A model generated the notes under the pieces. That model was not told the DNA's origin, did not search any database, and saw nothing but the letters and a program-made list of their open reading frames with translations. Below are positions 1-64,000 of a DNA stretch of 64,000 nucleotides, piece after piece. Every line of letters begins with the position of its first letter. The stretch's first letter is position 1. Where the stretch lies: the NCBI GenBank assembly GCA_002633005.1, contig NMRA01000318.1, positions 361,895-425,894 of the forward strand, read 5' to 3'. The DNA comes from Phoronis australis (taxonomy: Eukaryota; Animalia; Phoronida). Both the position numbers and the translations under genes were made by a program.

Positions 1-1699
1 GGCTACCATATTGCTTTTTGGCGGCGTGTTTAAGTGGCTTTTGCGAACGTTAATTTTTTGTTTGTAGGCAGCTGGTGTGCATATATTATATCTTTAGGTG
101 TGTTGTTCCTTTTTACAATTTGTAATTTTTGGCACTATTTTGTTTCGATTGTAACTCGTAGAAAACCAGGAAAACGTGGAAAATAGTTTCCATACGTGGA
201 AAATTTATGGAAAATGGGGAAAGTCGAAACTGGATCATGCTATTTCTTTTTACCTTTAAATGTTGTTTAACTCATAGCCATGAATTCCTCTTGGACTTAT
301 CTAAGTGTTATTAATATAGGGCTTCACATGCATCACTGTTTTTCACTAAATCCATCCAGCTTATCTGGTTACTGATATTGTTTACATTGGTCAATGTTGC
401 CCTCCCCGACAAGTCTCCCTGTCTGGCTGTGTTTGTTCAGAACTTGTGCCTCTCTTGTACAATGTAGCGCAAGTTAAATATCATGTATTTTGTGCAAATT
501 ACAAGCTTATATTAATCCCAGTTCTTCAAAACAGTCTTAACAGTAAGAGGGACATAACACAACCGACGTGTGATTTTGTTCTGAACATTTATCAGTCCGA
601 GATAAAATAGATTTAGGTAACATTTCTGCAGTTAGAACACAGTTATGGCGGACGAGGAAAATTCTCTTTTTATCAAAAAATTCAACAATGAGTTAACTGT
701 AAAAAACATCACTTCATTATTATACAATTTATAGTATACAGCTGTCATCAGCATGAAGTTTTAAGCATTTTAACAATAATCTGGGCTTTTGAAAAATGGA
801 AAAACAACAATTGTGGCAATTATTTTTGTGGAAACGTGAGACATCTTTATTTTAAGCACAACCGGCCAACATTTTGGGGTGCCTCATCGCCATACTTTCT
901 GTTTGTTCATTGTGCTGAGCTAATATTCACATTTAGAGACATTGTCACCGAGCAACGCAGAAGTTCACTGCTGGGATCACGATGTCTGCTCTAGTTAACA
1001 CTCACATTTAACTGTAGACGCCCATTCTTGGTGTTAAAGTTTCTCAATATGAAACTGCATCTCTTGTGAAGGGATCCAGAAAAAAATCAAAATTTACGCC
1101 CCTTGTTCCGACTAAATAGGTCTCAAAATGTTTCTTGTGGTGTTAGGATTCTATTTTCATTGGTTTGAATAAACAGCTTGAGCATTAGTGATTCAAAAGT
1201 GCTTCAGGAAATCAAAATACTGGTCAACCATTATGAATTTGACCACACCCATTGAAACACAATATTTTCTCAGTTTCATATGAATGTTCAAACAGATGTT
1301 ATGAGCAAGGAAATTTAAATCCAGTTTGATAGGTTTTAATTAGAAAGTTTTTTGATTTCATGTTAAGACAGTAAGAGAAATGGAGTACAATGTCCATTTT
1401 TGGCCATTCCATTTATAGAAATGAAACAAAATGACTAAACTTCTCACGATTACATTGATAGGGTATATGCATATATACCATGTCGAACGTTTCGCTGAAA
1501 TTCGGACCGGTAGTCGGGGCCAGAGTTGTAACTTGGTGGAAGTACTGTTTTCTTTCAAAGAGAGAAAGGCTTCAGATTGCGAGGTGATGTACTTGGGTTT
1601 GTTGCGGAGCCATTTTTAATTGCTGGTGGTCTGATACACTTGTACCAGACATGCACAGGCTGCTCCGGTGGGCCTAATGCAGTGATCACCTGGAACCAC

Positions 1700-1845
1700 T
1701 GTTATTCTTTAATATATAGTTAAAACCGAGCTGAGGAGCTTAGAGACCTGACTCAATGGTCTAGCAGTGTGCCCAGGTGGGACTTAAACCCATAACCTTG
1801 TGTAAGAGAAGCAGACGCCTAGCCTACTAGGCCACACTGCCTCCA
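1700..1845 (-). mobile_element. tRNA-derived SINE fragment
   Basis: Minus strand reads GGAGGCAGTGTGGCCTAGTAGG (A box) ... GGTTTAAGTCCC (B box-like). A related copy lies at ~4300-4410. Confidence 0.55.
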
Positions 1846-2599
1846 GTATGGTTACTGGATATGAAGTTTATTCAAAGGTTTGATGTTGTAATGTATGTGT
1901 ATACGCTAATAGGAATTTAATCGCAGAACGCTTTGTTGTTCCAGAACCTTGATTCTCTGTGTGTTATTTGTCTTTAAAGGGTTTGTCACTAATCAGTTTT
2001 ATAGTTAAATTGTCAGCATTACACTGTATTTCACTATGCAGCAGTATGACTAAACCACTATAAATACTTTATGATGAAAACTATGTCTAGGCATTTCACA
2101 ATGTCGACCTGGAATACCATCCAGCTTTACACAGCTTTGATGTGAAAATTGGTTAATTTCGTCCTCGTATCCAGGCCAAAACTGACGATCATTTTTTTTC
2201 AATTATCTGATATGAACTGTGTCGGGCACGGTGCACTGGGTACGTTAGTTGATTGGCCAGGTGACATATATGATAGATACCTGTCTTGGTACAAAATGCT
2301 ATTACAGCAAAATGTTGTGCGAACACCCATTCGTCAGTTGTTGTCAAATTGTACATAACTCAGAACCTTACGTGTATGCTGTTGGTAACATTTCTTCGGT
2401 CACCTATCCCATCATCCTTTGGCATGAATTGTTTGCTGTAAATTAATGATTTAGTACCAACTGAAACATTTATTTTGCAAGTTGTTTTCTGTAATGTCCC
2501 TAATCCACTGCTTTTGTTACATTAGAAGAGAAAAATTCTGTGTACAGTACCCTAACAAAGTGGCTACTGTGTATTTTTGAGCACACTGCAACATGGTGC

Positions 2600-3211
<612 letters not shown>

Positions 3212-3524
3212 TGATTTCATAGCAAATTTGCATTGCATTTTTTATGAGAATCAAAACATTGCTGACATAAACCCAGCTAGTTCATTTTAGATATAGGGGC
3301 TACCTTCATGACATCTTAAATGAACTGTTACCCAATTAGAAACCTAATATGTATCTGTCTTAGCTAAGCCTAAGCCTAGAACCATATTGTTCATCATTAC
3401 TCTATATGTAAAAAGGTGGCGGGCGGTTTGAAAAATGGACCGACTTTTCCATTTGTTGCCATGCTGCATATGTAAGTCATGTAGATCTAGAGATTGATCC
3501 TTCGCCTATGAAAAGTTGGATAAG

Positions 3525-3603
3525 CCCTCTTGGAAAGCAGTGCTATCACTGAAGAGGCCACCCTCATTTTAAATATCACAATAATAAATAATAAATGAAT
3601 AAT
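3525..3603 (+). mobile_element. 3' tail fragment of an L2/CR1-type LINE
   Basis: CCCTCTTGGAAAGCAGTGCTATCACTGAAGAGGCCACCCTCATTTTAAATATCACAATAATAAAT... is the reverse complement of 57558-57635, the 3' end of the LINE relic. Confidence 0.75.
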
Positions 3604-4299
3604 ATTTTTTAAAATCATGTAGCAGTCCCGTATGAATTTCATGTGGAATGGAATTGTTTTTGTTAACATCTTTATCAGTTTTGTGACTACATGTTTTGTC
3701 AGCATAGGTTTCTTATTGATTAAGCAAAGTTGTTACAGAGAGAAATTGATTTTTGTTTACAGATCAGAGGTTCCTTTTAAGAACGTTTTGATTTCTCAGC
3801 TAGTTCTTTTAAGTGCCCGCTGTAACTTTCTATTTTTGAACCATCCCATTCATTTAAAACGACATGTTGTGGAGACCATGTGTTTTGTTGGCCCTGATGG
3901 AGCATTAAGTTACTGGCATGTTTTGTTTGACTGTCATTTTGTTATCAGTTACAGCAATATTGAGATCTTTCCAATTAAATTTCTGGCTGTAGTTCATTAC
4001 CAGTAACATATGGTCTGCTCTTAATAACAAAATGTGCTTTGGTAGTGGGGGGAGTGATAAGATCTGTTTGATGTTGCTGAATTGTTCTTCCACTTGATAT
4101 TCTTTGCAGTAAATGATATGAGGCTGCCATCACTGTGGTTTCATACTAACCGTTTAAAAATAGTGCAGGTGAACTGATACATGTTGCCTCAGACATGTGC
4201 AAGCCTCTCAGTTAGGTCCATTGCACCTGAAACCATTTTTTTTATTTATTAACATATACATATGAATATAACTCATAAGAATGCACAATTTAAGACCAA

Positions 4300-4410
4300 G
4301 TTGAGGAACTAGAGACGTGTTTCCTGGGTCTAGCTGTGGGGTCCAATGGGATTCCAACTGATGGCCTTGTGAAGAGGAGTCAGACACTCAACCCTTTAGG
4401 CCACACCGTC
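4300..4410 (-). mobile_element. tRNA-derived SINE fragment (same family as 1700-1845)
   Basis: GAGGAACTAGAGAC...TAGGCCACAC aligns by eye with 1734-1838. Confidence 0.45.
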
Positions 4411-4912
4411 TTTACATAATTTTTTTAACCAACATATATGTAACGGGAAGCTAAATATATCATGGATTTAACTGCATTGACTTACTTTTTGTCAAGTTAG
4501 GAAATGAAATATGTGCTCAATAATTAATGTGGTTTATGGTGATTAATACTTATTTTTATCAGCGACCACATAATTAAGATGCAGTCAACCTTGCGCTCTA
4601 TACAATTGATATGTGTTTTATCAATGTCTGTTAGAGTTCTTCAGGTTGCTGGTAATAACGTTTGGAAAAACACGCATTATGCACTGTGGGAGTATTCGGA
4701 CATCATAGACATTGCAGCCTTACAGTTGTCTCCCTTGCATATCAATAGCTTTGTAGGACATTAGATTGTGTGGGGATGTGTGGATGGCAATAGCTGAGGT
4801 TATAGTGAATGGAGAACAAGGGGGTGGGGCGGACTATCTCCAATACACATTTCGAAGTACAGATTGGTTGTAGCAATGTTCTATCTTGTCACCTGTCACC
4901 TATGACCTTTGA

Positions 4913-5101
<189 letters not shown>

Positions 5102-8100
5102 TAAAATTCAGGGCCTGGTAGCATAAAAGTTATGTGCTGGAAAGTAGCAGTGACGTCGCATTATCACGAGTCACGTTAGTGTCGAACGTTGCGCACAAAC
5201 TTACTCAGTTTAGAAGTTTTATGCAACTCAGCTTAGGTGTTTAGTTTCTCAAAAGGTTTTGCTGAGCCCACAGTCAAGGTGTGTGATTGCGGTTCATGTT
5301 CTTTGGTCGCCAGTAGGTAGGGCCGAGACGCATGCAGGCAGGGATGTATTGGTACTCTGACAACACTGAAACATAATTTTTCCAGAGGAACAATTGCTTT
5401 AATTTCTTTAAGTGTTTTTGATCAGTTACGTACGAATTCAAACAGAACCACTAATGCCATTGGCCTTCATTGTACAATTTGGACAGATTATTAAGTCATT
5501 GAGTATTATTACAGTCAATAATTCTCCATGTTGACCACTCATAACTTTTATATTGTCCACTGCTATTACAACGCCATTTTTCTTTGCCTTTGGTAATGCA
5601 GAACTCATCAACTGTTAGATCCTTTTGCTCACAAGCCCTAAACCACTACACTGCCAGCACGTTACCAATCTTGAATGTCTCCTTTTTATGTCATCCAGAT
5701 TCAGATGTCACAGTTGTTTATAAATAATTATAAAATATAAACCGCAAGGTGAATGCAAACTTGCATCAAGACATCGCAGTTCCCTCCGTCACGCTATTGT
5801 ACAAGATTTGTTTTCAAAGGCTAAACCTTTCACAACACTTTATTTGCATGGACTTTAGCCCGTTCATGCTTAGAGTGCTGACATGCAGCTTGCAATAGCA
5901 TTATGGTGTTTGTCGATTGTTTGCCTTAAAATCGATTGTTGTATAATCTCTCCTAGAAGGTAACCATTTGGTCTTTTGCCGTACATCTCCTGGAATTTTT
6001 TTTAATCGCTCCACAACATTTTGAGTAAAAAAACTGCTAGCCAACAAACGGAATGGATTACCGTCATAAGATCAAACATATCTTCCTTCCAGATGTAATC
6101 AGTAATAAAAACTGCTATTGACTTTCACAGGCGATCAATATGATGGTTTTCAGACTGATTCAATAGACTTTGAAAGGTGATTTTAGTTTCAAACTCTTCC
6201 CAAACGTTTGATGTTTGACGATGACTAGAGGGCATTATTTTGTCAAGTTGTCTCAGTGCTTAGCTCCCCATACAATGAATAACAAAAGTAATCGGACAAA
6301 CTACCGTTTAGCCATCGTCACAACAAATTCCCCCCTTAAAGCGAAAAGACACTTCACGTTATCTATTTGCGGCATAATCCTCACTCTGGAATAGCGTTTT
6401 TCAACCAGTGATTACTTTACGGTTAATTCCCCGCCATTCTCAATCATTGCGACGGCTACGGTGGTGGTAGATTCCATTTACGCTCGGCTGTCTTGACAAG
6501 GAATTCCAGGTCATTTTGTCCAATTACTCTCGCGGTGTTTTAGACACGAAATTACTAGGGTTCTGAATACTAAACATATCCCTTGAGCAATCATATCCAA
6601 TATGTCCTCGCATTCTGTCTGACCCAAAACATATTCTTCCCGTTGTTAACACAGCAGAATTAAATACCAGTCTGCTGACTGAATGATACTGCACATGTAT
6701 TTGTTACACATCTGTATTACCATCGTCTGCAGATGTGGGTTATGGAGGACAATTATGCATGGAATTTGTTGGAATAGCTGCTGTAGTTAGCCGATGATGA
6801 CTTGGCATTCGTCCAACTATATTGGTTAACAGCACATCCCATGTTTTTTGCTCTGGCTTTCCTGTTGATACATTGATAGATAACTCTTGTTATAGGATAT
6901 GTAGGACCCTTGAAAAATGTCCAAATTTGGCCAACACATGTCAGAAGTAGCTGATGAAATTCACATGAAACTTTCCGATACAAAATGCTTTTTGCAATGT
7001 TTTCCAAATTTTGTTAGGAATTGTTTTTAAAATGTTTCTCACCTTGAGCATTTATATTAAATTAAAATTTGACCGTGTTATTGTTACCATTGTCTCGCTG
7101 TAAACGTGCCTTGATGGCATATTGGTAAAAATCCAAAAATCATAATTCTACAGGCTTTCTGATTTGAGGAAATTTATCCTTTTACTGATCTAAAATCTAT
7201 TGAGTTTGGTTATTTGGCTAAATATGCAAGACTGTCAATAAGGTCCAACATATTTTTAATTGTTTTAATCTTAGTAATGACATCACCAAAGGGGGCCCTG
7301 GTGCACACGCGCACGTGCGCACACACACACACGTGTACATACAGACATACAAATATGCATGTATATAGCTTCTTTGTGTTGGACACGACTCCTATAATTT
7401 GGACAGTATATGGTTAATTACCCAGTTTATTGCATTCAGTCTTGTGTCCATATTAGGTCACGTATCTACTTTGGTATTATTGATTGTGTTTAGCTGCCTT
7501 TCTGTGTAGCATGAGCCAATTTGGGATTACTGTATTACACTCAATTATTAGTAGTGATCAGTTAATGACTGTGTACACTGTGTCCATAAAGTTATTAAGT
7601 CAGTCCCAACTAGTTACGATAACATCTCCCCAGTTGAGGGCACAATATGGCATGCAGTTGCAGGCAAGCGAAATTTAAGTTTTCTCATTTTTCCATAAAA
7701 GACAGTGGTCACCAAATGAATGCTTTGCCATTTTCAAGCTGTCTAACATAGCTACCATCGGATAATACTTCAAAAAGTGTGGACACTCAATACCTTTAAA
7801 TAGAAACGAGGTTACTTTTGGTAATTACTGTTTTCAGAAATTAGCGACATTTTACCGTGTGATGTAGAGATAAATCATAAATAAAGTTGAACACTACTCC
7901 CGTGTATTGGTGAAAGATTGGATGACTAATTATTTCTGGCAACACTGATGTAACATATTGAAGTTTATCAGTAATTTATGAATGATCTGTTGCAGCGAAT
8001 CCAAATGGTGTATGCAGCAGACAAGATAATGTAAATCTATGCGCAAGATAAATACATTCACAAATCGTGCTATAACGATTGTTATAATCCACCGCCTATT

Positions 8101-8325
8101 TAGTATTATAATACACGGAGAAAGAATTTTGTTTTGTGGAATAGCTCACGAAACATTAGACAGATTTTGCTTCATTACTGACATCATTTGCGCAGAACAG
8201 CTGTCGGCCTAAAAACTGAGTTTGTTGGATTTGTATTTGTGTACAAAATCCGCAATTCCTCTTCTTCTATTTAAAGTTTCACAATGGAACATGTATTATG
8301 AATATTTCCCTTTACTTTTTGATAG

Positions 8326-8429
8326 GCTTTATGTTGGAACCAGACCCTGATAAGAGGCCAGATATCTTTCAAATTTGTTATTTGGCCTTCGGATTGGCTG
8401 GCCGTGAAAACCCGGTGAAAAATGTTGAC
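8326..8429 (+). CDS. AAK1: AAK1/BMP2K kinase exon (subdomain XI)
   Basis: gatag|GC...GAC|gtaag. Encodes GFMLEPDPDKRPDIFQICYLAFGLAGRENPVKNVD; phase 1 to 0. Confidence 0.93.
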
Positions 8430-8754
8430 GTAAGTTGGATTGAAATTTTTGTTTTACTATTATTTTGATTGCCTGTTGATGTTTATTTCTCTGCTGTGCA
8501 ATGTTGTGTACATAATCATCAATTAATACAGCTGCATGAAGAAATAGGTCAGTAAACCGGTGGCTTCACACTTAGTGGAGAAATTGTTGATATTTGAAGA
8601 ATGTTTGATAATTTTACTTGGGAATAAGTTCACCCGCATTTTGTCAACAGTATAAAAACGGCTTTTAGTCGAACATAACCAGTACCGATGAACTTTAATG
8701 TATTCAAAATTCCATCATAATCTTGTCATATTTGGTGCATTGATATGTTTGTAG

Positions 8755-8837
8755 GGTTATCCAATTCCAAACATCAACAAACTGCCTGTCCCAATGAAGG
8801 ACTCAGAATCTAGACAAGCCCGTTCCAACACCCCCAG
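8755..8837 (+). CDS. AAK1: AAK1/BMP2K exon (post-kinase linker)
   Basis: ttgtag|GGT...CCCAG|gtgag. Encodes GYPIPNINKLPVPMKDSESRQARSNTP; phase 0 to 2. Confidence 0.85.
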
Positions 8838-9068
8838 GTGAGCAGGTGTGGCAACACTGTGCAGTCAGATATTATCAGACTAGAAATACGTTAAGTTGCA
8901 TGTCACTTTTGCAGAGTGCGAGGTATTGATTGATGGGACTAGATGCGAGTTTCTCATGGCTAATAGTCGTTTTTGTTGCAAACACTTAGTTGGTCGTAAT
9001 TACATCTGATTAACATGGTGACCAAGGTTCATATAATTGTGACTTTTAATGTCAGTCTTTCTGCATAG

Positions 9069-9217
9069 GTCAATACAGAACCAAACCATCGAGACGACGT
9101 CGGTTGCACCTCGTCAGAGACCCAAGCCAGGCCAGGCAAACAACCTGCCCCGCGGGCCCATACAGACTACAATCACACCGCGAAAACGTCCAACACCCGT
9201 GGGGACACCTGTTGGCG
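9069..9217 (+). CDS. AAK1: AAK1/BMP2K exon
   Basis: catag|G...GGCG|gtatg. Encodes TIETTSVAPRQRPKPGQ...TITPRKRP, matching the AAK1 ETSIAPRQRPKAGQ...LTPRKR motif; phase 2 to 1. Confidence 0.9.
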
Positions 9218-9337
9218 GTATGTCATCTTTAAACTTTACACAACCGCGTTTTCAATTTTTCAAAAAACATTTTGTGCTCTCAGCTTTTATGTATGTTCCA
9301 TTGGTTGAGAATGATGGCAATTTTAATTTCTTATTAA

Positions 9338-10157
9338 GGGCGGTTCCAGTAAAATCCGTGTGGGAGGGAGGGGATGGCAGTAGAAATAAAAATTCATGGG
9401 TGGTGGTGTTCAGAAAAAAAATCAAATTATGAGTGGTCGTTCCTGTAAGAAGTGATGCATTAAAATGGGTGGTATTTTTTGACCTGTTAATGTTGACAGG
9501 TTGGTTACTTCAGCTGTCTAAACTCAAAAAAATGCAAATGGCATATATCCTAAATTAACCCAATACAAAAAAGCCCATATTGCCAGTGAACAGAGTGCAA
9601 TATGTTCACTAAGCCATTAATCAAGTCATGGGCAACTGGATTTGAGCCAACTGTTTGTCTGCAGTCCTGTTGAATTGAAAAGTTATGCAACACTAAACTG
9701 GTGTTAACACATATAAGAAAATTGATGATTTTTAAATAAAAAGTATGAGGAGTAAGATAAACAAGCTCCAATATTCACTTGACATAGAAGTATAAAAGAG
9801 TTCGTGGAGACAGTTTGAGATTCATAGATCCTTATAATTGAAAAAATGTTCATTGAAATTATAGACACATGGTGAACAGAGACACCTGGTGGCTGCCAAA
9901 AGTATTGCTCACAAGCTACTTTAGTTTTTGACAATATTGGACAAGACAACTAGTTCTTGTCTGTCAATCATCTAAGTTTTTAACAGGTCCTCCTGGAGGC
10001 AATTTGTTTGCAAGTGTTGGATTTTATATTTTAGCCTATTAAAAATAATAAAAAAATTATGGGTCATGGGTTGAAGAAATAAATGAAAAATGTGGGCGGC
10101 GGGTACGAAATAAAAGTGCCTTCCCCCCCTCCCATACAGATTTTGCTGGAACAGGCC
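9338..10157. mobile_element. PIF/Harbinger-type MITE
   Basis: ~35-bp imperfect TIRs (GGGCGGTTCCAGTAAAATCCGTGTGGGAGGG / CCCTCCCATACAGATTTTGCTGGAACAGGCC) with TAA on both sides. Confidence 0.75.
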
Positions 10158-10665
10158 TAAATAAAACAATCACCAATTTTCACGTTTTTGCATGTCTTGG
10201 TTTTTGTCTTTAACCTCTTTCCGCTGCCATTTGGTGGGTAGTCTTTTATGTGTTTCCACAGAGTGACTGAAATATTTGCTAGTCATCTGACTATGTACAA
10301 CTGAACGTCAAAAACTAGCTAGGAATCGTCAGTAAAAAATTGTCAAAATGAACAAATGTAGCTTTTTCAGTCCACTAAAACTCGATTTCTGGTCGTCTTG
10401 CTATGCAATTCATTCCAAACTGGAGACCACCCGGCGTTTAACCAGTGCCTACCATGTCTGATAGACCTCTGAAAGAAGCTTAATCAGACAATTATCACTA
10501 ACACCACCTTTGTTACAAATGATGACTAAGTAGAGTAGAATCCTGACGTGCACAATGACCATCTGATTTAGTTTTTGCTGTAGTAGAACTACATGTATCG
10601 GGATAGAAATGCAATTCTCTGGAAATTCATCGGAGAGTATACACTTGTCCCGTTGTTCTTTTCAG

Positions 10666-11192
10666 AATTACAACAGAGTTCTTCTAATCACAACAGTGTC
10701 AATCAGCACAACAGTGGCCAACAGCAACAACAACAACAACAGCAGTTGTATCAACAACAGTTGTATGCTCAACAACAGTTGCTTGCTCAACAACAACAAC
10801 AACAAAAGTTGTATGCTCAACAACTTGCTTTGAAGCAGCAACAGCAGCAACAACAGTTGGCTGCTCAGCAGCAACAGCAGCAACAACAGTTGGCTGCTCA
10901 GCAGCAGCAACAACAACAACAACAACAGCAACAACAATTGACTGCAGCACAGCAGCAATACTTGCAACAGCAGCAAGCAGCTATGTTGCAGCAACAACAG
11001 CAGCAGAAGCAATTGGCCATGCAGCAGCAACAGCAACAACAAGTAAACTTTTCACAACAACGGCAGAACCATTCAGCTCAACAATTGCAATATCAAGGCC
11101 ACCAGTTTCCTGTACACCAGCAACATCAACATCAGTATCAAATCCAACACCAAAATGATATCAACGGACAGCATCACCAGCAGCCAACGCAG
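10666..11192 (+). CDS. AAK1: AAK1/BMP2K glutamine-rich (poly-Q) exon
   Basis: ttttcag|AA...ACGCAG|gtaac. Open CAA/CAG-rich frame; phase 1 to 0. A Q-rich region follows the kinase in AAK1/BMP2K. Confidence 0.88.
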
Positions 11193-12176
11193 GTAACTAG
11201 TTCTTGCTTAAAGCTTCACTACCTTGAGCCTGCCAATGGTGAATATTGAGAGTAAAACTTCTGCACATAGTCTTGTGATGTGGTCAAGGTATGAGGTCAA
11301 AGGTTATAACACTCTACTTCAGGGCTTGGAGTTTTCCTCTTTCAGGAGGATTTCCCCTTTTTTAGGTTTTGATTTCCTCTTATTTGATTTCTAGTTTCCT
11401 TTTTTTAGTCTCTCTTTATCATTATTTGGACTTTATTCATGCAAAAACGTTTATTTCACTTAAACTTTACAACACAAAAAATCTATCACACCAACCAATT
11501 TGTGGAACGATACATCACCTGGAAATTTTTCCTCTTTTTGGTCATTGGTCTTTCCAAACCTAAGTAAAATTACTATACCCAGTGTTTCAATTTTGTACAA
11601 GTTAAGGGGCCAAAGGACCCTGGTTTTGCAAAATTTGCTTGTCGGCTTTGAAATGAAGAGCACAAAAATGCCTGTAACAATTCACTTTAAGTTCGTTTTA
11701 TAAACTTGTGAAAAGCTTTCAACTTTTGGTTTGAAAAGTTGGAGGCACAATGTGCTTATGATATTTACATTTTAAGTTCTAACTCAGATACCATAAGGAT
11801 TGCTTATTGCTTGCTAGGTGTTTGCTTGCCATAGGTTATGCATCCTAGTTTGAAATGGTAGACAAGTGTTCATAGATGATAGTCGTCTTCCTTTAGTCAA
11901 AGCATTACCCTGAAGCCATGTTCAACGAAGTGTTGTTCATCTACATGTTAGCATCGTGTAACACACTATCTGAAAAAAACTTCCCACGTTTGAATGTGAA
12001 AAATAATTGTTGCAATACTTTACTCTTTAGTTTATGCATTGCCCTATTAAACATTAGTCTTTAAATTTTGATTTGTGGAACGCTGCAGGTTAATGTTTTG
12101 ACTCTTTCCCCGGCCTTGCGTGTGCATTATTTCCCCTGTCACATCACTATAGTCGCATCCTGATCCACTCTTTCAG

Positions 12177-12296
12177 GATTTGCTAGTGTCGCTCGAGCCT
12201 GTGCTAGACTCTAGTAACCCTTCTATTACCTCTGGACAGTTGCAGTTTGACAGCAGCGGTGTGTTCAAAGTGCCCTTACCTGTCGATCCACTGAGT
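12177..12296 (+). CDS. AAK1: AAK1/BMP2K exon
   Basis: tttcag|GAT...AGT|gtaag. Encodes DLLVSLEPVLDSSNPSITSGQLQFDSSGVFKVPLPVDPLS; symmetric 120 nt. A possible in-frame alternative acceptor lies 24 nt upstream (exon start 12153). Confidence 0.65.
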
Positions 12297-12855
12297 GTAA
12301 GTGGATATTGACCTCTTGAGTAGACGTAGTGTGCTTGTCAGCAAAAAAGCATGTTGCTTTATGACTATGACTATGACAGGTCATTGACAACTAATAATTA
12401 AATTCAGTTGTGTTCTACCTATACCGGAGTTTGGACTTAAAGGTGACATGATAAGAATACTGTGCTCCATTAGATACTGCCTGATATGATTAGATGTCTT
12501 GATGTTGAATGTTGATTTTTTAGTTTTTATTTTTCATTTGTTTTGAACTGTTGTAAATGCTTTTCCCACGCAGTGCTGATTAGGTCTAGCTGAAATCGCA
12601 AACTATCAAACTAATAGATTAATTGAATTGGTGGTTTATGGTGAATCTTTCCTTTTAATGAAATCTATTTGTCCATAGTTTTGTGATGCGTAATGAGGAA
12701 GGATAACTCTGTGTATTAAAAAACAAAGAGTTCCCCCACTCAACATGAGACAAGTCAGAGTTTCTTTAAATAGGTTCATCAGGATGTTCTGTATGCAGAA
12801 GGAAGTTCGTGGCAACTTTATGGTTCCTCTTTAACCTTGGTATTTTTCTTTTCAG

Positions 12856-12980
12856 CAAAGCCAACCTCTAGTCAGGTTAACACCAAATAGCTCACCTCAG
12901 ATGAAAAGTCACCGTAGAAATGTCAGCGACACTGCCGCCTTGGTACCTGGAATAGGCAAACATAAGGCTAGTGCATTTAC
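12856..12980 (+). CDS. AAK1: AAK1/BMP2K exon
   Basis: ttttcag|CAA...TTAC|gtgag. LTPNSSPQMKSHRRNVSD matches AAK1 LTPPSSP...HRRILSD; phase 0 to 2. Confidence 0.88.
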
Positions 12981-14185
12981 GTGAGTACGGTAATCTCGTG
13001 TGCCTGCTTTTTCGGATATTGTCCCACTGAAAAGATGGCAAAATTACCCGCTCTATAGATTGAAAACACATCCGAAATTTAAGAAATATGGCGAACACGA
13101 AAATCGTCTTTGTCCCAAATTCCAGAATCAATAAAATTCAATCAGTTTTTGCAGGAGTTTTCCTGCTTCAAATTCTAGAAACTTCCATATTGAAGACTTT
13201 TTACTGTAGCCTCATTTTAGCTGACCCCAAATTTGTACGAAGTTATACATCTGAGATTTCCTTAAAATTGTCTACATTTGTGAATACCGGTCTCACGAGA
13301 ATTTTAGCTTCCTAAAGGTATGAAACGGCCGTCAGCACCTTGAGCTGTCCAGTTGTGAAATTACCCACACTGTAGGAGATGCGGTTCTTTTGGCTCAATA
13401 TTATTGCACTAGTGGGCAAAAATGTCACATGAGCGAATTGAGCTATCGCAAGCTCCGCCCCTAGCGCAATGTCGACAAACGAACAATAAGTTTTACCTGG
13501 CAACGTGTTGTTTGTCGGGTAAAATGGCGGCTTGGAAACAAAGTTGTGTCACGAATGCTGCGTTCTGATTGGTCAGTTAAGCCGTCACTCAAAATCCTTT
13601 CAACAGGTCTATTGACCCTTTTTGTAAATGTCTACCACAATCTCACCATTCTTGTTTTTAAATGCAAGTGATTTATGAGTTCCCCTATCTAAACACCCCA
13701 GGCTTTAACTCGGACTAGTGCTCTATAGAGCCCGAGATTTCAGTTGTAATTATCTGATAATGCATAATCAAATTTGCTTTCTACTTGCAATAGTGAAATA
13801 TCAAATAGTTTTGATGTCTTCTAAGGTTTGATTTGGCTTTGCAGTGAATTGCATTGTCCTGGTTCTAAAGTTTGTGTCTCATGTGCCATGGAGTATCCAA
13901 AGACTCTCGTCAAAACTTTGACAGGATTTCACAATTTCACCATGCTAATCACATGGCTTTGCTGTCTGGCACGAACTTTACCAAATCAGCGTCATTCAAA
14001 GCGAAGGTTGTCGTAGATTTTCAGATTATTCTGTCACCAACTGGTCGTAAGCTGTCATAATACAATGAGATACTACCATTTGTTTTTCGAGTAGGAAGTG
14101 CCTTCAGTAGATCATACTGCAGTTGGCACATCTGTCACTTTCAGTGTATGAATGACTCTGTTCCACTATTCTCATTTTGTTCCAG

Positions 14186-14281
14186 GGCGTATCAATCTAA
14201 CGAGTTACATCCAGCCATGCCTGTGGAAGACCTGACAAAGTCCAAGTCAGCCTCCACAACACCGAGCCATTCACCTCCTAG
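14186..14281 (+). CDS. AAK1: AAK1/BMP2K exon
   Basis: ttccag|G...CCTAG|gtagt. KSKSASTTPSHSPP matches AAK1 KSKSATTTPSGSPR; phase 2 to 2. Confidence 0.88.
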
Positions 14282-15597
14282 GTAGTAAATGTTGGGCCCT
14301 GGGTTTAATCTTAATACTCGAAATTGAACGTGACATTTTCTTTGTACTGTAATACAACTATTGTTGTGTGTTCGAGTATATTGTGGTTTACAGAGAAGAG
14401 TGTTCTGTCCAGGTTCTTTCTTGATAACCCTTCAAGCTTCAAACTCGAGTAAGCCCTTAAAATCTTGAATAAAAGCTCGAAATTTGGAGTACAAATCCAA
14501 AAGTTCAAACTCAGAACTGATAGATTTATGCTGGAATCATTAAGTGCAAACTTGGGTTAGACAATCATCCGCGTAAACTTTACTGTATCCGAGCACAGAA
14601 TAACTCTTATCTTGAAGTTGTGTAAGAGTAGATTGGAAAATGTCATGTGTAATTTTGATTTCGAGAACAAAGATAATACCCAAGTCCCCAGTCTGTACTA
14701 AGATTCGATATTGATATAAATTATGGATATAATTCGATGTCCATGCTACTCTCAGCATTTGATGTCCGTGCTACTCTCAGCAGTCTTGTATTTTAGCAGA
14801 ATGCTGTTATCAGTATTTATTCAAGTCGAGGAATGGAGACTAAAGATTTTTTAGTTGTTGAATCTTATGGTTTCCACTGCATTCATTAGAATTTGGAAGA
14901 TTTTTTAGTAATATCTCAGATGTTTAGCAGTTCTTTCAGGCTAAAATGTTAAGTAGTGAAAATCCAATAAGACGCTAGAGTGCAAAACATGAAATTGGCG
15001 TTTTTATATTAGTCACGTGCAACAGTCGGACGACAATATACCTTAACAGATTGATGGTTTTTGTTTTCTACTTCTTGCTTTTAATTTGGCCAAAAACTAA
15101 TTTAATCTAAAATGTTTTGACTGGAAATAAAGTGAAACAATCTTACGGCAGGTCTAACTTAGAATGGGGATTCTTGTTCACATTAAGGTTATGTGTGGCT
15201 TCGAAACCCTGTAGAATTAGATTTTTTGTTTTATACCAGTTTGCCAGCAGCTGGGTCATGGGAACATTTCTTTTCCTTAAAATTTTCCAAGAAAGAAAAC
15301 GCTTTCGTAGGAAAGTAGCTATCGATTACATGACCAAAATTCATGACATTAATGTTTTGAGTTGAAATCGCAAAAAAAATTGTACACATTTAAATATCTT
15401 TACATGAAAAACGAAGTCCCAACTTTACATAAGCCACTATCCCTAACAGCGTTTTGGAGAGTAATCCATAAAGTACAGTATCTGAAAGTTTTATTTGAAT
15501 CCAAATCAGCCGTCTTTTGAGATGTGATATTCCGAAGTTAGGCAAATTTGGGCATTTTTCTGGTGTCTCCATAACACTTTGTTATCATCGCCTTATG

Positions 15598-15720
15598 CTC
15601 AGTTGAATTTCTAATTGCCCTGGGTACCCATTCAAGGTCTCAGTTGCATTTCTAATTGCTCTGCGTACCCATTCAAGGTCTCAGTTGCATTTCTAATTGC
15701 TCTGCGTACCCATTCAAGGT
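15598..15720 (+). repeat. 3 x 41-bp tandem duplication of a branch point plus 3' splice site
   Basis: CTCAGTTGCATTTCTAATTGCTCTGCGTACCCATTCAAGGT three times. The last AAG is the exon acceptor. Confidence 0.92.
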
Positions 15721-15849
15721 CCATGCACCGTGCTCTGTCTGCTGACATGGATTCATGGAATCCATTTGGTGAAGACAACTTCAGTGCTCTGAATGAAGAC
15801 ACGATATTTGGCAAAGAATTCGACCGTCTTCGCCGCGGCTCAAACAGCA
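15719..15849 (+). CDS. AAK1: AAK1/BMP2K exon
   Basis: ttcaag|G...AGCA|gtgag. WNPFGEDNFSALNEDTIFGKEFDRL matches the AAK1/BMP2K WNPF..DNFSKL motif; phase 2 to 1. Confidence 0.88.
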
Positions 15850-17061
15850 GTGAGTATAGAAACGTATCAAGGTCTTGACCATAGTCTATGTATTAAGATG
15901 TCTATGGTCTCGACATTGTCTGCACTATGCAATTAGTTTCAGCAAAAAGAACGGAATTTATTATCTTTTTGTGTCTTATCGTGGCCAAAACTTTTTAAGT
16001 TATTACAGGTTTACCCATACGCTACTTGCAAGGTCATGGTTGCCATGGCACCAGATAAATTATTCGTTTGATCTTGTTACGGATTGACCAAAACTGATAT
16101 GAGGCATTCCTAAGTGATTTTTGGGATATCCAGACATCCTGCCACCTGGTGACGTCTGGTTTCAGTAGTTGCTTGACATCCTGAAATTTGTTGTGCATAT
16201 AACATTTCCCTGGTCAGAATTTGAAATGAAAATTTTCTGTTAGATATAATCATCATTGTAATTAATAATAGTTGCTAAGTTAAAGTTTTGAAGAATCAAG
16301 ATGTCGTGCCTTTTTGAGTTTCATTAGACGTACTCATGATTTACATGATGTATCCACGTGTGTAATTGAATGTTGTTTTATAATCAGTTATTTTAATATC
16401 GTGTCGTAGACTTGGGCTGAACACTGCTTGCAAAACAAAAATGTTGTCAACAGTTGATATTTGTTAGCTTGGCTACAGTGCGTAAGGCTTGTACCTTGTG
16501 AGTGAGCGGAGATAGGTTTCTGTTAAAGAGACGCCACCTAGTGGTAATTGGTAATTTTTATTCTCGACATTTTCTCTATCCGCCTCTTTTTCGGCTACAC
16601 CACTCATAAGGATCGTCATGAAAGTTGGCATATGTTTCTTCCGGGAAGTGCATGGCTGGCGATGAGTTTCGGTCAGGTTCGACTGCTGTGGCGCCTTCTA
16701 CTGGCAAGAACAGCCACCCGTTGCAAGCGAAGCGTGTGATGTCGCTAGTTTTCGCTCACCTGTACCTTGCTTTACGTGACACGCCGCAGTGTTCATCCCA
16801 TACATGTTGTGTTGTATTTCATTTATGATGCATGGTTCTGTTGTCTGCCTGGTCCACACACACAGTTTACTTTACCTAAACTCTTAGTTTGACATACCTA
16901 ATTTGGCTGTATTCAAAACTGAATGCTTGCATTTGTGTTTATTTTATTTTTGCAAGCCTAGCCGCTGACTCGGTGATAGCGGATACAGCCATAATTTTGC
17001 ATTGTTTTTTGCCCTTCCAGTTCAGGGCAGTCTTCCGCGAATTAGAATGAGGAACTGGAAA

Positions 17062-17206
17062 TTCACTAGGTGGCACTTTCCTGCAGACAAACGTATTGTC
17101 TGGTCTGTTGGACCTTCATCTAGTGCTGGGGAACAGCTGTCTGTTCTTTGCCTATTCAGTTGATAAAAACATACCTATCAGTTCTTCGTTAGTGCCATCT
17201 AGTGAA
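17062..17206. mobile_element. Small MITE-like inverted repeat
   Basis: TTCACTAGGTGGCACT ... AGTGCCATCTAGTGAA terminal inverted repeats. Confidence 0.4.
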
Positions 17207-17608
17207 CTACAAGTCAAAGATTTGAGATTTTCATGTACGACAGTTGGTTCCTAATGATATTGAAGCAATACAGTTGTGTACATTTCAAGGTATATTGAGT
17301 GCTGTTTAGGTGATATAACTATTACCTTGGAACATCTCGTTTCACTCAGTGGCGAGTGTCTGATATTTAATTTTGCAACGATCACAAAAAATCGAGTTGA
17401 GACATGAGGCAAGTCAACACGTTTTGTTTTCTTTAGTTAAACTGTTATCGCAATGAACTGTTTTTGGCTTACAGTCTTTAGAGTTGGCCATTTTGACCCA
17501 CTTATGTAGCGCTCAATATAACTTAAATTGCCTAACATAGATTTGAATCTCAGAAATTTCTGATTGTGTACCATGGCAGACAGGAGAACTTAAGGTTTTT
17601 GTTTGTAG

Positions 17609-17698
17609 GTATATCCAATGTGAAAAGTCGCGAAGATTTAGTTATGTCCAACACTGATTTCACTGACCCCTTCGGTGCTGCCCCCTTTGTTCACCCTT
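17609..17698 (+). CDS. AAK1: AAK1/BMP2K exon (DPF motif)
   Basis: ttgtag|GT...CCTT|gtaag. Encodes ISNVKSREDLVMSNTDFTDPFGAAPFVHP; phase 1 to 1. Confidence 0.85.
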
Positions 17699-18526
17699 GT
17701 AAGTAGAGGGTTTTCATTTGCTTGGTCTGCACCACTTGAGGGCACTGCTTTGGGGGCACTCAGGTGGTGCAGGATATTTTTTATATTTTATGCTTCCATT
17801 TTTAAAATTAGCTAGTGTGTTGTTGCAAGTGATTTTAACTCGGGGGGGAAAGTCTGTGTTTGCACCAGTTGAATGTTCTATCAATGTTGCCCTTCTTAAT
17901 GTTGTCATTGCATCAGCACATGTTCGTTGTCCACTCACTATTTGCTTCAGTCTTTGTTGTGTGGCCATGCTGCCATCTGTTGTCAATCTTGGCTTTTACA
18001 GCCGTTGTCGTTCATTGAAAAAGTATTGCTTGCTACAATTCACATGTCTTGCCTATCTGGCATACCCTTCTTTGTGCTTGATTTTTAGTCCTGAATTCTT
18101 TGGGATAATTTGGTTGTCTCATTATTCAAGAAGTTTGTGCAGTGTATTTTTTCGTAAAGCTATGTGATGGAAAGTTATATTTTTTCTTGGAAGTAGAATG
18201 GTGACAACTGTGCTTGTATGCAGAAAGCGTTTGAAAATAACACACTAGAATTGAACTGGTCTTTCTGTCTTACCAGTATCATCTCTTCGTTGAGCTTCCA
18301 TTTGTACTTGTTCTGCAGTTTAAGATAGTTATCTTTTAGCTTGACAAAGTGATTGGTTTCCTTTATCGAGAGATACTACTATCAAAAATTTTCAACCAGT
18401 TGTACTTGAAAAAGTAATTTTGAATGTTGAGTTCACAAGTCTGTTCCCCGCTGTTCCATATTCGTGCATGTTGTCTGCTGCCCTTTGGTCGTCTGCTCTT
18501 CAGTGAATGTTTTCCTGGCTTTACAG

Positions 18527-18666
18527 CTTCCCGCCAAAACGCTGAAGCTGCTGCCTCGGCCAGCCATCAGGATAGTGATTCGGAGAGCTCACATTCCAAC
18601 GATGCAGACTCTGAAGGTAATGATAACACCATGCCCGATCTTCTCATATTCGATGACGACGATTGA
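18527..18666 (+). CDS. AAK1: AAK1/BMP2K composite exon: internal donor after 18616 (long isoform) or read-through to TGA at 18666 (short isoform ending MPDLLIFDDDD)
   Basis: ttacag|CT acceptor in phase 1. The GAAG|gtaatg donor is in phase 1 and compatible with the 26032 exon; the frame also stays open to 18666. Confidence 0.72.
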
Positions 18667-19374
18667 CATCTTGTCCGTCTTAATTGACCTGTAGTCATTT
18701 ATTTATTGGTAGTATTTGCTAATATTTTTGGCGGGTAGCCATTTATTTGTTGATAATATCTGGTAGTATTTTTCATTATTAAATACTTTTTGCTTTGCTT
18801 TGAAAAGCTACACTGAACCAGCTTGTCGAACTCAGCAGGAAGAGAGCTTCTTGGCAAAATAATCAAATTTCTTAGCAGAGCTTAAACACTCTTGTTGCTT
18901 ATCATAAATGTCAGCTTTGTAGAACTGATATGCCGAGTTGTAAGGGATTAAATTTTTAGTTTCAAGTTGTCTGTATTTACTGTGGTTAGTTTGCACCATT
19001 TTTTTTAATTCAGTTTGCGTACTTTGGTTTGGCACGTTAGTATCAAAGATGATGTCTAATGTTATAGAACCTGCTTCTCATATACTGTATACCCAAGAAA
19101 GGGCCTTCATTGACCATTCATTACACAGGGAAATTTCTTAGCGAACAATTGCTAGGAAGAGCAGCAGCAGCAGCAACAGCGAGATTCGCAACATTGCATA
19201 ACTTTCATCTTCTGGTCTTTCCCACTAGACAGAATGGCCACTGAAGCCTTTCTTTTCTCGCACATACGGTGTACGAGAGGTGTGTTCTGTGCGGGTTATG
19301 CTCCAGTGGTTAGAACATGCTTGTCGTAGTGAACGTTGCAAAGTGCAAAGTTGATTTTGATGCAGACTTGGGCA

Positions 19375-19477
19375 ATAGTTTGATGTATTGTGCCCACACT
19401 TTGAGAACCAGTTTGATGCCCATCATTCAGTACAGAAAACTGGTTCTCAAAGTGTGAGCATGTTATATCCAACTATA
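19375..19477. repeat. ~100-bp near-palindromic hairpin (mini-MITE-like)
   Basis: TGCCCACACTTTGAGAACCAGTTT pairs with AAACTGGTTCTCAAAGTGTGAGCA, with further pairing outward. Confidence 0.7.
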
Positions 19478-22400
19478 ATGTAGATTTGCAGGTACTTGCG
19501 TGAAAATCTGGACTTGTGTCGCTTTCCCACCAGCGTGGTAACTCCCCTGGTTTGCAGAGATATTGGCAGTGGGAAAGCATAAGTCCTGACTTTTCAACTC
19601 CTCCTGCAATGGAAAAGGTTAACTCCGTTGCGAAGGGAGTAATCGCTAGAGGTCGCTATGGCAACACTCATACAGCAAATCTACCATGTCGTCTGGTGTT
19701 TAATTCCTATTACTAGCAGTAACTCCATATCGCTCCCGCGGAGAGGAGTTAGTGGTGAAAGGAGTGAGACTGGGGTTGTAGTTGCAGTAGACTGGAGTTT
19801 TACTAGTGGGAGAGTGACGTTTGGGTCTTATAAACCTATGAAGAGTTTTATTGCATTTGCCTAGTGTACATGACATGTGCACAGTTCATTCTAGTATTGT
19901 CTGTGTGTCAAAGTAGGCCTGAATATTACTGTTACTGTCACATATAAAAAGAATTGTACAAAAGCTGCAGTTTATGTGCCCACACATATATATGTGGTTG
20001 CGTATTGATGTCATCTCTGTCTGGTCGTCTGGTGTGCTCTGTACAACTCAGTGCTCGGTCATCACAATACTTGGTACATGTGTTGCTTTGGCAGTCAACA
20101 ACTTTGTGCCTTTACTTTCAATTTTAGTTTTTTAACTGAACTATGTCTCTGTATCTTTGGTGCTCCGCGAGGGGTATTCATGAAATTTGGCAAATAGGTT
20201 TCTGTGTGGAAAGCGACGTTACCTTCCCATTTCCAGATGAATTCAATGTATTTTGCTCCATGGTGATGGGGCTTAAAACGGTCAATTTACAACTTTGACC
20301 AGGTTAGTCTTATAATACATATTACATATACTAATAAACACCTGTAGAAGCATACCCTTTGCAGTGCAGTCGTGTAGGTACAATCAGTGGTTTGTGTTGC
20401 TCTTGTTTGTATAATTAGTCTTCAGGGTGCCATTACAACTGCTTTAAGAATGCATTACTAGCGTGCCGTTCACACTATGAGTTACCTTAGAACAAGTTAT
20501 TCTTTGAATGCTAGATGTGTTCGGTATTTGTGCCAGGGCAACTTAACACGTGTGTGACAAATTACCTCACCTTATCAAATCAAGTTAATGTAGTTTGTTA
20601 TGGGGCTACTTGCCCAAAACACAACTGTAGTCGCCAACCTGCTGTCGAAGTAATTACCAGCTGCACGCTTGCACTGCTTCATACATACAGGTGTCTTATC
20701 TCACTTGCGCTATATTTGTCGCGAACCTTGTAGTGCGACCAGAGGCAAGTTGCTCCGGTGCAAATTGTTCTATGGTAACTCGTAGGGTAGACATGTAGTA
20801 GGTGTGTGTATCCTGTCTTTGTATTTGTCTTTATTGTACCTAGTGATGCCTGTTGTCTCCTCTCTAGTGCCGTTTACTGCTTTTAAGATTAGATACGGCT
20901 CAATCTTGGGCCAGGACCAAAACAAACACGAGTATTCTGATTTACATAATGGTCCGTCGTAAAGAAATTAACTGTAGGCTTAGGATGTGTTTGCGGCAAG
21001 TCCTCCGACATCTAGAATAACCATTATCGAGACAAGCAAGCTCGCAAAACAATTTCTGCTTTCAGTGGCTCCTTAATTTCTAGATTTTATTATGTTGCAA
21101 TGCCATTTTAGTTCTTTTCAGGAAGGAAGTGCCTCGTGGCCAATCACAAAGTATTCTAGAAAAAAATCCCATATCTCCTGAAGTAATTTTGACAGGATAC
21201 CAAAAAATTCAACGAAAACACTGGTCCCTCCTTGTGTTAGAATGTTATTGGGTGAATATTTTGTGGAGTGGGTGGGTATCGTCACCAGTCATCTTATTTT
21301 GACAACTAAGCATTCGTCAAGAGCGTCGATGATTACTTCTTTTCGTATACAGTTTAATGAAAGTTTTAAACTGCAGTAAAACTCGCAGGAGTCGGGCACG
21401 CGTAAGTCAGATGTCGTCTTAGCTCGGGCACTTCATATAAATTGGATTTTTATCTTGGATAAAATTTCTTGCTCCGTCCGGATCCAACTTGGGTGAGTTT
21501 TATTGTATGAAAATAGCTCGTATAGTGGGCTAAACAATGGTGACCTCGTTAATTGAGCAATAAGTGAGCTTTTGTTATGATTACACATTCAATCTGAATT
21601 TAGTTTAGCTTGAGCTGGAGAATGTCACGCCAACAGTATGAAACATGAGTTTGAAGCTAATGGAAAATCATCATTGCCAAGGATCAGATTTCTTAAATAA
21701 CTCCTTAAATAATGCTAATAGATGCATATATCTTTGGAATCCATGGTGATCACAGAATCTTATTAATTTATGTGCATGAACGTTACGCCCAGTTGTTTGT
21801 GATCACATGATTACAATTTTTCTTTAAAATCTTTTTCATGGTGGTCTCTGTATTTTCTACAAACATAATTTTTTGTATGAAAATTTTCAAATTTTCCTTC
21901 TTTATTCTATTAGCTAAAAAGTGCTGTCTGGAATTTTCTTGTAAGACCTTAGTTATAGCCCGAGAGTTCAACTTTCTAAAGATTAATAACTCGGAAGGAA
22001 CAATACGAATTTTGATTTCTGTTATTTTGGTTTGCGTTTATGTCAATATAGAATTATTTGAAAACTCAGTAGTCCAGTAAATACTTTCGTGTGAATGCAT
22101 GCAGAAGGTGGCTGCAACATGTAGTATGCAATTGTTTTCCAACTTTTGCTTGCCTACCTCTAAGTTTCTTCAGTTCCAACACATCCTGTTGGTGCAGGTT
22201 GCTGGTTGATAGCTGGTGGTGGTGTTAGGAAATGCCACTAGGTGTTGAATTGTCTGTATAGGTTGAAAAGGTGGTCTGGGAAGTATGAGTATATTTGCTA
22301 TAGCATATCCGTGTTGATGATGCTATCGGCAATGGTGTATATTTATGATGTGCGTAATGTAAATATACATTGTAGATATCGTGATCTGGTGTGAACTAGG

Positions 22401-23138
22401 GATTTCTTGCTGCAGGAACACCTGCGCTCTGTAGATGGCAACTTTGATACAGTGGGAAATGTTCTGGTTTCTATGTCTGCCTGCCAGCTAATGCTTTGGT
22501 CACATATTGGGCGGTGCGCGACCGATCCTGCAAATTGAATTCTGTCTTGCCATCTGGCATGATTGGCCCATTTTTATCAGAGAAGTTGTAAGGATTGACC
22601 AACTGGGGATTTTTGACGCCAAGGATTTGTCGACGGTTGCGATAATCTCCTGCTTGTCACCGTCTGTCGGCTGATATGAACATTTTCTATTAGAAAATTT
22701 ATGAGATTGCCATCAGATGTATATAACGGAGGCTTTATAGATGCAAATGTGTGTCCCGGCAGGAGCGGTCATCTGTGTTGTACTACACATGTGGACATCA
22801 TGTAAAATGCGCAAAGCAATTATATGTGGTCAACATGCAAGGGAGTGTCGAGCCAAAAGCTAACATCGTGAGCTTGTGGTTGTATTGTCGTCAGTTCATC
22901 GTCGACCAATTTCCATAATGATCAAATTTTTTTCTTTGACATGAACAACATGGGACCAAATCCGTTTCCACCTCATCAAAGTTGCCTAAACACTGCTGTA
23001 GAAAGTGTTTTTACCTGTATTATAATGTATTTATATGGAACAATTTTAGCAACTTTTGTCTTGCAAATCATGGACAGGTGCAATCATGTTAACCATCTCA
23101 TTTGTTGGCTCTCAATCGATTTTTTCTGCCACACCTGA

Positions 23139-23237
23139 AGGCTCTTTCACACCAAACTCGGGTTCTTCCTCATACTGCACAGTGCGTTAGTTGGTTCCCA
23201 CTTGTACTGAGAAAAACCTTGGTGTGATAGGGTCTTA
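23139..23237. mobile_element. ~100-bp mini-MITE
   Basis: AGGCTCTTTCACACCAA ... TTGGTGTGATAGGGTCT terminal inverted repeats. Confidence 0.45.
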
Positions 23238-24383
23238 CAGTATTTTCTGTCAGAACTTGTGTTCACAAAGTAGATTAATATCTTCTTGTGCGCTGCTCTC
23301 ATACGCATTATCATCATCTAACCGTGTTTTTGTGGATCTGTGATAGAGCATCTAGTTAAATTGGATTGAAGTAGTAGTCATTCGTTCATTCTAAAATTAT
23401 AGAAAATTATGTTTGCAATTGTTGTTCATTATTTCAGTTCTGTCCTACATAGATTTAGATTGTGATGATGGTCCTTTCCAATGAATGAGTTACCAATAAA
23501 ATATTTCAAACTGCATCATGGTAAAATACTTTTTTGGGGAAATTTTGGTGGTATTTGTTTTCAGGCGGGATTAAAAGTAAAATGTTCAGATCCTGACGTA
23601 TAAGTTCATCGTGATTGATGACAATGTTTAAAACCTGGTATTTCGAAATGGATTTAAATTCCGCACCATGATGATGTCATCCATTTCTGCTGACAAAACA
23701 TGATGACATCATTCAGTACTGTGAAATCCTTGTGGAAGATTGTGTGACACCAAGTTTTAAACTTGTGAAGAAAGATAAAATATGTCAGAAGTTTGAAAGA
23801 TGAATTTTTTGTCAAAGTCTTAAGATATTGATTTCATCTCCATTTTATAAGAAGAATCGTGTGTGAGTTTTAAGACACAAATGACATAATAACATCTGAA
23901 AAAAATGTCAGTTGTTTGATCAGGTGTTCAAAATGAAAAGTTGCGAAATTTGGCTGTAGCAGTAGCCTCAGCATGTGCATTTATTGAAACTTACCGTATT
24001 TCTCTACATCACAAACCGCCAAACTGCACTATTCCCTAATCTCTGGGTTGTGGTACCTCTTTGCCGTCTGGCTGCCAGTTTTACCGTGATTTCTCTTTGA
24101 CCTCATGCAACAACACGTGTGTACCAATCGACTTGAGCAAGTGAGTCTGTGGAACCATTCTGCGTGTTTGTACTTTATTTAGTGCTCTAATATCGTTGCT
24201 TTAGCTGAGTGTAAATGTTGACTGTTTTTCTTTTTTGATTTGCCAACTGTTCGTCGCTGATTATACGTTCATGTGCTTTTCTTTCTCAGTGCATGTGATG
24301 TCTTGGTGTTAATGCTTTATTTATTTGTTGATTATGTTTAGTTCTTGGCCTACCTATTATCAAAAATGTTACAACAAGCGCAA

Positions 24384-24617
24384 CTACTGAAAACTTCACA
24401 TTTCAAAGGCACAATATAGATGCAACGTTTCGCTCTTACATGAGAGTATCATCAGGCAAAAGAACAGAAAAGTCCAAATAACTGACTTTTTTGCTGCCAA
24501 TTCTTCGGCCGTTTATTTTTTCTCTTTCGCCTTTTTTGCTGCCAATTCTTTGGCCGTTTATTATTTTCTCTTTCGCCTTTTGTTCCTGTGTCTTTGAAAC
24601 ATGAAGTTTTCAGTAAC
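24384..24617 (-). mobile_element. Penelope-like terminal repeat relic with a minimal hammerhead motif
   Basis: Minus strand TGC-CTGATGA-TACTCTCATGTAAGAGC-GAAAC-GTT-GCA at 24421-24458. Flanked by the inverted repeat TACTGAAAACTTCACATTTCAAAGGCACA / TGTGTCTTTGAAACATGAAGTTTTCAGTA and an internal ~45-bp tandem duplication. Confidence 0.55.
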
Positions 24618-25097
24618 TAAGCTGGTTGTAAGATTTTTGGTAATTTGTTTGCATATGTTCTAGCTTAGCATCTCTGTATACAGCCAAACTACTGTTCAAT
24701 CTTGTGTTTCGAATATGTCAAGTTTGTGAGCATGACCTTGTGGCCTTCTTGCATCTAGATTGAAAACAGTTTCTGTTTTGTTTCACAATTTCTCTGTAGT
24801 TGCTTAAACGCCTGCTTTGAAGCTGTCATTAACACCAAAACATTGTCATGTGCTTAGTTTGGTGAAACTTCTTTAAGATAGTAATGTAACACAATTTCAA
24901 CAAAACGTCCGTTACGTAGCAATGGGGCTGTATTTCATCTATTTGACACAAGTGATACAGCTGACGACCATAGAATACGCAGGTTTTCGTCCTGGTGTCT
25001 GTGATACTTGTTAACTCATTGGATGTAGTGAATAGATTAAGATGTGAAATTATATGCAAGGTAGTGTCATGCAAAGTTGGTATGGTGCTGCCCGTTT

Positions 25098-25477
25098 TAT
25101 TTCCGCAATTAATTGAATGTATTCAACATGGAATTTGCCATTCCTCTCTCAAGCCTGATGTGGCCACTTACGAATTGTGTATCTTGCGGTTTTGTTTTTT
25201 GATTTGCTGGTTAGTATCTTCTTTCATGTGACATGCACTGCCTTAAATTTTTTTTTTTTTTTTGTTTTGGCTAGATTGAGNACCCGAACGATTACGGTAT
25301 TTCCGCAATTAATTGAATGTATTCAACATGGAATTTGCCATTCCTCTCTCAAGCCTGATGTGGTCACTTACAAATTGTATAGCTTGCGGTTTTGTTTTTT
25401 GATTTGCTGGTTAGTATCTTCTTTCATGTGACATGCACTGCCTTAAATATTTTTTGTTTTGTTTTGGCTAGATTGAG
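25098..25477. other. ~180-bp direct duplication around an N, with a transposon end (probable haplotype/assembly junction)
   Basis: 25098-25280 is repeated at 25298-25477 with a few SNPs, separated by N plus ACCCGAACGATTACGG. Confidence 0.75.
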
Positions 25478-26031
25478 GAAGGGAAGTGTTCTGGGCCCGC
25501 TATTTAATCTTTTTACTCAAAATCAACTCGAAGTTATTTTTTCCATTTTCTTTTCCAGTTCTGTGCGAACTCGGGGTGAGTGTCTATTATTCTATGCTGG
25601 AGTACTTAATGTCTTACTTGAATGACTGTCTAATTCTAGTTTGCACCTGATGACCCCAACCGTAAGGCTAAAAGTTTGATTCTGAGTTCGAAATTTTCGG
25701 TTTGTACTCTCAATCTTAAGTTATAGCTCAAATCTAAGGGTCATCAAATGGGAACTTTGACTAGACTCTCATTTGCATCAACTATAATGTACTCAAGCAC
25801 AGAATAACAGACACTTGTCTTGAGTTCACACAACAGTAGAACAGAAAATCCTTAAAATAATTTTGAGTTTGATTTTAAGTAGAAGTATTAGACCCGGAGC
25901 TCTGATGTAGCTCACTAGGAGTTTAGATACTGAATACTTCTGTACTACAAACCTTGATTCCTGATTCTCCATGTGACTAATCTGGTATTGTCTGCTAAAA
26001 TTAGTCAAGACTTATTGTTGTTATTTTTCAG

Positions 26032-27854
26032 ACGACCACACGAACCTGACCCACCAGAGTCGCGAGTTGTATCAGGAGGTCACGACCTCACAGCAGCAGC
26101 AGCAGCAGCAACAACAAAGACAGCAGCTGGATTTAAACTTCAGTGCAAAGTCTAAAAAACTGTTTGAAACTGCCGGAATCTTAAAATCGCCCGAAGACGA
26201 TTCCTATTATAAGAAATTAGTGGACTTCGAATCGGGCAGTGACCATGATTTTCTGGATGAAAAACCTGTAACCAATGGCGAATCAGCTGATAGAGAAGAG
26301 AGCGACACAACAAGTGTGTCTAAGCCGAATGAGGTATACAGTTATAGAGAACTGGAGGACGAATTCGGGAGTAAGAAAACAACCACGGCTAACTATGTTG
26401 AGCCCTCACAGTCAGGTGTGACTCAGAATAACTCCATGGTTGTTGAAAACACAGACAGAATCATCGGCCATGAACATGGTGTCAAACCACTTCTGGCCGA
26501 TGACTTAGACTCCGATTTTGATAATTTGCACTCGAGAGACGATGATAGCAACGACCCTAGCAGAAGCAGTTCGGCTTATAGCAGCAATGCTTTAGGTTCA
26601 TCAGCTGTGCAATCTCCAGCATCCCTAGATGATGCGGTTGACGTATTTGGCTCGGCTCCATTCGATCTGAAGAAACGGAAAAAGAAGAAGGTTCCACTTC
26701 CTGTGGCAAAGTCACATGACGTTGCCGATATCTTCAGCGCTGCACCGTTTCCGGCCAACCTGCCCAAATCGAAGTCTATGCCTGGCAGTTCGGGTGAGAC
26801 CCTCTCGGAACACGTGGCACCCAAGGGCTGGTCGGGCTCATATGAGAGTACCATAGACGTGTTTGGAAGCATGCCATTCCAGCCTGGCCCTGATCCGTTA
26901 AGGACCAATCCAGCTAGAGGACCTTTGACAGTGCACCACCATGCAGCTCCTGTCCCTCACCAACGACAATTTCATCCACCTCCATTCGAAGGCATTGCCC
27001 AACAACCGTCACAATCGGCTCCCTATCTGGGATTCAGCGATGCCCAACAGAACACAGTTATACCATCAACCAACCAAACGAACAATCAGTTTCCGCAGAA
27101 GTCCGCGTCAGCTGTGCAACAGAAACCCGAGTCACAAGCCACAGTTCGCCAAAATCCAGGCCTTGTGGCTCAAACACTGAGCAAACCAAGCCTTCAAACA
27201 GATGCGAGTGCTATGGGACACATTCAGAACAGGCAGGATCTCTTTGGTAGTGTTCCCTTCGATAGTATACCCAGTGGATCCGCTGACGACGACTTCAATC
27301 CCAGAGCCGTGGAACAGGAAAATCAACCCACGAGTCATGATCCTCGAAGACAAAGGGAGATTTATCGGAAACGTGAGTGCAACAAACCACAGCAGTACAA
27401 CGATATGTCTGCCAGCGTTGAGATCATTCAGGACGACAACGAGATTGAATTCATCTCGCGGACGGGCTCGCTGAAGAAGAAAAATCGTGGTCGCAAGAGT
27501 CCACGAAGTCCGAGGAGTCCTAAAAATGTGACTGCCTACGGCAACTTGAGCTTCGAAGACCCAGATGCATTCGGAAATGACTCCGGCGAGCGTCATGTAC
27601 CTATTACAAACATTCAGGTCCAAAAAGCATTCACCCTGGACGACATAGACCAATTGAAAGATGATGTGGCGGTTAAACGGCATGCGCGCAATACTTCCTA
27701 TGGACAAGCCACTGTCATAGGCGACATGATGAGCATTCACTCGTCTGGAGCTGATTTACGAACGATAGACGAAAACAAGAGTGCTAAGAAGAACAAGAGG
27801 CCGCCACTAGCAGTCGGTAGCCAACAATATGTCAGAAAGCCTGTTGCCAAGTAG
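26032..27854 (+). CDS. AAK1: AAK1/BMP2K long-isoform terminal exon (BMP2K C-terminal-like, endocytic motifs)
   Basis: tttttcag|AC acceptor in phase 1, in frame with the 595-aa ORF. Repeated D(V/I/L)F(G/S)xxPF motifs and DDDFNPR; stop TAG at 27854. Confidence 0.85.
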
Positions 27855-29211
27855 ATTGTGTGTTTTTGTGCCCTTCCTAGTACCAAATCTGTTCTGATCA
27901 ATTTTGTGAATGATTGTATAGTTGAATCAGGTTCGTCCTAAAATTTGTTGTGCTAATTTTATGTGCATGGAGTGAAATACTTTTTTGGTATCTGCTGTCT
28001 ATGCAAATAGGGCAAAACTTAAAAGAGTTTGTTCAATGCAACATTTGATAAACCTGCCACTTAAGGAAATGGCCGTTTCCGTGGTTGTTTAGACAATGAA
28101 TGTTGATGATGAATTCGAAGGTATTTCAACTTCCTATACGAGTTGGATTCGTTTGATTGTTGTTCACCTAGGATCGTTGTAGTCAGTACTCTGATAGTAC
28201 CCTAAGGGAGAAAAGTATAGAAACAACCAATTTAGATAGAATTCATTGTTTTGTAACACTTATGATTTTATTGTCAGTGTGGAATTTGAGGGTGCTGTGA
28301 GAGTTTGTGATGGTTCAATTAGACAGCAGATTTGGTTAATTCCTGGTGTTACAGTCATGATTCTTTACAGGCTAAAAGCTTCTCGAATTCGATGTTTTTG
28401 TATTGACAAGGGGAAGTGAGTGGCCATTGAAATGGTGGACTGTGAGTGATGCCAGACTGTCTTTGTCTTGGTGACTTTGTCCCAAACGTGTTCAGCGAGG
28501 TTTTTGTTGCTCATTTTTTATGTACTCCAGGTTTCTACCTTATCCAAGATTGCTTCTTTGAAAATGTTGACTTGATAGTTTTTAGAACACTTTTTGACGG
28601 TGGTGGCAGGAAAAGTTGATTGCATTTATGTGTCCTCGACTGTGAGCTCGCCCAAGAAGTGTTTCACTCTATGTGAGGCAGTCTTATCCGCGTCTACAGG
28701 GCTCCCGGTCTTACGGTTCTTAGTATAGTCTCACCGCGATGCGGCATCCAGAAGCAAATGTTACATCCTCTGAATTATTGAATAGTCCACTGGGGTTTCG
28801 TCAGGGCAACCCAATAATAGGGTAACGAAAATTGTGACACATGGACATTGCCTTTAACTTGAGTTGCCCACTCATTCCAAAATAATTCATGATCAAATGA
28901 CTCTAATGATTTTCAACCCTAAAAGAAGTGTTAGGAATTGAAAATCGACTGTTACACTGCAACGAAATGCCCCTTGAAAAAATTACTTTATGAATATATC
29001 TCTAAACTGGAACTAGGTGTCAAGTATTTGGGGTGTCTTGGCTGGTTTGAGTGCCGTGCCCGTCTGGACATAGTTTTGTTCTGAATAAGTTACTTAATAG
29101 GTTACCATCTTCTGTGTCAAAATTTTGTATTTATTTATGTTGATTGTATATGATTGACGATGTAGATTGGTTGTGTAGAGAGTGTATATACATGTGATAT
29201 CACACACACTG

Positions 29212-29217
29212 AATAAA
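29212..29217 (+). terminator. Candidate polyadenylation signal of the kinase gene
   Basis: AATAAA ~1.36 kb after the stop, preceded by U-rich/TGTA sequence and just before repeat DNA begins. Confidence 0.5.
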
Positions 29218-29374
29218 GTGCAATGCTCAGTTGAGAAGTTGCCGTAACTTGACATTCAACCTGAATGTAGCAACTAAGTTGGGGACTCCATTAGTTATAG
29301 AAACTGTGCTGTTCAACAGGATAGTTGGAGAACCAGTGGGACGTAATTCACACTTTTGAGTGCAAAAGTTTTGA

Positions 29375-31720
29375 GTGCACAAGCCTGGGCTTTGGTCACT
29401 GGGTCCAAAAGAAGATCCAAAAATCTATTTTGTTAAAATTTCGAGTTCAAAAAAAATCCGTTTCAAGTGTATTTCATTCAAAACACCACTCAAATCAAAG
29501 TAATGCATCTTAAAGGACTCGAAAGTGCCTGGCGTTATTAATTAAAACGCCTACTAATTAACGAGCAACTATCGATTTGTCAGCTGAGTGCTAAAACAAT
29601 TCTTTTTCCAAAATATGGTTTACTAACTCTGACACCATATCCACAATTTAAGACGCGATTTTTCTTGAGATTTGTAGATTAGACGGGGTGCTTGGATCCC
29701 ATGAAGTGACCATAAAAAGACTCCCAAAATGAACTTGTATAAAAGGGAGAATACGAAAATTTTGATTACGACTATGGATTTAACATTATTTCAAATGGAC
29801 AAAAATACAACCTATGACATGAAAAATTATTAAGACACTTATTAATTAACGGCCAATTAACAAAGAAATACAACTGAAGACATCAATTTTCGGGAGTTAT
29901 TAATTACGAAACTTACTAATTAACGACCAGTTAAAGATTTACTCACACATTCAATAAAAACGAACAAAGATACGTCTGGTGTAACTGGCTAAGTTGGGAT
30001 CAAATTACAGCTGAGCTGCTTTAAGTATGTCTAGTGGTAACAAATCAGTACATGGAATTGTGATGCATGGCACATTCTATTGTTTCATGTTATTAGCTCG
30101 AAATCCAAAACGCAATTAAACTGCAAGCATCTAAGTTGTGATGGTCGTCACTCTCTTCATCGAATGATTCCATTCTTGTATTGTTAGAGGATCGTGATAT
30201 TCGTTTACTTCACTCTGTCCATACCATCATCTCTCAGCATCTCCACCATTATCATCTGGCTCTGTTTCGACTTGAACCTCTGGAATGAGCGCTGGGGGCA
30301 TCTGTTCTCTACTGAACCAAATGATGTGAAATTCGTCGTCAACATTTTCCCATTGGTGGGTGTTATGTCCAAGATTTGGAGATGAACGCTACCCCGTAGT
30401 CTAGCAACAAATGCATTTGTTGTGTCCTCGTGAAGCGCTAGTTACGCTTAACACGGTGGAATACTGCTTCCCTCGGTGCATGAGTGCTTAGCGTTGACTT
30501 TCATCTGTTCGTTTTGTCGACCTCGTTGAACCCGTGATGGTTGAGTGGGACAAGCTTCCATGCTCCAAACCAACACACAAAACAAAATTCTACAAGATTT
30601 TGGTGACTCCTTCTGTTAAGACATTGCGGCTCAATGAAGCAAAAGCTTTCTGGAACTTATCACTTTTTGCCACAGTAGCATATGGTCTGTTCTTACTTTT
30701 CGTTACAAATGCAGAGGTATAGTCTAATTCAGTGGCAGCGTGAAGTAGAGTACAGCACACATAGCTTGTGCTATCACACTATAGATCTTAGTTATGTTTA
30801 AATTACGCAGATCGTCTTGTCTTATAGCTTCAACCTCCAGCCACACCGTGAGTGTAACACAATGGACATGGAGTAGATAAGCTCTTAACTAGTGTAACGA
30901 TGTCGCCAGGTGCGGACCTGCTCGCCTCAATCATATTGAGGATGACTCTGGTGTCGGGTTCCGAGTGATTACAATTTAGAGAAGGAACTGATTCTGTGCA
31001 TACTTCTCATTTTTAACAAAGTACAGAGTGCACTCTCCCATCACATCATATACACCTCCCCTCCATCTAGGAGTGGACTGTAGAAGTTGCTCGACCAATC
31101 CTTGGTGAGAAATCCTGATGGCTGCCATTTGAACAACTCCCTCTCGAGTTGTTTCTTGAAGCTTAAGTCTCTTTTCTGTTCAGGTCGTGGATATGTTGTC
31201 CAAGATTGCTTATTTATCTTTTGGGAAAAGACTTTTTGTTGCACTTTTAAAAGAGTTGAAATAAATTGTTAATTAATAAGTGTCAAACAAAATGATTTTA
31301 TACGTCTTATGGTGTATTTTTGTTTATTTTAAAATTAAAGTCTTTTATCCAGAAATCAAAATTGTCCTACTTCTTCTAGTTCTTTTTGGGGTCTTGTTAT
31401 CCCTTGGGGTCAAACACCCCGTCTAATCTGCACACTCCAGGAAAAATGGCATCTTAAAAGTTGTGGATATGGTGTCCATTGTTACTAAACTAGCTTTTGG
31501 AAAAAGTTTTTGTTCTTAAAAGTTGAAATAAATCCTTAATTGGTGGTAAATTAGTAGGCAACCTAATTAATAACCCAATACATTTTCACTTAAAAGTTGC
31601 ATCATTCAGTTTAGTGTGGTGATTTGAATGAAATAAACTTGAAACAGATGTACTCGAACTTAATGTATTTTGGGTCCTCTTTTAGACCCACCAGGGACCA
31701 ATGCCCAGGATTGTTCAACT
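29375..31720. mobile_element. Old foldback-type non-autonomous DNA element with long diverged TIRs
   Basis: ~29375-29730 is the diverged reverse complement of ~31380-31720 (e.g. GACACCATATCCACAA/TTGTGGATATGGTGTC and GATTAGACGGGGTG/CACCCCGTCTAATC). Confidence 0.65.
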
Positions 31721-32438
31721 TAAGACGCACCTTTCCTTCAATGGTAGGTGATTTACAATAGAATTACATGCTCAAACCCTTTGTGAATAGTCATGTTGGC
31801 TCTCCAACTAATTACATGCAGCCATGCATTGTTGTCGCCACTTCCCTTGACGACAGCTGGTTCTGGCCATGCCGTGTACAATCGTACATCGGATATTTCT
31901 TTTTCTCATAGCGCATGTGCTGGCGATCGATCGTAAACAAAGATTTATGCGATTTTTAGTATGCAAATTCAGTAAAATTCATAAACCGCGACACGCTACC
32001 AGAGAAATAAGTCAAAATTCATGGAGACCCCAAACGATGGCCCGGTCGTCTACCATGCTTTCCCGGTTGTCAGTCAAGTATTTGCACGCGTGTAAATAAC
32101 ATTCGAGATCAATGGTTTTAAATGAGTCAAGGTCGTAAAAATATGACTTCTTTGCAGTTTTTTTGGCAAAAAGCTTTCAGTGGCCTAAGTGTAAGCATAG
32201 AACTCTGGCCCTGGAATGCCAACTCCTGCAAGTAACCAGTGCATTATTAGAGTTTGCTACCTCGAGACTAGACTGGAGAGTGAAGGCCAAGAATATCCAC
32301 ACACTCTTATTTTTCAAAAAAAAAACAAGTGAAACCATCCTCAATGCATATTTTCACTACAAGGTGAACAAAACGTACAAATAAGGTTAAATAGACCTCC
32401 TACTGGCAATAAAGTCAGGGTAAAAACTTGTTTTAACC

Positions 32439-33445
32439 AACAAGAGCAACGCTGAGCATTGAAATGCGCCCACGAATACGCCGCAAACGGTGTGCTTCTA
32501 GGCCAGGGTTGTTTATCTGTATCATAAAAATGGCGCAAAAACGTTGAATCTATCCAAAAACGGAACGGGAACGTGCCATCGCTTCCTTAACACATAGTCA
32601 TTTATCAAATCTCACAAAATATGTGAATGAACTTCATAGAAATAAAGGAAAACGGAAAAAATAAATTACCACTAGGGGATACAGCGTTTGTTGGATCTGC
32701 CTGAAAGTCGTCGTCTGTTGTTAGCTTCATATAAATACACTTTCTAAATTTAATAAAGAGTGTTTAGGAGGGCACAAAACAAAACATAGCTACTACTAGG
32801 AGGTGCCACATTAGTCGAAGTCGTCATCGTCGATCGACCTCTTTACACTGAGAACATTATATATTAGGCTGTAAGCCAATTTTCAAAATCATCTTTAGAA
32901 TAGTTTGGTTAGATAGAGGGGTGGATACCACAAAACAGACTCAAAAACCGCAAAAATGGCCACCAAGTGGGGCAAAATATCTTGATTTCGTCTGAAAACA
33001 GGAGGATAGCATCTGCTCACCAATAGATGCCAATACGCCAAATTTTCATGAAAATACGTTGAGGACCTTTGAATATAGGCCTACATATCGAGGTAAACGT
33101 AAAAAATAAAATTGCCACTAGGGGCAAATCCGTCCGAAAGTCGTCGTCGTCCGTTGTCAACATCATATAAATACACTTGCTAAATTTAGTAAAGATCCTG
33201 CAAACGGTTTAGGAGATACCTGCAGCCATGGGCGCAAAAAACAAAACTGTCACTAGGAAGCGCCACAGTAGTTGAAGTCGTAGGAAAATCGGCAGCTGTC
33301 CTCTTCATAGGAAGAGAAAACATGCCAATTTTCACAATCATCCTTAGAGCGGTTTGATTGACAGAGGGGAGGACGCGAAAAAACGGACTCGAAAACAGTA
33401 AATAGCCATTAGGTGGCTTAAACTACGACGAATCCATCCGAAACG
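32439..33445 (+). mobile_element. Helentron-associated (HINE-like) non-autonomous element, 5' part
   Basis: Starts AACAAGAGCAACGCTGAGCATTGAAATGCGCCCA, followed by ~150-bp degenerate subrepeats carrying GCCACTAGG. Confidence 0.6.
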
Positions 33446-33555
33446 CAGATTAGAGCAGCAACAGCTAGGAGGGCAGCGACAACAAGAAGAGCTGGATGAA
33501 GTACAAGCAGTTTTAGATCAGAATAAGTGACAGATAAGAACCATACCAAATATAT

Positions 33556-34640
33556 ATTTTTGTTATGCACCCATCCGTCCGGGCGACGACGGTCCGTCCG
33601 GCGTCCGCTGCTCTATCTCCAAAACCGACGATGGACGTATGCTCGTGAAATTTTGCACATGCCCTTTTGGATGGAACGGCATGAGCGAACTTTCGGACGG
33701 ATCCGACTACCGGTGTGCCCCCTAGTGGCAATTTTAGTTTTTTACGTTTACCTCTGTATCTTCAAAGGTCCTCAAGGTGTTTTCATGAAACTTGGTATAT
33801 AGGCATCTATTAGTGAAACGAAGACATTCTCTCATTTTCGGATGGATTCGACATAGTTTATTTTTACTGTTTTCGAGTCTGTGTTTTGACGTCCACCCCT
33901 CTATCACCCAGCCGGTCTAAGCATGAGAGTGAAAATTGGCATGTTCTTACTATGAATAGGACGGTTGACGATGATTTTCTGATGACTTCAACTACTGTGG
34001 TGCCTCCTAGTGTCAGTTTTTTTGCACCTATGGCTTCATCTCCTAAACCGTTTTGCAGCATATTTACTAAATTTGGTAAGTGCATTGATATCACGTGACG
34101 TTGTCAATGGACGATGACGACTTTCGGACAGATCTGACAACTGGTGTGCCACCTAGTGGCAACTTTATTTTTTACGTTTTCCTCTGTATCTTCAAAGGTC
34201 CTCAACGTATTTTCTTAAAATTTGGCGTATAGGCTTCTGTTAGTGAGGAGGCTCTATCTTTCCATTTTTAGATGGATTCGACCTAGTTTGCGCCACCCAG
34301 TGGCCATTTTTACTGTTTGCGAGTCTGTTTTTGGCATCCACCGCTCTATAAACCAAACCGATTCAGGATAATTGTGAAAATTGGCATGTATGTTTTTACT
34401 ATGAAGTGGACGGCTGACGATGATTTTGCGATGACTTCGACTACTGTGGCGCCTCCTAGTGACAGTTTCTTTTTTGCGCCCATAGCTGTGTCTCCAAAAG
34501 CGTTTGGAGGATCTTTACTAAATTTAAGAAGTGTTTATATGATGTTGGCAACGCACGACGATGATTTTGGGATGGATCTGAGTACTGGTATGCCCCCTGG
34601 TGGCAATTTAAGTTTTACGTTTACCTCTGTATCCCTTTCG
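33556..34640 (-). mobile_element. HINE-like element, 3' part, inverted copy
   Basis: CCTAGTGGC subrepeats. The minus strand ends GGACG-rich...TGGGTGCATAACAAAAA. Confidence 0.6.
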
Positions 34641-35449
34641 AATGTCGGGGATGCAGCCATCAAGAGTTGAGTAACCGTGGACCAACACGGAGAAGTTAAA
34701 TGACCGGTAGCAATGAGTTGCCTCAAGTAGCTATAGCTCAGATCTAACAGTGCTAAAATACGAAATTCCCGACGAACTAAATAAAAGCTATTGGCTGGTC
34801 AGCTCAGCTTTGATTCACTTGCGACAGGCAGCTCTTACTGGCCGTCTACGCTACCTCTTAACTCACGATTCGTTTTACTCATGATTGTGATCCAGTTTCG
34901 GAAAAACTTCATTTTACTATGGTCATTCTTTGAAGTTTTTTATTGAAAACATGAGGTATCAAGGTTCCTGGTATACTGCCTTTGGGGCTGCTTCAAAATC
35001 TTTCTGGTGTTTGGGGAGAATAATACAGTGTTTCCCAAAAACGTACATACTTCAATGCTTGGAGTTCAAATTCAGCTCCCGTGGTAATACTGTTTGTGTG
35101 ATGCTGTGAACATTTTGTGAGCGAAAACTGAATTGTTGGATATGGAAATCATAAAAGACGGTAATAGATGTCTGACATCGGACAAATGAAAACAATGATA
35201 CAATGAAGTACTGTCACTTCATTTTATGTTTTCAATGTGGAGGAGGATTTTAGATTCATCTTTTATATCCGCTTTATACGACCGTCCACTTTGAGCTGAC
35301 TTGGGGGCCTGAACTGCATCTTCCCTGGGTTACATCAAAATGAGGCAGTGTTATAACAAAAGCAATGCTGGGTCGTTGCCATGCGCCCACACTTCATCGC
35401 ATACGATGATTCTAGGGGCTACTAGGAGGTGCTGTAGCAGTTGCATCAG

Positions 35450-36500
35450 CCAGAAAATCAACTGGTGCCGGCACATTGTCATCATATACCGCCAAGTAAC
35501 GTTTTCATTGAAATCCGTCAATCAGTTCTATACATTAAAGCCAGAAACGCTCTTCTAATGAACACTTGAAAAGCCCGTTCTCGAGAACAAAATATTGCTG
35601 GCATATGGTCATCATATGACTATGTAAAGTTTCAGTGAAATTCATCAATCGGTTCTCTAGAGACCATCCAAAAAGCAAAATAGTCACTAGGAGGTGCTAC
35701 GGTAGTCGAATCCACCCGAAAATTTAATGGTGCCGCCGCTTTGTCATGTCAAACCACTGTATCAACTTTCATTGAAATCCGTAAATCCGTTCTACAGTTA
35801 TCATCCGGATCCGCTCTCTCACAAAATGGCCACTGAGGCCCTAAAGTAGCCACAGAACGAAAATCAATTGGCGGCGGTGCAACATCATCATATACCTTTG
35901 CGTCAAGTTTCAGTGAAATTTACCAATCGGTTGTCTTAGAATTATCAGGAAACGGTCTACCGCCAAACAACACTTCAAGAGCCCGGTGCTACCGGTAGTT
36001 GAAAATTTAATGGTGCCGGGCACGGGCACATTGATATCACACACCTTTGTGTCAGGTTTCATTGTAATTCGTTAATTCGTTCTCTAGATATCCGGCCACT
36101 AGGACACTTTGCAGTATTCGAAATCAAGTGGTGCCGCCGCAAATATACCTCTGTGTTAAGTTTCAACTTCATCTGCCCATCAGTTTTCTAGATATCACCC
36201 GGAAACGCTCTTCTACCCAAAACAACATGAACAGTCCATCGTTGAGAACAAAATGGCCACTAGGAGGTGCTACAGTGATTGAATCCACCCGACAATTTAA
36301 TCCGGTGCCGGAGCATTGAAATTACACACCTGCATAGGCGGATTTTGGAGGGGCAGGGGCCCACCCCCTTCCTTGACAGCTGAAAAAAATAAAACAGCAA
36401 GAACGTGAAAATATTGAGTTTATTTATTAACCTCGGTAATTAACATGCGAGTGGACGAAGATTTACACTTGTCAAGGTTTAGTTTGTGCTTTCACCTGTG

Positions 36501-36546
<46 letters not shown>

Positions 36547-36960
36547 TGTGTGTTTGGCGGGAGCTCGCACCTTCTTTTAGTCCTTTGTATTTTAGTAAAA
36601 GGTCAACATCCTCCGAAATTCAAGCGCCCCGAGGCTGGGTGCACGCATGCAATCGTGCTTTGCGCCACTGCCCGAGGCAAAATGTTGCTCCCCCCATGAT
36701 ATCCTTGATCCGTCACTGAAGTGGGTGTCAAGTTTCATTGAAATCCATCGATGCGTTTTCTAAATATAATCTGGAAACACTCTTACCCCCAAAAATACAG
36801 AAAAGCCACCCCCCCCCCCCGACCACAGGCTGGGGGCAGGGCACATTGAAAAGTGACATGAACCATTTTAATGATGCCACACCCTTGAGCCACACATGCA
36901 CGAACGCGCACATACGCACACAAACTCAAGCGCGCACATACACACAAACACACAGGCGCA
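35450..36960 (+). repeat. Degenerate ~130-150-bp tandem array (second HINE-like family), interrupted by a probable MITE and (GT)n
   Basis: Recurrent AAGTTTCA(T/G)TGAAAT..TCAATCGGTT.TCTAGA and TGGTGCCG motifs. The insert at ~36333-36718 has GGCGGAT / ATCCGTCACTG ends; (GT)n at 36498-36552. Confidence 0.55.
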
Positions 36961-37139
36961 TAAAAAACGAGACGGTACCAAACATTGAATGCATTGCAGC
37001 GGAAGCCGAGAGATTGGTGTCATTTTTTTCTCAGATTATGGTTCAATTAAGTACGGTTTTATAAAATGTCATGTTTAGGTTCAGACAGTTTTTTAGCTAC
37101 AGTCAGTGCATATTTTCTCACATAGATTTCTCGAAACAT

Positions 37140-38150
37140 ATGCACCTGTCACGCACAGCAGCTGCCTGAAAGTGGTCATCGTCTGTTCTCAACTTCACAT
37201 GAATACTCTTGCTAAATTTAATAAAGATCCTGCAGCGGATTTAGGACATACAGCTGTGGGTGCAAAAAACTGCCACTAAGAGGTGCCACAGTGGTCAAAG
37301 TCCTCATCTTCAACCGTCCTGTTCATACTGAGAACAGATATGGTAATTTTCATAATCATCCTTGGAATGGTTTGCTTGATAGAGGGGCGGATGCCAAAAA
37401 CATATTCAAAAACACCATAAATGACCATTAGGTGGCGCAAAATACCTCAAATACTTCCGAAAATGGATAGCGTCACATCACCAATAGATGCCTATATTCC
37501 AAATTTCATGAAAATCCATTGAGAACTTTTGAAGATACAGAGGTAAATGCAAAAAAGTAAAAATTGCCACTAGGAGGTACACCAGTATACAGATCCGTCC
37601 AAAAGTTGTCATCGTCGGTTGTCAACTTCACTTGCTACATTTTGTAAAGATCTTGCAGAGAGTTTAGGAGACGGGCGCAAAAAACAATACTGCTACTAGG
37701 GAAGTGCCACAGTACCTGGAGCCTTCCTCTTCATAGTAAGAAAAATTGCCAATTTTCGCAATCATCCTCAGAGCAATGAGGGTGAGGGGCAAACGCCAAA
37801 AAGCAGACACGAAAATAGTAAAAATTCCCACTAGGTGGCGCAAAATACCTCGAATCAGCAAGTCTGAAAACAGAGGATAGCATCATCCCACTTATAGATG
37901 CTTATGTGCCACATTTCACGAAAAATCCGTGGGCGACCTTTAAAGATACAGAAGTAAATGTAAAAAGTTGCCACTAGGGTGACACCGGTAGTCGGATAGT
38001 CATCTGTTGTCAGCTTCAAACCCATCTACCAAACTTCATCAAGATCCTGTGAAGGATTTAGGAGATGCAGCTGCGGACGCTGGACGTCGGAGGCCTAGAT
38101 AGAGATGACGGTAATATGCACCCACATATAAATACATGGGCACATAAAAA
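37140..38150 (+). mobile_element. HINE-like element with intact 3' end
   Basis: GCCACTAGG subrepeats, then a GGACG tract, the hairpin ATGCACCCA..TGGGCACAT (38116-38145) and AAAAA. Confidence 0.65.
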
Positions 38151-39760
38151 GTAAATGTGAATAAACAAATTTTCTAACAGATATCAAAATTGCATTACTA
38201 AGCATACATATAAATTTGTCATAGCGCACACATTAATTGGACATCGAATTTTGCAACGAATGGCTTGCCAGAGACATAAGGCCAAATATCGGACGATCTT
38301 ATTGTGGCCAAAAACTGATTTAATAAGCCAAAATGTTTGCATTATCTATCATCACTAGATTTGAACACCAGAATTTGGTTAAATATCCCTAGAACAAGAT
38401 TAACAATTCTTGAGCGGGTGAGTCTTTCACTATCTACAACTTCTGATGACTACTTTTGACACACATTATATATTCAACAGTTTGTTTTCTATTATACAGA
38501 AAATAGTCTTCTTTCTGACAACTTGATTGCATCACGCCTCACTTAATCTGTATAAAAATGATAACTGCTATGAACTCAGCAATTTTGCCATTTTGTGTTG
38601 CAATGTAGGTTATAGCATATGCTCATGCTGCACCCCTTTCTTGATGTATGATCAGGGTGGCTACCAACTAGGCATCAATGGTTACCACTTTTGTGCAAGC
38701 TCCCCTCGCCACCAACGAGGTACCTCCGGCCTCTAGATTAGGAACCAATTCATTTACAATATTTACAAAGATTTCAGGTAACCATTTTATCTGTGGTTTC
38801 CCTAAGCCAGTCAGCTATAATTTATGCACTTGCAAGTTTCAACCAACAAAAGTCTGCTGCACGTGTTGTCAGCCATCAGTTTCACAGCAGGTGTTCATCC
38901 AAGGCACGGGAGACATCCTTCAGTATAATGAAGGACTGGATATCTTTAAAAAAGCCAAGGAACTCACCAGGTATGAGATCTAACATCTATAACAACAACC
39001 ACTGCATAAACAATTATGAGCCATGATATCCCTCAGTTTCCTCAATGTCGTTTCGCACCTACAAGACCAAGCATTCAGATAATTGGCTTTGATGCAGCAA
39101 AATGCCTGCATGGATCTATCACATGGCTTTAATGGGTAACTCAGGAATGATCCCCAACATCAGTAACGCAATACCGTTTTAAGGCTATCATGGACATTTA
39201 CCCTTAATAAATTGTGGTTGCGCTCCATTGGTTGTGCCACCCTTAATAATCTTCCAGTGCATAATAATCTCTCATTTGGGAACCAACATGCACACATTTG
39301 GGATGCACTCAGGCTTTGAGGTCCACGGAGTCCAAGGTCCGGGACCCCTCCTGCTGTCACTTTTGCATTGCTGTATTGAGAAAATAATACGACCCTGCCT
39401 CTATCAATTGTGAGAAGCCCTCTTTGGTCAGAATATTGGGTACCAACCATTCTACGAATGCCGATGATCATTCAAAGACACTTCAGTGTGTGGTAACAAA
39501 TTATACATTGTAGGTATCATTGTAAATTTTAGTGATCTTATCACAACCATAAGTATCCTGCCTGCTTCACAAATTCTGGGTCGGCTGTAAAGGCCAGTGG
39601 TTTAAAACAAAACTGGACGGCAACATTCAATGAACTCATTTTTTCTCAGATACAACGATAGGAGTTCCAGTTTACGTGTTCTGTAGAACACATTTTGAAG
39701 GGTGGTCCATTAATGTTATCACAAGTAGTCGCCAAAAATATAAAAGCGAAAAACACTTAC

Positions 39761-42700
39761 GTGACTTTCGTTTCGACTTGACCGTTTTGAATTCATCCTG
39801 AGATGAACTTGCAGAACGACCGATCTCATCTAGCTGAGAACCTGTAGCGGAAGTGCCATATTCACTCCCATGAGCTTGTGGTTCATTTGTTGCATTTGGA
39901 TGAGGTTGTTGCTCTACGGCTTCTGTGGGTGTTGGGTTTTTGGAGAGTCCGTATGCCACTGGGCCTGACCAAGTAAATCCAATGTAAAAATAGACCTTGT
40001 TGAATCTCCAAGTATGGTAAGGTGCTGGAACGGCAGACGGTATTTTCAATGTTTCGTCTTTCCAATGAAATCGTAACTCGACTACTCCCAACTTATCACT
40101 GACTCGCCCTTCAAATCGATGAAGATTATCTCGCACAACACTTGAATTCCAAAAGTTTTTACCATAGTAGTCAAATCCACTGTCCGTGCACATGTATCGT
40201 TGCATTTCCGTGCCCTTGGCAAGAAAGAAAACATTTTTTTGTTTGATACCACAACTTAAAGTTTCGTCTCTTTTAAGAAATGGGAATTTTTTGTCGTATT
40301 CTGTCTTCCACTGTTGTATAACATCTTTCAGAGGTGAAGGAACTTGATCGTGGTTAGCTTCACTTTTTTTGTCTTCTGAGCTGGGCCAGTTCAACATAAC
40401 ATAGAACAGATACGGCTCAAGAAATATTGGTGAACTGGGCAGGGTTCCCCTTTCTTCATAAAGCATATGACTCCACTTAACCATCTGAGAGAAAGGAACA
40501 TCAGTATCTTTGATCTTCCACATAGTAGTCAGTAATAGTTTCGCTCCCAGAATAATCATCAAATCTTTCGAAGACCTTCCCTCAGACTCTAAGCTATCAT
40601 ATATCAACTTGCTGATAGACTGTACTTTTTCTGCGGCCTTAAGTTTCGCCATACTAGAAAAAGAAAAGGAGTTACCACACAATCTTATAGCCCGTCTTCG
40701 TCTGTATTCACATTTTCCCAATTCGTCTAATGACTCCGGAACTTCGTCACTATCTTCTCCAAAATAAACTTTTAATTCTCCTTTGTACTTTTCAATTTCA
40801 GTTTGATCCATATATTTCTGCTTCTTCTGGTTGTCATCAAGGTATTCTTCTCTCAGCTGACTTTCCAGGTCCTCAACATCATGAAGCGTTTTTTCTACAA
40901 TTGGCCCAAGATCTTTCAGTCTGACCACCAGGTTTTGTCCGTTGGCGTTTTTCCATGGCGAAAGTGATTCAGGACAAAATTCTTGGTCAACAATGAACAT
41001 ATGAAAAGCATCCTTTTTCTTTAGCCCTTTAACACACTCCAAAAACTTCAACAGCTTTAGTGTAGTATCTAACTCACCTGCGTAACATGACAAGTTAATT
41101 AAACCATCGAAGTACTCCTGTTTTCTACAGGTTTGTGCATGTTTAAATGCCTCGATAGCTTTAAAAGCTATTTCTATGGCTTTAATCATACTGGTTGGGT
41201 CCAATGTCGCCTTTCCTTTCTTTGCCATTTCTGATGATTCATGAACGAAATGGGATTTATGCACCTGGCCGAGAGTGTTGTGAAAATAAGAACTCTCGGG
41301 AATCTTCTTTAAGCCCTCTTCTGCAAATTTTAGAGCTGATGCAAAATTGTTGTTGTAATGCAGGTAAAATCTTGCAACCTGCTGTGCAATATATGGATCT
41401 TGATTAAAGGTTTGGTACCCTTTTTGCAACATTGTGGCTGCTTTCTGGTGGGACTCTTTCGACACAACATATTCAATTAAAGGAGAAAACTTGGACCTTT
41501 GTTCTGTTTCTTCATAAAAAACACGTTTCTTCAAGACGTCTCGAACAATGGATTGCAAAGATTTCATGTGAGAACTGTTGCCATGACGTGAAAAGATCTC
41601 TTTGCGATTGAGAAACTCTGACATTATTTGACTGACAGGCTGGTGTTTGGTGAACATGTCACGGATTTCTTCGGCTAGAATTCTATTACATGTGGTCAAA
41701 CCATTCTGATAACTAATGTACTCATCTGTAGATTCAATAACTAATAACTTCCAACCATCGCTAGTGTTTCTTTCCCACTGCATTTTGTGGCGCCCAGTCC
41801 TCACAGCGCGCTGTTTTGTCGGATGCATTATACCAAATGCAAAGCTCCTAGCAGTAGTCACCTCCTTGTTCATGAGAGAATCAAAAACGGCAGTTGGAAT
41901 AGCTCTGAAGTCTTGGTCGAAGCAATTTAAAATCGCCAAATATTTCAAGGCTTTTCGTTCTTTCTCATCTGTCATTTTAGAAACAAGGTCTGTTACAACT
42001 GCTTTAATTGCTTTGCGATCAAAGTTTGTTTTCATAACATTTAATGAAAACAACATTTTCGGGTCAAACCCTTGCTTGGTTTTATGTTTTTTCTCAAGCT
42101 CCTTGTACTTGCGCAAGAACCAATCCAACTCTTTTGGGTAAAGCTTGTGACTCAAGACCAATTCCATGTCACGTTTAATAACAGTTTGACGTCTGCATAT
42201 TAGTACAACAACGCTGAATTTTTCAAGGCATCCCGTTTCTATGTTTTCTAATTCTTCATTTCTCAACTCTCTCTTGGCCAGTTTTGCTTCTGACTCCATT
42301 TCCATCCTAAATGAGCGTATTTTCTGCGGATCTTCATTGTCGTCAACTAGTATGAGAACTGGGCGGCATACACTTTCGTCATCTTCTCCAAATTTCCTGA
42401 GATTGAAGACGTGTTTGCTTGTCTGGAATGGAATTATCTCTTTGACAATAGCACACCTGTATTGCTTTCTCAGGTCCCATAGTACATGTCTGCTGGTTGT
42501 TGTTCCTCCTGCTCCAGGCTGATGGTACAAATTGATGACACCAACACAATCTCCGTCAACATGATCGGATCTCTTGCCTTCAAGCGCACTTGCAACAATA
42601 TTCTTCAATTTGGTGTGAATGTTTCGCTCACACACATGTCCATCAAAAGCAAAATTTTTCCAACTTACTTTTCCACCCCTGTAAAAACGTTCTTCTTCTT

Positions 42701-44488
42701 CCTTTTTAACTTTATCAATATCTCTCTCTTTACTCAAAATTTCTAATTCTTGCTCAAAGTTATCAATGCCTACCACTTCGAGAGATGTCAAATCTTTCTT
42801 CTCGCTAAGTTTAATGTTGCCTTTAGTAGACGGAATGTTGCAATCCACATTGACATTTGGTTTCACGAGAAGTTTTATTTGTTCTGAAAAGAGATGCCAT
42901 GGTAATCCAACAATGTTGTTCTTGAAAAGAGCGTCATCATTCTCATTTTTATACGTTCGTTTAACGATTTCTGTGTTCCAAGCATTCTCCAAACTTTCGT
43001 CTTCACACAAAACACACCACTGATTTGGAAAAGCTCTATCGATTTCTGGAAACATATCCAACATTATCGTAAAGTTTTCAGACGCAAGTGAAAACACAAT
43101 AACTGCACGGTCAGCTGGTATTTCATTTTTCAACATAGAAACCGCTTTTCGTAAACTGTCAGTGTTCGCGTTACGCCAAGACGGAAGATCAGTAATACTT
43201 CCCACTCCATTGTGGCCATTCATTAGAATCCAAGGTTTTGTGCTGTGTGTAAGAACTTTGTCGTCGTCTTTAGACCCTAATTCCTCAAGCTTTCGCATAG
43301 TAATTGGTTCGTTTCTGCTTTCCAGAGCACTGCATAACTTACTTTCCGTATCAAAATCAAAAACTGCTTTCCAATCTATATCACCGACAAAGGAAAACTT
43401 TTCTAGAATACCATCATCCGCTAGTTTACTTGGCAACGAGCTTAAAACGAGAATAGGAAACAATCCCTCATTGATAGTGCCATTTCCAAGAGTAAGAGCG
43501 TCCATGATTTGTTCACGTTTTTCGATATAAAATGACACTGGCATCGAACCACTGCCTTTCTCAGCATCATTTCTCGCTGCTCGAAGAACAGATCTGAACT
43601 TCAAAAACTGCTTCTGATCAGCACCTTCCAGTTTTTTTGTGACTTTTTGAATCAAGGCAAATAAAAATAATCGCGTAGACTGTGGTAATGTGACAAAAAC
43701 TTCTTCAACATCTGACTTTGCGTCAACAGTAATTTCTACCAGCTTCAAATTGTCTTTTCCATCATCAACGTCAACCAAATATGGCTCTGAGATGAGACCA
43801 GAAACTGTATCACGCTGATCATCTACAAAATGCTGAAGAATTCGTTGCTTTAGATCACTCATCGATTCAGTGGAAATGGGAAGTCCTTCGATTGTACCAC
43901 TCCCGTCTTTGTTGGACCGTATTCCGAAATGGAGGACGGCGTTTTGATATGAATTTAAACAACCAGCAATTGTACTAACTGCTTCACGGATGGACGGTAC
44001 GCCAAACATATCATCCCTGTTTCTACAACCAATGAATACATCAACTGGACAAAGAAGGCCTTTTTCTTCAGATGACGGAAAAACTGCCTTTGTTTTATAT
44101 TTGGCCACACTAGGAGGTTCATCAACCTTCTGCACAAGCGCTGTAGTGATATCCAGTTCAGCTGGACGGCGCTCAACCTGTTTCTTTGGAGCATCATGGG
44201 ATAGTACAGTGGTGGACAGACCTTTTTTCCAATTTGACTTGATTTTAAGTTTCGTTCCTATAAGCAGTTCGGGAAAATATTTATTCATCACCACCTCGTA
44301 ACTCTGGATATCACTAGAGGTCAATTCCTCCATTGCATTTCCATCAAACTCTAATGTTTCGAATTTTTGGGCATCATTTTCCCTGAGTTGGCAGGTGAAT
44401 ATCAACCAATCCTTTACTTGTGAAGGAGACATTGAAGCCAATTCCAACTTTTTAATTTCTTCTGTCCTTTGGTTTTTGGGTTCTTCAG
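39761..44488 (-). CDS. SAMD9L: SAMD9/SAMD9L-family protein, main exon (SAM, AlbA_2, SIR2-like, STAND P-loop NTPase, TPR, OB-fold)
   Basis: 1591-aa ORF with family motifs: SAM (QVKDWL...FDGNAM), AlbA_2 (IAGCLNSYQNAVLHFGI), IDWKAVFDFD, FYRGGKVSWKNF, Walker A-like LYHQPGAGGTT, Walker B PVLILVDD, EPYLFYVMLNWP and C-terminal VYFYIGFTWSGPVAY. Acceptor tttatag|CT at 44488; probable donor TCAC|gtaagt at 39761 (read-through stop at 39672). Confidence 0.92.
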
Positions 44489-46297
44489 CTATAAAGCCAA
44501 CAAAAATTTCATTACCTATGTTTTAACACCCATGGCAATACTGAATGTACCATTCCAAGTATGTGATTATCAGACCAGTGTACCATCAAAACTACATTTG
44601 TCGATTGAGTACTTTGGACGCCAGGTTGCAGATTTTTCAGTAAATTCGCACATTTTCGTGTACATACTTTTCTGCATGTTAGCCTGATTGAAATTGTGTT
44701 CAGCTGGTACTTTTCCTGGTTACTTACCTTTGAAATAGTTTTTAAAATACACTTAGTTATATGACCACCGATTTTAAGAATTATCTAAGGTTTTTAGTTG
44801 GTGGACCACGCTTACTGTACTGAAAGGATCCAGTTAATCAATAGAAAGGTTCCTTTAGTTACTTAAGTTAAATAATTATGAATTCATGTTAATACATGGC
44901 GTGTAATATACCAACCATTCACAAAGTTTGGAATATTATTCATTGCGAGAGTCAATGAACAAGTGCTATCGTACTGTCTGACAACTTTTGATACGTGATA
45001 TTGTTGGTATTACAAAGTTCTACCTGATAATATGTCTAGAAACATAAGTGACCAAAATCTCAGTTAAAATGTACTCAGTGCATTTAATTTTCAGGTTGCG
45101 AGGTACTTAATAGTATAAACTATCACTAAACCACTTAGATCGTCTTTAAGTATAGCTTTATTACTCATCAACCATAACAAGTTGGGATGAAATTTGAAAA
45201 CTTTTGCCAAGTCAAGTAAATTGGCAAATGTGACTACCGTAATCGTTCGGGTTAACGCCCTGGGCGGTTAAATTGGCGAATCCAAAAAATCGGGGGAGAG
45301 CGGTTAACCGAGCAGTGGGCGGTTAAATCGAAAATCCACCTAAAGTAGGGGATGGGTGGTTAACCGAACATGGGCGCTTATTACGACAGACAACCGCCCT
45401 GGGCGGTTAATCTTACCTGACGATCTAAATCCCGACACAACAATCATACTCAGAATGCGTAGCCCTTTTCAAAGAGCTTTATCGTCACGTCGCTAAATGA
45501 CTGTGAAAACATAACAGCGGATTATCCCAACAGAGGTTCTCTTGCCCTCAGATTAGTCATTCATTATTAAATTTACAAAATTGCTGAGTAATAGCCCCGT
45601 GCCGTCCTGCGGTGCGCAGACGACCAGTGACCACGCAGCCTCCACTAGAATTAAAACTGTTTCAAGATGTGACCCTGCTTAAGTGCGCGCGTGCAAGCTT
45701 CACGTGTTGCAGAGGTCAGACATCAAATTTATGGTTACAGTCACATACTATATGTAGCTGTCAAGTTCTGACTCAGAGAGCAGTTTTAAAATTGGTTGTA
45801 ATAAAACTTTGAAGAACTTAACTCTGCTGTTTTTTTGTGTTTGGGATGTTATAGTCGACATTCCGTGACTCAATGACATTTTCAGCGTATGGTTCTGCGG
45901 CTAGCTGTTTTATCTCGACAGCTCGGCATTGCTCTCTTGCCGTTGCACCAAACATGCTATGCAAAGAAGTAAGACAAGGATCGGGGTTGGTCGAGCCAGT
46001 CGTCGATCAAGAACAAAATTTCAAGCAACTGCATAAATATGTTACAAAATGTCAGAAAACAGCAATGTTTCAATTCATTATTCTAAACGATCTCCTTACC
46101 AAACTTCGTGGTGGAAAAACATTTATTTTTCATGCAAGATGTCCAGATTATCCTATTTATATCACTTGTAATATCGCACTGCGGCACTGTTCGGTCCCGC
46201 TGTTATCGCGCAATGTCTCAGTCAGCTGACAATCGTGACTTGGAAATGCCGTCAAGTAATATAACGGCCTGACTTTCAATATGCATCGCGTTTTTTA

Positions 46298-46394
46298 CAC
46301 AGGCGTCCTCAGCTTCTGATCGTCCTCAATACACTACATATAATACTACTATATGTAGTGTATTGGGGACGATCAGAAGATGAGGACGCCTGTG
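46298..46394. mobile_element. 97-bp palindromic MITE with 8-bp TSD (hAT or P superfamily)
   Basis: 45-bp arms CACAGGCGTCCTCA... with 2 mismatches. GTTTTTTA is duplicated on both sides. The insert is absent from the homologous opposite arm at ~48040. Confidence 0.88.
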
Positions 46395-48586
46395 GTTTTT
46401 TATGGCCAAAGACAGTCACGTGGCGGTATTCAGCACGCACGTAGTAGGGTCTACGTGTGAGTCACCTGTCAATCACATGTTGGGGTCAAGGTAACATGCA
46501 CTCCAAAGTGTGGGAACTTGCGCACGTGCACCACTACAAATCAATCACACATAGCGACAGTCCGAAGTAACAAAAACGGGCGTGACTATGTGCTTTTAAG
46601 CTGTTGTTACGAAAGACCCAGTTCTTTACAATATTCCTCCGTTGCCAATGTTCCCCAAAACTGCGATGTCAAGTCTATTGCCATATTTCCCGGCTCGATG
46701 CTCCCTAAGCCCATCCCTTTAACTAGTTGTGTGAACTAATCATCTACCCACTATCGTCAAGTAGTCTACGTCGTAGATATTTCAGACTGTTTCCAGTTAA
46801 GCGCCCACCTCTCGGTTAAGCGCCCATCCCCGACTTTTAAAGAATGAAGATTTAGCGCCTAGTGCTAAGGAAAAGCGCAAGCGCGATTCCCCGACTTTCA
46901 GGAAAAGATCGATGATCTCAATGAGTGCAACGACGCCGGGACTCCGAGACGGTGGTTTAGCAATCTGAATTACAATACAGGTAACGAGTTACTGTCTTGG
47001 GTCATGAACTCACTTCAAAATATAATACTTGGACCTTTTTGTCACTTTATTTTCTTCCCTAGTTTGCAAAGTTTAAGAACGCTGCCGGCGTGAAAACCTC
47101 CGCTTTCAGCGACTTTGTCTACCGCGCTGAGTGTCCGTCTGCAGTGCATTAGATAAAACATATATTTGAAAAACTCAGGCCAGAGAAATGTGACAATGGT
47201 TTTGCCAACCCTCCAAATTCTATTAAGGTGGGAAGCTCTCGTATTTTGAACAAATCTCACAACTCAAGGAAAGATGTCAAATTCTCAATATTTTGATGAA
47301 TATAACTGCCGGGTTATAGAGGATGTGGGGCGACCGAAGGGACAGTACAAGTGCCTTACTGGGTTACCGATTTTGTTGCTGCTTGTCGATTTCTGGATTC
47401 AAACGTAATAATGTATGTTTGTGTATGATCTTGAAGTAATAAAAAACCGCTAGTCAAATTTTGTTTTTCGCTTATTGCATCTCAGTCAAACTGGTTAGCA
47501 GATTTAAAACTAATGTCGCTGGCTGTTCTATACTATTTCTTGCGTCAGCCCCCACATAAGCATGACTGTGTGAATTATCGTTTCCACATGCCCTTTTTAG
47601 CCATCCGGAATAATTTTGTTTACACGTTGGCCATTTTCAGTCTGAACAAAAATTCTTACCATTCGAGTCCGAAATATCTACGACGTAGACTGCTTGACGA
47701 TAGTGGGTAGGAGATTCACAGCTAGTTACAGGGATGGGCTTAGGGAGCATCGAGCCGGGAAATATGGCAATAGACTTGACATCGCAGTTTTGAGGAACAT
47801 TGGCAACGGACGAATATCGTAAAGAACTGGGTCTTTCGTAACAACAGCTTAAAAGCACATAGTCACGCCCGTTTTTGTTACTTCAGACTGTCGCTATGTG
47901 TGACTGATTTGTAGTGGTGCACGTGCGCAAGTTCCCACACTTTGGAGTGCATGTTACCTTGACACCAACATGTGATTGACAGGTGACTCACACGTAGGCC
48001 CTACGTGCGTGCTGAATACCGCCACTATCTTTGGCCATAAAAAACGAGATACATATTGAAAGAGGCCATTATATTACTTGACGGCATTTATAAGTGACGA
48101 TTGTCAGCCGACTGAGACATTGCGCGATAACAGCGGGACCGAACAGTGCCGCAGTGTGATATTACAAGTGATATAAATAGGATAATCTGGACATCTTGCA
48201 TGAAAAATAAATGTTTTTCTACCACGAAATTTGGTAAGGTGATCTTTTAGAATAATGAATTGAAACATTGCTGTTTTCTGACATTTTGTAACATAATTAT
48301 GCAGTTGCTTCAAATTTTATTCTTGATCGACGACTGGCTCGACCACCCTAGATCCTTGTCTTATTTCTGTGCATAGCATGTTTGGTGCAACGGCAAGAGA
48401 GCAATGTCGGGCTGTCGAGATAAGACAGCTAGCCGCAGAACCATACTCTGAAAATCTCATTGAGTCACGGAGTGTTGACTATAACATCCCAAACACAAAA
48501 AGCAGGAGAGTTAAGTTTTTCAAACTTTTATTACAACCAATTTTAAAACTGCTCTCTGAGTCAGAACTTGACAGCTACATATACTA

Positions 48587-49883
48587 CCGTAATCGTTCGG
48601 GTTAACGCCCATGCTCAGTTAACCGCCCACCCCCTACTTTAGGTGAATTTCGATTTAACCGCCCACTGCTCGGTTAACCGCCCCCCTGCTATTTTTGAAG
48701 ATTTCCAATTAACCGCCCCCTGCTCGGTTAACCGCCCATCCCCTACTTTTGACGATTGGTGATTACCGCCCTGTGCTAATAGAAAACGCGAATCCCCGAC
48801 CTTTTAGATTAAGATCGATAACATTGAGTGCAACGACGGCCTTAGAGACCGCGGTTTAGCAATGTGAATTATGATACCAGTAACAAATTATTGTAACGGG
48901 TCATCGATTAACTTCAAAATGTAATACTTGAACACTTTGTCACTTTCTTTTCTTCTCATGTTCGCAAACTTTAGGAACCGCGCTGGCGTCTACACCTCCA
49001 CTTTCAGCCACAATCTCTGCCGCACTGAGTTATCGACTACAGTGCACTATATAAAAGANTAAATGTTTTTCCACCACGAACTTTGGTAAGGTGATCGTCT
49101 AAGAATGAATTGAAACATTGCTGTTTTGTGACGTTTTATCACATATTTATGCCGTGGCTCGAAATTTTGTTCTTGATTGACGAGTGGCTCACGACCGCTT
49201 AACCCCGATTCTTGTCTTACTTCTTTGCCGAGCATGTTTTGCGCAACGGCAAGTGAGCAATGCCGGGCAGTCGAGATAAAACAGCTGGCCGTAGAACCAT
49301 ACGCAGAAAATGTCATTGAGTCACGGAGTGTCGACTATAAACATCCCAAACACAAAAAACATCAAACTTTTATTACAACTGCTCTCCATGAACTTGACAG
49401 CTAGCACGAGGTGCACTTTAGCAAGATCACATCTTGAAATAGTAGCAATCAAAGTTGAGGCTGCGTGGTCACTGATCGTCTGCGCTCTACAGGGCAAAGT
49501 AACAAGACCGCAGGACAGCACGGGGCTATTACTCAGCAATTCTGTAAATTTAATAGTGAATAACTAATCTGAGGGCAATAGGACCTTTGTTGGGATCATC
49601 CGCTGTTATGACATGTTTTTGTCATGTGGCGAGGTGACGTTAAAGCTCTTTGAAAAATGCTACAGGTTCCGAGTACGTGTGTGCTGTGGGGACTCAGATC
49701 ACGAGGTAAGATTAACCGCCCAGGGCGGTTGCTTGTCGTAATAAGCGCCTATGTTCAGTTAACCGCCCACCCTGAATTTCTTGAAATTTCACGTTTAAGC
49801 GCCCATGTCTGGTTAACCCCCCACCCCCGATTTTTTGGGTTCGCCAATTTAACCGCCCAGGGCGTTAACCCGAACGATTACGG
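48587..49883. mobile_element. Nested 1.3-kb MITE of the same TA-target family
   Basis: 24-bp TIR CCGTAATCGTTCGGGTTAACGCCC at both ends, TA flanks, GGTTAACCGCCC subterminal repeats. The empty site is visible in the left arm at ~45745. Confidence 0.88.
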
Positions 49884-51134
49884 TAGTACGGGACTGTAAC
49901 AAATACCATAAATTTGATGTCTGACCTCTGCAACACGTGAAGCTAGCACGCGCGCACTTAAGCAGGGTCACATCTTGAAACAGTTTTAATTCTAGTGGAG
50001 GCTGCGTGGTCACTGGTCATCTGCGCACCGAATGACAGCACGGGGCTATTACTCAGCAATTTTGTAAATTTAATAGTGAATGACTAATCTGAGGGCAAGA
50101 GAACCTTTGTTGGGATCATCCGCTGTTATGATGTTTTCACAGTCATTTGGCGACGTGACGATAAAGCTTTTTGAAAAGGGCTACGCGTTATGATTGTCAT
50201 GTCGGGATTTAGATCGCCAGGTAAGATTAACCGCCCAGGGTGGTTGTCTGTCGTAATAAGCGCCCATGTTCGGTTAACTGCCCGTCCTCTACTTTAGGTG
50301 GATTTTCGATTGAACTGCCCACTGCTCGGTTAACCGCCCTCCCCCGATTTTTTTGATTCGCCAATTTAACCGCCCAGGGTGTTAACCCGAATGATTACGG
50401 TATGTTTAAATTTCCACAAATTTGCCGTCTATACCATTATTCCATTCTATGCTATTATTAATTTTTTTCGACAATTTCCGGTCTATGCTATTATTCTACT
50501 TTTCTAGTGGCAAAAATGTTGGGTCTATACTATTATTAGAGTCTCTACTGAAAATCGTGAAATTTTCCAGTCAATACTATTATTGCTGTCTCTACTACTA
50601 TTCGCAACTCCAGAGTACTGCATTAGCGATGACTCCAAGGCAATAAAACACTGGCTGAAATAAACCAAACTATCATGGAGTAAAACTGATATTTTTTCTA
50701 TCAAATTTGGTTTCCGAAATTGAAATCTCCATGGAAAATTTTGTTATTGTCGTTCGTTTCCGAAGAAATACGATAAATATTGGCCAAATACGATGTCATT
50801 GTTGTTCTTACAAAGGGAAGTGTGTTTACTGTAATGTCAGATAAAAATTGTTTTATGAGTGTCAAGAAAATAATGCAGGAACGCTTTAAAGATAAAAACT
50901 TGTTACCTGATCCTGGAAACTCCTTTTGTGTGAACAAGTTGAAATTGTACGCTGTACATTTTCTACTATATCATTAAACTACTCATGTTCAAAAAACCAT
51001 GGAAAGTACATCAGGACTCATCTACAAGGTCTACCTGGCACATTTGATAGAATTTCATTCACACAATCCGAGAAGGAAGGCGTTAAGTGTGTAAATGGTT
51101 TTCCTCCGTGTGACAAATACCTTGCAAACTCATG

Positions 51135-51305
51135 AAATATGACAATGTAAAATGTAACAATGGTACATTCCACATAAATTGTAACAATTCATAAAATGTA
51201 ACAACTTGTTACATTTTAGGAGAAGCCTAGCAACAAAAAATGTAACAATAACATAAAATGTAACAGTTATTACATTTTACGAAATTGTTACATTTTACAG
51301 CCTAT
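51135..51305. repeat. AAAATGTAACA subterminal-type repeats in both orientations (DNA transposon end relic)
   Basis: Multiple AAATGTAACA / TGTTACATTTT copies. Confidence 0.5.
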
Positions 51306-51539
51306 CAAAGCCTTAACACCCAACAAGCTTGGAATTCCATAAAATAGGGGAATATTAGGGAATAAAAGCAAATGAATATTCAAAAAGTTCACTGAGTGTT
51401 TCATGCATTTTCCAGTTCTTACGCAAACATTTTCCTTCGAAAAATGTGGTTAGACCCCCCCTTACTATATCCTGGATATGCCAGTCACCATAGCTGGGAC
51501 TGCTGGAGATTCTAAATACACTTTATTTTGCTTTCTTAC

Positions 51540-51834
51540 CTACGACAGGATCGTAACCTTCAAAAGATGTCTTGTCAAGCAATTCCGCCAAATGTGATGC
51601 CATTTCTGACAATGCTTTGTATAATGCTTTGTAAGCGTCGTCTCCTTTTTGGCAAATAAACTTTAAGAGTAACTCATTTTTATGTTGAGTAGTTTCTCTA
51701 CATTCGATCCTCTCTTTCTGATCTTCCGACAAAATATTTTCTTGGTACAATGTGTTCACCACCTCGTACGTGGGAATATCCTTGAGAAGATTCAGGTGAT
51801 TTCTTTTCAGTCTCCACAGCTTCTGTGAATTCAT
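51540..51834 (-). CDS. CARD (death-fold) exon, probable first coding exon of the SAMD9-like gene
   Basis: MNSQKLWRLKRNHLNLLKDI...VVNTLYQENILSEDQKERI...KNELLLKFICQKGDDAYKALYKALSE...HLAELL is a typical CARD pattern. Acceptor ctgcag|GTG at 51840, ATG at 51834, donor GTAG|gtaag in phase 1, matching the 44488 acceptor. Confidence 0.85.
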
Positions 51835-52152
51835 GTTCACCTGCAGAGTATGAAGTGTAACAATATTAATTAAACAAGCAGTTTCGAGGGCATTCGTCGT
51901 TGCTTATAGCACCAAATTGCTCACCAGAAAATGAAACACTGAGCAAATAAACAATCACCACTGAGAGCACCACGTCTGCAATTCCACGTACCCATCCTCA
52001 ACCAAACAGTGACAATAGGCCTGGTGCCTGCGTACATACACTCTATGACTGATGTTGCATTTGCATGAATTTGGTAATTTTTTTTCTTCGTGGTGAGCAT
52101 GTTTGCCTGCATATTGTATTTTGCACATGACAGCTGGCGAACATGACCTCAC

Positions 52153-53333
52153 ACAAGAGCAATGTTGAAATGCGCTCACAAATACATCGCAAACGGTGTG
52201 CTTCTGGTGTGCTTCTAAGAGCTTTTATTTATATCTTGAAAAGACAGTAAGACGGCTCAGAATACATAGAACCCATTCAAAAATGGGAAGTTGTCATCAG
52301 CCACAGATGCAAAACACTGCCATTAGGAGGCACCGCGGTAGTCCGGGTGGTCTGAAAATCATAATCAGCCATCCTCGTCACAGTAGAAACATAAAAAGAT
52401 GGTTTGGTTGATATAGGGGCGGACGCTTGAAACAGTAACAAGAGCAACGCAGAGCGTTGAAATGCACCCATGAATGCACAGCAAATGGTGTGCTTCTGGA
52501 GTTGTTTATTTGTATCATAAAAATGGTCACTAGATGGTGCAAAACGTCCAATCTATCTGAAAACATAACAAGCTATCGCTTCGTCAATAAATAGCTTAAT
52601 TCACTAAATTTCATAAAAATTTGACAAAGAACTTCAGAGAAACAAAGGAAAACAGAAAAAAATGAAACTGCCACCAGGGGGCACTGAGCATCCACCTGAA
52701 AGTCATCATCTATTGTTAGCTTCCTATAAATACACTTAGTAAATTTAATAACGATCCAGCAGTGGGTTTAGGAGACACAGCTATGGGTGCAAAAAAAAAC
52801 AAAACAAAACAACACCACTAGGAGGCGCCACAGTAGACGACACTGAGAACATATATGCCAATTTTCAAAATCATCCTTAGAATGGTTTGGTTGATAGATG
52901 GGAGGACGCAGAAAACATTAAAAATTGCCGTTAGGTAGCACAAAATACCTTGAATCCATCTCAAAATTGTAGGATAGCGTCAGTTCTCCAATAGATGACT
53001 ATATTCCAAATATTATGAAACACCGTTGAAGATCTTTGAATAAACAGCGGTAAACATGAAAAAGTGAAATTGCCACTAGGGGGCACACTGGTGAAAAGAT
53101 CTGTGCGAAAGTGGTCGTCATCTGATATCAACATCATATAAATATACTGGCTAAGTTACACTGGCTAAATTTAGTAAATATCTTGCAAACGGTTTAGGCG
53201 ATACCGAAATCGGCGCAAAGAAAATAAAACTACCACTATTAGGTGCCACAGCAGTCGAAAGCATGGGAAAATCATTGTCAGACATCCTCTTCACAGTAAG
53301 AACATACATGCCAATTTTCACAATCATCCTTAA
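52153..53333 (+). mobile_element. HINE-like elements (two 5' ends, at 52153 and 52437)
   Basis: ACAAGAGCAA...TTGAAATGC(G/A)C(T/C)CA starts and GCCACTAGG subrepeats, homologous to 32439-33445. Confidence 0.6.
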
Positions 53334-53975
53334 AGTCCTGGTCTCACAAGTTGTTAACCCTGATTACATGGTTAGAGGATGTTATAAGGATCCAAGAAGT
53401 ACTTACTCCATAACTAATACACGATCCGTACTCGATAAAAGTTTAAATGAACGTGCCCCTCACGATTCGCACCCAAAGAACCACAGCCATTTTGAACTTG
53501 CTGCGAACCCGGAAGTACAATTCATTCAGGAACTCGGGCAAAGAAAACGCCGTCAGTGTGAATGGACGAGTGACTGTTACCAGCCTGCAAACGGGGATGA
53601 AATAATCGACAGCACGCCTAAATTTTAATAAAATCAAAATACGGACAATTTTATCGAATTTGCTGAAGAAATGTGGCGAATAAATTTTGATGCCGGACTC
53701 GGGACCGCAACCTATCGGACCCAATGCAGATCGAGACCAGACACTGGCGAACGGTTGCAAGCTGTTTTGTCGAAGTAAAATGTTCAAATCATTAATGCGG
53801 CATATATTCAAATGTAGTTTCAGACATTTGCATAAAATTAAAGGCTGGTTACTCCTGTGTCACACTGCCGCGACAGCCCTTAGGTTAGCTAGCCTCAGTG
53901 CCAGCTACCAGCATGAAGACTATCGTCAAAGTACAGCTCGTTAGTGGGCCGAAACAGCTTTGTGCCAAGGCTACC

Positions 53976-55340
53976 CAGGGCTCAACACTAACGGTTGCCC
54001 GATTGCCCGTGTACACGTAGATTTTGCGTCGGGCAAGTGGAATTTGAAAAGTACTTGCCCGATGGGCAAGTTAAAAAGCTAGCTGCATAGGCAAGTAGAT
54101 CCTAAGATTGTCTGCTCGACATTTGATCCAAAGTAACGAACCCCGACACAAGCCTAAAAACTGTCGAAAAAGCCCTTGCGGCCATCAAAGAAACTCCCGT
54201 CTTCGAATGAGCACCGAAAGGAAAATAGAACGAGTGTGATGTAACGTGCACAGATGACGCTCGCGGTCAAATCTTTTCGATTCTCTGAACGTGCCTGCAG
54301 ATTCTGAATAAGTTGTCACGTGATACTACTGATCGTCTGCACTCTGGCAAAACGTCTAAACATGGAAGCCGTCCAGGCCTGGACGGCATTGGTTTAGTTG
54401 CTAAAAAACGAGTTCAGGAAGAATCAAAGCAATAATATGAAACGAAAAGTGCGGGGATGGGTTCCGTCATGGGAAATTAGGTTTTCTGGCCTGCGAGACA
54501 GTGAACAAGGGATGACGTTTGATTTTTGCCGGCGTTTACCTATGTACAGCTGGAAGCACCGCGTTCGTCAGCGGATGTAAGTCATGCAGATAAGCGCAAA
54601 AGCTAAAAAGTGAATGATTGACGACATATTTTCTACACTACACAGCAGTTTAAAAGGCCTGGTATTTATTCAGGGGAATTCCAAAGGACATTCTTATGAA
54701 TTCCCGGCTCCCGGTGGCGACTCCCGAAAGAAGAGGAATACGGTCTTCGGGTTTGCCGCTCTGAAATCTGAAGGGTGACTTTTTCGCGGTCTATCTATTT
54801 CTCAAAAATGTAATTATTTATTGAAAATAAAAGCATATGTGGCATAATTATGTGTTAAAATTTGATTTTAATTTAATACAAGCTACCGATGACCAAAACT
54901 GTGCAAGATTTTTACGGATAGCAAAAAATGAAATTCAGGTTAGCAACAACTCAAGTTAGTAATGCATGAGGCCGTATAAACTAATGAATACACAGAAGTG
55001 TCCAGAGTTCATGCCCTAGCTCATTTCTGCGCCTGTGAACGTGTGACAATGGTTCAGATACCGTAGTTACTCTTCTAATTTGTCTCTCTAGTGTTTTGAC
55101 ACACCTTATAAATAAATGTTCTATAAGAAGAATCGTTAAAAAATAGCAACTCATGTATATAGCGTGCACAACACAAGAGGAGGCTCAGCACAAGCAGCCC
55201 TACGGTAACACATTACCTACATGTAGGTGTGCACATGCACAGTGCTATTTGGGATTGTACTTGGGGCAAGTGAATTCGTTGTTCAGGCAAGTAAAAATTT
55301 CAACTACTTAAGTGGCTTAAAAAGTTAATGTTGAGCCCTG
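53976..55340. mobile_element. hAT-type MITE
   Basis: TIRs CAGGGCTCAACACTAAC / GTTAATGTTGAGCCCTG and GGGCAAGT subterminal repeats. The flanking duplication is imperfect (CTACC, or GCTACCC overlapping the TIR ends). Confidence 0.75.
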
Positions 55341-57149
55341 CTACCCTTAGCCTACCTGGTCCCTGGCCACAGTGCTCGCTCCAACGAGGTTTATTTAGAA
55401 CTTGAGGTGTTCTGGCAAACTGTGCAAAGTTGTTGGCTTTCAACAGAGATTTTCCCAGACTTTGTATGAGGGCACCAAGCCCAGTAAAAGAATGGGGGGC
55501 CGGAATTTTTGGGAATGTCTATCTTTTACTATAAGATTCACTGGGTATGTTCAGACCTATGAATTGCAGATGCTAAATTTTGGTACTTCCTGTCTTCTAG
55601 TGGAATATTGTCTCATTTTCTACTTTTTTCGGAATTCGTGCTTCTCCGGCTGAGGTCGACCTTTTCCATTTCTCCAAATAGGGGGCTCGTTCGAGCACAT
55701 AAGTATGACAAGTCCAACAAAAATGTTATCATTTTTCATTCATTAAGCCAAAATGATTCAGCCTTTTAACATAGTAAGTAACTTAAATGCACAATACTTT
55801 ACAACATTTAGCACTACAATCACTCTCCAACAGCACAAGTTTCCATGATATGAAAGTGGATATACAATGTAACTATTACCAGTGTATCCTTACACCAGAA
55901 TTTGACAAGCGTGATTTAAAAAATATGAAGTTGCAAGGAACAAGAATTGGAGGCTTGAAGCTTCACAATCCAACATAGCTTATTTTTCTAATTAAGATTC
56001 TTCATGTTGTTGACTTGATAACCTGAATTAAGAAAGCAATAAGTTACAAAACATGACTTAAAATTTAGAAAATGTGAATCATTTTGTGACACCTAATCAA
56101 GCCTTGAACAGCAGTTGATAGTCAAACAAAAAAACAATTCAAAATTATTTCAACTATTTTTATAGCTTGGTGTAAGATCGCCTGAATGGGAAATTCACAG
56201 TAAAATAATGCGAATATATCTCATAGTTTTTGCTCTAAAACACCAAAATTGAACAAAGTTTCTTTTTTGTAGCAACGTTTGTCAAAATGTATCAACGGAC
56301 AGGTTGAACATGCCTTCCAGTTCAGCAAAAGTCGCCATATTGTCGGTGCCCAACGGGAATTGTGATCACATTTATCACTTAATAAGTAACATTACTGCGA
56401 CGCTGAAATTTGGTGAAAACTGTTGAATCGTGCAGAATAGTAAGTAAAGATATGTCTCACTAAATTTTACTATAAATTGTTGGCGGAAACAATTTACACA
56501 AACTTTTAAACTCGTAACTTATCCCGCTGTCCTCCAATATGGCCGACGCGATCCAAACAAAGTGACCCAAATTTCGCCACAAAAATTGCAATAACTTTAC
56601 ACTGCTTGCCCCGATTTTGATACTTTTTAGATTTTTACTGAGTAGAATGCACTACCTTCCCGATGATAGCAAAGTACTTCTTCAAAACGAGAAAAAAATC
56701 AAAACAAAAAAAATTGGTTCGACTCATATTGGCTCTTCGGTTCGACCGCCCACCGTAAGGAACTAAAACATCAATGCAATTTTAACATAATACGTAAGCG
56801 TAACATTCCAAAAAAATTCAACAACCAGTAACTACAAACTATAAAATTTACACTACATATGCAAACGAATCACGAGATATTACTAATAAAACAAAATAAT
56901 GAAGACTTTTCGAGCAAGCGATAGTACATTCAGTTACAAGGAAAAAATAGCAGCGTTCAGGACAAGTTCCTGAACTGATGAGCCGGAAACGTGGGTACGG
57001 AAATAACCGATGACAGCCTGTAATAATACGCTTACAGAGAAGGGTCAAATGCTGTTAAAAATCGCTTTTGGCAAGAAAGGCGATAAGAACATAAAGAAAC
57101 GGTGTCGAAAATAAGATTTTATTTAGTAAGTATTTTCGGATACTGGAAC

Positions 57150-57445
57150 CACATGGGCAGTTTGATTGATAGATGGGTGGATGCCAAAAAGCAGACTCAA
57201 AAACAGTAAAAGATGGCTAATAGGTGGCACTAAATACATCGAATCCATCCCAAAATGGAAAGATGGCATCACCTCACTAATAGATGCCTATATTCAAAAC
57301 TTTATGAAAATACGTTGAGGATCTTTGAAGATACAAAGGTAAACGTAAACAACGCAGAGTGTTGAAATGCGCCCACAATTGCACCGTACACGGTATCCTT
57401 CTAGGGTTGTTTATTGGTACCATAAAGTGGCCAGTAGAGGGCATA
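57150..57445 (+). mobile_element. HINE-like family fragment
   Basis: Aligns with 32905-33100 and contains CAACGCAGAGTGTTGAAATGCGCCCAC. Confidence 0.5.
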
Positions 57446-57555
57446 TATGTAGTATGTTGTACTTTGCAAAATGGAAAGGCATGGTCATTGTCTCCTCAAT
57501 AGGCTAGGGGCAAAATGTGAGTGATCTTCATAATACAAGCACATACTATACATCA

Positions 57556-58160
57556 GTTTATTTATTCATTTATTTATTATTGTGATATTTAAAATGAGGG
57601 TGGCCTCTTCAGTGATAGCACTGCTTTCCAAGAGGGAACTCAACAAGAAAAACAGTAATATAATACAATGAAGTAATAAAACAACAAAGACATATACGTA
57701 ACAAAGATACAATTAAAACAGTTAAGGTTGAGAATTAAGACAATAACTAAATGACAAATAATGGTAAAACATTAACTAAGACAGATGAAATAAATTAAGA
57801 GATGATTCTAGACAATGAGAGTATTTACGACAATGAAAAAATGACATGATTAAGATAGGCAGGGTATAAAAGGTTAAGTAAATTACAGCCACTTTTTAAC
57901 ATTAACTTTAAAGGTAGTAATTGAGTTGGACCATTTAATTTCTGGGCTAAAAGAATTCCATATTATAGCAGCTGCATAGATAAAAGATCTCTTGCCAGTC
58001 TCGGTTTTAATTTTTTTAGAAGAAACATTGCCAGCAACAGAAGAACGTGTAAGAATAAACAGCCTGACTGCAATTGAATTTACTGCTGAGATATGCTGGA
58101 GCCAAGCCATTGATACATCTGTATATACAACAGGCAGAGAGATATTTATTTCTTTGTCTT
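57556..58160 (-). mobile_element. 5'-truncated L2/CR1-group LINE relic
   Basis: ORF2 C-terminus split by a frameshift (IYRCINGLAPAYLSSKF / TRSS...KTETGKRSFIYAAAIIWNS...TFKVNVKKWL), followed by a 3' UTR and an AAT-rich tail. Confidence 0.8.
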
Positions 58161-58268
58161 ACTTTCATAAATCCCAGCTTGGAGTACAAGTCGTCAACCC
58201 TAGTGTCCCTAATTTTAGTAACCAGGATAGCCCAGGGGAGCGGGACAATGTCAACGAGCCAATCCAGG

Positions 58269-58316
58269 TGGAAGTGACGTAGTTCACGCGCATGCGTTCT
58301 ATCAAGAGGGATTCCC
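58269..58316. promoter_or_regulatory. Candidate promoter motif cluster (ETS-CRE, NRF1-like, NF-kB-like)
   Basis: GGAAGTGACGT at 58270, GCGCATGCG at 58288 and GGGATTCCC at 58308, all within 50 bp. Confidence 0.35.
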
Positions 58317-58494
58317 TTTTTTACATCATCCTGTCGAAGTGCTTTTGTTTTAGCAGAGAATTTCTCGATTTTCAAGCACTGTGACAGCGACATTGGATGA
58401 ATTTCGACATGGTACGTGTGCCTGATTTATTATATTTTATGAGCTAACAGAAACCAATGCTCTTCGTGAAGGGCGCCTGTTTAAAAATGTGTGT

Positions 58495-59780
58495 GTGATG
58501 ATACCTGGATCAGCTAGTTGACATTTGCAAAATGTCAACCAGTGGAGTCAGGTAGGACCAAGCATTTGTATTTTTGTGATGATACCTGGATCAGCTAGTT
58601 GACATTTGCAAAATGTCAAACCCCCCCACACACACACATATACAAAGTCAACAGGTGCTCACTGAATTTAGACACCTCTGACTAACATAGCTTTTGATAT
58701 AAAGTTTGCAAAATTTTTCAAAAGCTGAACAGACCTGGTTTTGACAGGACTGAACACTTGAATAAAAAATAAATCTCCGACTTTGTCTCATTTGTATATT
58801 ACAAATGGAACATATCCTTTGTTCACGTGGTAGGCCTACATTGTTTCTTCTCCCTATTTCAAGTCCAAATCGGTGTGTTGAGCATCTAATATTGGCAATG
58901 GCAAATATTTGCTTTAAAGACAAATTGCAACATAAGTATTCTTCACACACTAAACTGGTTTTAACAATTCTATAACAATCACATTTGCTCATGTTATTCA
59001 CGCATTTTAGCCACTTCTATAGATTTACGTCTCTTACTAGTCTCTGCTTGAAATCTGACAAAAACAATGATTCATCTTCAACCTCTTCTTGTAACCAAAC
59101 ATGACCAAATCCAGTTACAAACAACAGTTTCTTAACTTCCGTACACCATTTTGACAAACTATGTCTCTTTTATACAACATCTTGTAACATCACTTAGGTA
59201 AACGTCCACATTCACCTCTGGCGATGACATTTGTTATTTTGTTACCAGTCATTAACAACCATTTACAAAATTTGTTGTGTACATTTTTATGCCTTTTCTG
59301 TTACTAGTTTCCCATATTTCAGCACCATAAAGTACGAAAGGAGCAACCACTGAATCAAAGAGGTTGAAAGCAACTTTTGCATTTCTAGTATAGTCCATAT
59401 TATGTAAAAAGTGCTTCACAATTATGTTAAGTGCTTTGTTTGATCGACACTGACAAATTAAGCCTGCATCACAATTCCTAAATACTTATAGTAACTGCAT
59501 ACATTTAACTCATTTTCTTTATAAAACCACTTTTCAGATTTCTTTGATTCCCCACCTTTTTAAACACAAGTACATTAGACTTTTCTATATTCATTGACAT
59601 GTTCCATTTAAGACAGAAACTTTCAAGGGCATTTAACCGTCTTTGACATCACCTGCAAAAAGCAATAAGAATATAGACTCATTAGCTTGGGTCACTTGCA
59701 AACCAGTTCCCGCTTCACTACTCATTTCAACTGCTAATTGGTTTATGTACAATAAAAACGAAAACAAAATCCTTGCTTAT
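58495..59780 (-). pseudogene. Decayed non-LTR retrotransposon reverse transcriptase (RTE-X-like)
   Basis: Minus-strand fragments LLFAGD..LNALESFCLKWNMSMNIEKS, YYKYLGI, LFDSVVAPFVLYGAEIWE, ARGECGR and IRCSTHRFGLEIGR...REQRICSIC, with frameshifts. A duplicated ~45-bp motif (81-bp spacing) lies at the 3' end, 58495-58620. Confidence 0.8.
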
Positions 59781-61304
59781 ACTCTGCCAGATGCTCCATT
59801 TGTAACTATCCGCTGCAGTTGCATGCTTTTCAAAATGTAAATAAAATCTTAACTACGTAAACTGTTTATGGGAAAAGGATGAAAGATCTAGTAGAATAAC
59901 AATATCAATTCAATAATTCACATATTTATTCAATTTCCTCAAAATAAACATAATGAATAGGGCGATGATAGTTTTTAAAATTGGCATAATGTTCCTTATT
60001 AAATAGTGTCCATTGCTGAAGATTTTCCTAGACTGAAACATAGGCAAAAAACAACGTTACACATCACGCATATGGTGAAGCACAACTGCTTGTGCGCACT
60101 ATAAAAGAAGCTCAAAATAAACTTCGTTGTAGCTTCAGTTAGGCAAAAATACACAAACTTGCCTGACTGTCGGTGTCAGCTATTAAATGAACAAATAATT
60201 ATATGATATAAATAGGTAAATGCTGTATTGGTCAAGGTTCTCCAGAGAGCAACCTCTTTATATGGCATGCACTAACACATGACTGCTTTGATTAAGAACA
60301 TGATTGAACAATTTGAAAGATTAATTTATATTGGATTAAACATTGCATTTTTCCGATTCTAGTTCCAGTATGATACTGAATACGAGAGCTGAATGTGTTT
60401 ATATCTAAATGCTCCAACTCATACTCTGAAATCACATTATGGTATTGGGACATTTCATCAAAGTGAACTTAGAAAGAGTGAAATAGTATTTCCTCTTGAC
60501 AGATTCATCTACTTATTCATTCAATCGCGGTAAAAGAGAAGACACGACACAAACATAGCTCCACCAAATAGTTCCCTGGACTTGGTATTTCATGTGTCGT
60601 GATCCCTAGCCGCAGACTTCGCATGGTTCCTTTTGGCTACGCCAGTCGTTCTCACATGAAGCACGACCGCGTCATATCTACCCGAGATGTCGGTCGCTGC
60701 AACAATGAAAAATAAATCACTTTCTTAAAGATACTGTTTCCTTTACTTTCACCTACAAAGAACACAGAAAGAGCTTTGCCAGTCGAAAGATATCACTAAA
60801 ATTAACACTTTTCGTAAAATCAATCCACCCACCGTACTGCCGTTATTTTGCAATTAATTCTTAAAAAATTGTATGAACCGAGTCTTGGTGATTCATGACT
60901 TTGTCGAGCTTAGTTGCCAACTTTTCCTATTCGAGGAAATTATATACAACAAGTAGGCACACAATTTCTTACAAACGACGATAACAGTTGCTGATGAGAA
61001 ACGCGTTTCCTGTGTGACATTGTAATGTCCATTATCCTGGGTTTGTAAGAATACTAGGCCTAGGGCAGGGGATGGAAACGATTCCATGGCTGCGTCTCTA
61101 AATTAAGCTACGATTCTCCTAACGCTATCAGCAGATACAAAACCCACAGTACAAATCCTCATACTCATGGCACTCCTCACCACGTATGCTACATACGATA
61201 ACCAAAACCCAATCCCGAGAACAGATTCCTCACTTTCCTCACGGTGGAGTCCCCCGTTCCTCTTCTGTGTTGTACATTTCTGGTTTAATGTGACTGTGAC
61301 TGTG

Positions 61305-61388
61305 AGGTGTGTGTGTGTGCGTGTGCGTGTGCGTGTGCGTGAGCGTGAGCGTGTGCCTGTGCGTGAGCGTGTGCCTGTGCGTGTGTGT
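61305..61388. repeat. (GT)/(GTGC) microsatellite
   Basis: GTGTGTGCGTGTGCGT...GAGCGT repeats. Confidence 0.9.
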
Positions 61389-63096
61389 AATTAAGGAATT
61401 TTTTACCATGCTTTCAGGATTTCCGTGTGATTCGCCTGGATTAAGGTGTGCTTACCATAGACAAACTGCAACGAAATTTTGTGATGGCACTGAGGCCAGA
61501 GACCGATCAGAATGTGTCAGGCACGCAGAAATTTTGACTTGTGACTTCGTGGAAGACGTGAGCGAAGAATTGCTCAGTTGTGTTTGGACACGGCTTTGGG
61601 ACATACAGGGTACACAGATGTAGCTGATCATTGATTGTTGGTATTTTGATGTCACCCGCTTGTGTTCAATTTCTACTTATTTTGTGAGATGAAAGCATTT
61701 CACTGCCCTGAGAAATTCTGTGCTTCAAAGTGAAAGGTCTTCGCCGAAACTTTCGATTGACTCTCCAAAAACATATGTGTCAAATAACATGTTCCAAACG
61801 TGTGAGTATTGATCCAGTGGCTACAGTGGTAACTGTTTACTTGATATTTCCCCCCTAAAATTCAATATTAACATTCTGTATAGTATATAAAGACATTGGT
61901 TTGTATGAATCGTCATCCCGACTAAAATGTCATCCAGATTACCGCACATTGACTGCTGGTGGAAGTTCAACCCACGATAATTTTTTTATAACAATTGAAA
62001 GTTCCACCACCAAGCCATTAACATAAGATTGGCACTTAATGGGAAAAAAGAAGCTAAACACTTCAATTATGTGTGCAAATAAGTACAATCTTATGTACAA
62101 GCTCACACTACCGTCACCAGCACCCCTTGACACAGTTTGAGTGCGAGAACATGGGCTATTCTCCACAATATGTCGTAAATATGGATGACAGCAAGTGCGA
62201 CATGTTCTGCAGATATTTTTAATAAGCGAAAGCTGCACAGCCGCGAAGTCCCTTACCATAACCTTCTTCACCTTCTTTACCTGGCTGGCATGAAGCACTG
62301 CTCACGCACTCTTTTGACAACATCATAGATCTTGAGGTACGAACCTGCACCCGGTTATTGAGCTGGTTGCCATCATCTTGATGCCCTATAAACAAAGGTG
62401 AAAAAGTATAATAGACCTAACAAATACACAGGGCACAGTGACACGACTACTGTGACAGGAATAAGTACATGCAGCCAAGTAAAGATTTTATATCCATTCG
62501 CAATGGATGCCAGCACTTGTTTTCGTAACCAAACCAGGCGATTTTAAAATCAAATAAAAATAAATTCCTTAGTAAGATTCATAATAAATGGCTTGAGTCT
62601 CACACACAGTATAACGTTGCTCAAGTGAGGGGGAATAAACAAAGTTTTAATTTAGACTTAATGTATTGTATAATTATCACATTAATGTGATGCATTGAAA
62701 TACGCACATGGCTTCGACTATGCCACAAATGGTGCGTTTATGGAGGTGTTTATTAGTACCAAAGAAATAGCCATTAGATTGCGCAGGGTCAAGTAAACAC
62801 GCCAAAAGATACAAAGCTGGTGCAAAGTTCATCAAATTTGTTTTAAACGGGATGACGTCTCCTTAATAGGCCAACGAACATGAGAGTCCATCAAAGAGCT
62901 CCTAAGACAGAGGAAAACGTGAAGAACGTAAAAATTAGTCGCAAGAGGGCACAGCGATAGACGTCAGTCGACAGCTTCATAGGAACTTCCACCACATCTC
63001 ATTTAGACAGTGTCACCGCCGTAGATGTAAGCTCCAGCAAGAGCTTAATACGCCGGAAGCTTTTTGGCGAAAAAATGCCTCACAGTCAGATGATCA

Positions 63097-64000
63097 CAGG
63101 CCCGTAGGAAGGTAAAAATTATTGGGGGGGCACCGACCCTGGTCGATACGTAACTTCCAATTTCGAAACCACTGCGTTGCACTGGGGTATATATATCAAC
63201 GCTGTAAAATGAACTACTGCAACCACTAGGTACGTTTTGAATTATATGAAAAAATATGTCTACTAATAATAAGGTGTGTAACAGATGCTGTACTTTTAGA
63301 GTTAATTTTTTGTTAAGATTGACTGGAAATTTTTGGAGCAACATACATGCCGCTCATACGATTACTCTTGCTGAACAGTAAGAATGAAGGTGTGAAATAA
63401 TTATAAATGTTTTTATTTACTCTTCAACATAAATCAGTGGACGTTGCCCTGCTGCACACAGGAACTCGGGCTGCAGCTAAGTCTAACGTGGTAAAAACCC
63501 CGAGTTGTGCCTTTCGCATTTCACTTCCTCGTACAAAATCGTTTGCCACATCCACCAAATTTAGCTTATCGCACATGTCTTTGTGAACATGGAGCAACAT
63601 TAAATGGTTCAACCTCCCCTGTCCCATTGTGGAACGTAAATATGACTTAACACGCCTAAGAGCACTAAATGCTCGTTCGCTACTGGCATTTGTTGCAGGC
63701 ATCACTAACAGCAAGTTTGCTAGTTTAATTACATTTTCGATCAAGTGTTTTTGACCGGCTGATAATTTCTGCAAATGATCCACAACACGAGACAATGTTA
63801 CCTCTTGACTACCATCCTGTGCATAATTGGCCCCAAACGTAGCCAGGTGACAGCGCAGTGTTGAATCAAAATCATCTTCATAAAAACTGATAACATCTTG
63901 GTATTCATTTTCAAAGTTTTCCCCTTTTGCCGCCTTGAGTATCAGCTCCTCACACTGCATATAAATTTTGTAATCTTCTTGATCAAACCTGTCCCGTATT
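63097..64000 (-). mobile_element. hAT DNA transposon, 3' end
   Basis: Candidate TIR CAGGCCCGTAGGAAGG...GGGGGGG at 63097, downstream of the transposase ORF. Confidence 0.7.
63424..63999 (-). CDS. hAT transposase C-terminus (ZMYM1-like, dimerisation domain), 5'-truncated by the window
   Basis: LLLVMPATNASSERAFSALRRVKSYLRSTMGQGRLNHLMLLHVH. The frame is open to the window end (IRDRFDQEDYKIY). Confidence 0.92.
   Translation of the reverse strand: MRDRFDQEDYKIYMQCEELILKAAKGENFENEYQDVISFYEDDFDSTLRCHLATFGANYAQDGSQEVTLSRVVDHLQKLSAGQKHLIENVIKLANLLLVMPATNASSERAFSALRRVKSYLRSTMGQGRLNHLMLLHVHKDMCDKLNLVDVANDFVRGSEMRKAQLGVFTTLDLAAARVPVCSRATSTDLC

What the first reader, a model, noticed from the sequence alone, without database searches (positions are those of the whole stretch)
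39761..51840. CARD-SAMD9 fusion: an NLR/apoptosome-like version of the SAMD9 antiviral sensor
Seen: a standalone CARD exon (51834-51540) ends in a phase-1 donor. The large SAMD9 exon 7 kb downstream on the same strand begins with a phase-1 acceptor (44488). The join is in frame: ...EGYDPVV-A-EEPKNQRTEEIKKLELASMSP. Known: vertebrate SAMD9/9L begin with SAM and use AlbA_2 as the effector, whereas CARD+STAND+repeat is the architecture of Apaf-1/NOD receptors. Inference: NTPase-driven oligomerisation could cluster CARDs and recruit a caspase or adaptor. Death-fold fusions in some invertebrate SAMD9 homologues may already be catalogued, so novelty is unverified.
Basis: partly seen in the sequence, partly recalled or inferred. 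Interest (0 to 1): 0.85.

Follow-up and report, generated by a model that had tools for sequence, protein, structure and literature searches.

The report
CARD-headed SAMD9 with degenerate nuclease site
An invertebrate relative of the human antiviral protein SAMD9 is likely spliced to a caspase-recruitment (CARD) exon and has lost two of the four acids of SAMD9's tRNA-cutting site, so it would likely signal through its CARD instead of cutting tRNA; the CARD-SAMD9 layout itself has been in print since 2017.

Summary
The sequence observation holds. The 98-aa exon is a CARD (Pfam E=1e-14; about 1 Å from Apaf-1 CARD). The large exon is a SAMD9 homologue (E=7e-56), and the phase-1 sites join in frame. 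No RNA read shows the junction; the runs barely cover this copy. Homologues support the join: 27 of 150 carry a CARD, and their N-termini map onto both exons in order. The idea is not new: Mekhedov et al. 2017 reported CARD-bearing SAMD9 and predicted apoptosome-like particles. None of 28 CARD-bearing rows keeps all four catalytic acids, against 21 of 84 others. One tree branch (support 99) separates intact/CARD-less from degenerate/CARD-bearing proteins, and a PYD-bearing member lost the nuclease independently. Best reading: an effector swap from tRNase to CARD signalling. It rests on few independent events, and a wheel-like apoptosome is not shown. None of the 8 (of 32) earlier SAMD9 notes shown describes a CARD fusion.

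The parts
51540..51840 (-). CARD exon (acceptor before 51840, ATG 51834, phase-1 donor after 51540); 98 codons plus 1 base
   Evidence: Met1 of homologues P0002, P0004, P0006 aligns to 51834
44489..51539 (-). Predicted intron, 7,051 nt, GT..AG; 45233-50402 is filled with nested inverted and direct repeats of dispersed elements; no coding exon candidate passed a strict filter
39761..44488 (-). Large SAMD9-like exon, 1,575 open codons (frame also reads through the donor at 39760 to a stop at 39672)
44205..44438 (-). SAM domain (about residues 17-94 of the exon); no Pfam hit, supported by fold only
   Evidence: helical domain with pLDDT 80-94; SAM structures at Foldseek prob 0.90-1.00 but E 0.08-0.5
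43551..44123 (-). AlbA_2 / tRNase-fold domain with degenerate active site: E196>V (44039), K198>I (44033), K214>P, R221>S (43976), D241>S (43916); E218 kept (43985); E184 probably kept (44069, next to a 2-residue deletion)
   Evidence: fold match 7ksp E=4.5e-10, rmsd 2.6 Å; residue mapping; same result with three more MAFFT modes; functional residues from PMC10246899
42807..43469 (-). SIR2-like and adjoining region (approximate bounds)
   Evidence: colinear alignment to 9zjr; domain order from PMC5445408 and PMC13600222
41487..42689 (-). STAND NOD (approximate bounds): H737, GGT Walker A (42524-42507), Walker B DD (42344), sensor-1 R (42191) kept; WHD H985 is N (41687)
   Evidence: residue roles from PMC13600222
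39945..41459 (-). TPR region and C-terminal OB-fold region (approximate bounds), followed by a low-complexity tail
   Evidence: weak TPR_19 hit E=0.02; alignment to 9zjr up to residue 1514

Best explanation
This is likely a two-exon gene for a CARD-SAM-AlbA_2-SIR2-like-STAND-TPR-OB protein whose AlbA_2 domain keeps the fold but has lost key catalytic and tRNA-binding residues, so the CARD likely serves as the effector. Shown: the CARD, the SAMD9 core, compatible splice sites, the residue losses and the intact ATP-binding motifs. Inferred from homologues: the splice. Inferred from human SAMD9: the protein rests in a closed ATP-bound state, and an infection or stress cue opens the SIR2 and TPR-OB parts and drives dimers or higher oligomers. 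Inferred: this, perhaps helped by SAM-SAM contacts, clusters the N-terminal CARDs, which recruit a CARD-bearing caspase or adaptor for cell death or immune signalling. The dead AlbA_2 would act as a scaffold, sensor or decoy. My odds: splice about 0.85, no SAMD9-type tRNase activity about 0.8, CARD as main output about 0.6.
For: CARD. Homologues: Pfam CARD above cut-off in 19 of 150 hits, 8 more by a family HMM; named ones are from Mytilus, Potamilus, Argopecten, Ostrea, Saccostrea, Haliotis, Littorina, Solemya, Nucella, Sinanodonta, Mya, plus Ridgeia P0151. P0081 (5,299-nt Logan contig) and P0161 (6,600-nt) encode CARD and core in one contiguous frame. P0081 residues 6-94 map to the CARD exon and 113-366 to the large exon from 44441, with matching spacing. 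No other minus-strand coding partner was seen between 28,000 and 64,000. Active site: 0 of 28 CARD rows (27 homologues plus this one) keep all four acids, against 21 of 84 others; single alanine changes at E196 or D241 abolish human activity (PMC10246899). One branch with support 99 in three trees splits all intact rows from all CARD rows. E196 is kept in 23 of 24 versus 7 of 85, D241 in 22 of 24 versus 12 of 85, while fold-core residues stay conserved. PYD-bearing P0049 has no AlbA_2 and nests inside the intact branch (99-100), a second event.
Against: No read or contig was shown crossing 51540/44488; raw reads give depth 0 on the CARD bin and on the acceptor bin. The CARD/dead-site association is essentially one evolutionary event, plus the PYD case. 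The sample is the top 150 of 678 hits to this query. Most rows in the degenerate branch (74 of 102) show no CARD, though many are probably single-exon ORF calls. Sixteen rows in the intact branch lack AlbA_2 and have no CARD, so nuclease loss does not require a CARD. The published Lingula CARD protein is a distant form whose AlbA_2 appears by eye to keep an E-F-K motif and acidic residues, so CARD and an active nuclease may coexist. P0029 and P0089 keep 3 of 4 acids. No SAMD9 wheel has been solved. This protein sits on a long branch, outside both the intact group and the rest of the degenerate group in the IQ-TREE runs (96), so its CARD may be an independent gain.
Confidence: 0.55

Rival explanations
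1. The fusion is real but the CARD is regulatory or a docking module (localisation, an upstream activator, self-association alongside SAM); the output lies elsewhere, for example nucleic-acid binding by AlbA_2/OB or a re-wired nuclease site.
For: AlbA_2 fold is retained with a conserved core across the degenerate branch; E218 and probably E184 are kept here; CARD-less isoforms are annotated in Ostrea (P0162); Mekhedov et al. suggested SAM and death folds are functionally interchangeable.
Against: No new conserved acidic cluster replaces E196/D241 among the first-half AlbA columns of the degenerate branch, and the tRNA-binding basic residues are lost too; the protein carries both CARD and SAM, so CARD is not simply replacing SAM.
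Confidence: 0.22
2. The CARD exon is not joined to this exon: it belongs to a separate short CARD-only transcript or is an orphan exon, and the SAMD9 protein starts at an internal Met near the SAM domain.
For: No junction reads; the CARD frame has its own stop at 51523, five codons past the donor; phase match has a high chance rate; many homologues begin at SAM.
Against: Colinearity with contiguous CARD-SAMD9 homologues, including Met1 and linker length; strong AG|GTAAGA donor right after the CARD fold; no other partner exon in the window.
Confidence: 0.13
3. The copy is a silent or decaying paralogue in an expanded family, and its odd residues reflect drift.
For: Almost no reads of 99% identity in three raw RNA runs, while more distant paralogues are expressed; long terminal branch; extra departures in AlbA_2 core positions.
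Against: A 1,575-codon open frame with all tested ATP motifs but H985 intact; the same catalytic losses run through the whole branch; run X4 (RNA is a guess) holds two contigs matching the exon with 2-3 differences. Such genes are often inducible (general knowledge).
Confidence: 0.1

Closest known systems
Invertebrate and fish SAMD9-family proteins with death-fold domains (Mekhedov, Makarova, Koonin 2017, PMC5445408; e.g. Lingula XP_013415988 CARD-AlbA_2-SIR2-STAND-TPR-OB)
   Same: Same domain order and the same predicted apoptosome-like role.
   Different: That paper predates the tRNase discovery, and the parts read say nothing on catalytic state. Its CARD example is a distant form that aligns poorly to human SAMD9 and may keep its acids. 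This protein has CARD plus SAM plus a degenerate site.
Mollusc and annelid 'SAMD9-like / CARD domain-containing' database proteins (e.g. XP_069113691, XP_056004003, VDI65140, KAK2174874)
   Same: N-terminal CARD from about Met1, SAMD9 core, degenerate AlbA_2.
   Different: Only 32-36% identical; most have a CARD-to-AlbA_2 spacer about 70-140 residues longer; none was found characterised in the papers searched.
Human SAMD9/SAMD9L (tRNA-Phe anticodon nuclease; PDB 7ksp, 9zjr)
   Same: SAM, AlbA_2 fold, SIR2-like, NOD with H...GGT Walker A, DD Walker B and sensor-1 R, TPR, OB.
   Different: Extra CARD; E196, D241, K198, K214, R221 replaced; WHD H985 is N.
Apaf-1 / CED-4 and CARD-NLRs (NOD1, NLRC4)
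   Same: N-terminal CARD on a STAND switch with C-terminal repeats; the CARD model superposes on Apaf-1 CARD at about 1 Å.
   Different: NOD is SAMD9-type (no Walker A lysine), not NB-ARC or NACHT; TPR-OB instead of WD40 or LRR; three domains lie between CARD and NOD; no wheel shown.
Bacterial Avs9 (Legrand et al. 2025, PMC12680541)
   Same: AlbA_2-SIR2-STAND-TPR-OB layout.
   Different: Avs9 kills through an intact AlbA_2 site and has no CARD or SAM.

Membership tests
SAMD9 family (Mekhedov core) | AlbA_2-fold domain N-terminal to the core | tested here: met
   Fold match to 7ksp E=4.5e-10; no Pfam AlbA_2 hit
SAMD9 family (Mekhedov core) | SIR2-like, STAND, TPR and OB regions colinear with human SAMD9 | tested here: met
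   One alignment over residues 167-1514, E=6.8e-56; domains not folded separately
SAMD9 family (Mekhedov core) | Variant Walker A: upstream His, GGT/S instead of GKT/S | tested here: met
SAMD9 family (Mekhedov core) | SAM domain (not universal) | tested here: inconclusive
   No Pfam hit; confident helical domain with SAM fold matches at prob 0.90-1.00, E 0.08-0.5
SAMD9/9L tRNase (nuclease-active type) | Four catalytic acids E184, E196, E218, D241 | tested here: not met
   E196>V, D241>S in four alignment modes; E218 kept; E184 probably kept
SAMD9/9L tRNase (nuclease-active type) | tRNA-binding K198, K214, R221 | tested here: not met
   I, P, S at these columns
SAMD9/9L tRNase (nuclease-active type) | tRNA-Phe cleavage | not testable with these tools
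   needs an assay
CARD domain | Profile score above cut-off and six-helix death fold | tested here: met
Apaf-1 / NLR receptors | NB-ARC or NACHT NTPase with canonical GKT/S | tested here: not met
   No NB-ARC or NACHT Pfam hit at E<=1; Walker A is GGT
Apaf-1 / NLR receptors | WD40 or LRR sensor | tested here: not met
   TPR/OB region instead
Apaf-1 / NLR receptors | Ring oligomer that recruits a caspase or adaptor through CARD | not testable with these tools
   no host partner sequence available; not attempted
CARD-SAMD9 fusion transcript | Spliced 51540/44488 junction in RNA | tested here: inconclusive
   No coverage of this copy in raw reads

The most novel reading that the evidence does not exclude
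The animal SAMD9 family split early into two functional classes that coexist in one animal (oysters have both): tRNA-cutting enzymes without a death fold, and a large lophotrochozoan-centred class of pseudo-nuclease receptors that signal through a CARD. The second class would be a third kind of CARD-STAND death receptor beside Apaf-1 and the NLRs, with the dead AlbA_2 kept as an integrated decoy or sensor for viral SAMD9 antagonists. Fish repeated the swap with a PYD. This gene would be a deep-branching member of that class.
Probability: 0.3. Interest if true: 0.8.

Novelty: new variant of a known kind. Interest (0 to 1): 0.5.

Why it matters
Eukaryotic STAND proteins normally signal through adaptors; SAMD9 is the known exception, with a built-in nuclease. 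If the CARD branch has traded the nuclease for adaptor signalling, one scaffold spans both modes. That makes the 2017 prediction of a SAMD9 apoptosome testable in the right proteins, and points to an unexamined family of antiviral or death receptors in molluscs and related animals. The bare CARD-SAMD9 architecture adds little to what is published.

Tried and rejected
No own genome is held, so paralogues and host caspases could not be searched. No RNA holder was listed for the exon. Laying three raw runs (18-19% of each read) and one contig set gave no junction among the joints shown (243 not shown) and only paralogue-like reads on the exon; this is uninformative. Three word-based homologue searches found nothing: exon residues 1-600, alignment A2, whose length window was unsuitable, and the CARD against longer proteins. 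The ESM Atlas gave no answer. PADLOC gave only a weak JetB hit, taken as chance. A hidden linker exon in the intron was not found by tblastn or a strict splice filter; small or weak exons could be missed. No downstream coding exon was found for the 39760 donor. The careful bootstrap tree did not finish, so one search shows the quick PMSF tree. The joined protein was not folded, and no complex was predicted because no host partner was available. Earlier-findings look-ups by words and by sequence found nothing; one search showed 8 of 32 SAMD9 notes, none on a CARD fusion. The host lineage was not determined.
Full report
1. Observation. On the minus strand, a 301-nt exon (51840-51540) opens with an acceptor, has ATG at 51834 and ends in AG|GTAAGA, phase 1. 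A large exon begins at 44488 after a T-rich acceptor, phase 1, and the join is in frame. The peptide is a CARD: Pfam 54.3 bits against a cut-off of 23.9, six-helix model with pLDDT 87, 0.9-1.1 Å from Apaf-1 CARD. The large exon has 1,575 open codons and aligns to human SAMD9 over residues 167-1514 at E=6.8e-56. A model of its first 400 residues shows a SAM-like helical domain and an AlbA_2 domain matching 7ksp at E=4.5e-10. The 7,051-nt gap is mostly repeats and held no candidate coding exon.

2. Is the splice real? Phase agreement is weak evidence: 5 of 10 AG sites inside the open frame near the exon start are phase 1. RNA did not settle it. Three raw runs, 18-19% of each read, gave depth 0 on the CARD bin and on the acceptor bin; of 36, 61 and 16 reads laid on 38900-45200, none was 99% alike and most were under 90%. 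Run X4, whose RNA status is a guess, holds two exon contigs with 2-3 differences and unlisted contig depth 4 in the CARD bin. Homology is the strong argument. Of the best 150 of 678 hits, 19 carry a Pfam CARD above cut-off and 8 more match a family CARD HMM at E<0.01 (one partial match ignored). Named ones are bivalves and gastropods, plus a Ridgeia cluster member. With tblastn their N-termini hit the CARD exon (Met1 of three at 51834) and then the large exon; P0081 maps 6-94 and 113-366 with matching spacing. P0081 and P0161 come from contigs of 5.3 and 6.6 kb with the whole fusion in one frame, which suggests spliced RNA. I put the join at about 0.85.

3. Human SAMD9 needs E184, E196, E218 and D241 for tRNA cleavage and K198, K214 and R221 for binding (PMC10246899, passages). 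I fixed the numbering from the PDB alignments, confirmed by the 2017 supplement, and carried it across with a vertebrate-like anchor, P0109. Here E196 is V, D241 is S, K198 is I, K214 is P and R221 is S. E218 is kept, and E184 is probably kept beside a 2-residue deletion. Four MAFFT modes agree. The ATP switch is intact: H737, GGT, DD and sensor-1 R; the WHD histidine H985 is N, as in 36 of 102 rows of its branch (roles from PMC13600222).

4. Family pattern. Of 152 rows (150 hits, P0151, this protein), 117 had an AlbA_2 match. Four incomplete rows and the near-duplicate P0151 were dropped, leaving 112. None of 28 CARD rows keeps all four acids; 21 of 84 others do. A core tree that excludes CARD and AlbA_2 (143 rows, 9 left out) has one branch with support 99. 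One side has 41 rows, all 21 intact proteins and no CARD (best CARD-HMM E=3.2). The other side has 102 rows, all 28 CARD rows and no intact site. Subsets of 63 and 46 rows under IQ-TREE give the same split. Among complete domains, E196 is kept in 23 of 24 versus 7 of 85, K198 in 23 of 24 versus 2 of 85 and D241 in 22 of 24 versus 12 of 85, while structural C, N, G and F positions stay at 0.9-1.0 on both sides. The intact side includes Glandiceps, Branchiostoma and a Crassostrea cluster; other oysters (Ostrea, Saccostrea) sit on the CARD side, so the split looks like an old duplication (inference). P0049 (SAM-PYD, no AlbA_2) nests in the intact side, a second coupling of death fold and nuclease loss.

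5. Results against this reading. The split is one event, unrooted, in a sample biased to this query. 74 of 102 rows on the degenerate side show no CARD (many probably single-exon ORF calls, as P0001 versus P0151 shows). Sixteen rows on the intact side lack AlbA_2 without gaining a CARD. P0029 and P0089 keep three acids. The Lingula CARD protein of the 2017 paper is a distant form that, read by eye from the supplement alignment, appears to keep an E-F-K motif and acidic residues. This protein is a long branch lying between the intact group and the other degenerate rows (96), so its CARD may have a separate origin.

6. Mechanism. Human SAMD9 rests closed and ATP-bound, hydrolyses very slowly if at all, and forms asymmetric dimers needed for activation; higher oligomers that cluster the N-terminal effectors are proposed, not solved (PMC13600222, abstract and passages). 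By analogy, opening and oligomerisation here would cluster CARDs rather than nucleases and recruit a CARD caspase or adaptor. This step is inferred; no partner was tested. It works like a CARD-STAND receptor but fails the Apaf-1/NLR membership features tested (no NB-ARC or NACHT, no WD40 or LRR).

7. Literature. PMC5445408 (parts 1-2 of 4 of the text, part 1 of 2 of supplement 1, passages of supplement 3) already reports CARD, Death, Pyrin and FIIND in SAMD9 homologues and predicts apoptosome-like particles. PMC12680541 (passages, sections 7-8) has no occurrence of 'CARD' or 'invertebrate' in its main text; its supplements were not read. PMC13245274 (passages) only cites the invertebrate distribution. 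The SAMD9L cryo-EM preprint was seen as a listing only. Six searches listed no paper on a catalytically degenerate CARD-bearing branch; the library lacks most subscription journals, so this is not proof of absence.

8. Verdict. A real, probably spliced CARD-SAMD9 gene whose architecture and apoptosome idea are published. The added value is the degenerate nuclease site and its coupling to the CARD-bearing branch, which suggests an effector swap. New variant of a known kind; interest 0.5.

Noticed in passing
window about 3133-27854, + strand: Multi-exon kinase gene convergent with the SAMD9-like gene, with a kinase motif exon near 3150, a Gln-rich exon at 10587-11249 and a 625-aa exon at 25977-27854. 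It looks like AAK1/BMP2K; the name is recalled, and Pfam gave no real hit on the large exon.
   Followed up: no
window 39760: Perfect GTAAGT donor, phase 1, at the end of the large exon; no downstream coding exon found, and the frame can also read through to the stop at 39672.
   Followed up: partly
window 38295-38852: A 558-nt contig of run X4 ends about 25 nt past a minus-strand poly(A)-signal hexamer at 38324; may be the 3' end of this gene's transcript.
   Followed up: partly
window 45233-50402: Nested inverted repeats (arms up to about 550 nt, 92-94% alike) of dispersed elements that draw reads from both strands.
   Followed up: partly
window 39900-43300: Stranded RNA reads at 85-95% identity show that other SAMD9-like paralogues are expressed in this species.
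   Followed up: no
window 63424-64000, - strand: hAT transposase C-terminal dimerisation domain, Pfam E=3.9e-10. Other broken frames near 57.9-59.5 kb and 30.2-31.3 kb look like mobile-element remnants (by eye).
   Followed up: no
homologues P0083, P0116, P0191, P0041, P0086, P0097, P0103, P0106, P0123: Further effector shuffling on the SAMD9 scaffold: HEPN-like plus CARD (P0083 strong; P0116, P0191 weak), C-terminal AIG1 GTPase, ubiquitin-like domains, a protein kinase.
   Followed up: no
homologues P0011 / P0162 (Ostrea edulis): Annotated isoforms with and without the CARD, suggesting a possible splice switch.
   Followed up: no
window 41687-41685: The WHD histidine whose loss activates human SAMD9 (H985) is Asn here and is His in only 23 of 102 rows of this branch, so autoinhibition may differ.
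   Followed up: partly
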